Made by a program: the position numbers and the translations under genes. A stretch of DNA of 64,000 bases from Candidatus Cloacimonadales bacterium. GTDB taxonomy: Bacteria; Cloacimonadota; Cloacimonadia; Cloacimonadales; DAONDQ01. Position 1 is the stretch's first letter. Each line of letters starts with the position of its first letter. The stretch is taken from positions 3,904,001 through 3,968,000 of the forward strand of contig OY759316.1 in assembly GCA_963662275.1 (NCBI GenBank), given 5' to 3'. Shown piece after piece: positions 1 through 64,000 of the stretch. The notes beneath the pieces were generated by a model. That model was not told where the DNA came from. It ran no database searches and worked only from the letters and a program-made list of their open reading frames with translations.

Positions 1-1507
1 TATACGTGCCGCGATGCAATTCAAGATAGAGTTCACCTACCCAAGTTGGCAATTGGGAAGCAGGTATTTGACTTATCTTTTCAAAGAATTCAGAAGCAAA
101 GGCAAACTTGAACTTGGGGGTACCTTCCAAGTCCTGCTGACGTAGTCCCAGTTCAATGTGTTCTCTCGAAGGTCCACCCCCGCCATCACCAATACCATAG
201 AGATTGAGAAATTCATCTGATATATCAGATTGGGCATAACGCTCTTCAGAAGCGATCATCTGGTTGGGCATGTTGGCTAGGTTGTAGTCATTTGTGGGAA
301 GGAAATGCGTGAGGATGGAAGTGCCATCAATACCCTGCCAGTTGAATGTATGATGCGGGAAAGTGTTGAATTCATTCCAGGATATCTTCTGCGTCATGAA
401 GTAATCCACACCGCATTTCTTCAATATTTGGGGTAACGCTGCTGAGTAACCGAAGACATCCGGCAGCCAGAGATTGTTGACATCCACACCGAACTCATCC
501 ATGAAGAAGCGCTTGCCATATAGGCATTGACGTACAAGAGATTCTCCGCCTGTGAGATTCATATCCGCTTCCACCCACATGGCTCCCTGGCATTCCCATT
601 TTCCAGCTTTAACGGATTGTTTGATTCTATCGTAAAGAAGCGGATATTTATCTTTCATCCATTGGTATAATTGGGGTTGGGAAGCACCAAACTTATACTC
701 AGGGTATTCTTCCATCAATTGCAGGACAGTGGAGAAAGTACGTCCTCCCTTTCTCTTCGTTTCATCGATATGCCATAGCCAGGCAAGGTCAATATGGGCG
801 TGTCCAATGGAATAAGCAGTGGTGCTACTCTCATTGGCTTTCTTGCTGAGAAGGCCAGAACTGATCTTCAGGCAGTTTTCGATTCCCTTGCCATCCTGCC
901 AGAGATTGCAGATTTCATTCAGACCTTTTATAATCTTCTGCCTTCGGGGTTGTCTTTCCGGAAGTGCTTCTGCCAAAGAAAGAAGGGTTCTTACATCAAA
1001 GTCCAACTTCCACACTTTCCTATCGATCCAGGCAATTTCAGCCTGCTGCAGACGGAAGTCTTTCTGGTTCGCTCCAAACAGTCCATTGGCAGCAGCTTCC
1101 ACCAACAGTTCTATATTCTCATTTCCCTGTGCAGGATTGAATAAAGGCACCATATTCTTGATGGCATTCGTCATCCAATCCACTTTGTTGGTTAGACCAT
1201 ACATGGGGCTTCCATCCTGGAAAACACAACCTTCTGAGCCTAAATCTATCAATGCAACGGCTTCCTTACCGGCAAACGAAGGTGGAATACTACCATTGAA
1301 TTTGAACCAGGCTGAACCCCAGACCTTACCCCATTCCTCTCCAACCTTGATTTCTTTGAACTCAAGATTATTGATATTCTCATATGGAATTGGTTCAGAA
1401 TCATAGGAATAGACTGCACTTAAAGGCTGTTTGTCCCGGTAAACATAAGTGATGAGTTTATCGCTAAATCTCTTGATACGTGTTAAATACACTTTCTCGT
1501 ATTGCAT
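1..1507 (-). CDS. GH38 alpha-mannosidase, N-terminal part (runs off window)
   Basis: Absent from the ORF track. Manual translation from ATG 1507 (GAGG RBS) is in frame with IGHAHIDLAWLW; also GAMWVEAD, WLPDVFGYS and FNWQGIDG GH38 motifs. Confidence 0.9.
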   Translation of the reverse strand, partial: MQYEKVYLTRIKRFSDKLITYVYRDKQPLSAVYSYDSEPIPYENINNLEFKEIKVGEEWGKVWGSAWFKFNGSIPPSFAGKEAVALIDLGSEGCVFQDGSPMYGLTNKVDWMTNAIKNMVPLFNPAQGNENIELLVEAAANGLFGANQKDFRLQQAEIAWIDRKVWKLDFDVRTLLSLAEALPERQPRRQKIIKGLNEICNLWQDGKGIENCLKISSGLLSKKANESSTTAYSIGHAHIDLAWLWHIDETKRKGGRTFSTVLQLMEEYPEYKFGASQPQLYQWMKDKYPLLYDRIKQSVKAGKWECQGAMWVEADMNLTGGESLVRQCLYGKRFFMDEFGVDVNNLWLPDVFGYSAALPQILKKCGVDYFMTQKISWNEFNTFPHHTFNWQGIDGTSILTHFLPTNDYNLANMPNQMIASEERYAQSDISDEFLNLYGIGDGGGGPSREHIELGLRQQDLEGTPKFKFAFASEFFEKISQIPASQLPTWVGELYLELHRGTY

Positions 1508-1605
1508 GAAAACCTCTTATATTGTAAAGTTTACTTTAGGAAACTGGATGTAAAGTTTACTTTAGGAAACTGGAATATTCATGACCCTAAAGTGTCCTTT
1601 ACAAT

Positions 1606-3900
1606 CTACTTTTCTGTAGGTACCACAATGCCCTTGATAATGATATTCTGGAAGAATGCGAACACGGCAAACGTGGGGATGGCTGCTAGCACCAGCGCGG
1701 CATAACCCACACCCGGACTGCTGTTCTGCATTAACTGATAAATATGCACCATCATTGTCCACATCTTTTCATCCTGGCAGACAATAAAGGCGAACATGAA
1801 GTTACGATAGGCATCGTTAAAAGCACCCAAAGCAATCACAGCCATGATGGGTTTCGACAACGACATGGCAATCTGCCAGAAGATTCTGAACTCTCCGGCT
1901 CCATCCATGGTCGCACTTTCAAACAGCTCTTTGGGCAATGAATCAAAGAAACCTTTGAGAAGAAAGATGAAATAGCCGTCTGCTGCTGCCGGTAAGATCA
2001 AAGCCCAGAAAGTATTGAGTAAATTCAGATGTTTCAGCATAAGGAAATTAGGGATTCCCATCACCATAGGAGGGAATGCCATCGTCAGCATGAGCACAAG
2101 TAGAATCTTGTATGTGGAACGCATCTTATAGCGGCTCATAGCATACGCAGCAAGGGGATTGACGAGTAAGGCAGTGAATATTGCCAGCAGGCAATAGATC
2201 AGCGTATTCAGGATAGCTCTGCCATTATAGAGCATCAGATCAAGTACCTTTTGGTAATTACGCTTGGTCATTTCCCAAAAGATATCACTCTGGTGATCTC
2301 TGAAAAGAAAGTAATCGATGTTCCAATTATCTAGCGGAACTGTTTCAAATGACTGATATTCAAGATGATATGCCTTTCTTAAAGAAGCTATATCCTTATA
2401 TTTGGAAGAGATATATGCTTGCCATTCCTTTTCTGCTAAAAGTGATAGTTTCAGATATTTCCCATCAACCTTTTGTTTCACGAATATCAGCCAGATCATC
2501 TTGTAATCTTTATTCTCAGGCAAAGTGGGACTGGGATAAACATCGATTTCCTTTTCATACTGAGTGCCTAAAGCATTATTCATGGCAGCTACATCCAGTG
2601 TGCTATCTGCTCCAGGATACAGCGTTTTCAGGAAGGAAATATATTCCGTTTGTGATGTGGTTTGCACACCAAGATACTTCTCATCCATTTTATGATGAAC
2701 AAAATCAAGCCAGTCCCGTTGAAGAGCGATATTGTCTTCGGGCATTGTTTCTGAAAGTCTGAATGAAGAAAAAGAAGGATACAACTGATCGAAGTATTCA
2801 CGATTCAAAGCTGTGATATCCCTGTATTTATTCTTCAACCAATCCCTATAGGCAAACTCAACACTCTTGATATAGAGTGCATTCTCAGGAGCAATGTTTT
2901 CTATGAAGAATATCCAATCCACCATTAAAGCACCGGTGCGAGGAAGTACCTTCGGTATCTCTAAATCAGTGTAACTGCTGTAACTTGAATGATAGGTCGT
3001 ATTCAGAAGTGATATATCACCATATTTATCTTTTAAATAACTACGATACAGCCCCACAGCACTCGCATCCACACCAATGTGATGAACATTCTGCACTTTC
3101 CGAACATAATGAAGCCAATATGGTTTTAGTGCGTCATTAGGTACACGGCGACTGAGCGTAACATCATTCCAGGATACAAAGCCCGTACCCAGCTTTTCAT
3201 TCATAAAGGCTAGATTCTCTCCATATTCCTGGAAAAGCTCTGATGTGATGAAATTACCATCAACACTGGAGTAATCCCTTTGCCAGATCGGCACAGAATG
3301 ACGGAAGCGCTCGAAACCGCTCAACAAGCCCATGTATTCCCCTGTGAAATTACGGAACAGCGGGTCTCTTTCCTCTATTTTCACCTCATCCCATGAAGAA
3401 GCCTGGGATTTATATCGTTCATTGAAGCGTTGCAGGTCACCCTTGTTTTCCTTCTTCATTATATTACGGAATGCACGTTCATTGCGGGTATAGATGCCTT
3501 TGCTGAAATGCTCCGCCACGAGATAATTGAAGATCGTATCTCTTTCAGGATATTGGGTAATGAATTGATTCCAATCATCATACAGAGGCTTGTTAGGCGA
3601 AACAGGGAAAGTCAATTGCGCAAAAGAAGGAAATCTGCCTCTATACTGATCCTGGAAGAAGGATGAATTCTCGTTATCTCTCGATTCCACATACTTTTTA
3701 AAAAGCACTTCATCATCCCTGAAATACTTGGGAAGAAGGATGAATTCACTTGCATCTACATTACTTCTAAATGAAGATGAGATCATGATCATAAAAGGAT
3801 AGATCATGGTAATGGCACCCAGCAGCAGTATCACATGGATGGACGTATGCAGCGTCCTGCCTTTCCAACTGCGGGTTCCCACTTTACCGATTATTGGCAT
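1606..3900 (-). CDS. Carbohydrate ABC permease (MalG-like) with ~500-aa extracytoplasmic insertion
   Basis: N-terminal TM helix (IYPFMIMISSSF); C-terminal EAA loop ELFESATMDGAGEFRIF. Confidence 0.85.
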   Translation of the reverse strand: MPIIGKVGTRSWKGRTLHTSIHVILLLGAITMIYPFMIMISSSFRSNVDASEFILLPKYFRDDEVLFKKYVESRDNENSSFFQDQYRGRFPSFAQLTFPVSPNKPLYDDWNQFITQYPERDTIFNYLVAEHFSKGIYTRNERAFRNIMKKENKGDLQRFNERYKSQASSWDEVKIEERDPLFRNFTGEYMGLLSGFERFRHSVPIWQRDYSSVDGNFITSELFQEYGENLAFMNEKLGTGFVSWNDVTLSRRVPNDALKPYWLHYVRKVQNVHHIGVDASAVGLYRSYLKDKYGDISLLNTTYHSSYSSYTDLEIPKVLPRTGALMVDWIFFIENIAPENALYIKSVEFAYRDWLKNKYRDITALNREYFDQLYPSFSSFRLSETMPEDNIALQRDWLDFVHHKMDEKYLGVQTTSQTEYISFLKTLYPGADSTLDVAAMNNALGTQYEKEIDVYPSPTLPENKDYKMIWLIFVKQKVDGKYLKLSLLAEKEWQAYISSKYKDIASLRKAYHLEYQSFETVPLDNWNIDYFLFRDHQSDIFWEMTKRNYQKVLDLMLYNGRAILNTLIYCLLAIFTALLVNPLAAYAMSRYKMRSTYKILLVLMLTMAFPPMVMGIPNFLMLKHLNLLNTFWALILPAAADGYFIFLLKGFFDSLPKELFESATMDGAGEFRIFWQIAMSLSKPIMAVIALGAFNDAYRNFMFAFIVCQDEKMWTMMVHIYQLMQNSSPGVGYAALVLAAIPTFAVFAFFQNIIIKGIVVPTEK

Positions 3901-3910
3901 GAGCCCCTCA

Positions 3911-6367
3911 TCATTTCGTTGTATCCACGGTGCGGAATTCCATTCTCGACAGCATCCGCAACTGAATAACCGTAAAGCCGATGAGCATCATGCCCAGCAT
4001 CCACGCCATGGCTGTGGCTATGCCAAAATCAAGATATAAGTACGCCTTTTGGAAAATAAGCAGGTCAGCAACCTGTGTCGCATCGTTCGGACCGCCGAAT
4101 GTCATGACGAGTATGAAGCCTGACTGCTGTGCTGCTGCTATAAAGGCTGCAATGAACTGGATAATTAATAGAGGTTTTAAACTTGGAATGACTATGTACC
4201 TGATCTTCTGCATGAAGGAAGCACCGTCGATATCCGCAGCTTCGTAGTTTTCATCAGGAATGCCTTTCAATGCTGCCAAATAGATAAGACAACCCGGTCC
4301 CACACCAGCCCAAATGGTAGGCAGAACACAGCAAAGCATTGCCAGACTTTCGTTTTTAAGCCATTCACTCTTGCCCAGACCAAGATGTAATAGGATTTGA
4401 TTGAATCCACCGGCATCGGAAGGATCGAAAAGCAGCTTCCACAGATAAATGACGATCACACCGCTGATCACAGCCGGCAGATAGTAAATCACTCGATAGA
4501 TGATCTTCCCTCTCGGTACTTCCTGCAATAGAATGGCTAGCATGACAGGCGGAAAGAAACCCAAGCCGAGACTGAGAACCATATAATACAGCGACTTCCC
4601 AAGTGCTGACCACCAGATAGGATCGAAGAGGATATCTGCAAAGTTCTGGAGACCTATGAATGTGGAAGGTCCCACGATCTTGTAATCTTCAAACGCCATG
4701 ACAGAACCCATCAGCATGGGCACGTATTTCCAGAGAATAATGGAAGCCAGCGCAGGAATGAGCAGCATCCAGGCAAACCAGTATTGATTTTTCTTTCCCT
4801 GTTGCTGTTCAACAAGCACTTTCGGAGTAAATATCTGCCACATGCGATAGATACCCCAAATGAATGCCAGGAGTACAAAGATAGCAGCCAGTGAAGCAAC
4901 CCTGTTCCGCTTCATCCGTTCAGCAGGCGGTATTTTGCCTATCATCTTCTGATTGGTGGTTTGAACTGCCTTGTTCAAAATCCTTTGCATCAAAGCATGT
5001 TTTTCAGTCTGTGTTTTACCCAATTGTCCTTTCGTTTCCAGAGAAATGATCTCATCCAAGGGCTTTGTCATATATTCATAAACCTTCTGGCAATTATGAC
5101 CAAAAGGCTCAGGCTTCCCATTCTGTAATGCTTCTGTAAAGGTATCTATCCAGCCCGAAGGACAATAGCGAAGGTACTCATCATAGCCATAGCGTTTCAG
5201 ATAAATCGGATTCAGCATCTTGCCGTAACCCGATTCGATCATGACTTTCATCCGTATCTGGCGCGCTTCCTCACTATCCCAGAACCAGATGAACTTCCAG
5301 GCTGCATCTCTCACCTGCTTGGCATCACGATGCCCAAGTCCGGCATTGTTGCTTACACCTGCCCCGGAAAAGATACCCATCATGCGACAGTTCAGCTCAG
5401 AACCGCGTTGTCCTGTCGGACCTATGGGAGGTGGAGCAACCCCATATAAATTCGGGTCAAGCGTACCACCCAGGCTCTGTTCGGTCATGTAATTCATGCG
5501 CATGCCGATCTTGCCTTCTTCCCAAAGCTTGCCGTAATCCCCTTCCCGAATTGCAAAACCTCGCTGTTCCTTCCCGGAAGGGTCATGCCAGACGGTCGTA
5601 AGCAGCTTTAAATACAAATCCATGGCATTGATAGCAGCTTTATCGTTGAATGTAGCTTTCCAATCACCTGTCTTTGGATCCTGCTTCACTGCATCACCAC
5701 CGGCACTCCATAAGTAAGTGATCCAGTCATAGGCAGCCTGGGAACCACCTGCCAGGAAGATACCGTAGGTTCCTTCCGAGGGAATGGTCATGCGTTTGGC
5801 ATAATCCACCAGTTCAATCCAGTCCTTGGGAGGTTTATTCGGGTCGAGACCGGCTTTCTTGAACAAGTCTTTGCGATACATCATGACACGCACCAGCGTC
5901 TCGTAGGGAAGCATCCAGACATGTTCTGCCTCGTTTCCCTTCCTGCGCCTGATCACTTGCCAAACGGGCTTTTCTACGCGCAGATCGATAGCATTCGCGT
6001 CTTGCTGCTTCATATATTCGTCTAAGGGATAAAGAAAATTGTTTTGAATATAGGTATCCGATTGCCTGAAGTTCACATAGATCACATCGGGTGAAACACC
6101 ACCGGCAATAGCCATCAGCGGTCCAATATCCAAATCGAGGTTCTCAATCTTCAAACCGGAAAAAGAACGCAGTTCTATGTGGGGATACTTCTTTTGAAAA
6201 GCATCGATCACTGCTAAATTTGCTTTGGTAAAACTGGTGGCATTGCGAGGGTCAGGGAATTCGAATATCTTGAGAACGACCTTGTTTTCTGCCGATAACA
6301 TGGATGCGATGATCAGCAGAATGAACAGGAACAGGCATCTCAACCGTTTATGCATCCAAACTCCCAT
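3911..6367 (-). CDS. Fused sugar-binding protein + MalF-like ABC permease
   Basis: Signal peptide; SBP motifs (AIAGGVSPDV, YRKDLFKKAGLDPNKPPKDW); C-terminal TM domain with ENYEAADIDGAS. Confidence 0.85.
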   Translation of the reverse strand: MGVWMHKRLRCLFLFILLIIASMLSAENKVVLKIFEFPDPRNATSFTKANLAVIDAFQKKYPHIELRSFSGLKIENLDLDIGPLMAIAGGVSPDVIYVNFRQSDTYIQNNFLYPLDEYMKQQDANAIDLRVEKPVWQVIRRRKGNEAEHVWMLPYETLVRVMMYRKDLFKKAGLDPNKPPKDWIELVDYAKRMTIPSEGTYGIFLAGGSQAAYDWITYLWSAGGDAVKQDPKTGDWKATFNDKAAINAMDLYLKLLTTVWHDPSGKEQRGFAIREGDYGKLWEEGKIGMRMNYMTEQSLGGTLDPNLYGVAPPPIGPTGQRGSELNCRMMGIFSGAGVSNNAGLGHRDAKQVRDAAWKFIWFWDSEEARQIRMKVMIESGYGKMLNPIYLKRYGYDEYLRYCPSGWIDTFTEALQNGKPEPFGHNCQKVYEYMTKPLDEIISLETKGQLGKTQTEKHALMQRILNKAVQTTNQKMIGKIPPAERMKRNRVASLAAIFVLLAFIWGIYRMWQIFTPKVLVEQQQGKKNQYWFAWMLLIPALASIILWKYVPMLMGSVMAFEDYKIVGPSTFIGLQNFADILFDPIWWSALGKSLYYMVLSLGLGFFPPVMLAILLQEVPRGKIIYRVIYYLPAVISGVIVIYLWKLLFDPSDAGGFNQILLHLGLGKSEWLKNESLAMLCCVLPTIWAGVGPGCLIYLAALKGIPDENYEAADIDGASFMQKIRYIVIPSLKPLLIIQFIAAFIAAAQQSGFILVMTFGGPNDATQVADLLIFQKAYLYLDFGIATAMAWMLGMMLIGFTVIQLRMLSRMEFRTVDTTK

Positions 6368-6424
6368 GGCAATGACTTCGAAAAGAGAGCAAAGAGAGAC
6401 GCTAGTTTTGTAAAGAAAAATTTA

Positions 6425-6458
6425 CCTCCCTAACCGAGGGGGGATAAAAGGGGGGTTG
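6425..6458. repeat. C-run/G-run palindromic repeat (partial copy)
   Basis: CCTCCCTAACCGAGGGGGGATAAAAGGGGGG; related to 16961, 48996 and 53669. Confidence 0.5.
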
Positions 6459-6499
6459 TCTTCTATTAACCACAAAACAGACGAAAAGAAGATTTATTA

Positions 6500-6529
6500 T
6501 GTAGGGATAGACCCATGTGTCTATCCTCT
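6500..6529 (+). repeat. GTAG-type REP-like hairpin
   Basis: TGTAGGGATAGACCCATGTGTCTATCCTCT; 28/30 identical to the reverse complement of 11814-11843. Confidence 0.75.
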
Positions 6530-6544
6530 GAAGTATATCATCAG

Positions 6545-8405
6545 GAGACTGTTCATGAAGTTATTCATAATATTCAATAAGTTAGAAAGTAGCAAGTTGA
6601 AAAAAGTGGTCGAAACGGTCATAATTTAACATACCTTCCAGAATTGACAGATAAGCTCTGCTAAGGACACCAAATCACAAGTTAAGCTTTTTGACTAAAA
6701 TTGAAAAACACGCGATTATAAGTAATGTTTCGAAGCCGTTTCTGACTAAATGTGTAGTTAAAATCATATAAAATAGTTCTTTACAAGTTTTTTGCTATAG
6801 CTTCAATGGCATTTGTTACCTGGTAACAAAAGGGAGGATATTATGACAAAAAAACACTCCAATTCAAGAAGCGGTAAGTGTTAGTCATGAAAGTAACCAA
6901 TACCATGTAAGTATTAACGTACCATTTTCATTCACTTTGCCTGAGACAACATCAAACCACAAGTTCTTAATAGCGTTTCTACGCTTATTAGTAGGAATAG
7001 GCGGAGACAACCTCCTTACACTTCAGCAAATAGCTGATCTGTTTAACTACGCAGACCGCAGGAATGTACATAATTTCTGGCAAGAGTTTGAGCAGCATGG
7101 TCATGATATCCTGGCATATTTAAGCCGGAAAGTTGACCTGCTGGAGTGTATTCCTCAGATCGAGAATTTTGTTATCAATAACCTGCTTTTACCTTTAAAT
7201 GTCATGTATCAGGAGTTCATCAGCCATCATGATTTTAAAATGTCCTATACCACTTTCTGCAAATATGCTTCTCAGGTCAATTCTCTGTCTGTAGTTAAGC
7301 AAGCTCAGAAGCTTCTTCTGAAAAAGACAGTAGGCGGTGATGCTGTACATCTGCTGAAACTGCTTGCCGGTCAGCAGAATACACCTGTTATCTGTGACAG
7401 ACTCCTGGAACAAATGAAGACTGCTAAAGGCAATACATCCCATAGAACCGCCGATGCAAAGCCGTTCCATAGTCTGGAACGCAAGAACCTGTGTCTGCTG
7501 GTACATTACCTGGTTGGAAGCGGTATGAACTTCGAGACGATAGCTTTGCTGCTCAACACCTGTAAAGCTACAGTCTCAAATCTCTGGCATGAAATCGCTG
7601 ACCTGCAGAGCCTGATTCTGAACTCAATCGGTAAGTGGAGCGGAAAGATCAGCATTGATGAGAAATATGTGAAGATCAAAGGTATTCCGTACTATGTCAT
7701 CAGTATTGTTGATTTTGTGACTCACATCCCTCTGTTTTGTGAGTTGTATCCTGACACAAAGAAAGAATCATTCGAAGCATGTTTCAGAACCTTCAGACAG
7801 CTCTACAGGAAAGATCCAACCCTGATTGTCAGTGATGGCAGTAAATCGTTAGCAGTTGCAAGAAAAACAGTGTTTCCAAAAGTCCATTACCAACTCTGTA
7901 AGTTCCATAAGATACGAAATCTCTTCAAAAGAATCAGTCAATGTCATCTCCCTGAAGACAGGGACAAGTTCTTTAAGAAGAGGATTATGAAAGCTTTCCG
8001 AAGAGAAACGGCGGGCGGAAGGAAAAAGGGTATCGCAAGCCTGACAGCTATTACTCCCCCAACCGCCGCCGAATACATCAAAAGCAATATCATTAGTGAT
8101 TGGAGACACCTCAGCAAAGGTTTGACTTCCAATGTCTCTGAACGCTGGAACCGCAAAATCAAGAAGGTGACATCCGGTAGATTTGGACTAAAATCTGAAG
8201 AAACCACCCGCAACCTTGTGTTTTCGCTTTGGTTCAAAGAACTGGTCGATAAAGGTCAACCAATCATGCGTCAGGAATCACTTTTAGCAAGTTTAAATAT
8301 CTCCCGCATATGTCAAGAAAATGTGGATTGGTCGCACTTAGACCACTTTTTCTCTGTCACTACCAATAAGGCTGCGTAAAATGGAGGTTAATTTTGAACA
8401 GTCTC
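6545..8405 (+). mobile_element. Insertion sequence (DDE, IS256/Mutator- or IS6-related), 1861 bp
   Basis: 11-bp TIR GAGACTGTTCA/TGAACAGTCTC; 8-bp TSD ATCATCAG at 6537-6544 and 8406-8413. Confidence 0.9.
6937..8379 (+). CDS. DDE transposase (true start may be ATG 6843, out of frame by one A)
   Basis: SIDEKYVKIKG, LIVSDG, YQLCKFH (CxxH), TSNVSERWN. Confidence 0.85.
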   Translation: MPETTSNHKFLIAFLRLLVGIGGDNLLTLQQIADLFNYADRRNVHNFWQEFEQHGHDILAYLSRKVDLLECIPQIENFVINNLLLPLNVMYQEFISHHDFKMSYTTFCKYASQVNSLSVVKQAQKLLLKKTVGGDAVHLLKLLAGQQNTPVICDRLLEQMKTAKGNTSHRTADAKPFHSLERKNLCLLVHYLVGSGMNFETIALLLNTCKATVSNLWHEIADLQSLILNSIGKWSGKISIDEKYVKIKGIPYYVISIVDFVTHIPLFCELYPDTKKESFEACFRTFRQLYRKDPTLIVSDGSKSLAVARKTVFPKVHYQLCKFHKIRNLFKRISQCHLPEDRDKFFKKRIMKAFRRETAGGRKKGIASLTAITPPTAAEYIKSNIISDWRHLSKGLTSNVSERWNRKIKKVTSGRFGLKSEETTRNLVFSLWFKELVDKGQPIMRQESLLASLNISRICQENVDWSHLDHFFSVTTNKAA

Positions 8406-8503
8406 ATCATCAGGGTTTGAGCGGATAGGTAAAATCTACTTGACTACATTCCTTACCAATAATACTAATATTTGTGTAAATTCATTTTGAGGAGGGAAAT
8501 GCA

Positions 8504-9352
8504 ATGACAAATATAGACAATTACAAAGAGATTATCTTTGAAAGCCTGAAACAAACTAATGAATTTGGGTCTGACTTCTGGTTTGCCCGTGACTTAGCAA
8601 ACGCCTTGGATTATTCACAATGGCGAAATTTCCTGAATGTCGTGGATAAAGCAAAGGAAGCATGTGAACACAGTCATAATCATGTACCTGACCATTTTGC
8701 TGATGTCAGCAAAATGGTACAACTTGGTTCTGGTTCTTTAAGAGAAATAGACGATCTTATGCTGTCCCGTTATGCTTGCTATCTTATTGTTCAAAATGCC
8801 GATCCAAGCAAGGAAATTGTCGCATTGGGTCAGACATATTTTGCATTAAAAACCCGTGAACGTGAGATTGATGAAGAGTTCAAGCAATTGTCGGAAAATA
8901 AAAAGCGAGTTGCGATTCGTCATGAACTCAGGGAGCATAACAAACAATTGGCAGATGCTGCCAGGAATGCAGGAATTGAAGATTCAATAGATTATGCAGT
9001 TTTTCAAAATCATGGTTATATGGGCTTGTATGGCGGGTTAACAGCAAAAGATATTCACCAAAAGAAAGGTTTGAAGAAAACGCAGAAAATACTTGATTAC
9101 ATGGGAAGTACAGAACTTGCAGCTAACCTTTTCAGAGCAACTCAGACAGAAGACAAACTGAATCGGGAACAGATCAAAGGGAAAGAAAAAGCAAATGAAG
9201 TACATTTTCAGGTTGGAAAGAAAGTTAGACAAACAATTCAAGAATTAGGCGGAACAATGCCTGAAGAGTTGCCAACTCCTGAAAAATCAGTCAACCAAAT
9301 TGATTCTGAAAGTAAAAAAATAGATCAGAAGAATAAAAAAAGAAAAACTTAA
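8504..9352 (+). CDS. dinD: DNA damage-inducible protein D (Bro-N family)
   Basis: WFARDL, LSRYACYLIVQNADPSK, FQNHGYMGLYGG, MGSTELAANLFRATQ, GGTMPEELPTP. Confidence 0.9.
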   Translation: MTNIDNYKEIIFESLKQTNEFGSDFWFARDLANALDYSQWRNFLNVVDKAKEACEHSHNHVPDHFADVSKMVQLGSGSLREIDDLMLSRYACYLIVQNADPSKEIVALGQTYFALKTREREIDEEFKQLSENKKRVAIRHELREHNKQLADAARNAGIEDSIDYAVFQNHGYMGLYGGLTAKDIHQKKGLKKTQKILDYMGSTELAANLFRATQTEDKLNREQIKGKEKANEVHFQVGKKVRQTIQELGGTMPEELPTPEKSVNQIDSESKKIDQKNKKRKT

Positions 9353-9423
9353 TCAAAGCTGAGATATTATCATCCAAATTATCACAATCTGGATTTGTTA
9401 TTGAGAGTTGTTAATCTCTAATG

Positions 9424-10167
9424 TTATTCGTTACTTGCTGGTTCTTTAATGGTTATAACATCTAAAGCCCTCTTATCAACTTCAGCAAAGAGTGGTATTA
9501 ATTTGGAAAAATAATCTTCTATGAGTTGGTATGGTGATATATTAATACGTTCATGGATAAGCCCTAATCCATAAGCTTTGATTTCTTCATCAATAAATCC
9601 ATATAAATGTGTTACTTTATTCCTAATGGTGTTAATTTTATGTAGATATTTCTGCTCCTCTTGGTTAAACAGATCAATATCTGTGATTTGTTTATAAATT
9701 AGGATACGCATATTATATGATAGTTTTGAAAAAGAACAAAATAATCCCCATATTTTATCTTCATCATTATCATGATTTATTGCCTGCTGAAATTCTGACT
9801 TGAGATCTTCTCTTCTTTTTGTAATAAATTCCATGAGTTTTTGTTCAAACTTACTCTCTTTAATAACAATTGAACTTAATAAATCAGAAACGTATGTTTC
9901 GCACAAATCCATTGCATGTGCTAACAATATCTGAGTCCAATTTTCACAGGAAATATCTTTAGAGGAATTTTCAATATTCATTTCAATATCTTCATCAAAA
10001 TCATCATTCTCACTTTGATAAAACACCTTTTCACAATCGAAATATTTCCTAATAGCGCTAGATCTTTCATCTTGTGTCATTGACATAAATGAAAGTGTAG
10101 TAAATGTGAGTGCTCCTAATTCGTTTAACTTATTATTGAAATTCATGAATGCTCTTGTTACTTTCAT
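9424..10167 (-). CDS. Hypothetical protein, possible HEPN domain
   Basis: 247 aa, AT-rich, helical-looking, Rx4H motif IRNKVTH. Confidence 0.5.
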   Translation of the reverse strand: MKVTRAFMNFNNKLNELGALTFTTLSFMSMTQDERSSAIRKYFDCEKVFYQSENDDFDEDIEMNIENSSKDISCENWTQILLAHAMDLCETYVSDLLSSIVIKESKFEQKLMEFITKRREDLKSEFQQAINHDNDEDKIWGLFCSFSKLSYNMRILIYKQITDIDLFNQEEQKYLHKINTIRNKVTHLYGFIDEEIKAYGLGLIHERINISPYQLIEDYFSKLIPLFAEVDKRALDVITIKEPASNE

Positions 10168-10350
10168 AAAAAACCTCTAAATTGTATTCCGTAATATAAT
10201 CATAATGTTAACAAATGTAGAATTGAAATCTGTCAGAACTATATATCTAAATATAAATAAATAACTCACCTGTTCCTTCCGATTTGCCAAGTCTGAATTG
10301 ATTTTGAGGCTTTACTACCCAAACGTTCAGAGAATGTTGTCATGTATATT

Positions 10351-11325
10351 CTAAATTCCAATTTCTTTTATATGCTCTTCAATCTCATTAAGTGTAAAAA
10401 TCACTAGTTTCTTACTCAGAGTTGTTGACAATTCAAGTAAGGAACCCTTGATGCTATCATTCTGTACGACAATCCAAATTTCTATACTATCTCGTATTTG
10501 TTCAAAGACTGGTATTTGTTCAATAGATATCATCCCGATTTCTTTTTTCACATGCAATGTCCCAAATCTTGCTTTTAGGATACGATCTAATTTAACTACT
10601 CGCCATTTGATTAAATCAGTATTGTATAAATTAAACATTCCAAAGTAGACATATCTAAATCCAGCAAAATCGTTTAACAAATTGAAACCCAACGGACTTC
10701 CTAATAAATATATGTTCTTAGTACCATCATCTACTATTGGTGACATTAGCATATCATGTGATATTAAAAAGACATCTACTACCTTATCTATTGGTACTAT
10801 AGAAGTATTCTCAGGTTGTGTTTCAGCAATAGCTAATTTAATTGTTTCTTCTGCTTTGACTTTAAACTCATTATCCTTATACTTTACTGTGTCAAGCCCA
10901 GCTACATTAAAAGGCAAAGCACTAGATTCTTTTTGGAAAGGTATAGTATATTTATTAAATCCAAGCATTAAACCATATTCCATGTAAACATTAGCATTTG
11001 GAATTTCAGTACTCTCTTTAGTATCATGGTTTAATAATACAATACAAAATGAAGATGTGATAATTCTCGAACAAATTTTTGTACAAAAAGCAGATTTTCC
11101 TGGTGTCGTAGTTTTACCAGCCTCAAAAACTTCTATCCCATTGTTAGTTAGGATATCAATAATAATGTCTCTTTCTAAAGGAGATGTATTGAAGCCATAT
11201 GCAATAAAACATGACCTCATTGAATCAAAAACGTAACCACATGAGGGTAACCCAATTGAGCATTGGTCATTTCTTTTCAATGAATTGTTCAAAATGCTTC
11301 TCCTTTTTGAGTACATTGCTCTCAA
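10351..11325 (-). CDS. Nucleoside 2-deoxyribosyltransferase/TIR-like domain protein (start may be TTG ~11292)
   Basis: CFIAYGF, FCTKICSRI, NANVYMEYG, LPFNVAGLDTVKY; AAGGAG upstream of the TTG. Confidence 0.6.
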   Translation of the reverse strand: MRAMYSKRRSILNNSLKRNDQCSIGLPSCGYVFDSMRSCFIAYGFNTSPLERDIIIDILTNNGIEVFEAGKTTTPGKSAFCTKICSRIITSSFCIVLLNHDTKESTEIPNANVYMEYGLMLGFNKYTIPFQKESSALPFNVAGLDTVKYKDNEFKVKAEETIKLAIAETQPENTSIVPIDKVVDVFLISHDMLMSPIVDDGTKNIYLLGSPLGFNLLNDFAGFRYVYFGMFNLYNTDLIKWRVVKLDRILKARFGTLHVKKEIGMISIEQIPVFEQIRDSIEIWIVVQNDSIKGSLLELSTTLSKKLVIFTLNEIEEHIKEIGI

Positions 11326-11546
11326 ATTATTTTTAGTTTTGATTTTTGCTTTATATTTATTGTTATCGCACTAAATGCGTCCAGTATTTTTCTTCTTGTA
11401 AGGTCATTATTTCTCGATTAATAAATTCTACAAAAACACAATTTCTAATTGATGTGCTTGACAAGAAGATTAAATCATTATAACAGAGATTGAAGATGGA
11501 CCCTGTCGTTTGGAAGAAATTTCCAGAGAAAAGTTCATTCGCATAA

Positions 11547-11777
11547 TTGAGGAGTCCAAAAGTGAAACAGGTTATCTTGTCGATTAAACCGGAATATGCC
11601 GAGAAGATATTCAGTGGTGAGAAGCTTTATGAAACAAGGTTCTTTGATTACTTCAACGGCAAGGATGAGGGTTATGCTCTGAAAATCAAGAATATTCAAC
11701 GGTATGAAACTCCCAAAGCGCTGATCGATTATCTTTGTTATACTGCACCACAGTCATTTGCATATTATGGAAGTTAA
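11547..11777 (+). pseudogene. ASCH/PUA-domain gene with internal deletion
   Basis: N-motif ILSIKPEYAEKIFSGEK joined directly to C-motif FFDYFNG...APQSFAY; central part missing. Confidence 0.65.
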
Positions 11778-11813
11778 AGATTGGTAGATAAGGTACAGAG
11801 ATAACCATTAAGA

Positions 11814-11843
11814 AGAGGATAGACACGCGGGTCTATCCCTACA
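11814..11843 (-). repeat. GTAG-type REP-like hairpin, inverted partner of 6500-6529
   Basis: AGAGGATAGACACGCGGGTCTATCCCTACA. Confidence 0.75.
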
Positions 11844-11909
11844 ACTTTAACAAATAAATCCGAACCAACCACATAAGCCACTTATAACCCCCAGCATTCC
11901 CAAAGGATT

Positions 11910-12043
11910 GTACCTATTTGAATCCAATTTGATACCAGTTTCAATCCTGTTTCATACCAGTCTCATACCAGTTTCATACCTGTTTCGTTAAACAGGAAAG
12001 AGATTAGTATGCACTTGGTATGAACGTGGATTGAACTGGGTAT
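11910..12043. repeat. Inverted array of 11-bp units
   Basis: 7 ATACCAGTTTC-like units, 2-nt centre, 5 GAAACTGGTAT-like units. Confidence 0.8.
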
Positions 12044-12079
12044 CAATAATGCGGGTTATAGTCGCCAAGTTGGTTATTT

Positions 12080-13090
12080 TTGATTATTTCTTTACAACCT
12101 TGTTCATTCACTTATCCTATATCCATGAAAGAAAATATAGTATTAATGAGTATTGGAGATTGTATTCCCGAAGGAAAATTCACAGAGATAGATTCTATCT
12201 TCGAGAAAGTAGTGAATTTCGTTTGGGAGAATAAAGTGATTGCTGTTTGTACGCCGGCATTGAGACCCGGACCGTATAATGTTATTGTATCGGGGATAGG
12301 GATAGAGCAGATAAAGGGAGTAGAGACGACCAATCAGGGTGTATTGATCTACACAGAAGATAGTCAGAGAGGAATCTTATGTCACAACGGAGAAGAACAT
12401 AAGATCGGAATCTTATGCCACAACCAGGAATTGGTTTATCATTCAGAGTTGGAGATCAAACCTATCAATAAGCGTTTATTAATAGGAAATCTTGATTATA
12501 TAAAGACCGAGTTGCTGACATGTTTCGCTGAGAACAGCTTGGCTTTTCTGCTTGAGCCTGAACCTCCACAAGCAATTGATGCAACGTGTGGTAATAAGGT
12601 AAAAAAGGAAGACAGTAAGATCGGAATCTTGCTAAACTTTGAAGAAGCATATCGTCAGAAATTTATTGAATTATACAAAGAATTACAGTTAAAAAGAGAT
12701 GTAGAAAGCGTACTTGCCTTTCATGGATACGGGTATGGACTAACTCCAGCAGGTGACGATTTTATCATAGGTTACATGATTGGACTTCATATTTTATCAA
12801 AACTCTGCAAAAATGAGTTGTCAAAACAACTGGACTCTCTATATTCTGGCATGTTAAGAAACTCATCACATCGGGTGGTCAATACGTTTGTTCAAATGGC
12901 ATATGAAGGGAGATATTCAGAACCTTGGAAATTCTTCCTGCAAGCATTGCTGACAACAGACTTGTGTGATCATGTGATGTTGTTAAAAGACAGCCTGGAC
13001 ATTGGAGCAACTTCCGGTTCTGATACAATGGTGGGTATGATCTCAGCATTGGTCGGGCTGCCGAACTCCGATTCGGCAGATTGGACGTAA
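12080..13090 (+). CDS. DUF2877 (YlbF/AllH-like) protein; likely start ATG 12125
   Basis: GYGYGLTPAGDDFIIG and IGATSGSDTMVG; directly upstream of fdrA. Confidence 0.75.
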   Translation: MIISLQPCSFTYPISMKENIVLMSIGDCIPEGKFTEIDSIFEKVVNFVWENKVIAVCTPALRPGPYNVIVSGIGIEQIKGVETTNQGVLIYTEDSQRGILCHNGEEHKIGILCHNQELVYHSELEIKPINKRLLIGNLDYIKTELLTCFAENSLAFLLEPEPPQAIDATCGNKVKKEDSKIGILLNFEEAYRQKFIELYKELQLKRDVESVLAFHGYGYGLTPAGDDFIIGYMIGLHILSKLCKNELSKQLDSLYSGMLRNSSHRVVNTFVQMAYEGRYSEPWKFFLQALLTTDLCDHVMLLKDSLDIGATSGSDTMVGMISALVGLPNSDSADWT

Positions 13091-13168
13091 TCCAATAGTC
13101 CTGTTTTATGCGACTTTCAGTCGCTGTGACAAATCGGAGTTTGTCACCCCAATATAAGGTGGTTTTTT

Positions 13169-14743
13169 ATGGCAATAATTGGAACTATCCTACGTGGTAG
13201 GTATTTTGATTCAGTCAAACTGATGCTGATTTCTAAAGAAATACGTCAAAAAGAAGGTGTCATAGATGCAGTTGCCATTATGGCAACAAAGGAGAATAAA
13301 TCCATCCTGAAATCCACAGGAATGCTTCTCCCTGAATTTGAATCAGCCAATGAAACTGAGATATGCATTGCGATCAACACAGAAAACGATGCTCTTTCCC
13401 ATTCTATTCTAGAAGAAACAAAACAATGGTTGGAGAAAGGCGGACCGGTATCTGCAAATCGTGAAGAAAGTGATATTTTGCCAAAAAGCATTAAAAGTGC
13501 TTTCACTCATTTACCGGAAGCGAATTTAGTCTTGATATCCGTTGCCGGAAAATATGCAGGACATGAAGCTCGAACTGCCCTGGACTTGGGTTTGAATGTG
13601 ATGCTCTTTTCAGATAATGTATCTCTGGAAACAGAGAAATCCCTGAAGGAATATGCACTTTCCAAGGATCTATTATGTATGGGGCCGGACTGCGGAACAG
13701 CCATCATTAATGGAGTTCCTTTAGCTTTTGCCAATGTTGTCAGACAGGGTAAGATAGGTATTGTATCAGCTTCCGGTACAGGATTACAGGAAGTTAGTTC
13801 CGTGATTCATAATCTTGGGGAAGGAATTTCCCAGGCTTTTGGTACAGGTGGTAGAGATGGAAAAAAAGAAATTGGCGGTACCATGCTGCTTGCCTGTCTG
13901 CAATACCTTGTAGAAGATCCGGAGACAGAAGTTATCGTATTGATCAGTAAAGTGCCAGATGAGACAGTTATTGATAAAATATGGAAATTAGTACTATCCA
14001 CTCAAAAGACAGTGATTGCGAATTTCCTTCGTGATTTTGTTTTACCCAAATATCCAAATCTTCATACTGGTTTAACCTTGGCTGATACTGCCTATGCAGC
14101 CGTATACTTATTAGCACAATCCAATGGAAAGATGCCGAATTATCCCTTCAGCAGAAAAGAAGACTCAATGTTAGCTAAATTAGCAGAAATCAGCTTACCA
14201 AATTTACCTCGGAAATATTTGCGTGGTATCTTCAGTGGTGGAACACTCTGTTATGAAGCACAGCAGATATTCTCAAGAAAATTCGTGGAGCAACCTGCTT
14301 ACAGTAATGCACCTCTCAATCCGGTATATCAGTTAGCAGATGCCTGGATCAGCCATGATGATACAATTGTCGATTTGGGGGCGGATGAATTCACTGTCGG
14401 ACGTCCTCATCCAATGATCGACTATTCACTTCGGTTGAAGAAGATCGAAGAGGAAAGCAAAGATACTCAGACTGCTGTTATTCTTCTTGATGTAGTTCTG
14501 GGATATGGTGCTCATCAAACACCGCACCTGGAACTGGCTCCCCTAATTAAAAAAATATCAAAAAATACAGATATCATAGTTTTGTGTGCAGTTGTTGGTA
14601 CAGACCTAGATCCGCAAAATCGCAGCGAAGTAATGAATGAATTGACCCAAGCAGGAGCAATTGTCACAGATACAAATGCTGAAGCCTGTGAATTGGCAAC
14701 TGAGATTATTTTTCATATGAGAGGGGATGAAGATGCCATTTAA
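13169..14743 (+). CDS. fdrA: FdrA/AllF acyl-CoA synthetase-like protein
   Basis: YFDSVKLM, VMLFSDNV, MGPDCGTA, SASGTGLQE, FTVGRPHPMID. Confidence 0.9.
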   Translation: MAIIGTILRGRYFDSVKLMLISKEIRQKEGVIDAVAIMATKENKSILKSTGMLLPEFESANETEICIAINTENDALSHSILEETKQWLEKGGPVSANREESDILPKSIKSAFTHLPEANLVLISVAGKYAGHEARTALDLGLNVMLFSDNVSLETEKSLKEYALSKDLLCMGPDCGTAIINGVPLAFANVVRQGKIGIVSASGTGLQEVSSVIHNLGEGISQAFGTGGRDGKKEIGGTMLLACLQYLVEDPETEVIVLISKVPDETVIDKIWKLVLSTQKTVIANFLRDFVLPKYPNLHTGLTLADTAYAAVYLLAQSNGKMPNYPFSRKEDSMLAKLAEISLPNLPRKYLRGIFSGGTLCYEAQQIFSRKFVEQPAYSNAPLNPVYQLADAWISHDDTIVDLGADEFTVGRPHPMIDYSLRLKKIEEESKDTQTAVILLDVVLGYGAHQTPHLELAPLIKKISKNTDIIVLCAVVGTDLDPQNRSEVMNELTQAGAIVTDTNAEACELATEIIFHMRGDEDAI

Positions 14744-16148
14744 CAATTTAGTAAACCAGACGATGAAAGTCATTAATGTTGGTCTTGAATCATTTCTATT
14801 AGATTTAGAAAAACAAGCGGTTGAAGCCATTCAAGTTGATTGGAATCCACCCGCGGCTGTCGATCCGCTGAGTCGGGAATTACTTGAGTCACATATCGAT
14901 ATCATTACCAAAGCAAATTTGCAGGTCATGGATATCATTCAAAAAGGAAAACCTGTGCTGATGGGTTTGGATATTGCCCGTAACGTTATTCCCGGTATGC
15001 ATGAAAACCTCTTTCTTCATGCAGGTCCCCCCATCACTTGGGAACGAATGTGCGGTCCGATGCGAGGTGCCATTATCGGTGCCTTAATGTATGAAAAGAA
15101 AGCATCGACACCAGAGGAGGCAGAGAAACTGGCTGCTTCAGGTAAAATCAAGTACGCACCATGTCATGAACATAACGCTGTGGGTCCAATGGCTGGAATC
15201 ATCTCTTCATCGATGCCCGTTTATATTATACAAAATGAAGCATACGGCAATTACGCATACTGCACACAAAATGAAGGATTGGGAAAAGTACTTCGCTATG
15301 GGGCTTTCCAGCCCGAGGTTTTAGATAGACTTCGCTGGATGGAACACATCATGTATCCTGTTTTAGATAAAGCCATTCGTTCAATCGGAAAGATCGATCT
15401 TTCCAATTTAATCGCACAAGCGCTGCATATGGGAGATGAAGTTCATAATCGCAATCGCGCAGGTACTTCTCTCTTCTTCAGACAATTGGCACCTGCCATG
15501 ATCCGTACTTCATCAAATATGGAAGATACAGCAAAAGTGCTGGAATTCATCAATGGTAATGATCATTCTTTTTTGAACCTGTCTATGCCTGCCTGCAAAG
15601 CCGTATTGGATGCTGCCAGGAATATACCCAACAGCAGCATAGCTGTTGTTATGGCACGTAATGGAACTGACTTTGGTGTCCAGCTTTCAGGCACTGGCAA
15701 CGAGTGGTTTACAGGTCCGGCATTAGTACCGGATGCTCTTTATTTTCCCGGTTATTCGAAAGCGGATGCCAATCCTGATATTGGTGATAGTGCCATCACA
15801 GAAACAGGAGGATTGGGTGGATTTGCCATTGCTGCTGCCCCAGCAATCGTACAGTTTGTTGGTGGGAATGTATCTGATGCTATCAAATATACAACATGGA
15901 TGTACGAAATCACCGCAATGGAGAGTCGAAATTATCAAATTCCTTATTTAAACTTCCGTGGTACTCCCATCGGAATAGATATTATGAAAGTAATCGATCG
16001 AAATTTAACTCCCTTCATCGATACCGGCGTTGCTCATAAGAATCCGGGTATCGGACAAGTGGGTGCAGGTGTTGTGAAAGCACCTTTGGAACCATTCCTG
16101 CAAGCTTATTTAGGAGTAGCGAAATCAATTTCAGGAGGAAATAAATGA
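14727..16148 (+). CDS. DUF1116 (YlbE/AllG-like) protein
   Basis: LHAGPP, PCHEHNAVGPMAG, MGDEVHNRN, MARNG, DIGDSAITET. Confidence 0.88.
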   Translation: MKMPFNNLVNQTMKVINVGLESFLLDLEKQAVEAIQVDWNPPAAVDPLSRELLESHIDIITKANLQVMDIIQKGKPVLMGLDIARNVIPGMHENLFLHAGPPITWERMCGPMRGAIIGALMYEKKASTPEEAEKLAASGKIKYAPCHEHNAVGPMAGIISSSMPVYIIQNEAYGNYAYCTQNEGLGKVLRYGAFQPEVLDRLRWMEHIMYPVLDKAIRSIGKIDLSNLIAQALHMGDEVHNRNRAGTSLFFRQLAPAMIRTSSNMEDTAKVLEFINGNDHSFLNLSMPACKAVLDAARNIPNSSIAVVMARNGTDFGVQLSGTGNEWFTGPALVPDALYFPGYSKADANPDIGDSAITETGGLGGFAIAAAPAIVQFVGGNVSDAIKYTTWMYEITAMESRNYQIPYLNFRGTPIGIDIMKVIDRNLTPFIDTGVAHKNPGIGQVGAGVVKAPLEPFLQAYLGVAKSISGGNK

Positions 16149-16957
16149 ACATTCAAGAATTTCTGCAATTTATGGGAACAGTCAAAATGTATGACCTGAC
16201 CCAGCGTCTCAGTATTCATACACCACCTTGGCCTAGCTACATGCCCTTAGGTATTCAATATTTCAAACGTATTGCCGGTGCTCACATGGGACAAGGGGCA
16301 AATGGACAAATAATCACCACTAGCAATCATGTCGGGACACATATCGATGGTGAAATTCATTTTCATGCCAGTGGCAGAACCATTGGTAATGTTCCTATTG
16401 AAGAATGGGTAGGACCTGGTGTGGTCGTTGATATTTCTGATTCAGTAGGTGATTACGATCTATATTCCCCTGAATTGCTTATGAGTAAGGCAGATATTCG
16501 TAAAGGTGATATTCTCATCATCAATACCGGTTATCATAAATATGCCTGGGATCAGCCTGAATCAGATGAACTTCGTTATTTTGTGAAGCATCCCGGTCCT
16601 GATCCATCCTTCCATACTTGGGCTTTAGATATGAAAATCAAGTGGATTGGAGTTGACTGCGGCAGTGCAGATCATCCTATGAATACGATCATCCGAAACT
16701 GGCATCCCAAATCTTTCATCGATGCAGAAAAGAAGCTTATTGCTAATTATGGCAAGGCTTGGGATGAAATGTTCCCACCAGATGAGTTTTATCAAGTCAT
16801 GCATCTGAAGTTATTCCCCAAGAAGCTTGTACATGCTGAAAACCTTGGCGGAGAAATTGATACATTAAGTAATAAGCGGGCGTGGATTGGTCTTTTCCCC
16901 TTACGTGGAATAGAACTCGAGTCATCCATGTGTCGCATTATTGCTTTAGAACCATAA
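16145..16957 (+). CDS. Cyclase family (kynurenine formamidase-like) metal hydrolase
   Basis: HVGTHIDG (HxGTHxD), GDILIINTG, GVDCGSAD, HAENL. Confidence 0.85.
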   Translation: MNIQEFLQFMGTVKMYDLTQRLSIHTPPWPSYMPLGIQYFKRIAGAHMGQGANGQIITTSNHVGTHIDGEIHFHASGRTIGNVPIEEWVGPGVVVDISDSVGDYDLYSPELLMSKADIRKGDILIINTGYHKYAWDQPESDELRYFVKHPGPDPSFHTWALDMKIKWIGVDCGSADHPMNTIIRNWHPKSFIDAEKKLIANYGKAWDEMFPPDEFYQVMHLKLFPKKLVHAENLGGEIDTLSNKRAWIGLFPLRGIELESSMCRIIALEP

Positions 16958-16960
16958 TTC

Positions 16961-17002
16961 TCTCTCCCCTCTTTTGGAACAAGAGAGGGGTTGGGGGTGA
17001 GT
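16961..17002. repeat. C-run/G-run palindromic repeat
   Basis: CCCCTCTTTT-GGAAC-AAGAGAGGGG-TTGGGGGTGAGT. Confidence 0.55.
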
Positions 17003-17020
17003 ATATTTGGAGGTTTCCTT

Positions 17021-17914
17021 ATGGCGGTTGTCCATGAGTTCAATTACTATCGTCCTGAAAAATTGGATGAAGTGCTGGTTTTACTAGCCCGGCAAAAAGA
17101 AAAAGCACGAATATTAGCTGGCGGTACAGATCTGGCAGTTCATATCAAGGAAGGTCTTGCCCATCCTGCAGTCGTCATTGATATTAAGCAGGTAGCGGGT
17201 CTGGAAAAGATACGTCATGACGATAATGGTCTGTTTATCGGTGCTCTAGCTACATTCAGCGATATTATTGCATCTGATTTCATTAAACAAAATTATCTGC
17301 TGCTTTGGGAATCTGCAATGTCAGTAGCTTCTGTAGGTATTCGAAACCGTGCTACTTTGGTTGGTAATATCTGTTCTGCTGTTCCTTCCCTGGATTCTGC
17401 CCCTGCCTTGCTTTGTTATGATGCCGTAGTACATACTAAAAGCCTTGAATGTGAAAGACAGATACCGATTACCGAGTTCTTTATTGCTCCTCGGAAAACA
17501 GCTAAGACAGATGATGAAATCGTACTGGGTGTGAGCATTCCTCATCCCGAAACGATGCATGCAGGCTGTTATATCAAGCTGGGGCGTTATCGGGGAGAAG
17601 ATTTGGCACAAGCTGGACTTGGGATTTTAGTTACCGATAATCTTCATTACCATGTTGCCTATTGCGCAGTCGGTCCAATTCCACAGAGAATAGGGAGTAT
17701 TGAAAACCTTCTTGATGGTAAAGAGCTTAATGGTGATCTAATCAACCAGGCAAAGGCTCTTGTACCAAATGAGATATCTCCTATCACGGATATTCGCTCC
17801 AGTAAGGAATATCGTACTTATATGTGCCAAGTTATGTTGGAACGTGGCTTACATGCTTCTGTTGCTAGGCTTCATGGCAAAACAGTGGATGTAACGCGGA
17901 TATTGGGAGGTTGA
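17021..17914 (+). CDS. Xanthine dehydrogenase family FAD-binding subunit
   Basis: AGGTDL, IRNRATLVGN, PITDIRSSKEYR; GGAGG before ATG 17021. Confidence 0.9.
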   Translation: MAVVHEFNYYRPEKLDEVLVLLARQKEKARILAGGTDLAVHIKEGLAHPAVVIDIKQVAGLEKIRHDDNGLFIGALATFSDIIASDFIKQNYLLLWESAMSVASVGIRNRATLVGNICSAVPSLDSAPALLCYDAVVHTKSLECERQIPITEFFIAPRKTAKTDDEIVLGVSIPHPETMHAGCYIKLGRYRGEDLAQAGLGILVTDNLHYHVAYCAVGPIPQRIGSIENLLDGKELNGDLINQAKALVPNEISPITDIRSSKEYRTYMCQVMLERGLHASVARLHGKTVDVTRILGG

Positions 17915-17915
17915 A

Positions 17916-18380
17916 ATGGCACAAATCAAATTCACATTAAATTCTGAAATACGCATTATAGATATTAAATCGAATGAAACACTGCTTGATGTACTACGTG
18001 ACAAATTAGGAATGAAAAGCCCCAAGTGCGGTTGTGACCGTGGTGACTGTGGTGCTTGTGCTGTACTGTTGAATGGAAAGAGTGTTCGCAGTTGTCTTAT
18101 TTTTGCTGTCGAAGTGGATGGACAGGAAGTGCAAACCCTGGAAGGCATTTCCGGTGATAAGCTGACACAATTGCAGGAAGCCTTCATTGCTTTCAATTCC
18201 TTCCAATGCGGATATTGTGCACCAGGTGTCATTATTTCTGCAACAGAATTATTAAGTCATAATCCTCATCCTGACCTGGAAGAGATAAAAGAAGCCCTTT
18301 CTGGTAATTTATGTCGCTGTACAGGTTATAAACCGATATTTGAAGCAATCCTGGACGTTACCCATAAGGAGGGAAAATGA
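17916..18380 (+). CDS. Xanthine dehydrogenase family 2Fe-2S subunit
   Basis: GCDRGDCGAC, QCGYCAPG, GNLCRCTGY. Confidence 0.93.
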   Translation: MAQIKFTLNSEIRIIDIKSNETLLDVLRDKLGMKSPKCGCDRGDCGACAVLLNGKSVRSCLIFAVEVDGQEVQTLEGISGDKLTQLQEAFIAFNSFQCGYCAPGVIISATELLSHNPHPDLEEIKEALSGNLCRCTGYKPIFEAILDVTHKEGK

Positions 18381-20731
18381 AGAAGGATTACAAATTTATT
18401 GGTAAAGACATAGTCCGTATAGATGGAAGGGAAAAGATATCCGGTGCAGCAATCTACGGAGATGATATTGACTTTGGTCCAAATCTTCTTCATGCAGAGA
18501 TCGTTTCTTCCACACAAGCTCATGCTCTTATTATCTCAATTGATACATCTGAAGCTGAGAAAGTGCAGGATGTCGTAAAAGTATTTACCGGCAAAGATTT
18601 TCCTTACAAATTTGGTCTATATATGAAAGACCGTTATATCTTTGCCCAGGATAAAGTACGCTTTTATGGGGAACAGGTTGCCGCTGTGGTAGCCCGTACT
18701 CCCCAAGCTGCCAAGAAAGCAGCACAACTTATCAAAGTGGTATATGAACCATTACCGGCTGTACTTAACCAGATGGAAGCTTTGAAGGATGATGCCACGT
18801 TATTACATCCTGATTTGGGTGAATATCCTCATGTGCCCTGGTTCTTCCCAAAAGCTGGAACGAATGTTGCCCATTGGCGAAAGACCCGTAAAGGAGACTT
18901 GGAGAAAGGCTTCGCAGAAGCTGATTTCGTTCTAGAAGATGAATATCACGTACCCCGTTATGCACATTGTGCGATTGAAACGCATGTAGCTATTGGTAAG
19001 TATGATTTCGGTGGTAGACTGACTGTCTGGAGTTCTTCACAATCACCACATACACAACGGCATTTGTTTGCTGAAGCTCTTGCTCCCATGGGTTTGACTC
19101 ATAAGGATGTACGGGTCATTGCTCCTCATGTTGGTGGTGGTTTTGGTGGGAAAGCTGGGGTGACAATGGAAATCATCCCTGCTGCGCTTGCTACGAAGTT
19201 GAGAGGTTATGCCGTTAAACTGCGCTGGACACGTGAACAGGAGTTTGTGAACACATACCAGCGTCTTGATGTTGTTGCCAGGATTAAAGTCGGTGTAAAG
19301 AAAGATGGTACAATCACAGCTTTAGATCATAAATTATACTGGGATGCAGGTGCGTATGTAGAATATGGCGCTAATGTCGTGAATGCGGTAGGATTATCGG
19401 CAATTGGACCTTATCGTGTTTCTAACATCTCCATAGATTCAATCTGTATTTATACGAACCTTCCGCCAGGTGGTGCTTACCGCGGGTTCGGTTATTCTGA
19501 AATGCTTTTCGGTTTGGAATCCCACATGAATACAGTCGCTAAGAAAATAGGCATGGATCCGGTTCAGTTCAGATTGCATAATGCGATTCGTGAAGGTGAC
19601 CAGACTGCCTATGGTGCTTCCATGAATCCGAATGGTTTAATCGAAGCAATTGAGAAAGTGGCAAAAGAAATTGAATGGGGAAAGAAAGTCGTTTCCCAAG
19701 ATCCTACAAAGGTTATTGGCAAAGGCTTCTCTCTTTTCTGGAAAGCTCCTGCCATGCCACCAAATGCTTCTTCATCTGCATTTCTCAAATTCAATGAAGA
19801 TGCCAGTATCAATCTTATCATCTCTGGTATGGATATCGGGCAGGGTTATCAAACAGTGATGGCGCAGATTGCTGCTGAAATACTATCTATTCCACCTTCC
19901 AAGATAAGAGTTGAAACACCTGATACTGACCGTAACCCATATGAATGGCAGACAGTTGCTTCCCACATTACCTGGAGTAGTGGCAATGCTGTGAGGAAAG
20001 CTGCCGAAGATGCTCGAGAGCAGATTCTTGATCTGATTGAAAGAGTGTACTGCCTCCCCAAGAGTGAATTATTCCTGGAAGATGAAGCTGTCAAATGCCA
20101 CACACAGCCAAAGTTTATCAAACCTCTAAGAGAGTTTGTTGTAGATGGCATAATGACTGGAGACGGAACATTCAAAGGTGGACCTATCAATGCACGTGGC
20201 ATGTTCATGCCTGAATTCTCCTCGGCAAACGGTGACCCGGAAACCAGTCAGGGTGGTCATCCCAATGTACACTACACAGTGGGTGCCGGAGCACTTATCC
20301 TGGAAATAGACAAGGAAACGGGAAAGATGCATGTTCTCAAGGCAGTGGAAGCTGTGGATGTAGGACAAGCATTGAATCCTGACCTGATCAGAGGTCAAAT
20401 CACCGGTGGATTGCTCCAGGGCTTGGCAACTGTTCTTTACGAAGATATGCGCTATGATGATAAAGGGAAACTTTTAAATCCAAACTTCACAGATTACAAG
20501 ATTCCCACAGCAATGGATGTACCGGATGAGATTGTCCCGATTATCATTGAAGTGCCACAACCCGATGGACCATTCGGTGCTCGTGGAGTTGGTGAACATA
20601 CGATGCTTCCTGCAGCACCCATGATTGCCAATGCTGTTGAAGATGCTTTGGGTATTCGGATAAAATCTATGCCCATCACAGCAGAAAAGATAGCTATGGA
20701 AATCTTAAATATTCAGAAAATACGAAATTGA
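18377..20731 (+). CDS. Xanthine dehydrogenase family molybdopterin-binding subunit
   Basis: GGGFGGK, AYRGFG, DIGQG, GQITGG, ARGVGE. Confidence 0.92.
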   Translation: MKKDYKFIGKDIVRIDGREKISGAAIYGDDIDFGPNLLHAEIVSSTQAHALIISIDTSEAEKVQDVVKVFTGKDFPYKFGLYMKDRYIFAQDKVRFYGEQVAAVVARTPQAAKKAAQLIKVVYEPLPAVLNQMEALKDDATLLHPDLGEYPHVPWFFPKAGTNVAHWRKTRKGDLEKGFAEADFVLEDEYHVPRYAHCAIETHVAIGKYDFGGRLTVWSSSQSPHTQRHLFAEALAPMGLTHKDVRVIAPHVGGGFGGKAGVTMEIIPAALATKLRGYAVKLRWTREQEFVNTYQRLDVVARIKVGVKKDGTITALDHKLYWDAGAYVEYGANVVNAVGLSAIGPYRVSNISIDSICIYTNLPPGGAYRGFGYSEMLFGLESHMNTVAKKIGMDPVQFRLHNAIREGDQTAYGASMNPNGLIEAIEKVAKEIEWGKKVVSQDPTKVIGKGFSLFWKAPAMPPNASSSAFLKFNEDASINLIISGMDIGQGYQTVMAQIAAEILSIPPSKIRVETPDTDRNPYEWQTVASHITWSSGNAVRKAAEDAREQILDLIERVYCLPKSELFLEDEAVKCHTQPKFIKPLREFVVDGIMTGDGTFKGGPINARGMFMPEFSSANGDPETSQGGHPNVHYTVGAGALILEIDKETGKMHVLKAVEAVDVGQALNPDLIRGQITGGLLQGLATVLYEDMRYDDKGKLLNPNFTDYKIPTAMDVPDEIVPIIIEVPQPDGPFGARGVGEHTMLPAAPMIANAVEDALGIRIKSMPITAEKIAMEILNIQKIRN

Positions 20732-20756
20732 TACAAATGGATGAAATACAGTATGG

Positions 20757-20782
20757 ATGGGCATCCTAAGGATGCCCATTTT
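20757..20782 (+). terminator. Probable intrinsic terminator
   Basis: ATGGGCATCC-TAA-GGATGCCCAT followed by Ts. Confidence 0.65.
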
Positions 20783-20946
20783 GCTTTTAGTGGATTTTTC
20801 CTTAAATTATAGAAAATAATGATTGCATAAAAAATAAACTCTTTGCTATCATTGTATCGGATTTCCTATTTTATTCTGTAGGTAGGTAAATAGGAATGAA
20901 ATTACATGAAATAATATGTGTAACTTAACGCGGAAGGAGAATTCGT

Positions 20947-21621
20947 ATGAAAACTGTATTTTTTATTTTGCTGTTATTTACTTTGTTAAGCTCGTTTGTT
21001 TATGCGAAGGACAATTATGTAATTGTCCCAGGCGTTCGTGTTGGTATAATCACCGCGTCGACAACTGAATCAGATCTGGTCAAGCTATATGGAATTGAAA
21101 ATGTCCAAAGTCAAACCAGTCTCAATGATCAATATGAAATGACCAGACAAACAATTCTTTTCCCCTTTGATTTCAAAAAAAGGATCCAGATCTTTTGGGC
21201 GAAAGGTAATTCTCATACTGGACCTGAGCTTGTTCGAATTGAGGGAACGAATTCATTGTGGCATACAAACGGAGGAATTTTCCTTGGGATGTCCTTATCT
21301 CAACTGGAATCCATGAATGGTATTCCCTTACATTTGACAGGTTTCCATCCTGATTATCCCGGGATAATTACAGACTGTGGTTACGGAAAGCTGAAATTCC
21401 TGGGTTTTCAGACTCCGGAAGGAGAAGATGTATATGGGCGGTTAATGACATTGAGATTATATCTCCCGATTGATAATAATGCCTTGATTACGAAAGAAGA
21501 ACTCCAATCAATATCAGGTCCGGGAATCTACTCATCAGATAACGAGATTATGAAAAAGTGTGGACCTGTTGTAAAGCAAATGGATATTACCTTTTTGAAA
21601 GAAGATCAAATCAAGAAATAA
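20947..21621 (+). CDS. Exported hypothetical protein
   Basis: AAGGAG RBS, signal peptide, IVPGVRVG start of mature region. Confidence 0.65.
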   Translation: MKTVFFILLLFTLLSSFVYAKDNYVIVPGVRVGIITASTTESDLVKLYGIENVQSQTSLNDQYEMTRQTILFPFDFKKRIQIFWAKGNSHTGPELVRIEGTNSLWHTNGGIFLGMSLSQLESMNGIPLHLTGFHPDYPGIITDCGYGKLKFLGFQTPEGEDVYGRLMTLRLYLPIDNNALITKEELQSISGPGIYSSDNEIMKKCGPVVKQMDITFLKEDQIKK

Positions 21622-21637
21622 AAAGTAAGGATATTGT

Positions 21638-22828
21638 ATGCAAAAACCACTCGAAAATATCCGCGTACTCGACTTGACGCGGGTATTAGCAGGACCTTTC
21701 TGCACAATGATCTTAAGTGATTTAGGTGCAGAGATAATTAAAATTGAAATTCCCGGTTGTGGAGATGATTCTCGAGCTTTCGGTCCGTTTATCGGTACTA
21801 GGAGTTTGTATTTTCTCAGTATTAATCGGGGAAAAAAAAGTATTTCACTCAATCTCAAGGATCCAAAAGGCAAACAAATCCTTCTTGATCTGGTCAAACA
21901 ATCAGATATCATTGTTGAGAATTACCGTCCCGGAACGATGGAGAAACTCGGACTTGGTTATGATGTTTTAAAGGAAATCAATCCGGCAATCATCTATGCA
22001 GCTTCATCAGGATTCGGGCATTCAGGACCAGACTCACAAAAACCTGCCTATGATATCCTAGCTCAAGCAATGGGCGGAATTATGAGTATTACCGGCTGGC
22101 AAGGCAGTGCACCCACACGTGTGGGTATGTCTCTTGGTGATATTACTGCTTCTCTTTTTACGGCAATCGGAATTACTACAGCTCTCTATCAAAGAGAAAA
22201 AACCGGACTTGGTCAAAAGATTGATGTTGCAATGCTGGATTGCCAAGTTGCCATTCTGGAAAATGCCCTGGTCAGATTACAAGCTGAAGGAAAGAATCCT
22301 GAACCTTTGGGAAATAGACATCCAACCATCACTCCCTTCCAAGCTTACAAAGCGGCTGATGAATATTTTGTGATTTCTGTTGGGAATGATGCACTCTGGT
22401 TTACTTTCTGCCAAGCAATACATCGTGACGACCTGGTAAAAGATGAACGATTCATAACAAATAAGAAAAGAACTGAGAATATCTATGATCTCAACGAAAT
22501 ATTAGACGAGGTATTTTTACAGAAAACCGCTCGTGAATGGCTTTCTGTTTTTGAACAGGTAAAACTCCCTTGTGCACCAATCAATAAAATCGATGAAGTG
22601 ATATCACATCCGCAAGTCCAGGCACGTAACATGATCGTTGAAGTTGATGATGTCATTGCAGGTAAAGTGAAAATTGCCGGCAATCCCATCAAAATGGATT
22701 CTGTTCCCGAAGAAAAATCAAGGGGAAAAGTACCTGAAGTAGGAGAAAATAATCGTGAAATATATAGTGAATTACTAGGTTTATCAGATTCTGACTTGGC
22801 TAAACTTGCTGATGAAGGAGTGATTTAG
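21638..22828 (+). CDS. Class III CoA-transferase (CaiB/BaiF/Frc family)
   Basis: RVLDLTRVLAGP, NRGKKS, ENYRPG, SLGD. Confidence 0.92.
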   Translation: MQKPLENIRVLDLTRVLAGPFCTMILSDLGAEIIKIEIPGCGDDSRAFGPFIGTRSLYFLSINRGKKSISLNLKDPKGKQILLDLVKQSDIIVENYRPGTMEKLGLGYDVLKEINPAIIYAASSGFGHSGPDSQKPAYDILAQAMGGIMSITGWQGSAPTRVGMSLGDITASLFTAIGITTALYQREKTGLGQKIDVAMLDCQVAILENALVRLQAEGKNPEPLGNRHPTITPFQAYKAADEYFVISVGNDALWFTFCQAIHRDDLVKDERFITNKKRTENIYDLNEILDEVFLQKTAREWLSVFEQVKLPCAPINKIDEVISHPQVQARNMIVEVDDVIAGKVKIAGNPIKMDSVPEEKSRGKVPEVGENNREIYSELLGLSDSDLAKLADEGVI

Positions 22829-24121
22829 TTGTTCACAAGACAAGCTTCTTTAGTTCAAATTGCACAAACACTTAGCTCGGGGGAATTGAATCTACTCGAT
22901 TATATCAATGAAACATGTGATTGGATGGAAAAAACTGAACCAACAATTCAAGCCTTATTACCTGAAGAAGATCGTAGACAGCGTCTTTTAAAAGAAAGCG
23001 AGGTTCTTCTTCAAAGATATCCGAATCTATCTGATCGCCCCCCATTATTTGGTGTTCTCGTGGGTGTGAAAGATTTGTTCAATGTGGACGGTTTTCCTAC
23101 CCAGGCAGGTTCAAAATTACCCCCGGAAGCATTTTTAGGTACGGAAGCAGAGATTGTTACGAATCTGAAAAAGATGGGAGCTTTGATCTTAGGGAAAACA
23201 GTATCAACAGAATTTGCTTATTTTCAACCTGGTACTACAACAAATCCCATCAATCCTTCGCACACACCGGGAGGTTCATCAAGCGGTTCAGCAGCATCTG
23301 TGGCAGCGGGATATTGTCCATTAGCTCTCGGTACACAGACAATTGCCTCGATTATCAGACCAGCTTCCTTTTGCGGTATCGCTGGATTCAAACCCAGCCA
23401 TGGAAGAGTTTCGGTGAGAGGTGTATTTCTCTTTTCCCAATCTGCTGATCATATCGGTTTTCTCACTCAAACAACAGATGATTTGAAATATGCTGCATCC
23501 TATATTATTCCCAACTGGAAAAAGATTGATCAATTGGATCATGCTCCAATCATTGGTGTTCCGACTGGTGATTTCCTCGAACAAGCGAACTTGGAATCAC
23601 AGGCTCATTTCTTCTCAGAAGTGGTTCGATTGGGTGAAGCTGGTTTTCTATTGAAGAACATCGACGTTTTTTCTGATATAGAGCAAATCAATTCTAATCA
23701 CAGGAAATTAATTGCATATGAATTCACCATGAATCATAAACATCTTTATAAGAAATATTCCCATCTCTATTCTAAACACTCTCAACAATTATTCATGGAT
23801 GGCTCAGTTGTTTCACTACAAGAGTATCATGATCTTCTAGCTGGACAAAGCGATTTTCGCTTTCATTTAGAAAGTACTATGAAACGCGAAAATATTGATG
23901 TCTGGATATGTCCTTCTACGATCTCTGCTGCTCCAGTAGGTTTGGAATCTACAGGCAACCCATTGATGAGTTTACCCTGGACTCATGCCGGACTTCCCAG
24001 TGCGACGATTCCATTGAAAGATGAAGAAGAAGAGCTTCCATATGGTTTACAAGTTATTGGACATTACAACGAAGATGAGTATGTGATACGTTGTTTGCCT
24101 CTTATCAACCCCATTGATTAA
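22829..24121 (+). CDS. Amidase signature family protein
   Basis: GVKD, TPGGSSSGSAA, LGTQTIASIIRPASFCG. Confidence 0.9.
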   Translation: MFTRQASLVQIAQTLSSGELNLLDYINETCDWMEKTEPTIQALLPEEDRRQRLLKESEVLLQRYPNLSDRPPLFGVLVGVKDLFNVDGFPTQAGSKLPPEAFLGTEAEIVTNLKKMGALILGKTVSTEFAYFQPGTTTNPINPSHTPGGSSSGSAASVAAGYCPLALGTQTIASIIRPASFCGIAGFKPSHGRVSVRGVFLFSQSADHIGFLTQTTDDLKYAASYIIPNWKKIDQLDHAPIIGVPTGDFLEQANLESQAHFFSEVVRLGEAGFLLKNIDVFSDIEQINSNHRKLIAYEFTMNHKHLYKKYSHLYSKHSQQLFMDGSVVSLQEYHDLLAGQSDFRFHLESTMKRENIDVWICPSTISAAPVGLESTGNPLMSLPWTHAGLPSATIPLKDEEEELPYGLQVIGHYNEDEYVIRCLPLINPID

Positions 24122-24160
24122 TTTTACTTCCTGTTTTTAGTATTCATTCTCCAATTTATT

Positions 24161-24376
24161 CCGTAGCAACCACTTCAGTCGCTGGATCAACGGCCGTAGT
24201 TCGCGACCTCCGGGCGTGATATAGGGCTGCCGGGACGGCAGCCCCCTACTGTTAGATTTTTCCCATTTAAATGGGCTGATTTGATGCACAATTTTTTGTA
24301 TTCACCAGCGGTGAAACATAGCAGAAACAGAAGATTACAACCGGCTAAACCCGGAGCTACATCTCGGAGGAGCTAC
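24161..24376. repeat. Cluster of degenerate GTAG/CTAC REP-like hairpins
   Basis: GC-rich patch with GGGCTGCC-GGGAC-GGCAGCCC-CCTAC and several GTAG.../...CTAC motifs. Confidence 0.45.
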
Positions 24377-24378
24377 GA

Positions 24379-24714
24379 TTAACCGAAGAAGTGCCCTAAT
24401 CTGTCCTTTTCATAACGGGGAATGATGTGCATATGAAAATGCAGTATACTCTGCCCCGCAGCTTTACCCTGGTTTGTGCCGATATTATAACCATCCGGCT
24501 GGTATTTGCCTTCGAGGTAAGTTTTTGTTTTTTGCAGGATATCCAATAGATCAAGAGCTTCTGCTTCATTCATCTCAAAGATGGAAGAGATATGACGTTT
24601 TGAAATGATGAGGGAATGTCCTTCCTGTTTCGGATATTTATCAGGGATCGTGATAAAACTGTCATTTTCCAGGATTATTCTGTCTTTGGGGAGGTTGCAG
24701 AAGAGACAATCCAT
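24379..24714 (-). CDS. HIT family hydrolase
   Basis: CLFC, GKAAGQSILHFHMHIIPR. Confidence 0.92.
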   Translation of the reverse strand: MDCLFCNLPKDRIILENDSFITIPDKYPKQEGHSLIISKRHISSIFEMNEAEALDLLDILQKTKTYLEGKYQPDGYNIGTNQGKAAGQSILHFHMHIIPRYEKDRLGHFFG

Positions 24715-24910
24715 TTAAACTATCCTTTTATGTTTCGGTAGTTCATCCTTTAGGCTTGGTAAAAACGACTTCAGGAGTCGACTGCCCTGCTGTTATTTTA
24801 CTTTAAGCAGTTTTCAAAAAAAGCATTCCCACGAACGCTTAAGATACCTGAAGTAATCTTTTCCATTCCTTAAGAAATAACCACCGGAAAAGCAGGAACA
24901 GCGTCCTACA

Positions 24911-26020
24911 CTACTTACTATAGAACTCAATGATGCTGCTGATGACTAAATCAATTTCATCCTGTGTCATATCAGGAAATAGAGGAAGAGTCACCAGTTT
25001 TGTCCAGATGCCTTCGGTAATTGGCAGATTGCGATAATAAGGTTTATACATATCAAAAAGATGATTAGGATAATAATGAACACCTGTTGTAATGCCCTTT
25101 TCCATAAGATATGCCCGGAGGTTGTCACGGTCTTCCACTTTGATGACAAAGTTATGGCAGGCAGGGAACATATATTCCTTCAAGACAGGACAGATGATCT
25201 TGGGATAGGCTTTGAATGCATTGCGGTAATATTCTGAATAATAACGGCGCTTATCGTTCATCCATTCCAGTTTCTCGAACTGGGCAATACCGATTGCTGC
25301 AATGATATCGTTCATGTGATATTTATAACCTAGCTCAGTAACATCATAGAACCAGTCATAGCTATTGCCGGCACCACGTTCGAAGGTATCCTTGGATATT
25401 CCCACCCAGCGCAGTTTCTTGATCCTGTCCATCCATACCTTATTATTGGAAACAAGCATACCGCCATCTCCGGTGGATAAGTTTTTAACTGCCTGGAAAC
25501 TGAAACTGCCAAAGTCTCCTATAGAACCAAGCATCCTTCCCTTATATTTTCCACCACAGGCATGGGCACAATCTTCAACAACTGCCAGCTTATATTTACG
25601 GGCAATCTCCATGATCGGGTCCATATCACAGGCATAACCACCATAATGAACAACGATGATCGCTTTTGTTTTAGGAGTAATGAGTTTTTCTATTTCTTCA
25701 GGCTTCATATTCATGTTTTCCGCATCAACATCACAGAAAACAGGTATTCCACCATTATATAGAATTGCGTGATTGGATGAAACGAAAGTCATAGAGGGAG
25801 TGATCACTTCATAATCTTTCACATCAATGACCATTAACGCAAGGTGAAGGGCAGCCGTTGCTGAATTTAAACCGAGAGAAAAATCTACGCCGATATAGGC
25901 AGCAAATCTCTTTTCAAATTCACTTGTTTTGGGACCTAATCCCCACCAGCCGGAATCAATCACTTCCTTCAGGTATTTTATTTCCAGGTCATCATGGTAT
26001 GGTCGATATACGGGTATCAT
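24911..26020 (-). CDS. DegT/DnrJ sugar aminotransferase
   Basis: NSATAALH, EDCAHA, SFQAVKNL. Confidence 0.92.
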   Translation of the reverse strand: MIPVYRPYHDDLEIKYLKEVIDSGWWGLGPKTSEFEKRFAAYIGVDFSLGLNSATAALHLALMVIDVKDYEVITPSMTFVSSNHAILYNGGIPVFCDVDAENMNMKPEEIEKLITPKTKAIIVVHYGGYACDMDPIMEIARKYKLAVVEDCAHACGGKYKGRMLGSIGDFGSFSFQAVKNLSTGDGGMLVSNNKVWMDRIKKLRWVGISKDTFERGAGNSYDWFYDVTELGYKYHMNDIIAAIGIAQFEKLEWMNDKRRYYSEYYRNAFKAYPKIICPVLKEYMFPACHNFVIKVEDRDNLRAYLMEKGITTGVHYYPNHLFDMYKPYYRNLPITEGIWTKLVTLPLFPDMTQDEIDLVISSIIEFYSK

Positions 26021-26033
26021 ATTTCCTCTTTTT

Positions 26034-26780
26034 CTATAATATTGCTAGTAGCGTTCTAACGTGTGGATTAACAAAATTATCAAGCTGCATCATACGTTTC
26101 AGGGTATAGATGGATACCCAGCGGAAGTTATCATTAACATTCACTTGCATATTTTCAGGAATCTCGACCACCATATATTTTACCCGTTTCAAATAAAATC
26201 TTCCTCCATCTTCAGGAAGCCAGTGATCATATAGAATCTTATATTCGGGATTGGATTCATCAAAAAATTCAGCTAATAAAGGTTTCTTACCTTTGTGAAC
26301 CTGGTTCAAGTTACTATAAGTTACCTGGAGAGCTGGTGAAACGAGTACTTTTCCGTAATTGCCCGGTTCAAACTTTGCTTCCACCAGGTACACATTCCTG
26401 CCATTTTGCTTTTGTTTGATCAAACCTGCAATACTACCTTCGGTACCCTGATCCATGATTGGCTGTTTCCAACCTTTACCCGATTCCCGAATACTGGTTT
26501 TGATATCGACTCCAATTAAGCGGAAGAATCCTCCACTAATATGAGCTACATCTCCTGTTTCAGGATCCAGGTACCAATCGCCCCAGACCTCATTCAGTCC
26601 AACTTCTTTCACTTCTGCTTCACATTTTGATTGTTTTTCTTTGAACCATTGAAGGAATTCAGTATACTCCTGTTCATAAGTAAGCAAGTTATCTTCCAGG
26701 AAACCTTCCTGGTCAGGAGACAGGTGTATCCCTTCCTTTTCCATAATCCTTAAGAGATGATCAATTTGTTCTTTTTTCAT
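26034..26780 (-). CDS. NDP-hexose 2,3-dehydratase family protein (single-domain)
   Basis: HISGGFF, WKQPIMDQ, AKFEPGN, SPALQVTYSN, EDGGRFY. Confidence 0.8.
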   Translation of the reverse strand: MKKEQIDHLLRIMEKEGIHLSPDQEGFLEDNLLTYEQEYTEFLQWFKEKQSKCEAEVKEVGLNEVWGDWYLDPETGDVAHISGGFFRLIGVDIKTSIRESGKGWKQPIMDQGTEGSIAGLIKQKQNGRNVYLVEAKFEPGNYGKVLVSPALQVTYSNLNQVHKGKKPLLAEFFDESNPEYKILYDHWLPEDGGRFYLKRVKYMVVEIPENMQVNVNDNFRWVSIYTLKRMMQLDNFVNPHVRTLLAIL

Positions 26781-27763
26781 TATTTCTCACATTGTTTACG
26801 TATTTCATCAAACATTTTATGTGCCATCAAGGCATCCCCAATATTGGGAATAGGAATATTATGATCTCCGCAGCACAAATGGTAAAAAGCTGTTAATTGC
26901 GTTTTGTAACCGGAACTGTCTGGAAGCCAGAAGATGGAATTTGACTCTCCCGAATAGCGACAATCCTGGCTACCATCAATGAAGTAAGTTTCATTTGTAT
27001 TTCTGCTGACCAGACGCTTCCTTTTATCATCAATCACTTGCCATTCTTCATGGAAAGATGATGCGTTCCAAGCACCGGCTGAAGTGAACAGGAGAGAAAT
27101 GCTTGCGCCGTTGACAGATAGCATTGAAGCAGAAATACTGATACCTGTATCAGTATGAGCAGATACTTTGGCAGAAATATCATTCACCTGTCCGAAGATT
27201 GCGCAAATCAAATCACAATAATGAATCAAATTGCTCAGTATTCCATCCCAGCCAAGTTTCCTGCCCTGCTGAGTGATAAAATAGAATGATCCGGTAATTG
27301 GATTTCCAAACGTATTTGTATCCCTTAACAGGTTGAACCTGGTCAACACCGGGTAATATCTTTTATTAAAACCAATTTGGATTTTAGTTTTTTGTTCTAC
27401 AGATAATGAATCGATAAAGCTTTGGACAAGGGCTGAATTAATCGCGAAAGGTTTTTCGCATAAGACAAAAAGACCCATATCCAGTGCAGCTTTACTGATT
27501 TCCGGATGCATTTCTTCCCCTGTGGCAATCAGGACAGCATCGCAATCACCTTTTTCAATTAGATCACGGTAATCTGAAAACACCTTTACGTGGGGAAGTA
27601 TGGATTTGATCGAATCCAACGTTGACTGATCAAGACCGCAGATTGCAGTGATAAGATAGTTATGAGCTGATATTTTGGCAGTGGGATCGTTCATTAATGC
27701 CGGAATATGAGCTTTTAACGTGATCGTACCGCAACCGATTAACCCGATCTTAATCAGTTTCAT
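26780..27763 (-). CDS. Gfo/Idh/MocA oxidoreductase
   Basis: GLIGCG, CEKP, GFNKRY, IHYCD. Confidence 0.85.
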   Translation of the reverse strand: MKLIKIGLIGCGTITLKAHIPALMNDPTAKISAHNYLITAICGLDQSTLDSIKSILPHVKVFSDYRDLIEKGDCDAVLIATGEEMHPEISKAALDMGLFVLCEKPFAINSALVQSFIDSLSVEQKTKIQIGFNKRYYPVLTRFNLLRDTNTFGNPITGSFYFITQQGRKLGWDGILSNLIHYCDLICAIFGQVNDISAKVSAHTDTGISISASMLSVNGASISLLFTSAGAWNASSFHEEWQVIDDKRKRLVSRNTNETYFIDGSQDCRYSGESNSIFWLPDSSGYKTQLTAFYHLCCGDHNIPIPNIGDALMAHKMFDEIRKQCEK

Positions 27764-28274
27764 CTGTTTTAATCCGATTTATCAAATATTCTTCAATCAA
27801 CGGTAACTTGATATCGTATTGATACTTATCATCAGGGTTCCAGGCAGGATTACGGTAATTCAAAATATAGGCAATGTCGGAAACTCCAAAATAACCATGA
27901 GGATATTTGGAAGGAAAAGTAATCGTCAACACTTCCTTATCGGCATCAAAAGGGATAATAATCAGCTTGTCCGGATCTATTTTCTTCGTATCGTCACCTT
28001 TTTCAATAACTTCAGGATGGATGACTAACTGCGCTTTCCCAAATAGACAGAAAACGGTATCCAATTTGTGAGGATGCGTATGAAATCCTTTAAACATGTG
28101 CTTATATACAGTGGAATAGTAGAATTGCTGAAAAACCTCATCAGTTCGATCAGCAAATATTTCATCATGCCGATTTAAGATATCTACCAGGAAACCATTC
28201 TCTCTTCCATTCACATCCTTGGTAAATACTTTCCTACAACGTTTTATCTTTAGCCAACTAGGTAGATTATCCAC
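27750..28274 (-). CDS. RmlC-like cupin (sugar epimerase/isomerase)
   Basis: KGFHTH...D, PHGY; first gene of the sugar operon. Confidence 0.65.
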   Translation of the reverse strand: MDNLPSWLKIKRCRKVFTKDVNGRENGFLVDILNRHDEIFADRTDEVFQQFYYSTVYKHMFKGFHTHPHKLDTVFCLFGKAQLVIHPEVIEKGDDTKKIDPDKLIIIPFDADKEVLTITFPSKYPHGYFGVSDIAYILNYRNPAWNPDDKYQYDIKLPLIEEYLINRIKTDETD

Positions 28275-28558
28275 ATTTTCTCCTTATTCCTCTATCATAC
28301 TTTACGAATGCTATATAATTTTCCCATATTTTGATGGGGGAAATGATATCCGGTAAAACGCAGAATCTCATTATCTGACTATGTAATGCTCTCTACTGAA
28401 AACATTGACTATATTTCAAAAAAAAACTCAAAACAGTAGAGGTCAAGACATTTTTTTCTGCTTAAGGCATCAAACCTCGTCATTGTCGCAAGTGCCAATC
28501 ATTTGCTAAAAACATCATACGACTCATTACTAGGGATCTAGTATGTATCTTAAAAAAT

Positions 28559-30034
28559 TTACTTTCTATGATGCTTTTGCTTGATTAGTTTGATTTTTTC
28601 AATCATGAAATAAATAAAATACAACATGCATCCAATAACTAAGAATTCAGATGCGGACTTATATCTGAGAGCGTCATCCACGGTACTTACTCTGTAATTA
28701 GCAATTGGAAAATAGAAAATATAGATAGCATATATACCAAGATTTAAGCTTGGTACTTTTCGGATTTTCCAGAAATTTAACAGCAAATAGAAAAGAAGTC
28801 CTATATAAACGCAGATATTGATGACAATTGACATCATCTTGAAGAAAACAATGAAAATGGAAGGTAGAATAATTCGGTCTGAATCGGAAAATGGCAGGGG
28901 AATCCGAAGTGAAAGAAGTAATGAAGTATATCTTCGTTGTAAGATCTCTTTACGGTATTGTAGTCTAAGTTGATCATAAAAAGGATCAAGTATTTTCTTT
29001 AATTGTAAACTGCCTTCCAGACCTTCAGGTAAATGATAGTATGCCATAAATAGCGGTCTGGAATGTATAAACATGCCGTATCCATTCACCCGTTCAACAG
29101 GAACAATTTGTTTGTAAATAGAGGCAAAAAAGGGATTACGTAAGAGAGAAGTTTGGGGTGTTTTGGGAAAATAATTCTCTCTTTGATATGCTAATAAGCT
29201 ATCACGAACTTGTAAATAAGTCTGAAATACATATTGATATTCGGGAGATACTTTCGTTGTTGGAGAGATATTTTCATTTAATGTTGTAAAATTATTGGAA
29301 TACAGGTTTTTGGGTCTAATTCCCCAATATCCTCTATGATAATAGTTATATGCTTTCCATACTGAAAATAACAACATGATGATGACAATATATGATGCTA
29401 TATGCATAAGTATTCTTAGCAGGTTGAGCTTGGGCCATTGTCTGATATAAATGACCAATAAGCAGATAAAGGTAAAATATGGGATTCCCAACATATTGAA
29501 CCTGGCAAGAACTGTGAGAACATTGAGTAAGGCTATAAGGGCTAAATAGATAAATTTTGGTTGTTTTGCATATAAGATTGCGAAATAAACCAACAGGATG
29601 AAGATAAATAGCCCTAAGGTTTCACTCAATATCAGATGTCCATACCAAGTGGTAGAGAAAGTGATTAAAAATAAAAAACCCGCCCAATATGGTAATGATT
29701 TGAACCTCTCCCACATATCAAATATCTTAAAAACAATCATGGAACATAAGAAAATTAAGAAAAAATGGAAGTACATCAAAGGATACAGAAACCCAGCTTC
29801 ACCAAAGATCTTCAAAAAAGGGATAATCAGCATTGAATAGAGCGGTGAACGATTTGATAAGTCCAAACTTGTATCTCCATGCCCAAGAAATTCTTTTGCT
29901 AACATGATATAATCACTACTGTCAGAGACTAATCTAGGTTGATAAAACATACTATAAAATAGACAAAGCAAAAATGCAATGAATGAAAACAAGATGAATC
30001 CACGATTCTTCTCAAAACCAATCTTTGTTAACAT
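28559..30034 (-). CDS. Polytopic membrane protein, probable GT-C glycosyltransferase
   Basis: SDSSDY, RSPLY, ILSETL, many TM helices. Confidence 0.65.
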   Translation of the reverse strand: MLTKIGFEKNRGFILFSFIAFLLCLFYSMFYQPRLVSDSSDYIMLAKEFLGHGDTSLDLSNRSPLYSMLIIPFLKIFGEAGFLYPLMYFHFFLIFLCSMIVFKIFDMWERFKSLPYWAGFLFLITFSTTWYGHLILSETLGLFIFILLVYFAILYAKQPKFIYLALIALLNVLTVLARFNMLGIPYFTFICLLVIYIRQWPKLNLLRILMHIASYIVIIMLLFSVWKAYNYYHRGYWGIRPKNLYSNNFTTLNENISPTTKVSPEYQYVFQTYLQVRDSLLAYQRENYFPKTPQTSLLRNPFFASIYKQIVPVERVNGYGMFIHSRPLFMAYYHLPEGLEGSLQLKKILDPFYDQLRLQYRKEILQRRYTSLLLSLRIPLPFSDSDRIILPSIFIVFFKMMSIVINICVYIGLLFYLLLNFWKIRKVPSLNLGIYAIYIFYFPIANYRVSTVDDALRYKSASEFLVIGCMLYFIYFMIEKIKLIKQKHHRK

Positions 30035-30570
30035 ATACTACTCCATCAATAATGTAATGATACTTGATGTTGATTACAGTGAGAGTTTTTATTTCTAAAT
30101 GCTTGAATTGAACCTATAGCATAAAACTAACCACTGAGTAAGATTAATAGAAATTGCATTTTAACTTGTCAAGTCTAAATATTTTCATATGTACTCTCAA
30201 TTAATCCAAACTAACTAATATTTGCTTAATAGATGGAATCAGAGAGTTGTAGAGTAAAAAAAGTTCATCCAATTCGATATTTCTCCCGTAAAAGCTGATA
30301 CCATTGTCGAATAAAAGATAGATGTCTAGATGGTTATAGATCAAATAATAGAAAACTATCAAATCGGAATTAGGATTAAAAAAAATCTTGCCATAAACAT
30401 GACAAATGATGGAGTTTACCTATATAATATGAATTATCAATTTATTTGAATGCTATGCTGCATTTAGAATTGGTAAAATGATGGAAAGTTACCTGTATTT
30501 TTTTGACGCTTATGGATATGCAGGGAAATAAAAATTAGTAGAAATAAATGATCAATGTAAGGAGGAATCG

Positions 30571-31671
30571 ATGAAAATATGCATAATAGGTGCTGGTAAT
30601 TCAGGTTGTTCACATGCCTTTAAACTGACAGAACTCGGACATGAAGTTCGGCTTGTAAAAACTTCACATAAATTGCATGATGATTATTTTGCATATATCT
30701 GTAAAGACTCAAAAATTACTGCCATAGATCATACAAACAATGATAAGGAATCAACCCAGACAATCTCACTGATAACCAGGGATTTAAAAGCTGCCATTAG
30801 CGGTGCTGAAGTAGTGTTAGTTATGACGACATCTTTACAGCATGATAACTTAGCACCAATTGTTTCACCTTATTTTGAAGATGGTCAATTAGTATTAATT
30901 ATTCCTGGTAATATGGGCAGCATATTTTTCTCTCATTATATCAAAGCAAACGTAATTTTAGGTGAAGGTGAATCAACACCATTTGATGCCAGGATTGAAG
31001 ATGATATGAAAGTACATATTCTCTTTAAAAATGTTAGAAATGCACTCGCATTCTTACCTTCAGTTAATACCATAAAAGGGATTGAAATTGCCTCAAAAAT
31101 AATCGATACTTATGGTTATACACGAAAGAATGTAATTGAATCCGGATTACATAATCCTAATCTTGTTGTTCATACAATAGGTACAATCATGTCTGCTTCA
31201 CGAATAGAAACAATGAAAGGTGAATTTTGGATGTACAGGGAATCATTCTCACCTGCAATTTGGAATTTAGTCGATCAACTTGACATTGAGAAAAATCAGA
31301 CATTAGTTGCTTATGGTTGTGAACCTCTTGCTTATTTAGATGCCTGCAAATTTAGAAATGAATTTGATTTGTCACAGGATAGCTTGAAAGTGTTTCAGTC
31401 TTATGCTGCAAACGGAGGACCAAAGGGTCCTGTAAATCTGAATACTCGTTTTTTGTTTGAAGATGTTCCCAATGGTTTATGTTTATTGAGTTCATTTGCA
31501 CAGAAAGCAGGTATCACGACTCCCGTCTGTAATTCACTTATTACTGTGGCAAATTCGCTCAAGAAAACCGATTATTGGTCAATTGCCAGAACAGTTGAGC
31601 GCCTTGGAATAGCAAATCTAACAGTTGAGCAGATCTGCCAATTTGTCAACAATGATGGAATGATTGTGTGA
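30571..31671 (+). CDS. Opine (octopine/nopaline) dehydrogenase family protein
   Basis: IIGAGNSG, LHNPNLVVH, RFLFEDVPNGL. Confidence 0.85.
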   Translation: MKICIIGAGNSGCSHAFKLTELGHEVRLVKTSHKLHDDYFAYICKDSKITAIDHTNNDKESTQTISLITRDLKAAISGAEVVLVMTTSLQHDNLAPIVSPYFEDGQLVLIIPGNMGSIFFSHYIKANVILGEGESTPFDARIEDDMKVHILFKNVRNALAFLPSVNTIKGIEIASKIIDTYGYTRKNVIESGLHNPNLVVHTIGTIMSASRIETMKGEFWMYRESFSPAIWNLVDQLDIEKNQTLVAYGCEPLAYLDACKFRNEFDLSQDSLKVFQSYAANGGPKGPVNLNTRFLFEDVPNGLCLLSSFAQKAGITTPVCNSLITVANSLKKTDYWSIARTVERLGIANLTVEQICQFVNNDGMIV

Positions 31672-31852
31672 TACTGAAGATTTATCCTCTTTGATGTTAA
31701 TGAGTAATATAAATAATAACTGATTCAGAGCTTGATTTGTTCATCTTTCAGTACTATTTAGATATTACGTTGTTTTCAAGATAGAGACACCTACAGACAG
31801 ATTACTTAACATCTACACTGTTAATCATGAATGTAATTTCATATTTTTTTCT

Positions 31853-33181
31853 GTGAGGATTGAAATGGAGCGAAATACTTTTGATGCGATGAAGTTATTC
31901 TTCAAACTTGCCCCTCGTTATTTTTTTTATATGAAAAGCCAGTATTGGGATGAAGAAAGATTTAATGCCTACCAAAATGAGCAATTGATTAAAGTCGTAA
32001 GACATGCTCAGTTGCATGTTCCATATTATCGTAATCTCTTTGCGAAAACCGGATTTGATGCATTAAAATTTAGCGGTAGTAACGATATGCATAAAATTCC
32101 ATTATTGGATAAAGAAACTTTACGAAAACAGAACGACGAATTTGTGGCATCGGATGCATCTAAATATGGGATTTTTTGGGAACAAACAAGCGGTTCTACA
32201 GGCACACCTTTAAATTTGCTTCTGGATAGCGAAAGCAGAGCAAATAAATTTGCAGCAGTATTACGTGCATATAATTGGAGCGGATATAAATTTGGTGACT
32301 ATATTTTTTCTATCAGAGACCTCTCCCCTGATGATGATACCATATATCGCATTGATAGATTAACAAGAAGAATCTATTTCTATTCCAATTTGATCACATC
32401 GGTAAATTGCTTGAAGATCAATGCCATCTTGAATCAATATAAGCCCAGTATTTATCTTGGATTTGGAAACTCATTCCTGATATTGGGACGTGTTTTAAAG
32501 CAGAATAAAATCAAAATCCACTCCCCAAAAGCGATTATTAATTTTGGAGAAAATCTGTCTCAATCGACGATAACTCAACTTGAGAGTGATTTCCAATCGA
32601 AAGTCTTTGATTTTTATAGTCATACGGAAAATGCTGTCCTCATTCATCAGTGTGACCATGGTTCCAAACACTTTGCCCCGGATTACGCTTTTCATGAAGT
32701 AGTCGATAAAGATGGGCATGTTATTGAAGAAGGTACTGGCGAATTAGTCGGAACTTCTTTTTATAATAATGGCATGCCTTTACTCCGGTACAAAACAAGA
32801 GATAATGTCACAATTTCGAATGAACCATGCAAATGTGGAAGAAAATCTAAACTGGTTGATTGTATTGTGGGAAGAATGGATGACTATATCATAACACCAG
32901 AGGGCAGATACTTATTTATACCTAATGGTGCAATATATTGTGCCACTGGACTGGTTACATCACAATATGTCCAAGATGCTATCGATCATGTAACGGTTAA
33001 TCTCGTCATTGATAATAGTTTTCAAATGAGTGTCATGCCTGAAATTGAAAGTGGATTACGAGCTAGGTTTGGTCATACGATGAAAATCGATATTAAGATC
33101 GTTGATTCGTTAGAGTTAACGAAAGCCGGAAAAGCACCTTTTATCATTTCGAAAATAGGAAATAGATTTGATACCCTATAG
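31853..33181 (+). CDS. PaaK/CapK-like adenylate-forming enzyme
   Basis: VPYY, TSGSTGTP, YSHTE, MPLLRYKTRD, GRMDD. Confidence 0.85.
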   Translation: MRIEMERNTFDAMKLFFKLAPRYFFYMKSQYWDEERFNAYQNEQLIKVVRHAQLHVPYYRNLFAKTGFDALKFSGSNDMHKIPLLDKETLRKQNDEFVASDASKYGIFWEQTSGSTGTPLNLLLDSESRANKFAAVLRAYNWSGYKFGDYIFSIRDLSPDDDTIYRIDRLTRRIYFYSNLITSVNCLKINAILNQYKPSIYLGFGNSFLILGRVLKQNKIKIHSPKAIINFGENLSQSTITQLESDFQSKVFDFYSHTENAVLIHQCDHGSKHFAPDYAFHEVVDKDGHVIEEGTGELVGTSFYNNGMPLLRYKTRDNVTISNEPCKCGRKSKLVDCIVGRMDDYIITPEGRYLFIPNGAIYCATGLVTSQYVQDAIDHVTVNLVIDNSFQMSVMPEIESGLRARFGHTMKIDIKIVDSLELTKAGKAPFIISKIGNRFDTL

Positions 33182-33299
33182 AATAGAAGTGATTTCATGA
33201 ATGTGTTGAATAGAATCACTTGGACTTAATTATGGCTGTAGACTTAATAGATAAGTGTCATAAATAATGAAAAATTACGTAATAGATAGGTTGTGATGA

Positions 33300-34337
33300 A
33301 TGAATACTAAAAAGATTTTTATCCTCATTAAGATCATTGTCCCAATTATCCTGCTTTACGTTGTTTTTTCCCGGATTAACTTCAACGACCTTGCCACAAT
33401 CATCAAAAAAGCTAATTATAGAATTCTTATCATCGCATTACTCAATTTACCTTTGTTGTATTTTCTATATTGTCTTCGATGGAAAATACTATTGCAGGGA
33501 TTTTGGAAAACAAAAGTATCCTTTCTTCATCTTCTTAAAGTATTTTATGAAGGTTTTTTTCTCGGTTATTATCTTCCTGGAGGGATTGGTTTAGATGCTT
33601 ATCGCGTAATAAATGCAACCAAAAGTGAAAAGAAATATATGCCCCATATCAGCATTATCGTAATGGAAAAAATCTGCAGTTTAGTTTCTGCGTGTTTTCT
33701 GGTTGTGGTAGTAAGTCTCTTAATTAAAATCGACAATCAGGTCGTACACAGAATAATTATCTTGGGATACATTATCATAATTGCATTTATCATCATTACT
33801 ACGCTAGCCTTTTTTTTTAAAACAAAGACCTTTGTTCATAAGCTAATTCAGAAAGTTGAAGATTTTATCATTCTTAAAATTCGTAATCTTATGCTTAAGA
33901 TGTATCCGGATAATATTCAATCAGCCAATTCGACATCGTATTTTAAAGAATTTATCAAACCTTTTTCATCCTTTCACTTCATTGGAATCACGCTTGCATT
34001 TAGCTTAGTCATGCAGATTTTGTGTGCAGTTTTTGGACAAATTATTTTACTTGGTATAGGTGTATCTGTGCCGATCATTGTTAATATATTCTGTTCTCCA
34101 TTGTTATCTATCATTACCATGTTACCTGTCACTTTCGGTGGAATTGGTTTAAGAGAAGGATCTTATATCGTGATATATGGCTTATTTGGAATTTCAAAAG
34201 AATCAGCACTCTTGTCTTCATTGATAACGTTTTTTGTAATTATCTTCAATATTTTACTTGGAGGCTTAATTACTCTGATCTCAAATATCAGAAATACAAT
34301 CAGCACCCCACAATCTGAGTCTCATAAATCATGTTGA
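33300..34337 (+). CDS. UPF0104 / LPG-synthase-TM flippase-like protein
   Basis: RWKILL, LPGGIGLD, LPVTFGGIGLREG. Confidence 0.85.
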   Translation: MNTKKIFILIKIIVPIILLYVVFSRINFNDLATIIKKANYRILIIALLNLPLLYFLYCLRWKILLQGFWKTKVSFLHLLKVFYEGFFLGYYLPGGIGLDAYRVINATKSEKKYMPHISIIVMEKICSLVSACFLVVVVSLLIKIDNQVVHRIIILGYIIIIAFIIITTLAFFFKTKTFVHKLIQKVEDFIILKIRNLMLKMYPDNIQSANSTSYFKEFIKPFSSFHFIGITLAFSLVMQILCAVFGQIILLGIGVSVPIIVNIFCSPLLSIITMLPVTFGGIGLREGSYIVIYGLFGISKESALLSSLITFFVIIFNILLGGLITLISNIRNTISTPQSESHKSC

Positions 34338-35401
34338 AAATTCTCTTTACTGGCGATGTTTCTCTTACCAACATTGATGTTAATAATTTTCGGATTCAAC
34401 CTGACTTGGAAGCGATTTACAATGATTGTGATTTGAGAGTATGCAATTTAGAAGCACCTTTTACAAATGGAGAATCACATTTCCCCAATCAGGCATGGTA
34501 TATGAAAGCGAGTCCAATCGATTCAAATATTATCCAATCTTTTGATGTCTTTTCATTGGCAAACAACCATATCCTTGATTATTGTGAATCTGGCTTGAAA
34601 GATACAACCGCATTTCTGGAATCATTACAAAAAAAATGGTTTGGAATTGGTAGTAACCTAAAGAAATCATTACAACCGTTATTGTTAGAAAGGAATCGCC
34701 ATAAGCTTGCTTTTTTTGGTGTTACAAGTTACTATAATGCCGGGGAAAATAGTGCAGGGACATCATCCTTGTATTCAAAGCAAATAATTAAACAGATTCG
34801 AAAATACAAAAAGCAAGGATATTTTATTATCCTCTACCCCCATTGGAATTACGAATTTACTGATTATCCTGCTCCCCTTATAAGAAGACTATCTTTTCGA
34901 TATATTGATGCAGGTGTTGATATCATTATAGGTTCTCATCCTCATGTAATTCAAGGCTATGAAATATACAAAAATAAGCATATTTTCCATAGCCTAGGAA
35001 ATTTGATCTTCCACTCGTCTCAGTTTGTTCATAAAAGTGATCAACGGCTCTATCAGACTTTCGGAGTCCAGATTATCATAGATGAGAACTCAAATTATCA
35101 GACCGAAATCATCCCAATCACCAATTCGGATGAAAGTATTCGATTAATGGTAAATAGTGAAAAAGATGATTTTATGCATAAATTAACTCAGATTTCAGAA
35201 ACAATCAGGACATCTGAATATCCGGATGCTTTTTATTCTCAAGCGAGTACGATTATATCCAGATCTTTAGCTGCAATAAAAAAAGCAGACAAACAGAATT
35301 CTCTGATTTTGGGAATTCTTAAAAGATTACACAAAATCTCATTACAGGATATACTAATAGAATTATATATGATTTCAAAGAAAATCATCCCGAGATCATG
35401 A
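34331..35401 (+). CDS. CapA family metallophosphoesterase-like protein
   Basis: GDV, NLE, LANNHILD, HW, GSHPHV, SLGN. Confidence 0.85.
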   Translation: MLKILFTGDVSLTNIDVNNFRIQPDLEAIYNDCDLRVCNLEAPFTNGESHFPNQAWYMKASPIDSNIIQSFDVFSLANNHILDYCESGLKDTTAFLESLQKKWFGIGSNLKKSLQPLLLERNRHKLAFFGVTSYYNAGENSAGTSSLYSKQIIKQIRKYKKQGYFIILYPHWNYEFTDYPAPLIRRLSFRYIDAGVDIIIGSHPHVIQGYEIYKNKHIFHSLGNLIFHSSQFVHKSDQRLYQTFGVQIIIDENSNYQTEIIPITNSDESIRLMVNSEKDDFMHKLTQISETIRTSEYPDAFYSQASTIISRSLAAIKKADKQNSLILGILKRLHKISLQDILIELYMISKKIIPRS

Positions 35402-35482
35402 TACACACAAAGTATTTTCTGACTGAAGTGACCCTAAATGAAATATAAAATGAATAAATTATCCACTTGTTCATTGTGAGAG

Positions 35483-37432
35483 GTGAATACTATGATGAAA
35501 CTCCTTACTAAAGCCAATATAGGCAGAATGCAATTAAAGAACCGCATTTGCTTTGCACCCATGGGTGTAGGCGGATTAGCCGGTTATAATGGGGAATTAA
35601 GCCAAAGAGGCATAGATTACTATGTGGAACGTGCAAAAGGCGGTGTTGCTTTAGTCAGAATGGGTGTTGCAAAAACCAATCGTAAATATGAAGTTGCTGA
35701 TGAACCTGTGAATAAAAGCATCATTCTTGATAATCGCTCCATGGAAAATTGGTTAAGTGAAGTAGTAGAACGCTGTCATGATTATGATGCGAAGATCTCT
35801 ATCCAATTGATGCCCGGGGTTGGTAGAATTGCCGGACAAACCATTCAACTCCAGGGAAAAGCACTCAGTGCTTCAGAAAATCCTTGTCATTGGGCTCCTC
35901 ATATTAAGACAAAAGCTCTTGCCGAAAACGAAATTTGGGAAATTATTCAATCTTTTGAACAAACTGCTTCCCTGCTCAAACTGGCAGGATTCGATGCCGT
36001 AGAATTGAACGGTCATGAAGGATACTTATTAGATCAATTCATGACACCTCTCTGGAATAGGAGAACAGACCAATGGGGCGGAACACTAAATAATAGGATG
36101 CGCTTTGCCCAGGAAATTATCAAAACCATAAAGAAAGGTGCAGGTGCTGACTTTCCTGTGATTTTCCGTTTTGGACTTACTCATAATTTACCTGGAGGCA
36201 GAGTCATAGAAGAAGGGCTGGAGATTGCTCAATACCTTGAAGATATCGGTGTATCAGCCATTGAAGTCGATGCAGGTTGTTATGAAAACTGGTATTATCC
36301 TCATCCTCCCACTACCTTACCGCAGGGATGCTTTTTAGATCTTGCCAGGATAACAAAGCAAGTTGTCAAAATACCTGTAATTGCGGTGGGAAAACTGGGT
36401 GATCCTCATATCGCTGAGCAGGCTCTCATAGATGAAATGGCAGATTTTATTGCATTAGGCAGACCATTATTGGCTGACCCTGAGTGGGTGAATAAAGTCA
36501 AAAAAGGTACATTTCAAACGATTAAACCATGTATTGGCTGCCATGAAGGTTGCCTGCAGCGTATATTCCAACATAAAGGCATCAGTTGTGCTGTGAATCC
36601 CAGGACAGGAAATGAGCAACTTCTAAAGCTGCAAAAAACAGAGAAAGTAAAGACAGTTGTCGTAATTGGCGGTGGTTATGCGGGAATGGAAGCTTCGATA
36701 ACAGCTTCCCAAAAAGGATACCAGGTACATCTTTTTGAAAGTTCTGAACACCTTGGAGGTATCTTTCAACTTGATTATATCCCTGGTTTCAAAACAGAAT
36801 TTAGTAAATTAACCCAGTATTATACACAAGAAATCGCAAATTCTGACATTCATCTTCATATGAATCATAATATCAACAGTACTGATATCAAGAATATCAA
36901 TCCTGATCATATCATCATTGCTACAGGAGCAATTGCCGGAATTCCTGATATTCCAGGTCTGGAAAGAAATCAAATCGTATTTGCCCGCGATGCATTTCAT
37001 AAGGATTTTCAACCTGATGGTGATGTACTGATACTTGGTGGTGGATTGGTTGGTACAGAATTAGCGATCACCTTAAAAGAGAAAGCTGAACGTATATTAT
37101 TAGTGGAACAAACCGCCCAGCTTTGTTCAAATGCCTTCCTTGCCAATAAAATGCATCTAATCAAGCTGCTTGAAGAAAGTCATGTAGAAGTTCATTTAAA
37201 TACTAGTATTACCAGTATAGAGAATCATAAGGCAATTGTAAATAATGGTTCAGAGATAATTGAATTGCCCTTTGGTACCTTCATTATTGCCACAGGATAC
37301 TGTCCTAATAGAGGCTTATTAGATTCTCTCGAGGAATTTGCAGATAAATGCATCCTGGTTGGAGATTGCGATGGACCTGGTAAAGTAATCAATGCAGTCT
37401 GGGATGCCTATCGGAAAGTGAATGTCTTATAA
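35483..37432 (+). CDS. OYE-like NADH:flavin oxidoreductase (BaiCD/enoate reductase-like)
   Basis: KNRICFAPM, HEGYLLDQF, CIGCHEGC...CAVNP, two Rossmann motifs. Confidence 0.88.
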   Translation: MNTMMKLLTKANIGRMQLKNRICFAPMGVGGLAGYNGELSQRGIDYYVERAKGGVALVRMGVAKTNRKYEVADEPVNKSIILDNRSMENWLSEVVERCHDYDAKISIQLMPGVGRIAGQTIQLQGKALSASENPCHWAPHIKTKALAENEIWEIIQSFEQTASLLKLAGFDAVELNGHEGYLLDQFMTPLWNRRTDQWGGTLNNRMRFAQEIIKTIKKGAGADFPVIFRFGLTHNLPGGRVIEEGLEIAQYLEDIGVSAIEVDAGCYENWYYPHPPTTLPQGCFLDLARITKQVVKIPVIAVGKLGDPHIAEQALIDEMADFIALGRPLLADPEWVNKVKKGTFQTIKPCIGCHEGCLQRIFQHKGISCAVNPRTGNEQLLKLQKTEKVKTVVVIGGGYAGMEASITASQKGYQVHLFESSEHLGGIFQLDYIPGFKTEFSKLTQYYTQEIANSDIHLHMNHNINSTDIKNINPDHIIIATGAIAGIPDIPGLERNQIVFARDAFHKDFQPDGDVLILGGGLVGTELAITLKEKAERILLVEQTAQLCSNAFLANKMHLIKLLEESHVEVHLNTSITSIENHKAIVNNGSEIIELPFGTFIIATGYCPNRGLLDSLEEFADKCILVGDCDGPGKVINAVWDAYRKVNVL

Positions 37433-37517
37433 CTAATTCCTTTCCATAAATCACTTTCCATAAATCACTTTTTGTACAGTCTTCATGGATTCCGATAACT
37501 GAAATGAATTACTATCT

Positions 37518-37595
37518 CATTACGATAGCATTACGGTACTAATACGGTTTTTTACCGTAATGATACCGTAGTGCTACCGTATTGGTACCGTAATG
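37518..37595. repeat. Inverted array of 11-bp units
   Basis: 3 CATTACGGTAC-like units then 4 NTACCGTAATG-like units. Confidence 0.75.
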
Positions 37596-37761
37596 CCTTT
37601 TAGAATTTTTTATAGGAAATGAGTTCAACAAAAGGATCCATGACTGGATGAAAAACTCAAAAAAGGAATGGTATCGTGTTGCTGGAATAGGATATGCTAA
37701 AGGAATTTATCTTGACAGCAACGGCAAATAAGCCCATATAAGTTAAGAAAGGCAGGTTTTA

Positions 37762-38691
37762 ATGGGAAATATTGATTTTAGTGTTGTTGTACCCGTATAT
37801 AATAGTAATGATTCATTACCCATTCTCACAGAAAGATTAATCGCTATATTTAGTAAAATGAATAAATCCTATGAGATCATCTTTATCAATGATTGCAGTA
37901 AAGATAATAGCTACCAGGTTTTACAAAAAGTACATACCGAAAATGAGCATATTATTGTGGTAGACCTCTTCCGCAACTACGGTCAACAGAATGCCATTAT
38001 GTGCGGATTCAATCATAGTTCAGGTGATTATATTATCACGATGGATGATGACCTGCAAAATTCACCTGACGACATACCTGTACTCTTTAATAAAATACAG
38101 GAAGGTTTTGATGTCGTCATTGGCAAATATGCGGATAAGAAGCACGGTTTTGTAAAGAATTTGGGTAGTAGAACAATCTTAGCGCTCAATCGATACATCT
38201 TCAAAATCAAAGATATGAACTTACGTTTTACCAGCTTCCGGATGATAAGAAAGGAAATCATTGACCAGCTCAAATACGAGAGAACCAATTTCCCATACAT
38301 TTCCGGTATGTTAGTAATGACAACCAACAAAATTACTAATGTTGAGATTCATCATTATGAAAGACCCTACGGAAAATCATCATATAATATTAGCATGCTC
38401 TTCAACTTAGCATTTAATCTCGTCTTGAATTATTCATCTATTCCCATTAAAATTATTGGTTATTTGGGCTTATTCGCATCTTTGTTTTCGATGGTTTTCG
38501 GTCTTTTCATCCTAATCCGAAAGTATCTTGAAGGTGGAGCACCTCCAGGATGGACAACATTGATAGTCCTCTTTTCTTTTTACAATGCCTTGAATTATAT
38601 ATTTTTCTTTTTTCTTGGCGAATATGTATCCAGGATTTTACAGGAAGTATCAAACAAAAAGCAGTACGTCGTTAGAGAGGTTTTAAAATGA
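37762..38691 (+). CDS. GT2 polyprenol-phosphate glycosyltransferase (ArnC/GtrB-like)
   Basis: VVPVYN, RNYGQQNA, MDDDLQN, two C-terminal TMs, GEY. Confidence 0.9.
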   Translation: MGNIDFSVVVPVYNSNDSLPILTERLIAIFSKMNKSYEIIFINDCSKDNSYQVLQKVHTENEHIIVVDLFRNYGQQNAIMCGFNHSSGDYIITMDDDLQNSPDDIPVLFNKIQEGFDVVIGKYADKKHGFVKNLGSRTILALNRYIFKIKDMNLRFTSFRMIRKEIIDQLKYERTNFPYISGMLVMTTNKITNVEIHHYERPYGKSSYNISMLFNLAFNLVLNYSSIPIKIIGYLGLFASLFSMVFGLFILIRKYLEGGAPPGWTTLIVLFSFYNALNYIFFFFLGEYVSRILQEVSNKKQYVVREVLK

Positions 38692-39353
38692 AAAAAAGAA
38701 TTGTAATTGTTGGTGGTATTGGACCAGGTCAGATAGCCGCTTCCATATTTGAAGATATGAATAAAGTTGTTGATGAATGGGTGGTTGAAGGCTTCCTGAA
38801 TGATGTTGTACCCATTGGAGATTACTTTGGTAAATTCAAAGTACTTGGTGGAAGCGAAGAAGTAGCTGATTTTGTAAATAAGGGATATTACATCCATTAT
38901 GCCATGCATATTAATGCAAAAGCAAAAGAAGATAGAGTAAAGAAGATACTTAGTTTCAACATCCCGAAAGAAGCTTTGGCAACAGCAATTCACCCCACAG
39001 CATACCTGATGGAAGGGACAACCATCGGAGCCGGTTCCTTAATGGCTCCTTATTCCATTACTTCCTTTGGTGCCACTGTTGGTGATTATTCCTTTGTCTT
39101 TAGTGGTGGATTTTTAGGACATGACTGCTGTGTGAAAGACTTCTGCACAATTGCCGGAAGTGCCGTCATCGGTGCCAGGGTGCAAGTCAATGAAGGGGCT
39201 CACGTAGGCTTGAACGCAAGTATTAGAGAAGATATTACGATTGGCAATTATTCGATCATAGGAATGGGCTCTGTTGTTGTTCGCAGTACAGAACCCTATT
39301 CCATTGTAGCTGGTAATCCTGCCAAACCAATAAGTAAGGTGAAAAATGACTGA
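38688..39353 (+). CDS. NeuD/PglD-like hexapeptide acyltransferase
   Basis: IHPTA, LGHD, hexapeptide repeats, VAGNPAK. Confidence 0.85.
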   Translation: MKKRIVIVGGIGPGQIAASIFEDMNKVVDEWVVEGFLNDVVPIGDYFGKFKVLGGSEEVADFVNKGYYIHYAMHINAKAKEDRVKKILSFNIPKEALATAIHPTAYLMEGTTIGAGSLMAPYSITSFGATVGDYSFVFSGGFLGHDCCVKDFCTIAGSAVIGARVQVNEGAHVGLNASIREDITIGNYSIIGMGSVVVRSTEPYSIVAGNPAKPISKVKND

Positions 39354-40473
39354 GTTCAAATTAATACCCGTCAATAGACCCTTTATCGGCGATGAAGAAT
39401 TATCCGAAATCAAGGAAGTATTCGAATCCAGGTGGCTTGGATTAGGTTCAAAAGTAAAAGAATTTGAAGATAAAGTTTGTGAATATCTTCATGCCCCACG
39501 TTTCCTGGCAACTAACACAGGAACGACAGCATTGCATCTTGCCTTGCGTACTTTGGGAGTCGGAAGAGGAGATGAAGTCATTGTCCCATCCTTCACCTTT
39601 GTAGCAACTATTCAAGCAATCACAGCAAGCGGTGCAGAACCTGTCTTTTGCGACATTAGTGAGAAGAACCTGAATATTGATGTTACGAAAATACAGGCTT
39701 TGATTACAAAAAATACCAAAATTATCATTCCTGTTCATTATCGGGGAGTGACCTGTGATATGGATGAGTTATTGAACATTGCGGAAAGCAATCATCTCTA
39801 TCTTATTGAAGATGCGGCACATGCTTTTGGTTCTTATTATCATCAGAAGAAGATAGGCAGCTTTGGGCATGTTACCTGTTTCAGTTTTGACCCGATCAAA
39901 AATATCACTTGTGGTGAAGGTGGAGGTATTGTCTTCCATGATCCAAAACATCATGAATTAGCAGAAAAAATGCGTATTCTTGGTATTGATAAAGACACCT
40001 GGTCAAGATATCATAACAAAAGAAGCTGGCAATATGATGTTGTCTGCGAAGGCTATCGTTACCATATGCCAAATTTCTGTGCTGCGATTGGTTTGAAACA
40101 ATTGGATAAATGTGAGATGATGAGAGCTCATAAGGCAGCAATCTGTAAAAAGTATGATGAAGCCTTTGCTAATGTGAAGAAAGTATCTATCCTGGAAACA
40201 GACTACGATGAGATCTTTCCCTTCATGTATATCGTGCTGGCAAAGAACAGGGATGAATTCATCGCATATCTTGCATCCAAAGGTGTTGGCACTGGTATTC
40301 ATTATCTTCCTGCGCATGAATTTTCATTATACCAGGATTGTAAGAAAGATGATCTTAGGGTTACAGATAAAATTTCCAAGATGAATACTACACTTCCCCT
40401 CTATTATGAAATGACAGATGAAATAGTAAATAAAATCATACAAGCAGTTTTGGATTACGAAAAAGAAAATTAG
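39346..40473 (+). CDS. DegT/DnrJ sugar aminotransferase
   Basis: GTTALH, EDAAHA, SFDPIKNI. Confidence 0.92.
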   Translation: MTEFKLIPVNRPFIGDEELSEIKEVFESRWLGLGSKVKEFEDKVCEYLHAPRFLATNTGTTALHLALRTLGVGRGDEVIVPSFTFVATIQAITASGAEPVFCDISEKNLNIDVTKIQALITKNTKIIIPVHYRGVTCDMDELLNIAESNHLYLIEDAAHAFGSYYHQKKIGSFGHVTCFSFDPIKNITCGEGGGIVFHDPKHHELAEKMRILGIDKDTWSRYHNKRSWQYDVVCEGYRYHMPNFCAAIGLKQLDKCEMMRAHKAAICKKYDEAFANVKKVSILETDYDEIFPFMYIVLAKNRDEFIAYLASKGVGTGIHYLPAHEFSLYQDCKKDDLRVTDKISKMNTTLPLYYEMTDEIVNKIIQAVLDYEKEN

Positions 40474-40530
40474 GCTTTTGCCTGAAAGACAATAGCCTAA
40501 CTCATTATATATTAAATGATATACGGATAA

Positions 40531-41613
40531 CTATCTCTGCTGATAGTTCTTATCCAGCCAGTTCTTATATGCACCTGTCTTAATATTGTTAATCCATTCC
40601 TGGTTGGATACGTACCATTCAACCGTATTTTTCAGACCCTCTTCAAAAGAAACACTCTGTTTCCATTTGAGGTCTTTCTTGATTTTATCACAATTGATGG
40701 CATATCTCCTGTCATGTCCCGGTCTATCTTTCACAGGGGTAATAAAAGAAAGATAATAGTCGGATGGTTTGCCCATTTTATCTGCCATTATGGAACAGAG
40801 CTTATGCAGGAGATGCACATTTTCCCATTCATTTTCACCGCCAACATTATAAGTTGCTCCACGTATTCCGTTTTTAGCGATTTCCCATATGGCACTACAA
40901 TGGTCTTCCACATACAACCAATCCCGTATATTCTTCCCATCACCATACAAAGGCAATGGCTTCTCCTCAAGCATGTTGATGATCATAAGAGGAATGAGCT
41001 TTTCCGGGAACTGATAAGGACCATAGTTATTTGAACAATTAGACATGGTAACAGGCAAATGATAGGTATGAAAATAAGCCATTACCAAATGATCTGAAGA
41101 AGCTTTACTTGCAGAATAAGGACTACGGGGATCATAACGGGTATCTTCAAAGAAAAATCCGCTGTCACCTAAGCTTCCGAATACTTCATCGGTTGATATA
41201 TGATGGAAAACAACGTCTGTTCTACCAGCCCAGAATTCCTTGGCAGCTTCCAATAAATGAAATGTACCCAGAATGTTTGTATTGATAAAATCAGCAGGAC
41301 CGTAGATGGAACGATCCACATGAGATTCAGCAGCAAAATGAATCACTGTATCGATATCATACTTGTGAAAAACCGCTTTCACAGCTTCAAAATTACAGAT
41401 ATCTACATGCTCAAAGAAATATCGAGTACCTCCATACTTCTGTTCTGCTGCTGCTAAATTTTCTAAATTACCAGCATACGTGAGTTTATCAAGACAGATG
41501 ATCTTCCCTTGGAAGTTATTTTGGTTAAAAAGATAATGAATAAAATTGGAACCAATAAAGCCTGCACCACCAGTGACTAGTATATTTAACATATGTTTTC
41601 CCTTGTGAATCAT
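40531..41613 (-). CDS. rfbB: dTDP-glucose 4,6-dehydratase (start likely 41592)
   Basis: GGAGFIG, AAESHVDRSI, STDEV, YSASK, DRPGHDRRY. Confidence 0.95.
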   Translation of the reverse strand: MIHKGKHMLNILVTGGAGFIGSNFIHYLFNQNNFQGKIICLDKLTYAGNLENLAAAEQKYGGTRYFFEHVDICNFEAVKAVFHKYDIDTVIHFAAESHVDRSIYGPADFINTNILGTFHLLEAAKEFWAGRTDVVFHHISTDEVFGSLGDSGFFFEDTRYDPRSPYSASKASSDHLVMAYFHTYHLPVTMSNCSNNYGPYQFPEKLIPLMIINMLEEKPLPLYGDGKNIRDWLYVEDHCSAIWEIAKNGIRGATYNVGGENEWENVHLLHKLCSIMADKMGKPSDYYLSFITPVKDRPGHDRRYAINCDKIKKDLKWKQSVSFEEGLKNTVEWYVSNQEWINNIKTGAYKNWLDKNYQQR

Positions 41614-41692
41614 CGTTATATGTGTTATTTTATTTTGACAAAGACCATTTCCTTATGTGCATAGTCAAGATAATTTTAGTTCTGCAATTTCA

Positions 41693-42586
41693 CTACTCCA
41701 TAGACTTCTTCTGGCGTGAAAGCTTGTATCTTGCTATGATCTTATTGGCTGCAATGACCATAGGCGGTCCAATAAACTTATTATTCTTCACAGCAACACC
41801 GGCATTATTTTCCTGTGCTTCCTTGTAGAGCCTCAGCATTTCCAAAGCTTCTTCATATTCGGCATCTGAAGGAGTAAAATACTGATGAACCAGTTCCAGT
41901 TCTTTTGGATGCAACACAAGCATACCTTCAAATCCAAGCATTTTTGCTAACTTCAAATTCTCTTCCAAGTCTGGTAGGTCATGTACCTGGATATGTACAG
42001 TATCAATCGGAATGACATTATTCGCTCTTGCAGCCATGGCAATCATGGCACGGGGAACATAAAGACTCTTACCTTCATGATCGTGAATGCCTTCCAGATC
42101 ACTGATAAAATCTTCACAGCCAAAGGCGATGGCAATCACTCGTTTGGAAGCCGAACAAATCTCTGTTGCATGTAACACTGCTGCGGACATTTCGATTAAT
42201 GGTATGATTTTATAGGTGCCAATCGGAATTTTCTTTTCATATTCAATGGTTTCCAGTAACTTATCAAAGAAATAGATATCTTCTCCGCGTTTTGACTTGG
42301 GATACATGAAACCATGGACACCTTCAATTGTAAGAGCTTGAATGTCTTTCAGCAGATGTCCGCTTTCCCTGTCATTTACTCTTGGAAAAACATAATAAGA
42401 TTTTAATGCCCCGGAATTGACCCATTTGGCAATACTTTCTCGAGCAACCTGTTTATTTGATTCCGGTTGAACAGAATCTTCAAGATCAAGCACTAACACA
42501 TCTGCTGTTGATTTAATAGCGCTTTGGAATAATCGCTCGTTATGACCGGGTACAAACATGAGACTTCTCATCAAATAGTCAGACAT
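41693..42586 (-). CDS. CitE / malyl-CoA lyase family protein
   Basis: RSLMFVPG, DLEDSV, PRVN, FGCED, PIDT, LHP. Confidence 0.88.
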   Translation of the reverse strand: MSDYLMRSLMFVPGHNERLFQSAIKSTADVLVLDLEDSVQPESNKQVARESIAKWVNSGALKSYYVFPRVNDRESGHLLKDIQALTIEGVHGFMYPKSKRGEDIYFFDKLLETIEYEKKIPIGTYKIIPLIEMSAAVLHATEICSASKRVIAIAFGCEDFISDLEGIHDHEGKSLYVPRAMIAMAARANNVIPIDTVHIQVHDLPDLEENLKLAKMLGFEGMLVLHPKELELVHQYFTPSDAEYEEALEMLRLYKEAQENNAGVAVKNNKFIGPPMVIAANKIIARYKLSRQKKSME

Positions 42587-43052
42587 TTTTCACCTCTCTT
42601 CTTGCAATTAGGACTTTTCTTCTTAATCGTAATACAGGCACTGAATCCTGATTATAGGCAGTTGTCTCAACATACACAATACCTCGGTCGTTTTTACTCT
42701 TGGAAGGATATACATCCAGGACTTCAGTTTTAACATGAAGTGTATCATTGACAAAGACAGGAGCTAAATGTTCGACTTTTTCATATTCCAAATTAGCAAT
42801 GGCTTTTCCGCTGATATCCGGTACAGTAATTCCAACAGTAAGACTAAAAACAAGCGTTCCAACTACCAGAATTTGTTTATGCTGAGATTTTTCAGCAAAA
42901 TCTCTATTTGTATGTAAAGGATGATGATTCATTGTTAACAAACTGAATAGATTGTTGTCACTTTCAAAGATCGTCTTTGACAACTGATGTTCTATGATTT
43001 GACCCGGAACGAAATCTTCAAAGTAATGACCTAATACACTTGCTTCCATCAT
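42579..43052 (-). CDS. MaoC family dehydratase
   Basis: [28 protein letters not shown]. Confidence 0.88.
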
Positions 43053-43921
43053 GATATCTCCGAAACTGCAAGTCGTAGCAGATATTCGCCATATCCGCTT
43101 TTACGGATCGATTCTGCGATTGCACATAATTGTTCCTGGGAGATAAATCCCTTGCGGTAGGCAATCTCTTCAATACAGCCAATTTTGAAACCTTGTCGTT
43201 GCTCAATGATCGATACATATTGTGAAGCCTGTAAAAGTGATTCAAATGTACCGGTATCCAGCCAAGCTGCTCCTCGTCCAAAAACCATGACCTTCAATTT
43301 ATCCTTTTCTAAATAGACTCGGTTCACGTCTGTTATTTCGTATTCTCCCCGAGCTGAAGGTTGAATTTCCCTGGCAACTTTGACTACTGAATTATCATAG
43401 AAATAGAGACCGGGGATTGCATAATTTGATTTCGGTAGTTTGGGCTTTTCTTCAACAGAAATCGCCTTTTGGTTCTTGTCAAATTCCACAACACCATAAC
43501 GCTCCGGATCTAAGACTGGATAAGCTGTAATAATTGCACCATCAGGCTCAGTGCATTTGATTAATTTGCTCGAAAGATCAGCACTGTAGAAGATGTTATC
43601 ACCCAAGATCAAACAAACATTGTCATCTCCAATAAAACTTGCTCCTATCACAAAAGCCTGCGCCAATCCATTCGGTATTTTTTGTACTGTATACTGAATA
43701 TTCATACCAAGTTGTGAACCATCGCCTAATAACTTGATAAAACTAGCTTGATCTTCAGGGGTAGTAATAATCAGTACTTCCCTGATGCCAGCAAGCATTA
43801 AGACTGAGAGAGGGTAATAAATCATAGGTTTGTCATAAACCGGCATTAATTGTTTACTTATTGATATTGTCAAAGGGTGTAAACGTGTACCTGAACCGCC
43901 AGCTAAAATTATGCCTTTCAT
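43049..43921 (-). CDS. rfbA: Glucose-1-phosphate thymidylyltransferase
   Basis: [40 protein letters not shown]. Confidence 0.96.
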
Positions 43922-44322
43922 ATCAGTTACCTCATTATTTTAATACGATTACTTCATTCATGATAAATCCTGGATATTTATCAATCGCTAAGATGAAAAT
44001 AATTTGTCAATGAAAATGAAGATGATCCTAATTTACAAAACACTAGAAATTCTATATTTTTCAAATCCATTCTTCCTATTACTTTCAATAAAAAAATACA
44101 GCATTATACAAGATTATGTCAAGCTATTTTTCCACATCATGATTAGATAATTTGTGATTCATCAGTAAAGTAGAGTTGCTTAAGTACTTTACAGATGAAT
44201 CGCTCATAATAAGTATATCTGTATTCAAATATCTTCTCGATACAATCATCTTCGAAGGATATAGGAGATCTTCACTGGTTCAATTCTTTATTAAAATCCC
44301 TAACAAACTTCACTGGTAGAGT

Positions 44323-45357
44323 ATGATACAAAATATATCTTTACAAGCAAAATATAATCAGGAAATTATTGCATCAGAAATTGGGGGTATTATGAAACTT
44401 GTGGAACAACACTTAGAGAACTTATTAGATGAACTCTGCGAACATGAAAACATGGAAGACAGTTTACGAAAACTTGTTCATAATATGGATGATCTTTTTG
44501 AATTTCAGAGTTTGGGTATTTTCCTGAAAGATCCTCTTTCCAATCACTTCAAGTTTAAAACTGGTCGTCATTTGAGTCAACATTTTATGCAAACAGCAGA
44601 ATTCAGCTATGTAGATGAACTTATCCAAGCACTTTCCCATGGAGGAATGATAAGATGCTGTGAAAATAAACGCTTTAAATTTGAATTTGACTATATTGAC
44701 CTGGTGATCATACCCTTGATTTATCGGAGTGATTTCCAAGGGTTTATGTTCATTGATACAAATGAGTGTTTAATCACCGAAGAAGAGATCTCTGTGTATC
44801 GCATCCATGCACAATTATGCAGTCTTTTAACTCGCATCTTCTCGCAGGAACATACACTTGTACTCTCATCACTGGAAATCGATCCTGTCACCCATCTCTT
44901 TGAACCTCAAGCATTTGTGAAACATGGTTCCAGGTTATTTGAACAGATGCATCGATATCATCACGAACTTCATTATGTGGCAATGACAATTTTCGAATTC
45001 AGTGATTTGGTTCAGAAATTCGGAAAGGAGAAAGGAAAAGAATTGCGACATAAACTTGGAATAACACTTCTTTCACAACTTCGTAAATCGGATATTATGG
45101 GTTCTACAGGACCTGATTCAGGGGCTATCCTTTTCCCTGAAACAACAACTGAACATGTGCTGTTAGTAGTAAACCGTTTGAATGAATTGATCTCATCATT
45201 CCCTGAATTGAAACAACACAAGGTATGCTGGGGAATTGCCCAGATGAAAAATTCAATGACTTCCTTAGCGGATTTGCAGTTCAAGGCAGTTTCTGCCCTG
45301 GAGCACTCAATTCAATCATCCCAGCAAAATATTTTTGTTGATACAACAGGAAATTAA
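44323..45357 (+). CDS. GAF-like + degenerate GGDEF protein
   Basis: IDPVTHL; LRKSDIMGSTGPDSGAILFPET at the GGDEF position. Confidence 0.65.
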   Translation: MIQNISLQAKYNQEIIASEIGGIMKLVEQHLENLLDELCEHENMEDSLRKLVHNMDDLFEFQSLGIFLKDPLSNHFKFKTGRHLSQHFMQTAEFSYVDELIQALSHGGMIRCCENKRFKFEFDYIDLVIIPLIYRSDFQGFMFIDTNECLITEEEISVYRIHAQLCSLLTRIFSQEHTLVLSSLEIDPVTHLFEPQAFVKHGSRLFEQMHRYHHELHYVAMTIFEFSDLVQKFGKEKGKELRHKLGITLLSQLRKSDIMGSTGPDSGAILFPETTTEHVLLVVNRLNELISSFPELKQHKVCWGIAQMKNSMTSLADLQFKAVSALEHSIQSSQQNIFVDTTGN

Positions 45358-46004
45358 TGTATCTTTGTTACATATTTTGACACATCGATCACATCTATGA
45401 CTTTCTCCTGATCGACATAAAGAATTGTTGATTCATCTCCGTATGGTATCCAAGTTCCATCTGCTAACTTGATGTTAAAAGTATAATAAAAAATATCATC
45501 AACATTCGCCGGTGGTAAGGGTGAAAAAAATTCTTCATCTTTTTGAATGGAATCCGGTAAAATTATTTCCCGTGTAAATTCACTAAAGGGTGGATGATGA
45601 ATAGTATAGCTCATGGCTGTTATTGCCAGGTCCTGATAATTTTTTACTTTCACGGCTGCAAGGATAGGATCACAATATATCTTATAGGTCTCACCTGAAT
45701 TAATTTTTATATTTGTATTCTTCAAATAGACGGCCTCGTCATATTCATAGATTCGTATCATCCAGGTTTCTCCGTAAATGACAAGGGGAACCTCTTTTGT
45801 CCGTGTCCCTGTTAAGACTGTTTCCTTACCAGTATCCACTTCTACCGATTTTGAAGTATTTCCCGGAATAATAATATCTTTCCCATCTATCGTTATATAT
45901 ATGTTATATGATGATCGGTTAATCACTTTTAAAGTACCTGATGAGTTGCATGCTGTTAACATCAGCAGTATAGCCAGGCAAAAAATAAGCAAAAGTGTAC
46001 GCAT
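45354..46004 (-). CDS. Lipoprotein of unknown function
   Basis: Lipobox LTAC; AAGGAGG RBS. Confidence 0.7.
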   Translation of the reverse strand: MRTLLLIFCLAILLMLTACNSSGTLKVINRSSYNIYITIDGKDIIIPGNTSKSVEVDTGKETVLTGTRTKEVPLVIYGETWMIRIYEYDEAVYLKNTNIKINSGETYKIYCDPILAAVKVKNYQDLAITAMSYTIHHPPFSEFTREIILPDSIQKDEEFFSPLPPANVDDIFYYTFNIKLADGTWIPYGDESTILYVDQEKVIDVIDVSKYVTKIH

Positions 46005-46122
46005 GTCTTCCTCCTTTCAAGGATGGTCATAATTCCTAAATACTAAGCAATTTACAGTCCTTTTTGGCAAACGATTATATGTTCTGATTTACCTTCTGCT
46101 CTTCTTCAATTCTTAATTCTGA

Positions 46123-46683
46123 TCAAGGTTCCATATTTAAATTGCTTTGCGGTTGATTTTTTTGCAACGCGAAAGATAAATTGGTATAGAGCTCTTTATA
46201 GGTAGTGCTCAGGAGAGGCGTTCGAAAGACAATACCTTTCGGTCTCATGAGTAATTTCGGATAGAAGAAGAACTTGCGCAGAAAACTGATATGTTCAAAC
46301 AATTGGGGATCATACTCAAAAATCAGGACTGGATACTTTTTATATTTCACCCTTCTTGTTCGTATCTCGGACACATAATTCCAGGGAATCTGAAAGCTGA
46401 CAAAAGCAGTTGGCTGATAATAAACTCCCAGGTTATTAATGATAATCGCCGGTTCTTTTTGAAACAAAAGACAGGTAAAGTCAATGATACTGAGTCCGCA
46501 ATAATAAGCAAGACCCCAGGCAAACACATGAATAAACAACCAATGTTTGTTATTCTGATAGACCAACTGCCGCATGAAAAAAAAGTGGATGATATAGGAA
46601 AGTAAAACGATAAAGATTACCAGGAATAAGAAGATTTTAACTTTACTGAAATTAACTTCAATGCCAGGTTCAACCACATTCAT
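46123..46683 (-). CDS. Membrane protein (two TMs plus soluble tail)
   Basis: Hydrophobic segments, PAIIINNLG...IPW; GGGAG RBS. Confidence 0.65.
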   Translation of the reverse strand: MNVVEPGIEVNFSKVKIFLFLVIFIVLLSYIIHFFFMRQLVYQNNKHWLFIHVFAWGLAYYCGLSIIDFTCLLFQKEPAIIINNLGVYYQPTAFVSFQIPWNYVSEIRTRRVKYKKYPVLIFEYDPQLFEHISFLRKFFFYPKLLMRPKGIVFRTPLLSTTYKELYTNLSFALQKNQPQSNLNMEP

Positions 46684-47060
46684 AGGAATCTCCCTTTTGG
46701 AATTACTTTTAAATGAATATAGTTTATGCTATAGTTGTTGTTGTCAATAAAAAGAACCAAAGTAAATGCAGAAAAGATTACCAATCCATATTACGAATAA
46801 TGTACTTAAAGACTAAAACTTCAACCAAATCTTATAACCGAAATAGAAGTCACCAGCATTGAATTTAGCAGAGCTTTGGGGCGTTGTTAATTCCATAGGT
46901 ATATGAGGATCTATCAGATTTCCACCATTCAGATTGTATCATTGTGATGCATAAGTGTTAGATCGTTGAAGAAGGGATTAGGAGAGAGTGCCTTCGGACT
47001 TATCAGCGATATTAAACCGCATAGAAGCCTCGTTATAGATAATAAGGTAAAAGCAAGTTC

Positions 47061-47139
47061 ATACCAATCTTAATCCTATTTCATTCCAATGTTGCGAAAC
47101 AGGAATGAAACTGGTATGAAATTGGATTGAAACTGGTAG
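47061..47139. repeat. Inverted array of 11-bp units (same family as 11910-12043)
   Basis: 3 forward units, GC centre, then GAAACAGGAAT/GAAACTGGTAT/GAAATTGGATT/GAAACTGGTAG. Confidence 0.75.
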
Positions 47140-47146
47140 TAATAAT

Positions 47147-47616
47147 GGTGTTCGTTTTGAGTTCTCAAGAACACTAATATGCTCAAATATGCAGTTCGGA
47201 TTGAGATGCAGTTCGGAGAACGGAATTCTGCTAGCCCAGGAAGTTCTTCCAGTGGAACGAGACCAGAATAAATCCTCTGAGTCCGTAGGACGAAACCACG
47301 AATGAAGTTCAAAATCGGAATAATGGGAGAATGTGTCTTCTTCCAGACTCTTTCATACAAATGTAAGGTAATATCTTTGTTATGTCGCAAACCCAGGAAG
47401 GACTTACTGGGCTAACGGAATGACATCCTACGGATTAATTCAGGCAAAGAAAGCGCCCATGGTAATACGGCCTCCTATTCATATTCCGGTTTTGAACTTC
47501 CCTGAAAACGGGTTTTCACTACCGTGGAATGAATGATCGGAATGAAGTCCAATTTCCCTGTTAGCTAAGTGGTAATAGATAGTTTAACATGGGAAATTGA
47601 ACTCCAAATCCTCAAT
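47147..47616 (+). ncRNA. Candidate large structured RNA (unassigned)
   Basis: Several long complementary segments; most non-WC pairs are G-U on the + strand; no credible ORF. Confidence 0.45.
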
Positions 47617-47629
47617 AATCACCGATGAA

Positions 47630-47832
47630 GAATCCGACAATACCATTGTCAGTTACAAACCTCCGTAACATAAAGTGGTACTTTGTTGTATGAGGGGATT
47701 GGCAATCCCCGATGCAAGATGAATTCGACAATACCATTGTCTCATACAACAGTTTACCAAACTATGCTACGCTCCAGAATCCGACAATACCATTGTCTCA
47801 TACAACAGTTTACCAAACTATGTTACGCTCCC
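47630..47832. repeat. Double-hairpin REP-like cluster
   Basis: 56-bp tandem pair 47721-47776/47777-47832, partial copy at 47630, inverted variant at 47664-47710. Confidence 0.85.
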
Positions 47833-47845
47833 GCATTCTCAAAAA

Positions 47846-48943
47846 TCAAGGGGAAACCCTGACGCAGCGAAAGCCTATATGGCAGGTGCTGGTAGCCGCA
47901 TCGCCGTAGTTCCGAGCGGAAACGACGCAGTAGCTGGCACTGTCGCCCCAGCCACCGCCGCGGTGCACGCGGGCAGACCCGCTGACGACGCCATGAGGAT
48001 TGTTCTGCGCTCCACTCGGATAATCACCATAAATGTCCCAATTCCACTCCCAGACGTTACCGCTCATGTCAAATATGCCAAGTTCATTAGCTGTATTGGT
48101 GCCAACTGTATGAGTTGTGCTACCTGAGTTGGAATAGTACCAAGCAACAGCATTTATATCTTCACTACCACTGTAGGTATAACCGTGAGTTGAGTTACCA
48201 CCCCGGGCAGCAAATTCCCATTCCGCTTCGGTTGGGAGGCGATAACCGTTGGCTGTCCAAGAGCAGGTGACATTTGTGTGGTTGTTATAATCGGAATTCC
48301 AACCTGAAGGCCAGGTGGCCGGGTTAGTACCATAAGTAAGATAACTGTAACACGGTGTAAGACCTTCGCTGATGCTCCGCTTGTTACAATACTCGATGGC
48401 ATTGAACCAGGATACTTGCTCCACGGGTCCATTCGTTACACTAGAATAATAAGATGGATTTGTTCCCATCACAGCCTGATATGCAGCTTGCGTAAGCTCA
48501 TATTTATCTAAATAATAACTACTAACCGTCACATTAGAGGTGCCATTGTTGAATGTGCCACCTGCAACAAGTACGAAGTTAGCCGGAACAGATATGCTAT
48601 CCCAAGCCTGTACTTTGAAAGCAAACTGGTTGCCGTCCAATGGTGTTGCTTCATTTCCGGCATGCCAGACGATGTGCTTGCCGGTACCAATGTGTATCTT
48701 GCCAGTATCTCCACTGAGGTTGGCAGGTGTGACAGTGACCGTAAAAGTAATTCCGGCGTCATTAGACACGCTCATACTGACCCATACGCTGTCGGTGCTC
48801 GAGCAGGCTACATCATAATATATATCCAGTATTTTACTGCCATCGGTGCGCTGGGCAGCAGTGGCATTCGTTACAACAGGAGAGACAGCATAAATCGTAG
48901 CTGAAAGAATGATTACGAGAAATAGCAGAGATATTTTTCTCAT
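47846..48943 (-). CDS. Secreted FGE-sulfatase (SUMF1/CLec-fold) protein, putative DGR target
   Basis: Signal peptide, YRLPTEAEWEFAARGG, DMSGNVWEW, RGGGW...GFR; abrupt GC-rich 3' end. Confidence 0.9.
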   Translation of the reverse strand: MRKISLLFLVIILSATIYAVSPVVTNATAAQRTDGSKILDIYYDVACSSTDSVWVSMSVSNDAGITFTVTVTPANLSGDTGKIHIGTGKHIVWHAGNEATPLDGNQFAFKVQAWDSISVPANFVLVAGGTFNNGTSNVTVSSYYLDKYELTQAAYQAVMGTNPSYYSSVTNGPVEQVSWFNAIEYCNKRSISEGLTPCYSYLTYGTNPATWPSGWNSDYNNHTNVTCSWTANGYRLPTEAEWEFAARGGNSTHGYTYSGSEDINAVAWYYSNSGSTTHTVGTNTANELGIFDMSGNVWEWNWDIYGDYPSGAQNNPHGVVSGSARVHRGGGWGDSASYCVVSARNYGDAATSTCHIGFRCVRVSP

Positions 48944-48995
48944 TTTATTCTCCTTAGATATTTTAATTTAACTGAAAGCAAGGAAAAGCAGAAAA

Positions 48996-49129
48996 TCAAA
49001 CTCTCCCTTGGTCCCTCCCTTTATCCAAAGGGAGGGAAATCAGACAGGATGCGGATCGATGAATTGCCAGTCTGGATAATTCCTCCCTTTGGATAAAGGG
49101 AGGTGGCAATTTATTGTCGGAGAGTTTGA
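48996..49129. repeat. Composite palindrome
   Basis: CCTCCCTTTATCCAAAGGGAGG (49014-49035) and its reverse complement (49082-49103); outer TCAAACTCTCC/GGAGAGTTTGA. Confidence 0.75.
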
Positions 49130-49231
49130 AAAACCGCGAATTAAACGACATCTTAGACACATCCTGTTAGCTTCGTTGCCAATTCGGGTTTGAATTCCAA
49201 AGATAGCCCGCAGTTGAAATTCGATAACCCA

Positions 49232-50437
49232 TTATTCAGCCAACCGACGTTTAATATCCAGCCAGCTAACCGGCACAGTTTTGACTTCGAAATCAGAACC
49301 AGCTTTTGTAGCTTTGCTTTTCAACCGGGCTACAAGATTAGCAGTTCTTTCATCATAATACTTCACTGCCACCACACGATAATACATATGTGTAGCATGT
49401 CTGACAACGTTATGATGCGTACAACCGCTTGCAGTTTCCACTTCTTCCAGGAAATAATAAGCTGCTTCATTCTCCGCATCCGGAGATTGATTATAGAGAA
49501 TGAGGTAAGCAGATGGAACTATTGGAGTACCAAGAACAGTTAGGGTTACCTCATCCCAGGTAATCACGGCATCCCGATTATTGACTATCTCTACATTGAC
49601 GTTTTGTGGTGCTGCCGGTGGCACATAACCGATACTGAATGGGTTCTGAGATATATCGCTGCCTGAATTGCCAAAGGCATCCTTTACGGTCAACCTGACT
49701 AATGTTTGTTCAGAAGTAATGCTGGGCATCAGCCAACTATAAGAGCCGTTATTGGCAAGCTCCGGCTGGATAGAAATCCAAGTGCCGGTGCTGACCTTTT
49801 TGTATTCCAGCTTGATGGGCAAAGCTGCGATGTGGCTGTCTGATGCACACCAAAGGACATCATGAGTTTCTCCAATATACCAGCTTTCACCGCCATTGGG
49901 AGACTGCAAGTCAACCGTGGGATTTACAGTATCGACCGTAGTAAGTGGTGTAAGCATAACGGATGCTCCTGCCAGCGTGAATGCTGCATCGCTTTCGTCA
50001 TTGCTAATGTTGCCAAAGCTATCGATGGCAATAATCCTGATTTTAGCCTGTAGCACAGAGGTGGTCGGCACCGTCCAGAGATAGCTGCCGCTGTTGGTCT
50101 GATCAGCAGCCAGATTGGTATAGTTGGTACCATTATCGGCACTAAACGCAATCGTTATAGGATTTGCTATAAAATGATTATCTGTTGCACTCCATAGGAT
50201 AGCTTTTTGCTGATTGGAATAGAGCGTTTCTCCGCCATTGGGAGAAATGACCGAGAGAAGAGGGTTGACCGTATCTACTGAAACCAGTGACGTTATTGCT
50301 TCTCCCATAGAAGCATAACGGTTCGGTGGCATAAAACCGCTGCTAGTTCCTGAGTCAATTGTAATCGACACGGCTGTCAGGCTGAAACTGCATCCTAATA
50401 TTAGGAAAATGAAAAAGAGACTCCTTATCCAGCGCAT
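49232..50437 (-). CDS. Secreted protein with two SPNGGE Ig-like repeats and an FN3-like C-terminus
   Basis: Signal peptide; duplicated VDTVNP...SPNGGE...W.A.D.H...N.GSY.W...D.FGN modules. Confidence 0.75.
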   Translation of the reverse strand: MRWIRSLFFIFLILGCSFSLTAVSITIDSGTSSGFMPPNRYASMGEAITSLVSVDTVNPLLSVISPNGGETLYSNQQKAILWSATDNHFIANPITIAFSADNGTNYTNLAADQTNSGSYLWTVPTTSVLQAKIRIIAIDSFGNISNDESDAAFTLAGASVMLTPLTTVDTVNPTVDLQSPNGGESWYIGETHDVLWCASDSHIAALPIKLEYKKVSTGTWISIQPELANNGSYSWLMPSITSEQTLVRLTVKDAFGNSGSDISQNPFSIGYVPPAAPQNVNVEIVNNRDAVITWDEVTLTVLGTPIVPSAYLILYNQSPDAENEAAYYFLEEVETASGCTHHNVVRHATHMYYRVVAVKYYDERTANLVARLKSKATKAGSDFEVKTVPVSWLDIKRRLAE

Positions 50438-50611
50438 GGATACCTCCTTGTTGGTTAGATTTGATTTCTATCATTCAGAAAACATTCAGATGTATATTCA
50501 CTCTTGTTGCCAGTTAAAGGAAATAACAATTTATCTGTCAATATCTTAAACTGCGACAAGAAAATACATAAAAGTCGGGTACTTACGATGGATTCTAGAA
50601 TGTGTCGGACT

Positions 50612-50739
50612 GATGGGACTGGACTTATTGCGATCGCTTGTCACCGGATTAAAATCCAGTGTTTATATGTTTCTTCCCTACGGGAATTTGTCTTGTTTGA
50701 GATATATCACCGGATTAAAATCCAGTGTTAATATCCATC
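50612..50739. repeat. REP-like 66-bp-period repeats, left of IS
   Basis: TCACCGGATTAAAATCCAGTGTT at 50641 and 50707. Confidence 0.8.
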
Positions 50740-52632
50740 GGAGATGTCCCGAAACTAGCATGATTTTATTTTCTTCTGTTGTAAAATATGTGATTGTTTT
50801 TACAGGCAAACTAAATTACTCAATAGTTTCCGAAAAGCGATGCAAAGACAAGGAAAAACGGAGTAATATTTACCTAATTCATGTTTGAATTCTGGTAGGA
50901 AGAGTCTTCATCAGGCTTTTCCTTCAGTATTTTGTAAGTGCAGAAACATTTTCCCTATATTATGTCCTAAAAAGAGGAGGGATAACTGTTCCTTGCATTT
51001 TCTCAATGAACGGACAGTAAATCTCTCAAACTTCCTGTTCCACTTCATGAAAGCAAATACAGCCTCCGGTTCGATGCCTCTTTGCTTTCTCAGCTTGTCG
51101 CCTTTTTCAGAAAGCAGATTATTGACGGTCTGACGTTTTAGTGGAGCTATATGAGGATCGTAGGTCAGTGATTTATGTGTTTTATCCTTGTAGGGAATAC
51201 ACTTTTTATTGTGAGGACATTCTCTGCAGTCATTACATATATAGGTTTTCACGATTCGTTTCGGACCGTTCTTCTCTGTCTCTTCTTCCTTGATTTTGAC
51301 CAGTCTCCGATTAAATTGACAGACCCACTCATCATGCTCCTCATCATAGCTGAAGCCTGTCAGAAGAGAGTCCCGATAATCTCTCTTATAATCCTGGGTC
51401 TTGAGATAGCTTGTTATCTCTTTTTCAGCAGCATAATTCAAATTCAGCGCAGTGCCATAGGCAGCATCTCCAACAACGTCGGTAGGATATTGTCCCAATT
51501 CATCATGCATTTGCTCCATGAGATTGGGAAATTCAACGGTTTCTTTAGGGATATTGAATAAGTGAATGCCTGTGACAAATTGCTCTGAAGTTCCGATACT
51601 GGCAACATAACCCGGTGCCAGCTGTCCATTTTTCAATCGCATAAATGTGGCATCATTATCAGTCTTGGATGTGCTGCTGCGTCCTTCTCCAATTATCTCA
51701 AGCTGTTGCTCATATTTCTCCAGCTTAGTTATATCATTGCTCTTTGATTTGGAGATTTCGCGCAAAAGAGATTTGATTTTCTTGATAGCCCGAGTATCTG
51801 ACGGATGATTTTTCTGTAGTCGGGACATTGCTTCTTTCAGCTTGTTTTCTGCTGAGACCAGTCTATCTCTGATCTGTTCAGATGCGACTGTAGCAGTTTT
51901 CTCTGATTCAACCGCATGCAATTGCTCACCAAGCTCAAGAAGATCAGCGGTTCCATATTGCTGTTGCTCTTCCTGATTATATTCCTCGATCTTTTTAAAC
52001 AATCCCTCAACTCGTGTCTTGACCAGTTCCTGATAACGAAGCGCATTGCTTTTCCAGATGTAGGAATTCTTGCCGGCATTTGCGTGAATCGTCGTCCCGT
52101 CAACAAAACAGGTGTCGAGATCAAGATATCCTAATGATGATGCTTTCAGTACTACCTGATAAAATACATCAATAAGAATATCAGAACACTTAGTCCAGGC
52201 AAAGGTGTTGATCGTTCTGAAATCAGGTTCCTGTTCTCCTGCCAGCCAGATAAAATTGATGTTCTCCCGAACAGCCTTAGCTATCTTCCGACAGGTATAA
52301 ATACCATTGATATAGGCGTATACAATGATCTTCAACATCATCTTGGGATGATAAGCAGGTGTACCTTCATCAGAGTATCTTGTATATAGCTCAGATAAGT
52401 CCAGTTGCTCAACGACATCGTTAACATAACGAACCATGTGCTGGGGAGGTATTCTCTCTTCAATATTAAGTCCATAGAGTGTCCCCTGATTCGGATTGTG
52501 CTCTCTGAAATTCATAATTCTCTCTATGCTTAGTTTTTAAAGGCAACAATACACCCTATAACAATATGTCAAGTAATATGATTAATATTTAATAGTTGCT
52601 ATTTTTCTATCATTTAGTTTCGGGACATCTCC
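50740..52632 (-). mobile_element. IS1182-family insertion sequence
   Basis: Perfect 18-bp TIR GGAGATGTCCCGAAACTA (50740-50757 / 52615-52632); at most a 2-bp TC duplication. Confidence 0.88.
50911..52515 (-). CDS. IS1182-family transposase
   Basis: YHPKMMLK, PDFRTI, FVDGT, SKTDNDATFMR, GDAAYG, C..CP...C, EAVF. Confidence 0.92.
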   Translation of the reverse strand: MNFREHNPNQGTLYGLNIEERIPPQHMVRYVNDVVEQLDLSELYTRYSDEGTPAYHPKMMLKIIVYAYINGIYTCRKIAKAVRENINFIWLAGEQEPDFRTINTFAWTKCSDILIDVFYQVVLKASSLGYLDLDTCFVDGTTIHANAGKNSYIWKSNALRYQELVKTRVEGLFKKIEEYNQEEQQQYGTADLLELGEQLHAVESEKTATVASEQIRDRLVSAENKLKEAMSRLQKNHPSDTRAIKKIKSLLREISKSKSNDITKLEKYEQQLEIIGEGRSSTSKTDNDATFMRLKNGQLAPGYVASIGTSEQFVTGIHLFNIPKETVEFPNLMEQMHDELGQYPTDVVGDAAYGTALNLNYAAEKEITSYLKTQDYKRDYRDSLLTGFSYDEEHDEWVCQFNRRLVKIKEEETEKNGPKRIVKTYICNDCRECPHNKKCIPYKDKTHKSLTYDPHIAPLKRQTVNNLLSEKGDKLRKQRGIEPEAVFAFMKWNRKFERFTVRSLRKCKEQLSLLFLGHNIGKMFLHLQNTEGKA

Positions 52633-52680
52633 TCAGAGAAGAAGGACAGTCAGACAGTCAGGTACTGACGACAGATAGTA

Positions 52681-52907
52681 ACGCTCGGATTTTAATCCGG
52701 CGATACGTGACACCAGTGGCAACCAAGATAAGTCCAATATGGACGGCAGATGATATGAGATCTTCCCGATGGGACTGGACTTGTTGCTATCGATTGTCAC
52801 CGGATTAAAATCCAGTGTTAATATCTATCATCCCGATGGGATTCAGTCTTTGTTGGCTCATGTCACCGGATTGAAATCCAGTGTTAATATCTTTCTTCCC
52901 TCGGAGA
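52681..52907. repeat. REP-like 66-bp-period repeats, right of IS, plus a degenerate inverted copy
   Basis: TCACCGGATT(A/G)AAATCCAGTGTT at 52797 and 52863; CGGATTTTAATCCGGCGA near 52686. Confidence 0.8.
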
Positions 52908-52980
52908 ATTATGAAGTTCGAACTCCAAAAATAGCTACTTTCAAAAAAAAACTTGCCAAGAATTGGTTGCTATTTATCTT

Positions 52981-53000
52981 GTAAGTGAGTATTTACTTAC
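52981..53000. promoter_or_regulatory. Putative TetR operator
   Basis: Imperfect palindrome GTAAGTGAGTATTTACTTAC immediately before the AGGAG RBS. Confidence 0.6.
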
Positions 53001-53010
53001 AGGAGATAAG

Positions 53011-53598
53011 ATGAGTTTAACCGTGAGACAGAAAGAGATTGTACTGAACATCATTCGCATCATATCCACACAGGGTATCCAGGAATTGACGATCAAGAAT
53101 ATAGCGGCTGCGATCAATGTCACAGAAGCTGCCATTTATCGTCATTTCAAAAGTAAAAACGACATGCTAATGGAAGTCCTGAACTATTTTGAAGAATTAG
53201 CATCGGGGATGTCAGAAAAAGCAGAGCAGGAAGATACTACTCCGTTAGGAAAGATAGAGATTTTCCTGCTGCAGAGATATGAACTTTTTCAAAGCAATCC
53301 TGACCTGGCAAAAGTCATGTTTTCCGAAGTACTGTTTGAAAACGATACAGATCTCTCGAATAAAATGCACGAAATCATCCAGACCCATATGCACCAGATG
53401 ATAGAATTCGTACACCAGGCACAGGCAAGCGGACAAATACGTAAAGATATAGATGAAAAGCATTTATTCCGCATGATTGTCGGTTCTATGCGATTGCTGG
53501 TAACTCAGTGGTGCCTGAGTGGTTATTCCTTCCCTTTGGAAGAAGAAGGAAAGCGGCTGTGGAAGTCGGTGCAGAAGCTTATAGCTGGTAGCTTGTAG
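53011..53598 (+). CDS. TetR/AcrR family regulator
   Basis: TIKNIAAAINVTEAAIYRHFKSK HTH; RBS supports ATG 53011. Confidence 0.92.
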   Translation: MSLTVRQKEIVLNIIRIISTQGIQELTIKNIAAAINVTEAAIYRHFKSKNDMLMEVLNYFEELASGMSEKAEQEDTTPLGKIEIFLLQRYELFQSNPDLAKVMFSEVLFENDTDLSNKMHEIIQTHMHQMIEFVHQAQASGQIRKDIDEKHLFRMIVGSMRLLVTQWCLSGYSFPLEEEGKRLWKSVQKLIAGSL

Positions 53599-53668
53599 CT
53601 TGTAGGGGAAGAACGGTTCATTGAGCTGTCGTAACTCCGTCTATAGGTTGGGAATTAGTTGTTAAATT

Positions 53669-53744
53669 GACCCCCCTACCCCCCTTCTCGAGGGGGGATA
53701 AGGAAGGAGATAAATCCCCCCTTGAGAAGGGGGGTAGGGGGGTC
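53669..53744. repeat. C-run/G-run palindrome
   Basis: 31-bp arms (53669-53699 / 53714-53744), 30/31 complementary. Confidence 0.85.
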
Positions 53745-53796
53745 TTATGCGGTCAGTTAAAAAGAAATAAGTAAAATAAATGAAGCAGGAGAAAAC

Positions 53797-54636
53797 ATGA
53801 AGCGTAAGATTATCAACATTGATGCTGACAAGTGTAATGGTTGCGGTCTTTGCATCCCGAACTGCCCGGAAGGGGCAATTCAAATCATCGACCAGAAAGC
53901 ACGGCTTGTCAGTGACCTTGCCTGTGACGGACTGGGAGCCTGCCTGGGACATTGCCCGCAGGGAGCCATCACGATTGAAGAAAGAGAAGCAGAGCCATAC
54001 CAGGAAAAACTGGTCATGGAAACCATAGTCAAACAGGGTGAGAATACTCTTATTGCTCACTTAAAACATCTAAATGATCACAAACAACACGAATATCTGC
54101 AGGAAGCATTAGTTTTTTTAAAGGAGAATAACATGAACGTTCCCGATTTCAAAGAAGAAAAGCAACATACAGAAGAAACACCCTCAGTTTGTGGCTGCGC
54201 CGGTGGAGCTGCCAAGAAATTTGCACCAAAGACAAATGACGGAATTGCAGTACAAAGCGGTAAAATAGAATCAGAGCTTAGACAGTGGCCTGTTCAACTT
54301 CATTTGATAAATCCCAATGCGGATTATTTTGAAAATGCAGACTTGCTCATCTCGGCAGATTGTGTACCTTATTCATACGGAGATTATCATAGAAAGTTCC
54401 TGAAAGGCAAGATCGTCATCACCCTTTGTCCAAAACTGGATAGAGACATAGACAGCTACATTGATAAATTGGCGGAGATTTTTACACGTCATACAATTAA
54501 ATCTCTCAGTATCGTAAGAATGGAAGTTCCCTGTTGTGGAGGAACTGAACTGATCGTGCAGAAAGCTTTAGAAAAAGCAGGAAGACTACACTTCGTTAAA
54601 CTAACAATCGTTTCATTGCAGGGAGAGATACTGTGA
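53797..54636 (+). CDS. 4Fe-4S ferredoxin-domain protein
   Basis: CNGCGLCIPNCP, CDGLGACLGHCP, QWPVQL, CPKLD, MEVPCC. Confidence 0.88.
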   Translation: MKRKIINIDADKCNGCGLCIPNCPEGAIQIIDQKARLVSDLACDGLGACLGHCPQGAITIEEREAEPYQEKLVMETIVKQGENTLIAHLKHLNDHKQHEYLQEALVFLKENNMNVPDFKEEKQHTEETPSVCGCAGGAAKKFAPKTNDGIAVQSGKIESELRQWPVQLHLINPNADYFENADLLISADCVPYSYGDYHRKFLKGKIVITLCPKLDRDIDSYIDKLAEIFTRHTIKSLSIVRMEVPCCGGTELIVQKALEKAGRLHFVKLTIVSLQGEIL

Positions 54637-54697
54637 TCACACGCAATTGCATAAATGAAATTACCAAAACCATAAAAGAAAAACAAGGAGTCTAATT

Positions 54698-56365
54698 ATG
54701 AGTATGTTCTGTTATCAATGCCAGGAAACTGTGCGTAACGAAGGCTGCACCAAGCGTGGTGTATGCGGAAAGACAGAAGATGTCGCCAATATCCAAGACC
54801 TGATGATTTGGCTATTAAAAGGAACCGGTTGGGTCGTAGAACAGGCAAGGGAATTTGGTAATCCCGATCTGAAGTATGTCGAATATGTCAAGGAATGCCT
54901 CTTTGCCACAATTACCAATGCTAACTTCGATTACAGTCGCTTTGAGAAGTTTATTCCCAAAGTAATACAATATCGCGATGAAATCAAAGCCAAGTTCCTC
55001 CAGGATTATCAGAATAAATATGGTAAAGAATATGCCGGCATCATGCCTGAAGCAGCAACCTGGTCTTCCAATGATGTCACTATGATGAATGCTAAAGCAC
55101 TTGAGGTTGGCATTCTTTCTGTTAAGGAAGATGATATTCGTTCCTTACAACACTTGATGCTTTTTGGTTTAAAAGGTCTTTGTGCCTATTCCCACCATGC
55201 TTCAGTTCTTGGGTACCAGGATGATGAAGTGAATCAGTTCATATTCACTGTACTCGCTGCAACACAGGATAATGCCCTGACTGTAAACGATTGGGTTGGA
55301 TTAGTATTAAAGACCGGTCACATGACTGCCCAGACTATGGCTTTATTGGATAAGGCAAATACTGAAACGTACGGAAATCCAGAACCAACACATGTGAATA
55401 TTGGAGTAGGAAAGAACCCGGGAATCCTCATTAGCGGACATGACCTGAAAGATTTGGATGAATTGCTTCAGCAGACGGAAGGCAAAGGCATCGATATTTA
55501 TACCCATAGCGAGATGCTTCCTGCCAATTATTATCCCTATTTCAAGAAATACAAACACCTCGTCGGCAATTATGGCGGTTCCTGGTGGCATCAGCAATCT
55601 GATTTTGAAACATTCAATGGTCCGATACTTCTGACGACCAATTGTCTTGTTCAGCCAAAAGACAGTTATAAAGATCGTTTGTTCATGACCAGTGTTGTCG
55701 GTTTTGCAGGCATGAAATATGTTGAGGACAGAAAGCCTGGAATGCAGAAGGATTTCTCTCCAATCATTGAAATTGCAATGAAATCAGCCCCGCCGAAAGA
55801 ACTGGAAACAGGTGAGATCATCGGTGGATTTGGTCATGCAACAGTTATGGGTGTTGCAGATAAGATCATTGAAGCTGTGAAATCAGGAAAGATAAAACGC
55901 TTTGTCGTGATGGCAGGCTGTGATGGCAGACATAAAGAACGCGACTATTTTACTCAAGTTGCTGAAGAGCTTCCCAAAGATACGATCATATTAACTGCAG
56001 GTTGCGCTAAATATCGTTACATTAAACTTCCACTTGGTGATATTGATGGCATTCCGCGTGTTCTTGATGCGGGTCAATGTAATGATTCCTATTCTTTAGC
56101 TGTCATCGCTTTGAAGTTGAAAGATGCATTTGGGTTAGAAGATGTAAACGATTTGCCACTTTCATTCGATATTGCCTGGTATGAACAAAAGGCAGTTGCC
56201 GTTTTGCTTGCTTTACTAGCACTCGGTTTCAAGAATCTTCGATTAGGACCAACACTTCCGGCATTCCTGTCTCCTAATGTGGCTAAAGTGCTTGTGGAAA
56301 ACTTCAATATCAAAGGGATCACTACTGCTGGAGAAGATATCAAAGCTATGATGCTGGGACAATAA
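54698..56365 (+). CDS. hcp: Hybrid cluster protein (hydroxylamine reductase)
   Basis: MFCYQCQE...GC...GVCGK, SGHDL, THSEMLP, GCDG, GQCND, WYEQKA. Confidence 0.96.
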
Positions 56366-56624
56366 CTATATATTAGAAAAAATTAAATCCGGGTTATATG
56401 TAAAAATAGCCCGGATATTTGAATACTAAATTCATCTTCAAATAATCATCTGGTTGTCTTAGGAATAAGAATTGCGTATTAATTACATTGAATATTTCTC
56501 ATTTTGAGAATTCTGGATTTCATCTTCAAAATCATTAAAAACTGATGATTGCAAAAAATGTTTTGACAGAAAACGATAGAATTGTGAAATCACAGTTTAA
56601 TAAGAAATTAATCAAGGAGGATTC

Positions 56625-59432
56625 ATGAAGAAGATACTGTTAATAGTTTTCACCTTAATGTTCATTGCCACTTTCTTAATGGCAGCTACTGCAAAGGTGT
56701 CTCACGCGAGGTCTGTGACTACACACAATCAAGGCACAAGACTCGATTTAATTACATTTCAAGAAACATTTGAAAATGGGGATGCTGGCTGGACATATGT
56801 TGATGCCTCCGCTCCGCCAACCTATCAATGGCGTAATTATGAATCTGCTACAGATGGCTGGGTCTGGTGGATGGGAGATCCGACTTTGTCTTCAGGTACT
56901 AATATTGGTGGATATACAGACCGCCAGTATCTTGTATTTGATACACCTGCTGTAACTGTCCCAACGGCAAATCCGCTTTTGACATTTCGCTATAAGTACA
57001 AAATAGAAACTCCCGGTACATCTACAGATGCTCCAGAGTATAATGGGTGGGATAGTTTTAATATTCGAATTTCAATAGACAATGGTTTAAACTGGATAGT
57101 GCTCACAGGTACACCTGCCTATTCTTTCACTTCATCTTTTGCTTTTGGTGACCAACATGGTGAAGGTGTTAATATTCCTGCTTGGGGTGGAAACTCTAAT
57201 GGTTGGCACGATGCATCCTTTGACCTGAGCGTATATGCTGAACAAAGTGTCATGATCCGTTTTGCCTTTGCTTCTGATCCAGAAGAATGTACTGAAGATG
57301 ATGCTACCTTATTTGGTGTGATGGTTGATGATATTTCTCTCGGAACTTTAACAAACGATGGTTCAACAAACACTGATTTCGTTTCACACAGCCTTGTCCC
57401 ACTCGGTGGGCAATTGTGGCATGTCGATACTGTTGGTGATGCTCCATCTCCTTCACACGCAATGGTTTGCGTGAATGAAACAGGTGGTTACGATCCCAAT
57501 ATGAATGATTTTGTATATTCACCTTCGATTACCCTTCCGGCAAGCGGACAGATTAAAGTTGATTTTCAATTACAAGGTAGTTTTGCCGATCCTGATAATA
57601 ACGACTTTTTTGAATGGGACATTTCCCCTGACGATGGTATTACCTGGTATGGAATGCGTAATCCCTATAATTTACCGGATATTCAACCGGTCATATATGT
57701 TAGTGCTCCAGATACATGGGCTTCTTTTGTTGATTCTTATGCAGATATTGATGGAATGATTTCTGATTATGCTGGACAAACTGTCAAATTCAGATGGTCA
57801 TTTACATCCAATGCAACCATGGAAGGATCAGGGATAATGATTGATGATTTAACGATTTATAATGTGATCTTCCTTGCTCCACCAACAAATCTAGTTAGCA
57901 CAGTAAATAATAACCAGGTTGATTTAACTTGGACGGCACCCGTTACTGGAATGACGACTGGTATCATTACCTCAGGGTCTGAGGATTGGAATGGTCATAT
58001 TAATGATGTAGATGCATATGCAATGAAAATTACCAATCCAAATGATACACCTACTCAGTTGCATGGTGTTAATTTTATCTTATACCGTGTAAACATGTTG
58101 CCTATCGTTGGTACACCCGCTATTCATGTCTGGGCTGATGATGCTGAAGGAGTTCCTGGTACTGAATTGTGTTCTGTACCTGGCATCACCGGAATCGAAA
58201 GCTATGCCTGGAAATCAGTTGATATCACAAATTCCAATATTATGATTCCTGCCAATGGATCGATCTTTATTGGGGTCAGTCAAATTGAGAATGGTGATCC
58301 TGACTCACAGGGCTTACTATGTGATTCTACAAGCGCTGTATCCAATTCGTATGTCTCTTCTGGAGGCGCATGGGAAAATTTGAGTACAGCATATATGGGT
58401 GCTCTTACGAATTGCGGTCTGTCAGGAACGATATGGGTACCGGATCCAGAGGCTCCTGTATTAACTGGACTTAAAGTATATCGTACTTCTGATCTGACAT
58501 TGGAATTCACAGAAATTGCCAATCTCACAGATCCTACTACTGTTACTTATACAGATACTACTCCTATATCAGGTCAGTCCAGTTTCTATAAGGTTACTGG
58601 TGTGTATACAAATTATGAATCAGATCCAACCAATATTGTCTCTGCATTTGTGCTTGGTGCGGACTATTCAGAATTTGCATTGGATGATAATAATGTGAAT
58701 CAGGGGTTCACCGTTGGTGCAACTCATTCCATGGCAGTAAAATTCAATACTAATCCTGGTCCAGGTCATGGCAGCCAGATTAGATTCGTAAAGATCTATA
58801 TCAATCAGGTTGGGACATCTAATCTGATTGTGAGATTGTATAATACTGATGGACCAAATGGTACGCCAGGAACTCAATTAGTTACATTCACAAATTTGGT
58901 GACGGGATTAATTCAGGGCTGGAATACGTTTACTTTCCCTACAGGTAACCTGGTCACTGATACAGATGGTATTTTCTATATTGGAATACTTGAATCTACC
59001 GGTGGTTCACAAATAGGTTTGGATTCAGATTCTCACGATAGTAGTTGGAAAAAAATGGCAGCAGCAAATCCATGGATTCCTGTTACTGAAGGAAACATCA
59101 TGATTCGTGCCATTGTGCGCAATGTTGTTGGTAACGATGATTTGGTTGAAGTTTCTCCATCTATGGATCTCAACAATTATCCGAACCCATTCAATCCGAC
59201 AACTACAGTTAGCTTCAATGTTCCCAAAGCAGGAACTGGAAGCGTAAAAATTTATAATGTCAGAGGTCAGTTAGTTCGAACCCTTATCTCAGGAAAATTG
59301 ACAGCAGGTCTAAATAAAATCACTTGGGAAGGAACGAACGATAATGATCAAAGTGTCAGCAGCGGAATTTACTTTATGAAATTCGAAACTGCAGGCAAGA
59401 CTCTTACTCAAAAAATGATACTGATGAAATAA
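56625..59432 (+). CDS. Large secreted beta-rich protein with C-terminal FlgD-Ig sorting-type domain
   Basis: Signal peptide; repeated jelly-roll-like modules (RFAFASD, IDDL); NYPNPFNP...SSGIYF...KMILMK. Confidence 0.8.
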   Translation: MKKILLIVFTLMFIATFLMAATAKVSHARSVTTHNQGTRLDLITFQETFENGDAGWTYVDASAPPTYQWRNYESATDGWVWWMGDPTLSSGTNIGGYTDRQYLVFDTPAVTVPTANPLLTFRYKYKIETPGTSTDAPEYNGWDSFNIRISIDNGLNWIVLTGTPAYSFTSSFAFGDQHGEGVNIPAWGGNSNGWHDASFDLSVYAEQSVMIRFAFASDPEECTEDDATLFGVMVDDISLGTLTNDGSTNTDFVSHSLVPLGGQLWHVDTVGDAPSPSHAMVCVNETGGYDPNMNDFVYSPSITLPASGQIKVDFQLQGSFADPDNNDFFEWDISPDDGITWYGMRNPYNLPDIQPVIYVSAPDTWASFVDSYADIDGMISDYAGQTVKFRWSFTSNATMEGSGIMIDDLTIYNVIFLAPPTNLVSTVNNNQVDLTWTAPVTGMTTGIITSGSEDWNGHINDVDAYAMKITNPNDTPTQLHGVNFILYRVNMLPIVGTPAIHVWADDAEGVPGTELCSVPGITGIESYAWKSVDITNSNIMIPANGSIFIGVSQIENGDPDSQGLLCDSTSAVSNSYVSSGGAWENLSTAYMGALTNCGLSGTIWVPDPEAPVLTGLKVYRTSDLTLEFTEIANLTDPTTVTYTDTTPISGQSSFYKVTGVYTNYESDPTNIVSAFVLGADYSEFALDDNNVNQGFTVGATHSMAVKFNTNPGPGHGSQIRFVKIYINQVGTSNLIVRLYNTDGPNGTPGTQLVTFTNLVTGLIQGWNTFTFPTGNLVTDTDGIFYIGILESTGGSQIGLDSDSHDSSWKKMAAANPWIPVTEGNIMIRAIVRNVVGNDDLVEVSPSMDLNNYPNPFNPTTTVSFNVPKAGTGSVKIYNVRGQLVRTLISGKLTAGLNKITWEGTNDNDQSVSSGIYFMKFETAGKTLTQKMILMK

Positions 59433-59447
59433 TCAGCATAAATAATG

Positions 59448-59477
59448 AAAAGGCATCCTTCGGGATGCCTTTTTTTT
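59448..59477 (+). terminator. Intrinsic terminator
   Basis: AAAAGGCATCC-TTCG-GGATGCC followed by a long T run. Confidence 0.85.
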
Positions 59478-59479
59478 AT

Positions 59480-59704
59480 ACTTCATAACGGGAAGGTTAC
59501 TAGATCGGAGCTTGGAAATATCCAGGTTGTTCCTTGAAGAATATAAAGGCAATAAAAGTGAATATTCAGTAGTTCTCTTTCAGCTTCGGCAAACCTATTT
59601 CAATAAAAGCAATTTCCTGCTCGCATTTTCCCCTTCACTGTTTATTCTGGCAAAATATACAGCCGATCCAAGTGATAATGTTCTTCAGAAATTGTAATGT
59701 ATTC
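59480..59704 (-). pseudogene. Possible GNAT acetyltransferase remnant
   Basis: Minus strand reads HYHLDRLYILPE then a stop; resembles GNAT motif A. Confidence 0.25.
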
Positions 59705-59705
59705 C

Positions 59706-60437
59706 TTAATACTTTAATACTTTCTCAAAAAAATGTTGAAGTTCAGAATGCCTTGGATTGTTGAAAAGCTCTATTGTGTCACCAACTTCCAAAACTTTAC
59801 CTTCCGCGATGAATAACACATGGTCTGCTACCTTTCGGGCAAAACCCATTTCATGAGTAACAAGGATCAAATCTTTTTTCTCTTCACGTAACTCCGCAAT
59901 CATATCGAGCACTTCAGATGTAAATTCAGGGTCTAGCGCAGAAGTAGGTTCATCCAGGAGAAGAAACTTTGGTTTTATAGCCATCGCTCTGGCAATTGCA
60001 ACCCTTTGTTTTTGACCTCCGGATAGTTGAGAAGGCTTTTTCAGAGCATGTTCCTGCAATTGGAATCGATTGAGCAATTCCAAAGCTCTTGCTTCAGACT
60101 CTTCCAGGGAATAACCATGTACTTTCTCCAAGGGTAATGCTATGTTTCGAAGTGCAGTTAAATGTGGGAACAGATTATATGCTTGAAAAACCATACCAAT
60201 GCTTTTACGATATTCACGTAAGTGTTGTTCTTCAAAAATAAGTGGTTCATCATTGATTAGAATACTTCCTGTGTTTGGAAACTCTAATCCTGCCAGGATA
60301 CGCAGCAAAGTGGTTTTTCCACCACCTGAAGGACCGATAATGACTAAAGCATGTATTTCCTCAAAGTGAAGAGAAATATCGTCTAATACGACTTGTTGTT
60401 CGTAGGATTTGGAGATGGATTTTAACTCAAGCTTCAT
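59706..60437 (-). CDS. Amino-acid ABC transporter ATPase (GlnQ-like)
   Basis: GPSGGGKT, LSGGQKQR, DEPTSALDPE. Confidence 0.93.
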   Translation of the reverse strand: MKLELKSISKSYEQQVVLDDISLHFEEIHALVIIGPSGGGKTTLLRILAGLEFPNTGSILINDEPLIFEEQHLREYRKSIGMVFQAYNLFPHLTALRNIALPLEKVHGYSLEESEARALELLNRFQLQEHALKKPSQLSGGQKQRVAIARAMAIKPKFLLLDEPTSALDPEFTSEVLDMIAELREEKKDLILVTHEMGFARKVADHVLFIAEGKVLEVGDTIELFNNPRHSELQHFFEKVLKY

Positions 60438-60493
60438 ACATGCTGCCTGGAATAATTGTTACCAAGTTATAGCCTTCTGAAATGGGAGCTATA

Positions 60494-61330
60494 TTAAGTT
60501 TCATAATGGAACTTCTTCTCTAAATGTCTTGTTAATAGAGAGATGGGGAATGTCAGGATGAAATAGCCAACAGCTAAAGGAATATAGCTCTCGAGAGTTG
60601 AATAAGTATAGGAATTTACTTCCTGGGCGTTCAAGGTAAATTCACTGACCGAAATGATAGATAATAACGAAGAGTCCTTTACTAACGAAACAAATTGTCC
60701 AGCCAGGGGTGGTAGAATTCTTTTCATGACCTGTGGAAAGATGATAAACCGATAGGTATCCGTTTTATTGAAACCCAAGGCTTTAGCGGTTTCCCATTGT
60801 GATTTGCCAATACTTTCAATACCTGCTCTAATCACTTCTGATACATAAGCTCCTGAGAAAAATGCTAAGATCAGAATTCCAGCTACATATCGATCATTAA
60901 TATGAAATGCATTTCCAATCACATAGAAGAAGATTAGGATTTGCACTAGCAGCGTTGTTCCACGTATCAATTCGATATATGTTTTACTGATGATTTTAAA
61001 AGGTAGGAATCGAGATTGCTGTCCCATAGCGAAAAAGAGACCAATGAAAAGACTGAGTATGAGTGCAAAACATGAGATGAGAATGGTCATGAACCAGCCA
61101 TGAATGAATTTCGCTTTATACTTATAGAGCGCTGTCCAATTGAAATGATACTGCAATTGACTGAATGCGAAAATGAAGAGTCCGCTTAAAATGACGATAA
61201 CCAGAATAGTACTCAATATCCACGCAAGAGTACTCCATTTGGGAAGATCATGATACTCAGGGGAAAGGAAGAGATTTGAATACCATGATCTTTTCTCTTT
61301 TGTTATTGGATTCGTTGAATTGTTAATCAA
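60494..61330 (-). CDS. Amino-acid ABC transporter permease
   Basis: YIELIRGT, AYVSEVIRAGI, QWETAKALG, KDSSL. Confidence 0.92.
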   Translation of the reverse strand: MINNSTNPITKEKRSWYSNLFLSPEYHDLPKWSTLAWILSTILVIVILSGLFIFAFSQLQYHFNWTALYKYKAKFIHGWFMTILISCFALILSLFIGLFFAMGQQSRFLPFKIISKTYIELIRGTTLLVQILIFFYVIGNAFHINDRYVAGILILAFFSGAYVSEVIRAGIESIGKSQWETAKALGFNKTDTYRFIIFPQVMKRILPPLAGQFVSLVKDSSLLSIISVSEFTLNAQEVNSYTYSTLESYIPLAVGYFILTFPISLLTRHLEKKFHYET

Positions 61331-61341
61331 AAACCTCGATG

Positions 61342-62136
61342 TTAAAAGTAGAAAGGATAACCCATCTTTTGAAACTCATCTTTCTGGTCTTTCAAGTATT
61401 TATCACCTAATCTATCGAAACCGCCCTGGGATTTAAATTTCTTCAGAAACTGATTAATCTTATTCTTCAATTCAGGATCACCTTTTCTCATGGCAATTCC
61501 CCACTTCTCTTTGACAAAGGGTGTCAGGATTGCATGTGTCGTTTCCCTATTTTTGCTCCAGTTTGTATATGTGGACATCTGGTCATAAATAAAAGCATCT
61601 GCTTTACCCTGAACAACTTCCAGTACACAGGCACTTTCTTTATCAAAGACCAGGACATGTGCTTTTTTGAGGCTATCCGCTGCATAAATTGCTCCAGTTG
61701 TACCTTTCTTAACGGCAACAGTGCGTTGAGAATTATCTAAATCCTGGATAGCCTGGACAGATGACTTTTTAGAGACTAAAAGACATAGACCTGTCTCCAG
61801 GTATGGATCAGAGAATTCAACAGTTTTACTGCGTTCTGTGGTAATTGTCATGGAAGAGATGATAATATCGATCTTATGAGACATCAGGGAAGGAATCAAG
61901 CCATCAAAACTGATATTTTCAATAATGACCTGCTTATCTAAAGCTTGTCCCATCTCTTTTGCCAAATCTACACTAATACCGGAAGGAGTACCAAGAGAGT
62001 CGGTCATTTCAAAGGGTGGATATGCGAGTTCCATACCTACTATTAGCTTTTCTTTGTCAGGGAGCTTAGCTTTACATCCAAAAGTCACGAATAAAAAGCA
62101 ACCTAGAAACAGGATAAAAAAAGATTGAACGCGCAT
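61342..62136 (-). CDS. Amino-acid ABC transporter substrate-binding lipoprotein
   Basis: YPPFE, SSMTITTER, VKKGTTG; lipobox-like FGC. Confidence 0.9.
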   Translation of the reverse strand: MRVQSFFILFLGCFLFVTFGCKAKLPDKEKLIVGMELAYPPFEMTDSLGTPSGISVDLAKEMGQALDKQVIIENISFDGLIPSLMSHKIDIIISSMTITTERSKTVEFSDPYLETGLCLLVSKKSSVQAIQDLDNSQRTVAVKKGTTGAIYAADSLKKAHVLVFDKESACVLEVVQGKADAFIYDQMSTYTNWSKNRETTHAILTPFVKEKWGIAMRKGDPELKNKINQFLKKFKSQGGFDRLGDKYLKDQKDEFQKMGYPFYF

Positions 62137-62492
62137 CGTTTCTCCTTTTTATGGTAAATGGTTTATGATTCTAAAATACATGTTCTTGAAAACATGTCAT
62201 TATTGCATTTGCATATTTCTCTAATTTCCCTGAATCTTATGAATGAGACTCTGCATGGCTGTCAATTTCTTTCATTTTCTACCATTGTCCATACCAGGCA
62301 AAAGTCATGAAGATATTGGAGATTATTAATAAGAATATTGTGACCATCTAATTATTCCTTTATCATTTAATTTGTGAGTTTATCAGTTGAAATACAGTTT
62401 GTATGTCAACATCTTTGCTTGAAAACCAAAATCATTGACACGATGAAGGTTCTATGAAACAAATGTCATAAATATGAAGCGGAGAAGAAATC

Positions 62493-63623
62493 ATGACATT
62501 AGAAGAAACCTTCAGAAGTATAGACATCTTTACCGGATTGAATGAAGAAGAATTATCACACATTTCAAATCGCTTTGAGCAATTGAATGTTACAGCGAAT
62601 GAATCAGTTTTTTCAGAAGGTACAATCGGAGACTTCTTCTATATTATTTTAGGAGGGGAAGTTGTTATCAGGAAGATAATACCTGACCCAAAATCAACGC
62701 AAACTCCTCTCACTGTCATGGGACCAAATGAATTCTTTGGAGAGATGGCTCTGATTGATGAATTTCCCCGGTCTGCAAGTGCTATTGCGACAAAGGATTC
62801 TGTTTTAATTCGCATTAATAAAGAAAGTTTCAACGATTTATGCACGAGTTATCCCAAATTATTGTACAACATGATTAGAAGGTTGTCTTTCCGAATGCGT
62901 GAATCAAATACCCGGTTTATTGATGCCTTGGAAAATATCATGATAAAAAATAAATTGGCTGCTATTGGTATGGCTACCAGTAAAATTATTCATGATATTC
63001 GAACACCGCTTACGATAATTGTCCTTGCAGCACAAATTATTGAACAATTGTATCCACAGGCAGCGGAATTCAGCCATGACATTATCAAGCAAACGGATTT
63101 TCTAGACCAACTTCTAAAAGAAATGCTTGATTATGCCCATGGTAAGGAAAGTTCCATTTTCATTGCTCCATTTGACTTGGATGAAACACTGAAAGAATTA
63201 GTGCAATATGGGAAACAGATGAGCAAAGATAAAACCATTAGTTTTGAAATTTCAGTGCAGGTAAATCAGAATCTCTTTCTCGATGGGATGAAAATTAAAC
63301 GTGTTCTTTTCAATCTTCTAAAAAACAGCATTGAAGCGATTGCAGAAAACGGGACAATATACGTCAATGCCGATATCCAGGGAAAGTATCTTCATCTTAT
63401 GATAGCAGATACAGGTACCGGTGTTCCTGAATCGATGCAGAAAAACTTATTCGATCCCTTCTTCACTTCTGGAAAGAGAATGGGAACAGGTTTGGGTTTA
63501 GCAATATGTGAGAAAATCATACATGATCACCAGGGAACTATCACTTATAGTAATCGGGAAGGTGGTGGTTCACAATTTGATATCCTTCTCCCATTGGTTT
63601 TTGAAAGACCGGAATTGGATTAA
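62493..63623 (+). CDS. cNMP-binding sensor histidine kinase
   Basis: FFGEMAL...PRSASA; HDIRTPL; NLLKN; DTGTG; GTGLGL. Confidence 0.9.
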   Translation: MTLEETFRSIDIFTGLNEEELSHISNRFEQLNVTANESVFSEGTIGDFFYIILGGEVVIRKIIPDPKSTQTPLTVMGPNEFFGEMALIDEFPRSASAIATKDSVLIRINKESFNDLCTSYPKLLYNMIRRLSFRMRESNTRFIDALENIMIKNKLAAIGMATSKIIHDIRTPLTIIVLAAQIIEQLYPQAAEFSHDIIKQTDFLDQLLKEMLDYAHGKESSIFIAPFDLDETLKELVQYGKQMSKDKTISFEISVQVNQNLFLDGMKIKRVLFNLLKNSIEAIAENGTIYVNADIQGKYLHLMIADTGTGVPESMQKNLFDPFFTSGKRMGTGLGLAICEKIIHDHQGTITYSNREGGGSQFDILLPLVFERPELD

Positions 63624-63709
63624 AATGCACTCATTTCAATAAATTACTTGCCAGTATTCAAGCTCCCCTTTTCGTTGACTCATTATATGAAATTCCAGGA
63701 TGGTGAATC

Positions 63710-63901
63710 ATGTCAAGAATATGTGATGTATGTGGAAAAGGTGCACAAAACGGTAATCACCGCAGTCATGCTTTAAATGCTACCAAGCGTAAATTTTATC
63801 CGAATTTGCAGGAAATCAGAGCTGAATTCCAAGGTAAGATTGCCAAGATTAAGATTTGTATGTCTTGTCTGAAAGCAAATAAGGTAAGAAAAGTCGTTTA
63901 A
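63710..63901 (+). CDS. rpmB: 50S ribosomal protein L28
   Basis: [27 protein letters not shown]. Confidence 0.95.
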
Positions 63902-63927
63902 GATAGTAAACAATTTGTTAGATACTT

Positions 63928-63955
63928 AAAAGACCGGTTTATCCGGTCTTTTTTT
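63928..63955 (+). terminator. Intrinsic terminator
   Basis: AAAAGACCGG-TTTAT-CCGGTCTTTTTTT. Confidence 0.85.
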
Positions 63956-64000
63956 ACTGCTGTTAATAACTTATCTCTTTTTCCGTTCGTCCTCTGTGTA

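Follow-up and report, generated by a model that had tools for sequence, protein, structure and literature searches.

Organization of the locus

The window of this study is a stretch of 64,000 nt from Candidatus Cloacimonadales bacterium (assembly GCA_963662275.1, contig OY759316.1, forward-strand positions 3,904,001-3,968,000); this genome is labeled G000 and that of its congener and sister species G001. Within the window, an intergenic gap of 1.16 kb separates two co-directional genes, an FGE-sulfatase gene at 47846-48943 (-) and the next gene at 46123-46683 (-). According to BLAST and nhmmer searches of the genome, the gap is tiled by dispersed repeats. Our analysis focuses on the part at 47147-47616, which an earlier note on the bare sequence had described as non-coding and as a candidate for a new structured RNA. 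The non-coding status holds: the sole overlapping ORF (47076-47390, -) has 104 aa and no Pfam match. Synteny with the sister species ends after the ORF at 45354-46004, i.e. at about position 46004. The features are listed below together with the evidence on which they rest.

47044-47143: repeat R1, an imperfect palindrome of 11-nt periodic units (TTCAnnCCAAT / GAAAyTGGnAT) (repeat search)
47147-47205: unique spacer with a small local hairpin (nhmmer matches only the spacer itself, 1 match)
47206-47250, +: R2 unit L, left end of the miniature element (nhmmer match 47208-47250; aligns to the left end of the intact G001 element)
Within 47206-47250, +: hairpins of unit L, hp1 GTTC-GGA-GAAC and hp2 CCCAGGAAG-TT-CTTCCAGTGG (motif census)
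47280-47292, +: leader hairpin hp1', AGTCC-GTA-GGACG, which is the 5' arm of helix C (regex census, alignments)
47304-47333, +: remnant of a transposase 5' leader (comparison with the G001 leader ...GAAGGAGGGTAATATG and the G001 3' end ...GATTGTGCCGTCCTCCAGACTCTGA)
47334-47389, +: "mid" module TGTGTCTTCTTCCAGACTCT..., the last codons of the lost transposase gene plus right-end spacer (aligns to the G001 tnpA 3' end and the sequence beyond)
47390-47436, -: R2 unit R, right end and inverted copy of unit L (nhmmer match 47396-47436; alignment to the G001 right end)
Within 47390-47436, -: hairpins of unit R, hp2 CCCAGGAAG-GA-CTTACTGGG and hp1 ATCC-TAC-GGAT
47437-47495, +: tail of the miniature (common to the paralogue C1:2703912-2704202 and to C1:709255-709360)
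47492-47612, +: R3 element (nhmmer match 3951492-3951612, E 3.3e-29)
47492-47541, +: R3 module a with a small GAAAAC/GTTTTC hairpin (family alignments)
47543-47558 and 47591-47606: arms of the R3 module b hairpin, between the conserved TGAAGTCC and TGAACTCCAAA
47629-47830: repeat R4, a 30-nt core present three times (a 56-nt tandem contains two of the copies), with inverted arms (repeat search)

Two of these repeats frame the stretch. R1 adjoins it on the left and has no share in the long helices described below; the genome contains 163 nhmmer matches to R1 (82 on the + and 81 on the - strand), and BLAST coverage amounts to 60-100 HSPs. To the right, R4 lies directly 3' of the FGE-sulfatase gene, and its 67 nhmmer matches (34:33 by strand) fall into 25 loci, 10 of which are situated directly 3' of an FGE-sulfatase paralogue.

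Long helices and secondary structure

The three long helices that the earlier note had reported are present exactly as given. Helix A (47225-47250/47396-47421) consists of 22 Watson-Crick pairs, 2 G-U pairs and 2 mismatches out of 26 positions, and helix C (47280-47292/47424-47436) of 11 Watson-Crick pairs, 1 G-U pair and 1 mismatch out of 13. Helix B falls into two parts, 47304-47322/47482-47500 with 18 Watson-Crick pairs and 1 G-U pair (19 positions) and 47323-47329/47472-47478 with 6 Watson-Crick pairs and 1 G-U pair (7 positions). A repeat search recovers helix A as an inverted repeat of 37 nt (76%), helix B with 19 nt (95%) and, furthermore, the hairpin 47543-47558/47591-47606. The 12-nt direct repeat noted previously is likewise confirmed, at 47189-47200 and 47206-47217.

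For the 470 nt, the predicted folding energy is -141.3 kcal/mol, as compared with -115.5 +/- 5.5 for 100 shuffles (z -4.72). The opposite strand reaches -138.8 (z -4.46). Because both strands fold about equally well, the excess of structure is real, but it reflects palindromy of the DNA and is not specific to one strand. The helix arms match the boundaries of the repeat units.

Contigs and unitigs assembled from short reads end at the repeats. Across the region, the tiling unitigs obtained from runs of two studies show 0 differences, which excludes an assembly artefact, and one contig of 535 nt corresponds exactly to 47106-47520. A contig joint 47138->47400, with 37 nt on one side, most likely comes from another repeat locus.

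A miniature of an IS200-type element

Judged by its sequence, the segment 47206-47495 is a transposase-less miniature, 290 nt long, of an IS200-type element. It appears to retain the left end with two hairpins, the leader hairpin and ribosome-binding site (RBS), the last few codons of the lost gene, and the inverted right end; the segment is too short for a transposase and has no transposase ORF. The left half aligns to the left end and leader of the element in the sister species with a score of 76 (shuffles 23.5 +/- 4.7, maximum 41), and the right half to the 3' end of its tnpA ORF and the right end with a score of 80 (shuffles 21.6 +/- 3.5, maximum 34). A weaker alignment to the leader of the G000 pseudogene described below was also found. 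The leader remnant holds an RBS-like GGGAG (47325-47329), an ATG (47331-47333) and the 5' arm of helix B (47304-47329), and the deletion junction lies at about 47330-47334. Hairpins hp1 and hp2 occur near both termini, in unit L and unit R. Hairpin hp1' is also found directly upstream of the RBS of Y1 transposase genes in this genome (C1:4083925) and in the sister species; where it is followed by AACC, in 3 of 20 regex matches, these are the window, the paralogue and the Y1 leader.

The anatomy of the miniature explains the helices. Helix A, with its 5' arm in unit L and its 3' arm (47396-47421) in unit R, exists because the ends of the miniature, about 45 nt each, are inverted copies of each other. 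Helix C, whose 3' arm (47424-47436) is also supplied by unit R, forms because two of the three copies of the GTCC-NNN-GGAC hairpin motif in the miniature can pair. Helix B results from the circumstance that the start of R3 happens to complement a segment of the leader: most of its 3' arm (47472-47500) is contained in the miniature tail, and the first ~10 nt of R3 complete it.

Several smaller features that had been taken as parts of an RNA find their place in the same anatomy. The local alternatives GTCC-GTA-GGAC and CCCAG...CTGGG are real, but they make up the hairpin pair of the repeat unit; GAATGA, also recurrent, belongs to the modules as a linker motif, and the long hairpin at 47545-47603, although present, is the R3 hairpin.

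In the genome, the miniature occurs in two copies, i.e. in the window and as the paralogue C1:2703912-2704202, which is 80% identical over the aligned stretch. With only two copies, mobility of its own is unproven. The mid module and unit R are also found alone, without the rest, at C1:1052220-1052329 and C1:617579-617684. As to a target duplication, the 12-nt repeat is one-sided: the spacer sequence 47189-47200 duplicates the first 12 nt of the miniature. Neither an empty site nor an excision product or a transposition event was seen in short-read contigs or in the comparison with the sister species.

R2 end units and the IS200-type Y1 gene

With nhmmer, 36 R2 units (22:14 by strand) were detected at 31 loci. 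Singlets account for 26 of these loci, four hold convergent inverted doublets, and one has a direct pair. A Y1 gene at C1:4083540-4083884, which one of the units precedes by ~120 nt, scores over the NCBIfam transpos_IS200 cut-off. In this gene an in-frame TGA stands where the orthologue of the sister species has Gly, beside the motif YGAF, and the gene is a pseudogene. The intact orthologue (166 aa) has unit L, hp1' and the RBS on one side and the mid module and unit R on the other. Each of the two genomes holds one copy of the IS200-type gene (the pseudogene in G000, the intact gene in G001), accompanied by about 30 solo end-units.

The R3 family and the transposase gene that it flanks in relatives

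R3 is built from a head module, a hairpin module that is tandemly repeated one to three times, and a short tail, which is truncated in the copy ending at 47612. The genome contains 186 nhmmer matches, 71 of them full length. Only 13 of the 186 lie mostly inside crude ORFs, though crude ORFs cover 86% of the genome, and in gaps between tandem genes 23 copies have the same orientation as the genes and 23 the opposite one. Among 151 Cloacimonadota-type genomes, 30 possess R3; these belong to nine genera and three families, and their stems are genome-specific.

The R3 hairpin is maintained by compensatory changes. Paired cells make up 95% of the alignments (78% in shuffles), double changes are seen in 14 of 20 pairs, and none of 500 shuffles reached the observed values; slid controls score at most 0.10, as against 0.36 observed. 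The feet TGAAGTCC and TGAACTCCAAA are invariant or nearly so (25/27 and 24/27 aligned copies) and bracket a stem of 8 bp that is rewritten per genome with full compensation. On the strand opposite to the R3 model, the 7-bp stem foot pairs fully by means of two conserved G-U (or G-T) pairs, a hint that activity resides in one particular strand. Three related motifs, TTGAACTTC, GAAGTCCAA and TTGAACTCC, could pair in alternative ways.

In all six of the genomes examined (G001, G048 (C6), G153, G035, G015 and G051), R3-type hairpins are found on both sides, within about 160 nt, of a conserved transposase gene, and arrays of R3 with alternating orientation adjoin RAYT genes in these relatives. The proteins of G001 and G048 share 43% identity. 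Both match Pfam Y1_Tnp (30.8 and 35.2 bits, cut-off 23), and their sole NCBIfam match is REP_Tyr_transpos with 62.4 and 59.2 bits, which is below the cut-off of 80 bits and covers profile positions 6-146 of 146.

The R3-flanked RAYT has no orthologue in the genome under study, where the best match reaches 34% identity over 119 aa. The nearest Y1 gene to any R3 copy is 1.8 kb away, and no weak R3 matches were found beside four RAYT-like paralogues. A search for an autonomous R3 element in the genome revealed no transposase-type gene family between or beside the copies. Neighbours of R3 form clusters of another kind: in the largest, which comprises 30 of 254 neighbours, the proteins carry a T9SS-type C-terminal tail, and the second has nine members, among them the FGE-sulfatase gene of the window. 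Across the phylum, the presence of a RAYT at E <= 1e-20 does not track R3 (10 of 30 R3-positive versus 37 of 121 R3-negative genomes). At a best E of about 1e-46 or lower, eight of nine genomes are R3-positive; because this threshold was chosen post hoc and related genomes are not independent, the phyletic link between RAYT and R3 is only a hint.

Relatives were found only within the phylum. Collections of plasmids and phages gave no match. The exact R2 palindrome was found in 0 genome contigs and the R3 motif in 0 metagenome contigs, in collections that may omit this genome and near ones.

Comparison with known systems

Hairpins of single-stranded DNA are the substrates of RAYTs and of the Y1 transposases of IS200/IS605 elements (PMC3116915). 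Like the REP/BIME sequences and RAYT of E. coli (REPtron) and the REPINs of P. fluorescens SBW25 (PMC3116915), the repeats of this genome are extragenic hairpins in tens to hundreds of copies. In SBW25 doublets dominate, whereas singlets prevail among the R2 units (26 of 31 loci). Further common traits with REP/RAYT are the hairpin arrays that directly flank a single Y1 transposase gene (6/6 relatives examined), the compensatory changes that keep the hairpin, and the occurrence as singlets, inverted doublets and mosaics with other motifs. R3 differs from REP in its longer hairpin, with a stem of about 15 bp and a loop of about 32 nt, in the extra module a and tail, and in its range, which spans several genera and three families of the phylum with genome-specific stems; moreover, this genome holds its 186 copies without a cognate RAYT. 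REP hairpins carry a conserved GTAG/GTGG tetranucleotide at the 5' foot. In the R3 alignments, GTAG is absent from the hairpin feet, where TGAAGTCC and TGAACTCCAAA are found instead.

In Salmonella IS200 and its relatives, a small Y1 transposase gene is accompanied by hairpins, which are located at the left end and immediately ahead of the RBS. The same arrangement, including the small Y1 gene, is present here. The pattern of one gene per genome with about 30 solo end-units, however, resembles a RAYT and its REPs more closely than a multi-copy IS. Some IS200/IS605 members show an orientation bias relative to replication; no bias with respect to replication direction was detected for R3 (38:33 and 97:89) or R2 (19:17).

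PATEs are transposase-free derivatives of IS200/IS605-type elements in Haloquadratum walsbyi, and PMC3119063 defines them as lacking terminal inverted repeats and target duplication. The miniature resembles PATEs: it is too short for a transposase, has palindromes near its termini, and its ends are homologous to a full Y1 element. Unlike in PATEs, each of its ends of about 45 nt is an inverted copy of the other, with 76% complementarity over 37 nt; the miniature works like a PATE but is no strict member according to the definition in PMC3119063. A further difference is that it has only two copies.

R3 also resembles the BOX elements of Streptococcus pneumoniae (boxA - boxB(n) - boxC) (PMC3049150), being modular, strongly folded, intergenic and present in both orientations, but it has no sequence relationship to BOX. 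Moreover, BOX is tied to a DDE-type IS (ISSpn2) via terminal repeats, and R3 to a Y1 transposase by flanking it in relatives.

Interpretation and alternative explanations

The stretch is, very probably, a BIME-like mosaic of two hairpin repeat families linked to Y1 (HUH, IS200-type) transposases, rather than a single structured RNA. In such a mosaic, a Y1 transposase would have recognized its cognate hairpins as single-stranded DNA and, by cutting and rejoining them, would have spread them through intergenic DNA. Both families appear stranded here, the IS200-type gene being a pseudogene and the RAYT that R3 flanks in relatives missing, and the copies in the window are probably relics. Once transcribed, the repeats may act as passive hairpins in mRNA. 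The fallback idea of the earlier note, a single-stranded DNA element, fits these observations, as the modules belong to two families linked to Y1 transposases, enzymes that act on hairpins of single-stranded DNA.

Is there instead one dedicated non-coding RNA of about 300-470 nt, with A, B and C as alternative states or as intermolecular pairings? The nearly perfect long helices and a fold better than that of shuffles speak in its favor, as do the R3 motifs with alternative pairings (TTGAACTTC, GAAGTCCAA, TTGAACTCC) and the paralogue, which keeps 25 of 26 pairs of helix A, 11 of 13 of helix C and 21 of 26 of helix B (the alignment beyond 47495 being unreliable). In the covariation check of the long-range helices against this one paralogue, double changes numbered 0 in A, 0 in C and 2 in B, the alignment being partly unreliable; strong covariation is confined to the local R3 hairpins. 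That helix B is largely kept could mean that its pairing is a feature of the element and not an accident. The crossing order A-C-B-A'-C'-B', the core of the proposal for a multi-state RNA or switch, does exist, but it recurs just once, in the 80% identical paralogue, and there helix A is without a double change. Every arm is a dispersed repeat module; dozens of loci have such modules alone or recombined, with either orientation towards the neighbouring genes, and the two halves of the arrangement find their homologues in the two ends of a transposase gene cassette. The opposite strand folds equally well, and the promoter signal does not rise above that of shuffles. Among the public runs listed for this DNA, none is an RNA run. 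No known RNA family matches: at gathering score, Rfam yields nothing for the window as a whole, and none of the six matches at E up to 10, which are at noise level (best E 0.19; 16.1-21.7 bits versus gathering scores of 39-100), lies in 47147-47616. The stretch proved to match a MITE, the finding that the note had named as decisive against itself, so the RNA reading fails; we consider such an RNA very improbable. Three further candidates were dropped from the anatomy: CRISPR, with no arrays containing spacers; integron attC, with no R'/R'' core sites; and a self-cleaving ribozyme, with no Rfam match. Chance palindromes, a local inverted duplication or an assembly artefact would be conceivable where repeats make mis-assembly likely and short-read unitigs break, yet the agreement of unitigs from two studies, the contig spanning 47106-47520, the recurrence of the modules genome-wide and in other genomes, and z values of -4.7 and -4.5 leave these explanations with next to no credit.

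A different question is whether the host has co-opted the repeats, so that hairpins in the FGE-sulfatase transcript would shield the mRNA upstream of them against 3' exonucleases or cause attenuation of read-through into the gene at 46123-46683. The gap lies between two same-strand genes, its hairpins are stable on either strand, R3 stems remain paired through many compensatory changes while 186 copies persist without a cognate RAYT, and R4 directly follows FGE-sulfatase paralogues at 10 of 25 loci. Repeats such as REP/BIME, ERIC and BOX are reported to affect co-transcribed genes (PMC3049150). Yet R3 is oriented evenly relative to upstream genes (23:23), and recognition by a transposase predicts stem covariation equally. 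The scan for promoter and terminator consensus sequences found no excess over shuffles: there is no terminator-like site in 47147-47616, and 46500-48000 has one as compared with a shuffle mean of 1.4. Co-option would, in addition, leave the origin of the elements unexplained; it is an addition to the transposase-linked mosaic, not an alternative, and appears improbable to us. Also unlikely is the broader idea that R3 is more than dead REP DNA: one of 11 other RAYT-like paralogues may mobilize it in trans, or the host may retain it for a function such as RNA stability, termination or nucleoid organization.

Significance

Both elements are of kinds known from other bacteria; they are new members and reveal no new principle. 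A structured non-coding stretch of 470 nt is easily mistaken for a new ribozyme or riboswitch where it is actually repeat DNA, and comparable false leads are to be expected from the modules R1-R4 at some 200-300 further sites of this genome. For the uncultured phylum, which belongs to the FCB group, the locus documents a gene-less IS200-type miniature whose intact parent is found in the sister species, together with a REP-RAYT system of unusually wide distribution, modular build and clear stem covariation. The closed genome, in which the R3 repeats have outlived their transposase, is useful for studies of REP-RAYT co-evolution. If R3 were indeed more than dead DNA, its stems would provide a natural series of variants that reveals the way in which a RAYT recognizes its hairpin.

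Genomic setting and repeat content of the gap

The 470-nt non-coding stretch (47147-47616) belongs to a gap of 1.16 kb between two minus-strand genes. The window corresponds to C1:3904001-3968000, where C1 is the closed chromosome (4.38 Mb, 39% G+C) of the genome G000. The region is tiled, with 0 differences, by contigs from sequencing runs in two studies, and a single contig covers 47106-47520; the sequence is real. The listed public runs that contain it include no RNA run. Within its own genome the 470-nt query has 51 matches, and the 276 BLAST HSPs obtained with the whole gap stack on four blocks, the dispersed repeat families R1 to R4.

Features of the gap. Match numbers are from iterated nhmmer searches of the genome; for the palindromic R1 and R4 they include both strands.
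46123-46683, minus strand: STM3941-family gene, gap border
46684-47040: unique segment, with itself and one partial hit as matches
47044-47143: R1, 163 matches
47147-47205: unique segment, matching only itself
47206-47250 and, inverted, 47396-47436: R2 unit, 36 matches
47492-47612: R3, 186 matches
47660-47776: R4, 67 matches
47846-48943, minus strand: FGE-sulfatase-domain gene, gap border

DNA searches of 31 genomes find the R2 and R3 blocks in two only, G000 and its congener G001, and the plasmid and phage collections contain no match to them. Synteny with G001 includes a GGDEF gene (44323-45357, 69% amino acid identity) and the next ORF (45354-46004, 54%) and stops at about 46004 (L104, G001:C31), which places the repeat-rich gap at a rearrangement boundary. 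A DDE transposase gene (50911-52515, minus strand, 534 aa; DDE_Tnp_1_6, DUF772 and DDE_Tnp_1) is located 3.3 kb from the stretch.

The two outer repeats have characters of their own. R1 is an imperfect palindrome of 11-nt periodic units, i.e. about one helical turn. A similar 11-nt periodic GATTGG array directly follows the right end of an intact IS200-type element in G001 (L023:2440-2510), and R1 copies also occur about 1 kb or less from two RAYT-like genes of G000 (RAYT, REP-associated tyrosine transposase). R1 may represent an array of protein-binding iterons associated with elements that have a Y1 (HUH tyrosine) transposase. The R4 region (47629-47830) comprises three 30-nt cores, two of which form part of a 56-nt tandem, and 31-nt inverted arms around the hairpin GGGGATTGGCAATCCCC. 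It is present at 25 loci, and at 10 of these it directly follows the 3' end of an FGE-sulfatase paralogue; such genes account for 33 of 2911 crude genes. Either R4 was carried along with gene duplication, or it is a 3'-UTR element of the FGE-sulfatase gene family.

Predicted helices and folding

The earlier note had proposed a new structured RNA or switch with three mutually crossing helices, A, B and C. The pairings themselves are as described: helix A has 22 Watson-Crick pairs, 2 G-U pairs and 2 mismatches in 26 positions, helix C has 11, 1 and 1 in 13, and helix B consists of 18 Watson-Crick pairs plus 1 G-U (19 bp), a 3-nt bulge, and a further 6 plus 1 (7 bp). The sequence also contains the long hairpin, whose arms are at 47543-47558 and 47591-47606, and the direct repeat of 12 nt. 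The Rfam search named as a check gave 0 matches at the gathering score, and raising the E limit to 10 added no relevant match. The stretch folds 4.7 sd better than dinucleotide shuffles, and its complementary strand 4.5 sd better; that both strands fold about equally well points to palindromic DNA, not strand-specific RNA.

R2 and an IS200-type element without its gene

The R2 unit of about 43 nt consists of two hairpins, hp1 (GTCC-NNN-GGAC) and hp2 (CCCAGGAAG-NN-CTTCCTGGG), and compensated variants of both are found among the copies. The 36 units are distributed over 31 loci as 26 singlets, 4 convergent inverted doublets and 1 direct pair. Helix A is one of these doublets, formed by the left-end copy (unit L) and the right-end copy (unit R). 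Helix C pairs an hp1 copy (47280-47292) in the leader, the stretch before the gene position, with hp1 of unit R (47424-47436); because hp1 is a near-palindrome, any two of its copies are complementary.

The segment 47206-47494 has one paralogue (C1:2703912-2704202, 80% identical). The hp1 motif matches 20 times in the genome and is followed by AACC in three cases: the window, the paralogue and the leader of a transposase gene. This Y1 gene (C1:4083540-4083884), with one R2 unit about 120 nt upstream, scores above the NCBIfam IS200 cut-off, yet it has an in-frame TGA. This single TGA corresponds to Gly in the G001 orthologue (motif WQEGYGAF), and the right-end module present in the G001 element is missing here. 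The orthologue is intact (166 aa) and has the full architecture: unit L (hp1 and hp2), a second hp1 directly before the ribosome-binding site, the gene, a mid segment that begins inside the gene's last codons, and an inverted unit R.

The miniature in the window (47206-47495) is homologous to this Y1-transposase cassette at both ends. Its left half aligns with the left end and leader of the G001 element (score 76; shuffles 23.5 +/- 4.7, maximum 41), its right half with the 3' end of the G001 gene and the right end (score 80; shuffles 21.6 +/- 3.5, maximum 34), and a ribosome-binding site and ATG (47325-47333) are joined to the gene's last codons. Both alignments and this fusion identify 47206-47495 as the IS200-type element with its transposase gene deleted. 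The modules also occur in other combinations: mid and unit R without other modules at C1:1052220 and C1:617579, and, at C1:709226-709600, L and R merged onto one hp2, followed by the tail and inverted b modules of R3.

Helix B connects the miniature with R3. Its 3' arm (47472-47500) is composed of the miniature tail and the first R3 bases, and the leader segment that carries the ribosome-binding site forms its 5' arm (47304-47329). This segment resembles the start of R3 in inverted form (GAAGTTCAAAA versus TTTTGAACTTC). Since 21 of 26 pairs are kept in the paralogue, part of helix B may be a feature of the miniature itself, judging from the two copies compared. Along the stretch, the modules are arranged as unit L, leader hairpin, leader segment, unit R, tail and R3. 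Unit R thus lies between both arms of B and unit L upstream of both, which yields the order A-C-B-A'-C'-B'. The crossing order that had been noted stands, but it follows from the module arrangement and needs no pseudoknotted RNA.

R3 and the flanked transposase gene in relatives

The long hairpin belongs to R3, 71 of whose 186 copies are full length. The repeat is modular, with a head a, a hairpin b in one to three tandem copies and a short tail. It is extragenic, only 13 of 186 copies lying mostly within crude ORFs, which make up 86% of the genome, and it occurs in both orientations. Among the 71 full copies, 46 are in tandem gene gaps (23 oriented like the upstream gene and 23 against it), 14 in convergent gaps, 5 in divergent gaps, and 6 are genic. 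By raw count, 30 of the 254 crude genes adjoining R3 copies form one BLAST cluster, whose proteins have a T9SS-type C-terminal sorting tail.

The hairpins are maintained through compensated changes. Within the genome, three positions of the module b stem have two to four common pair types (at one of them G-C 62, U-A 61, C-G 8, A-U 6). A covariance model built from 27 copies detects R3 in 30 of the 151 phylum genomes. Family f3 contributes 27 of its 69 genomes and f7 1 of its 3; from f1, the family of the window, come G001 (1 of 1) and G000 itself. With stricter filters, the model finds none in the other families searched. The feet TGAAGTCC and TGAACTCCAAA are conserved almost throughout these genomes (in 25 and 24 of 27 copies, respectively), and the 8-bp stem between them is genome-specific with full compensation. 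In 49 aligned matches, the alignment being fitted to the model, 95% of cells are paired (shuffles: 78%), double changes occur in 14 of 20 pairs, the observed covariation values are reached by 0 of 500 shuffles, and slid controls remain at or below 0.10 versus 0.36 observed. The conserved 7-bp foot (GGAGTTC with GGACTTC) pairs along its whole length on the non-model strand, with two G-U/G-T pairs in place of the two A-C mismatches of the model strand; this pairing is possibly a mark of which strand is active.

In G001, arrays of R3-type hairpins directly flank both sides of a gene for a 200-aa Y1-domain protein. The same holds for the G048 homologue (43% identical) and those of G153, G035, G015 and G051, i.e. 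for all six genomes examined; at two further G048 paralogue loci the hairpins are on one side only (C49) or only weak (C84). The G001 and G048 proteins match Pfam Y1_Tnp above cut-off, and their sole NCBIfam match, at 62 and 59 bits against a cut-off of 80, is the REP-associated tyrosine transposase. Together with these profile matches, the flanking hairpins make R3 the predicted REP for one lineage of RAYTs. At E <= 1e-20, the occurrence of the wider RAYT family does not follow that of R3 (10 of 30 R3-positive versus 37 of 121 R3-negative genomes); of the nine genomes with the closest homologues, by a threshold chosen after the fact, eight are R3-positive.

G000 lacks this R3-flanked RAYT: the best matches are other paralogues, at most 34% identical over 119 aa, and no Y1 gene is found within 1.8 kb of any R3 copy. 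Its 15 Y1 domain matches comprise four short IS200-type and eleven longer RAYT-like genes, and at least five of the 15 are adjoined by their own, mutually different hairpin repeats. One RAYT-like gene of G000 has a 28-bp REP array, distinct from R3, next to it. The REP-RAYT-like systems of G000 are an unusually rich set for one genome.

Relation to known systems and origin

The repeats of the window work like the BIME/REP mosaics of E. coli and the REPINs of Pseudomonas with their RAYTs. A GTAG foot is a feature of REPs; it is absent from R3. The miniature is comparable to the PATE-type IS200/IS605 miniatures (PMC3119063), but PATEs by definition lack inverted ends, which the miniature has. 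The modular build of R3 resembles pneumococcal BOX elements (PMC3049150). A full-text search for Cloacimonadota with repeat terms returned general genome papers only and no description of these repeats, which does not imply that they are unpublished.

By analogy with the established behaviour of IS200/IS605 and RAYT/REP systems, described in part in PMC3116915, the transposase would recognise the hairpins in single-stranded DNA and then move or copy them. Neither repeat shows an orientation bias relative to the replichores (R3 38:33 and 97:89; R2 19:17), and no insertion polymorphism is seen in contigs over the region or in the G001 comparison, where synteny ends at about 46004. Both cognate transposase genes are dead or absent in G000 (the IS200-type gene with its TGA, the R3 RAYT missing), and we take the copies in the window to be relics. 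The structure of the 470-nt stretch is real and its kind is ordinary, while its members are new. Should the repeats also influence the transcript that runs between the two neighbouring genes, this would be a secondary role.

Follow-up and report, generated by a model that had tools for sequence, protein, structure and literature searches.

Evidence for a recently written, probably orphaned DGR variable region in a TvpA-like gene of a Cloacimonadota-like genome

The 3' part of a gene on the minus strand of the 64,000-nt stretch of DNA analysed here (the window, 64 kb) is almost certainly a variable region (VR) written by a diversity-generating retroelement (DGR), and we think it probable that this DGR-written VR is now orphaned in its source genome. 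In DGRs, the RNA of a template repeat (TR) is copied by an error-prone reverse transcriptase (RT), which inserts wrong bases opposite adenines; the 3' end of a target gene is then exchanged for the resulting cDNA. A TR of the type conserved in Cloacimonadota, located in a cassette with the order target-HRDC-Avd-RT-TR, would have served as the template. On the ligand-binding face of a secreted, TvpA-like protein of the C-type-lectin/FGE fold, 14 out of 15 AAY codons would have been rewritten. The copy would have been written fairly recently and then orphaned, and it is probably no longer serviced in the source genome.

RESULTS

A GC-rich gene tail

The first-pass annotation of the window had read the last 147 nt of the gene (47846..47992) as a DGR variable region diversified in trans, on account of its unusual composition. 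In the coding sense (minus strand), this segment consists of 50 G, 48 C, 31 T and 18 A, which corresponds to 67% GC in the gene tail versus 39.2% in the whole window. A recount without the stop codon returned the hand counts of the annotation (97/144 GC and 17/144 A), as well as its 30 codons ending in C and one ending in A, ATA being the sole A-ending sense codon; the fixed residues R-G-G-x-W, R and G-F-R were present as described. Among all 147-nt sliding windows (n = 63,854; mean GC 0.392, sd 0.057), the maximum of 0.667 starts exactly at 47846, all seven windows at this maximum start within 47846-47873, and a GC content of at least 0.60 is found only at 47820-48072. The GC anomaly at the 3' end of the gene is real and unique in the window.

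Adenine-specific differences from template repeats of relatives

A 36-nt pattern was derived from the VR by writing N wherever variability was suspected. Scanned against genome contigs, it matched 69 sites, distributed over 64 loci and 46 assemblies, most of which are Cloacimonadota MAGs. This set does not include the source genome of the window, and all TRs used for comparison come from other genomes. Sixteen of the 69 sites (15 distinct sequences) were true TRs, encoding GSNRVKRGGSWNNNANNCTVSNRNNNNATNSNNNIGFR, and the other 53 were VR-type. The TR conserved across Cloacimonadota encodes GSNRVKRGGSWNNNANNCTVSNRNNNNATNSNNNIGFRCV, and TRs adjoined HRDC-Avd-RT cassettes wherever the flank allowed the check. 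The template predicted in the first-pass annotation exists: its 36-mer CGCGGCGGTAGCTGGAACAACAATGCCAACAACTGC (taking the annotation's R as G) is found without a mismatch in 20 of the 64 loci, always at TR sites. The annotation had also tied its reading to the existence of a TR and an RT in the genome or in relatives, and relatives carry both. A DGR variable region could thus be recognised from composition alone, together with a template that is found letter for letter in other genomes.

The VR proper (47859..47983, minus strand; codons 321-362) comprises 125 nt homologous to the Cloacimonadota TR, from AGCGGGTCT to TGCGTCAG. Compared with the best TR, that of locus L024, it carries mismatches at 24 of the 41 TR adenines and at 4 of the 84 non-A positions (Fisher p 4.7e-11), so that with this reference it agrees with the TR at 80/84 non-A positions; the TRs of L001 and L017 gave 24 A and 5 non-A mismatches. 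Twenty-four bases of the window VR are absent from all 15 TRs, and 22 of these stand at positions with A in 15/15 TRs (binomial p 3e-9). The differences had been expected at adenines, and the comparison with real TRs displays exactly such an adenine-specific pattern, which marks 47859..47983 as a DGR variable region. The nine cognate VR/TR pairs available from relatives differ at 16-22 A and 0-6 non-A positions; since the counts for the window resemble these, its VR looks like a normal, fully diversified one. Two of the 84 non-A positions carry changes unique to the window, one of them non-synonymous (Val where 85 of 88 relatives have T, A, P or S).

Compared with three orthologues, third codon positions have an identity of 0.73-0.87 in the VR part versus 0.38-0.44 in the gene body. 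Third positions are kept only in the VR, from which it follows that this segment was copied from a conserved TR far later than the genes diverged. The C-termini of the protein family were compared as well, using 88 unique sequences drawn from the 93 of 120 listed proteins that match the motif. They contain 17 hypervariable columns, occupied by N, Y, S, D, G and F, where K, E, Q, M or W fill 36 of 1496 cells (2.4%) versus 14.4% in the rest of the proteins. This scarcity fits NNC/NNT codons derived from AAC/AAT.

The target protein and its upstream neighbour

The complete gene (47846..48943, minus strand) is an ORF of 365 aa, in which a signal-like N-terminus is followed by a conserved N-terminal domain without a Pfam match and by an FGE-sulfatase/C-type-lectin-fold domain at residues 123-362 (PF03781, E 1.9e-40). 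By inspection, the N-terminus looks like a signal peptide, and no lipobox was seen in the protein. Its best match in the PDB is Treponema denticola variable protein 1 (TvpA; 2Y3C, E 7.1e-42, query residues 133-360), and the alignment extends through the C-terminal VR. Together with the distribution of the differences between adenines and other positions of the TR, this match bears out the claim of a DGR variable region in a TvpA-like protein. No curated enzyme identity could be assigned, as all NCBIfam enzyme and PorK/GldK models scored far under their cut-offs (GldK 84.8 versus 350; EgtB 43.5 versus 360). On the available sequence evidence, the gene would best be annotated as encoding a putative variable surface or secreted ligand-binding protein and not a sulfatase-maturing enzyme.

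Homologues of the target protein are very numerous (7946 with E ≤0.001 among 8000 scored), and the named ones belong mostly to Cloacimonadota. Among the matches listed in the protein collection, the nearest are 74-77% identical. The 90% cluster of the window protein has this protein as its one member, so that no variant alleles are on record; the organism may be rarely sampled.

The gene directly upstream (49232..50437, minus strand) encodes a protein of 401 aa with a signal-like N-terminus, internal repeats and weak Ig-like matches, among them a sub-threshold match to Big_7. Its homologue in L023 occupies the same place, immediately before the DGR target (L023 7701-8477 versus window 49322-49933, tblastn E 5.6e-49). 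Judged by this homology, the two genes form a unit that is conserved in relatives, and the Ig-like protein is a possible partner for the variable protein.

Cassettes and remote targets in relatives

In L023, the target gene with its VR is followed by HRDC (E 6.6e-16), bAvd (3e-16) and RVT_1 (1.2e-26), and the TR extends from the RT stop codon onward. The same order is found in L017, whose Avd passes the NCBIfam DGR Avd model NF033474 (100 bits versus a cut-off of 80). The target proteins of such cassettes (e.g. in L017, L023 and L041) are 54-67% identical to the window protein over the full length. At eight VR sites the cassette and TR lie about 2.03-2.14 kb downstream, and at two further sites the cassette is interrupted by the contig end. 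A further 22 VR-type sites have no adjacent cassette even though 3 kb or more of sequence is available downstream, so copies of the VR without a cassette seem common in the clade.

One MAG, JALOBT01, contains a single TR (in L041) and four VRs on four contigs (L041, L004, L031 and L045). The three remote VRs differ from this TR at 18-22 A and 0 non-A positions, and the cassette-adjacent VR has 2 non-A mismatches. As the TR matches three VRs on other contigs, remote targeting in trans occurs in the Cloacimonadota clade. In another MAG, JAAYJN01, two VRs without the T-rich box and hairpin flank described below show 9 and 11 non-A mismatches to the TR of their own genome. Alleles of a further relative were available from its 90% cluster (11 full-length; 15 listed, 29 in the cluster): none of the first 480 columns varies, as opposed to 23 of the last 50. 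The confinement of variation to the last 50 columns indicates ongoing diversification in the population of that relative.

Several observations on these loci stand apart. L024 (10036-10718; identical to L025) holds a dead cassette, in which the distance between VR and TR is only 682 nt, an HRDC fragment is joined to the last ~55 RT codons, Avd is missing and the TR is kept; its VR has 6 non-A mismatches to the adjacent TR. Cassettes of the Cloacimonadota type, with the conserved flank, are also found in L003, L006 and L039, short contigs whose MAGs carry the labels Anaerolineaceae, Gammaproteobacteria and Oscillospiraceae; mis-binning is the probable cause, with transfer as the alternative. 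The RT cluster P0169 includes a protein of Candidatus Cloacimonas acidaminovorans (2,246,820-bp contig), and the cultured-model genome of the phylum seems to carry the DGR type of these cassettes.

Search for a cassette in the window and on the source contig

No RT, Avd or TR had been noticed in the window during the first-pass annotation, and our searches agreed with this. Its 51 ORFs of at least 90 aa gave no match to RVT_1, bAvd or HRDC, and in tblastn searches with the HRDC, Avd and RT proteins of L023 no match in the window had an E value below 1. When both strands were scanned without gaps, tolerating changes at adenines, six VR sub-windows recovered only the VR itself, the best non-self match having 31-38 true identities per 100 nt, and blastn with the TR of a relative, which allows gaps, found no TR in the window either.

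For the source contig (4,378,784 bp), the RT of L017, itself a non-representative member of cluster P0123, was used as a query. The search listed 120 representatives, of which the 58 with at least 64% identity make up the clade. None of the 120 listed representatives lies on the source contig, a result that applies to cluster representatives only. In 20 multi-member RT clusters that were opened, 217 of 311 members were listed, and none of these is on the source contig either. In-clade RT sequences outside this coverage number 124, with 94 in the opened clusters and 30 in 18 others. The 67 Avd representatives, again cluster representatives only, likewise include none from the source contig. The look-up would miss a frameshifted or unannotated RT, as well as one encoded on another replicon or more divergent than the top 120.

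Two paralogues of the window protein, P0011 and P0019 (71% and 63% identical), lie outside the window on a contig of 4,378,784 bp, the length of the source contig. A comparison of paralogue 3' ends for adenine-specific differences had been proposed in the annotation; the two tails contain scaffold replacements (W to F, A to P or L, C to S) that adenine changes could not produce. These tails have the look of VRs that are older and further decayed and that belong to another TR subtype (GFRVC...), and one of the two proteins has lost the usual stop and is 8 residues longer than the window protein.

A conserved boundary and a replaced flank

Homology to relatives stops at 47840, six bases past the stop codon, and blastn aligned 21 nt (47840-47860) to L023 without a mismatch. 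This end of the homology coincides with a VR-specific 3' boundary of 19 nt (47840..47858, minus strand), GGTTTCCCCTTGATTTTTG, which includes the stop codon (47846-47848), is common to the VRs of relatives and is absent from TRs. The only inverted repeat located directly at the boundary of the window VR is GGG-TTT-CCC.

In relatives, the VR is followed by a strongly conserved flank of ~130 nt, composed of TGATTTTTG, a T-rich box TTTTTGCCTTTTGCAA and a GC hairpin GCAGGGGGA-loop-TCCCCCTGC. The hairpin is near-invariant, lies ~95 nt after the end of the TR homology and often has a T run behind it. We observed this flank in loci L002-L062 (e.g. L017:11790-11950, minus strand; 19 relatives aligned), and it is kept by cassette-adjacent VRs as well as by the three verified remote VRs of JALOBT01. 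The median number of non-A mismatches is 1.5 for VRs with the hairpin versus 4 for those without it, a rough comparison, as the hairpin pattern missed L004, L012, L028 and L033. The alignment yielded no covariation support for the hairpin, which is almost invariant in it. The distal flank may serve as a terminator or in target recognition.

In the window, the T-rich box and GC hairpin of relatives are absent from 47600-47839, and a local palindromic repeat is found instead. This window-specific block (47629..47832) consists of two tandem 56-nt units at 47721-47831 (56-nt period, 2.0 copies, 96% match), an inverted partial copy at 47629-47694 and a central GGGGATTG/CAATCCCC hairpin. It is predicted to fold into one long imperfect hairpin (-75.4 kcal/mol versus -60.8 ± 4.1 for shuffled sequences, z -3.5). 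The core of the block occurs three times, always within it; it is found nowhere else in the window and in none of the 64 loci. The remaining non-coding sequence (46684..47628) is part of a ~1.1-kb gap at the place where relatives carry HRDC-Avd-RT-TR. In this gap, tblastn and blastn with the L023 cassette detected no cassette remnant, and there is no similarity to the 64 loci. Rfam gave no gathering-score match in the 64 kb; at E ≤1, one chance-level miRNA model was reported in 46600-48000.

DISCUSSION

Present state of the variable region

The orphaned state of the VR is suggested by the lack of a cassette in the 64 kb, by an incomplete look-up that found none on the source contig, and by the replacement of the conserved 3' flank. 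The behaviour of the flank in relatives adds to this, as verified remote VRs keep it and the flank-less VRs of JAAYJN01 are those with 9 and 11 non-A mismatches, and so do the two non-A changes unique to the window and the paralogue tails that have changed beyond adenine mutagenesis. Counting against orphaning, the VR is almost undecayed, its ORF is intact and the 19-nt boundary is kept, all of which fits an active remote target equally well; the distal flank, moreover, could simply be the terminator of the target gene.

We judge it rather less likely that a Cloacimonadota-type HRDC-Avd-RT-TR elsewhere in the same cell still rewrites the VR in trans. Such a cassette would lie more than ~16 kb away on one side, more than ~47 kb away on the other, or on another replicon. 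JALOBT01 offers a precedent, its one TR agreeing at every non-A position with three VRs on different contigs, the 22 VR-type sites without an adjacent cassette are in line with it, and the part of the survey PMC5758913 available to us gives 73 non-adjacent targets for 45 of 372 DGRs, including non-phage ones such as that of Treponema. The good preservation of the VR, its ORF and its boundary would also be expected of a serviced target. These points are set against a source contig on which the incomplete look-up saw no clade-type RT or Avd, a window in which the T-rich box and GC hairpin of verified remote VRs have been replaced, the two window-unique substitutions at non-A positions and the single-member 90% protein cluster with its lack of recorded variant alleles. 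Of the original annotation, the reading as a DGR VR with the predicted TR holds, but the evidence leans against present-day diversification in trans.

A more specific form of continued rewriting in trans would have the local 56-nt repeat hairpin, which begins a few bases past the stop codon, act as a substitute cruciform for target recognition. We regard this as improbable. If it were true, DGR target sites could be rebuilt from unrelated palindromic DNA, and the servicing cassette would be located far away or on a mobile element of the 4.38 Mb genome.

That the segment is unrelated to DGRs, being either the conserved C-terminus of an FGE/SUMF1-family enzyme with GC-rich codons or a horizontally acquired GC-rich segment, is very improbable and seems already refuted as far as sequence can refute it: RGGSW...GFR motifs are indeed general in FGE-family proteins (Pfam and NCBIfam matches), and the out-of-clade pattern matches L014, L022, L043 and L048 have the motif with 19-27 non-A mismatches and no DGR pattern, but the differences of the window VR from 15 real TRs sit at adenines, synonymous positions are conserved in the VR part only, the variable columns of the family avoid K/E/Q/M/W, and the best-matching solved structure belongs to a DGR variable protein and not to an enzyme, while enzyme models remain far under their cut-offs.

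Relation to known DGRs

The closest known counterpart of the probably orphaned VR is found in T. denticola. Its TvpA DGR, like the window, has a target of the FGE-type C-type lectin with a C-terminal VR (2Y3C), and, like the cassettes of the clade, it has an HRDC accessory gene and multiple remote targets. In the accessible portions of the literature (PMC4891356, PMC5758913), T. denticola is described as having an HRDC-type DGR with TvpA-family FGE-fold targets, up to seven of them remote, and the second of these papers, in the text available, names this arrangement 'Architecture C'. According to the same excerpts (PMC4891356, PMC5758913), some T. denticola isolates have target genes with RT and TR absent, and one VR matches a TR type foreign to its own genome, with 21 changes of which 19 are at adenines; its authors read it as a leftover. 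As far as these excerpts go, the target-only isolates and the leftover VR represent the same situation as the VR in the window. The two systems differ in gene order, since Cloacimonadota have target-HRDC-Avd-RT-TR with bAvd and with the TR after the RT, whereas the T. denticola HRDC gene, from the portions consulted, stands between TR and RT. The window target also belongs to a different phylum than TvpA, is only 365 aa long, differs in its N-terminal domain and, on inspection, has no lipobox.

The Cloacimonadota cassettes share with the window the TR match at 80/84 non-A positions and the upstream partner gene; the window is without cassette, TR and conserved 3' flank. The Mtd DGR of Bordetella phage BPP-1, the prototype of these elements, resembles it in the adenine-specific transfer from TR to VR into a C-terminal C-type-lectin surface and in a VR-specific boundary that ends the homology. 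Unlike BPP-1, the window element is cellular and not phage-borne, its target has the FGE-subtype fold, and an HRDC accessory gene occurs in the clade. According to the available part of PMC3240598, efficient homing in BPP-1 depends on a 24-bp inverted repeat directly downstream of the VR, which tolerates changes in the sequence of its stem. By that account, the BPP-1 repeat abuts the VR, whereas the strong GC hairpin of the relatives stands ~95 nt further down, and the window lacks it.

In our literature search, no paper was found that pairs 'Cloacimonas' and 'DGR' as whole words, and Cloacimonetes/Cloacimonadota were mentioned with DGRs only in passing. DGR RTs of Cloacimonadota are noted as a cluster in the accessible text of one survey (PMC11661182). 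A large metagenome survey states, in the part available, that its own method is blind to remote targets (PMC8144416); copies like the window VR are probably under-counted for this reason. The present case adds one cassette-less TvpA-type VR, in a Cloacimonadota-like genome, and leaves the understanding of how DGRs work unchanged.

Repeats and mobile elements around the target gene

The intergenic sequence downstream of the repeat block contains a further repeat at 47023-47139, with an 11-nt unit, GAAACTGGAAT, present in 3.7 copies at 47096-47136; the repeat recurs, inverted, in another intergenic gap at 11911-12060 with 72-88% identity. Just upstream of the two-gene unit lies an IS element (50740-52632) with perfect 18-nt terminal inverted repeats and a transposase gene of the DDE type at 50911-52515 (DDE_Tnp_1_6 plus DUF772). 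A duplicated unit with 28-nt hairpin repeats (50641, 50707, 52797 and 52863) has copies on either side of this element. A CRISPR reading of these 28-nt repeats, which are spaced at 66 nt, was rejected, as they are parts of the larger duplicated unit flanking the IS. A second transposase gene, of the MULE/Mutator family (6937-8379), adjoins a gene with a Bro-N domain at 8504-9352.
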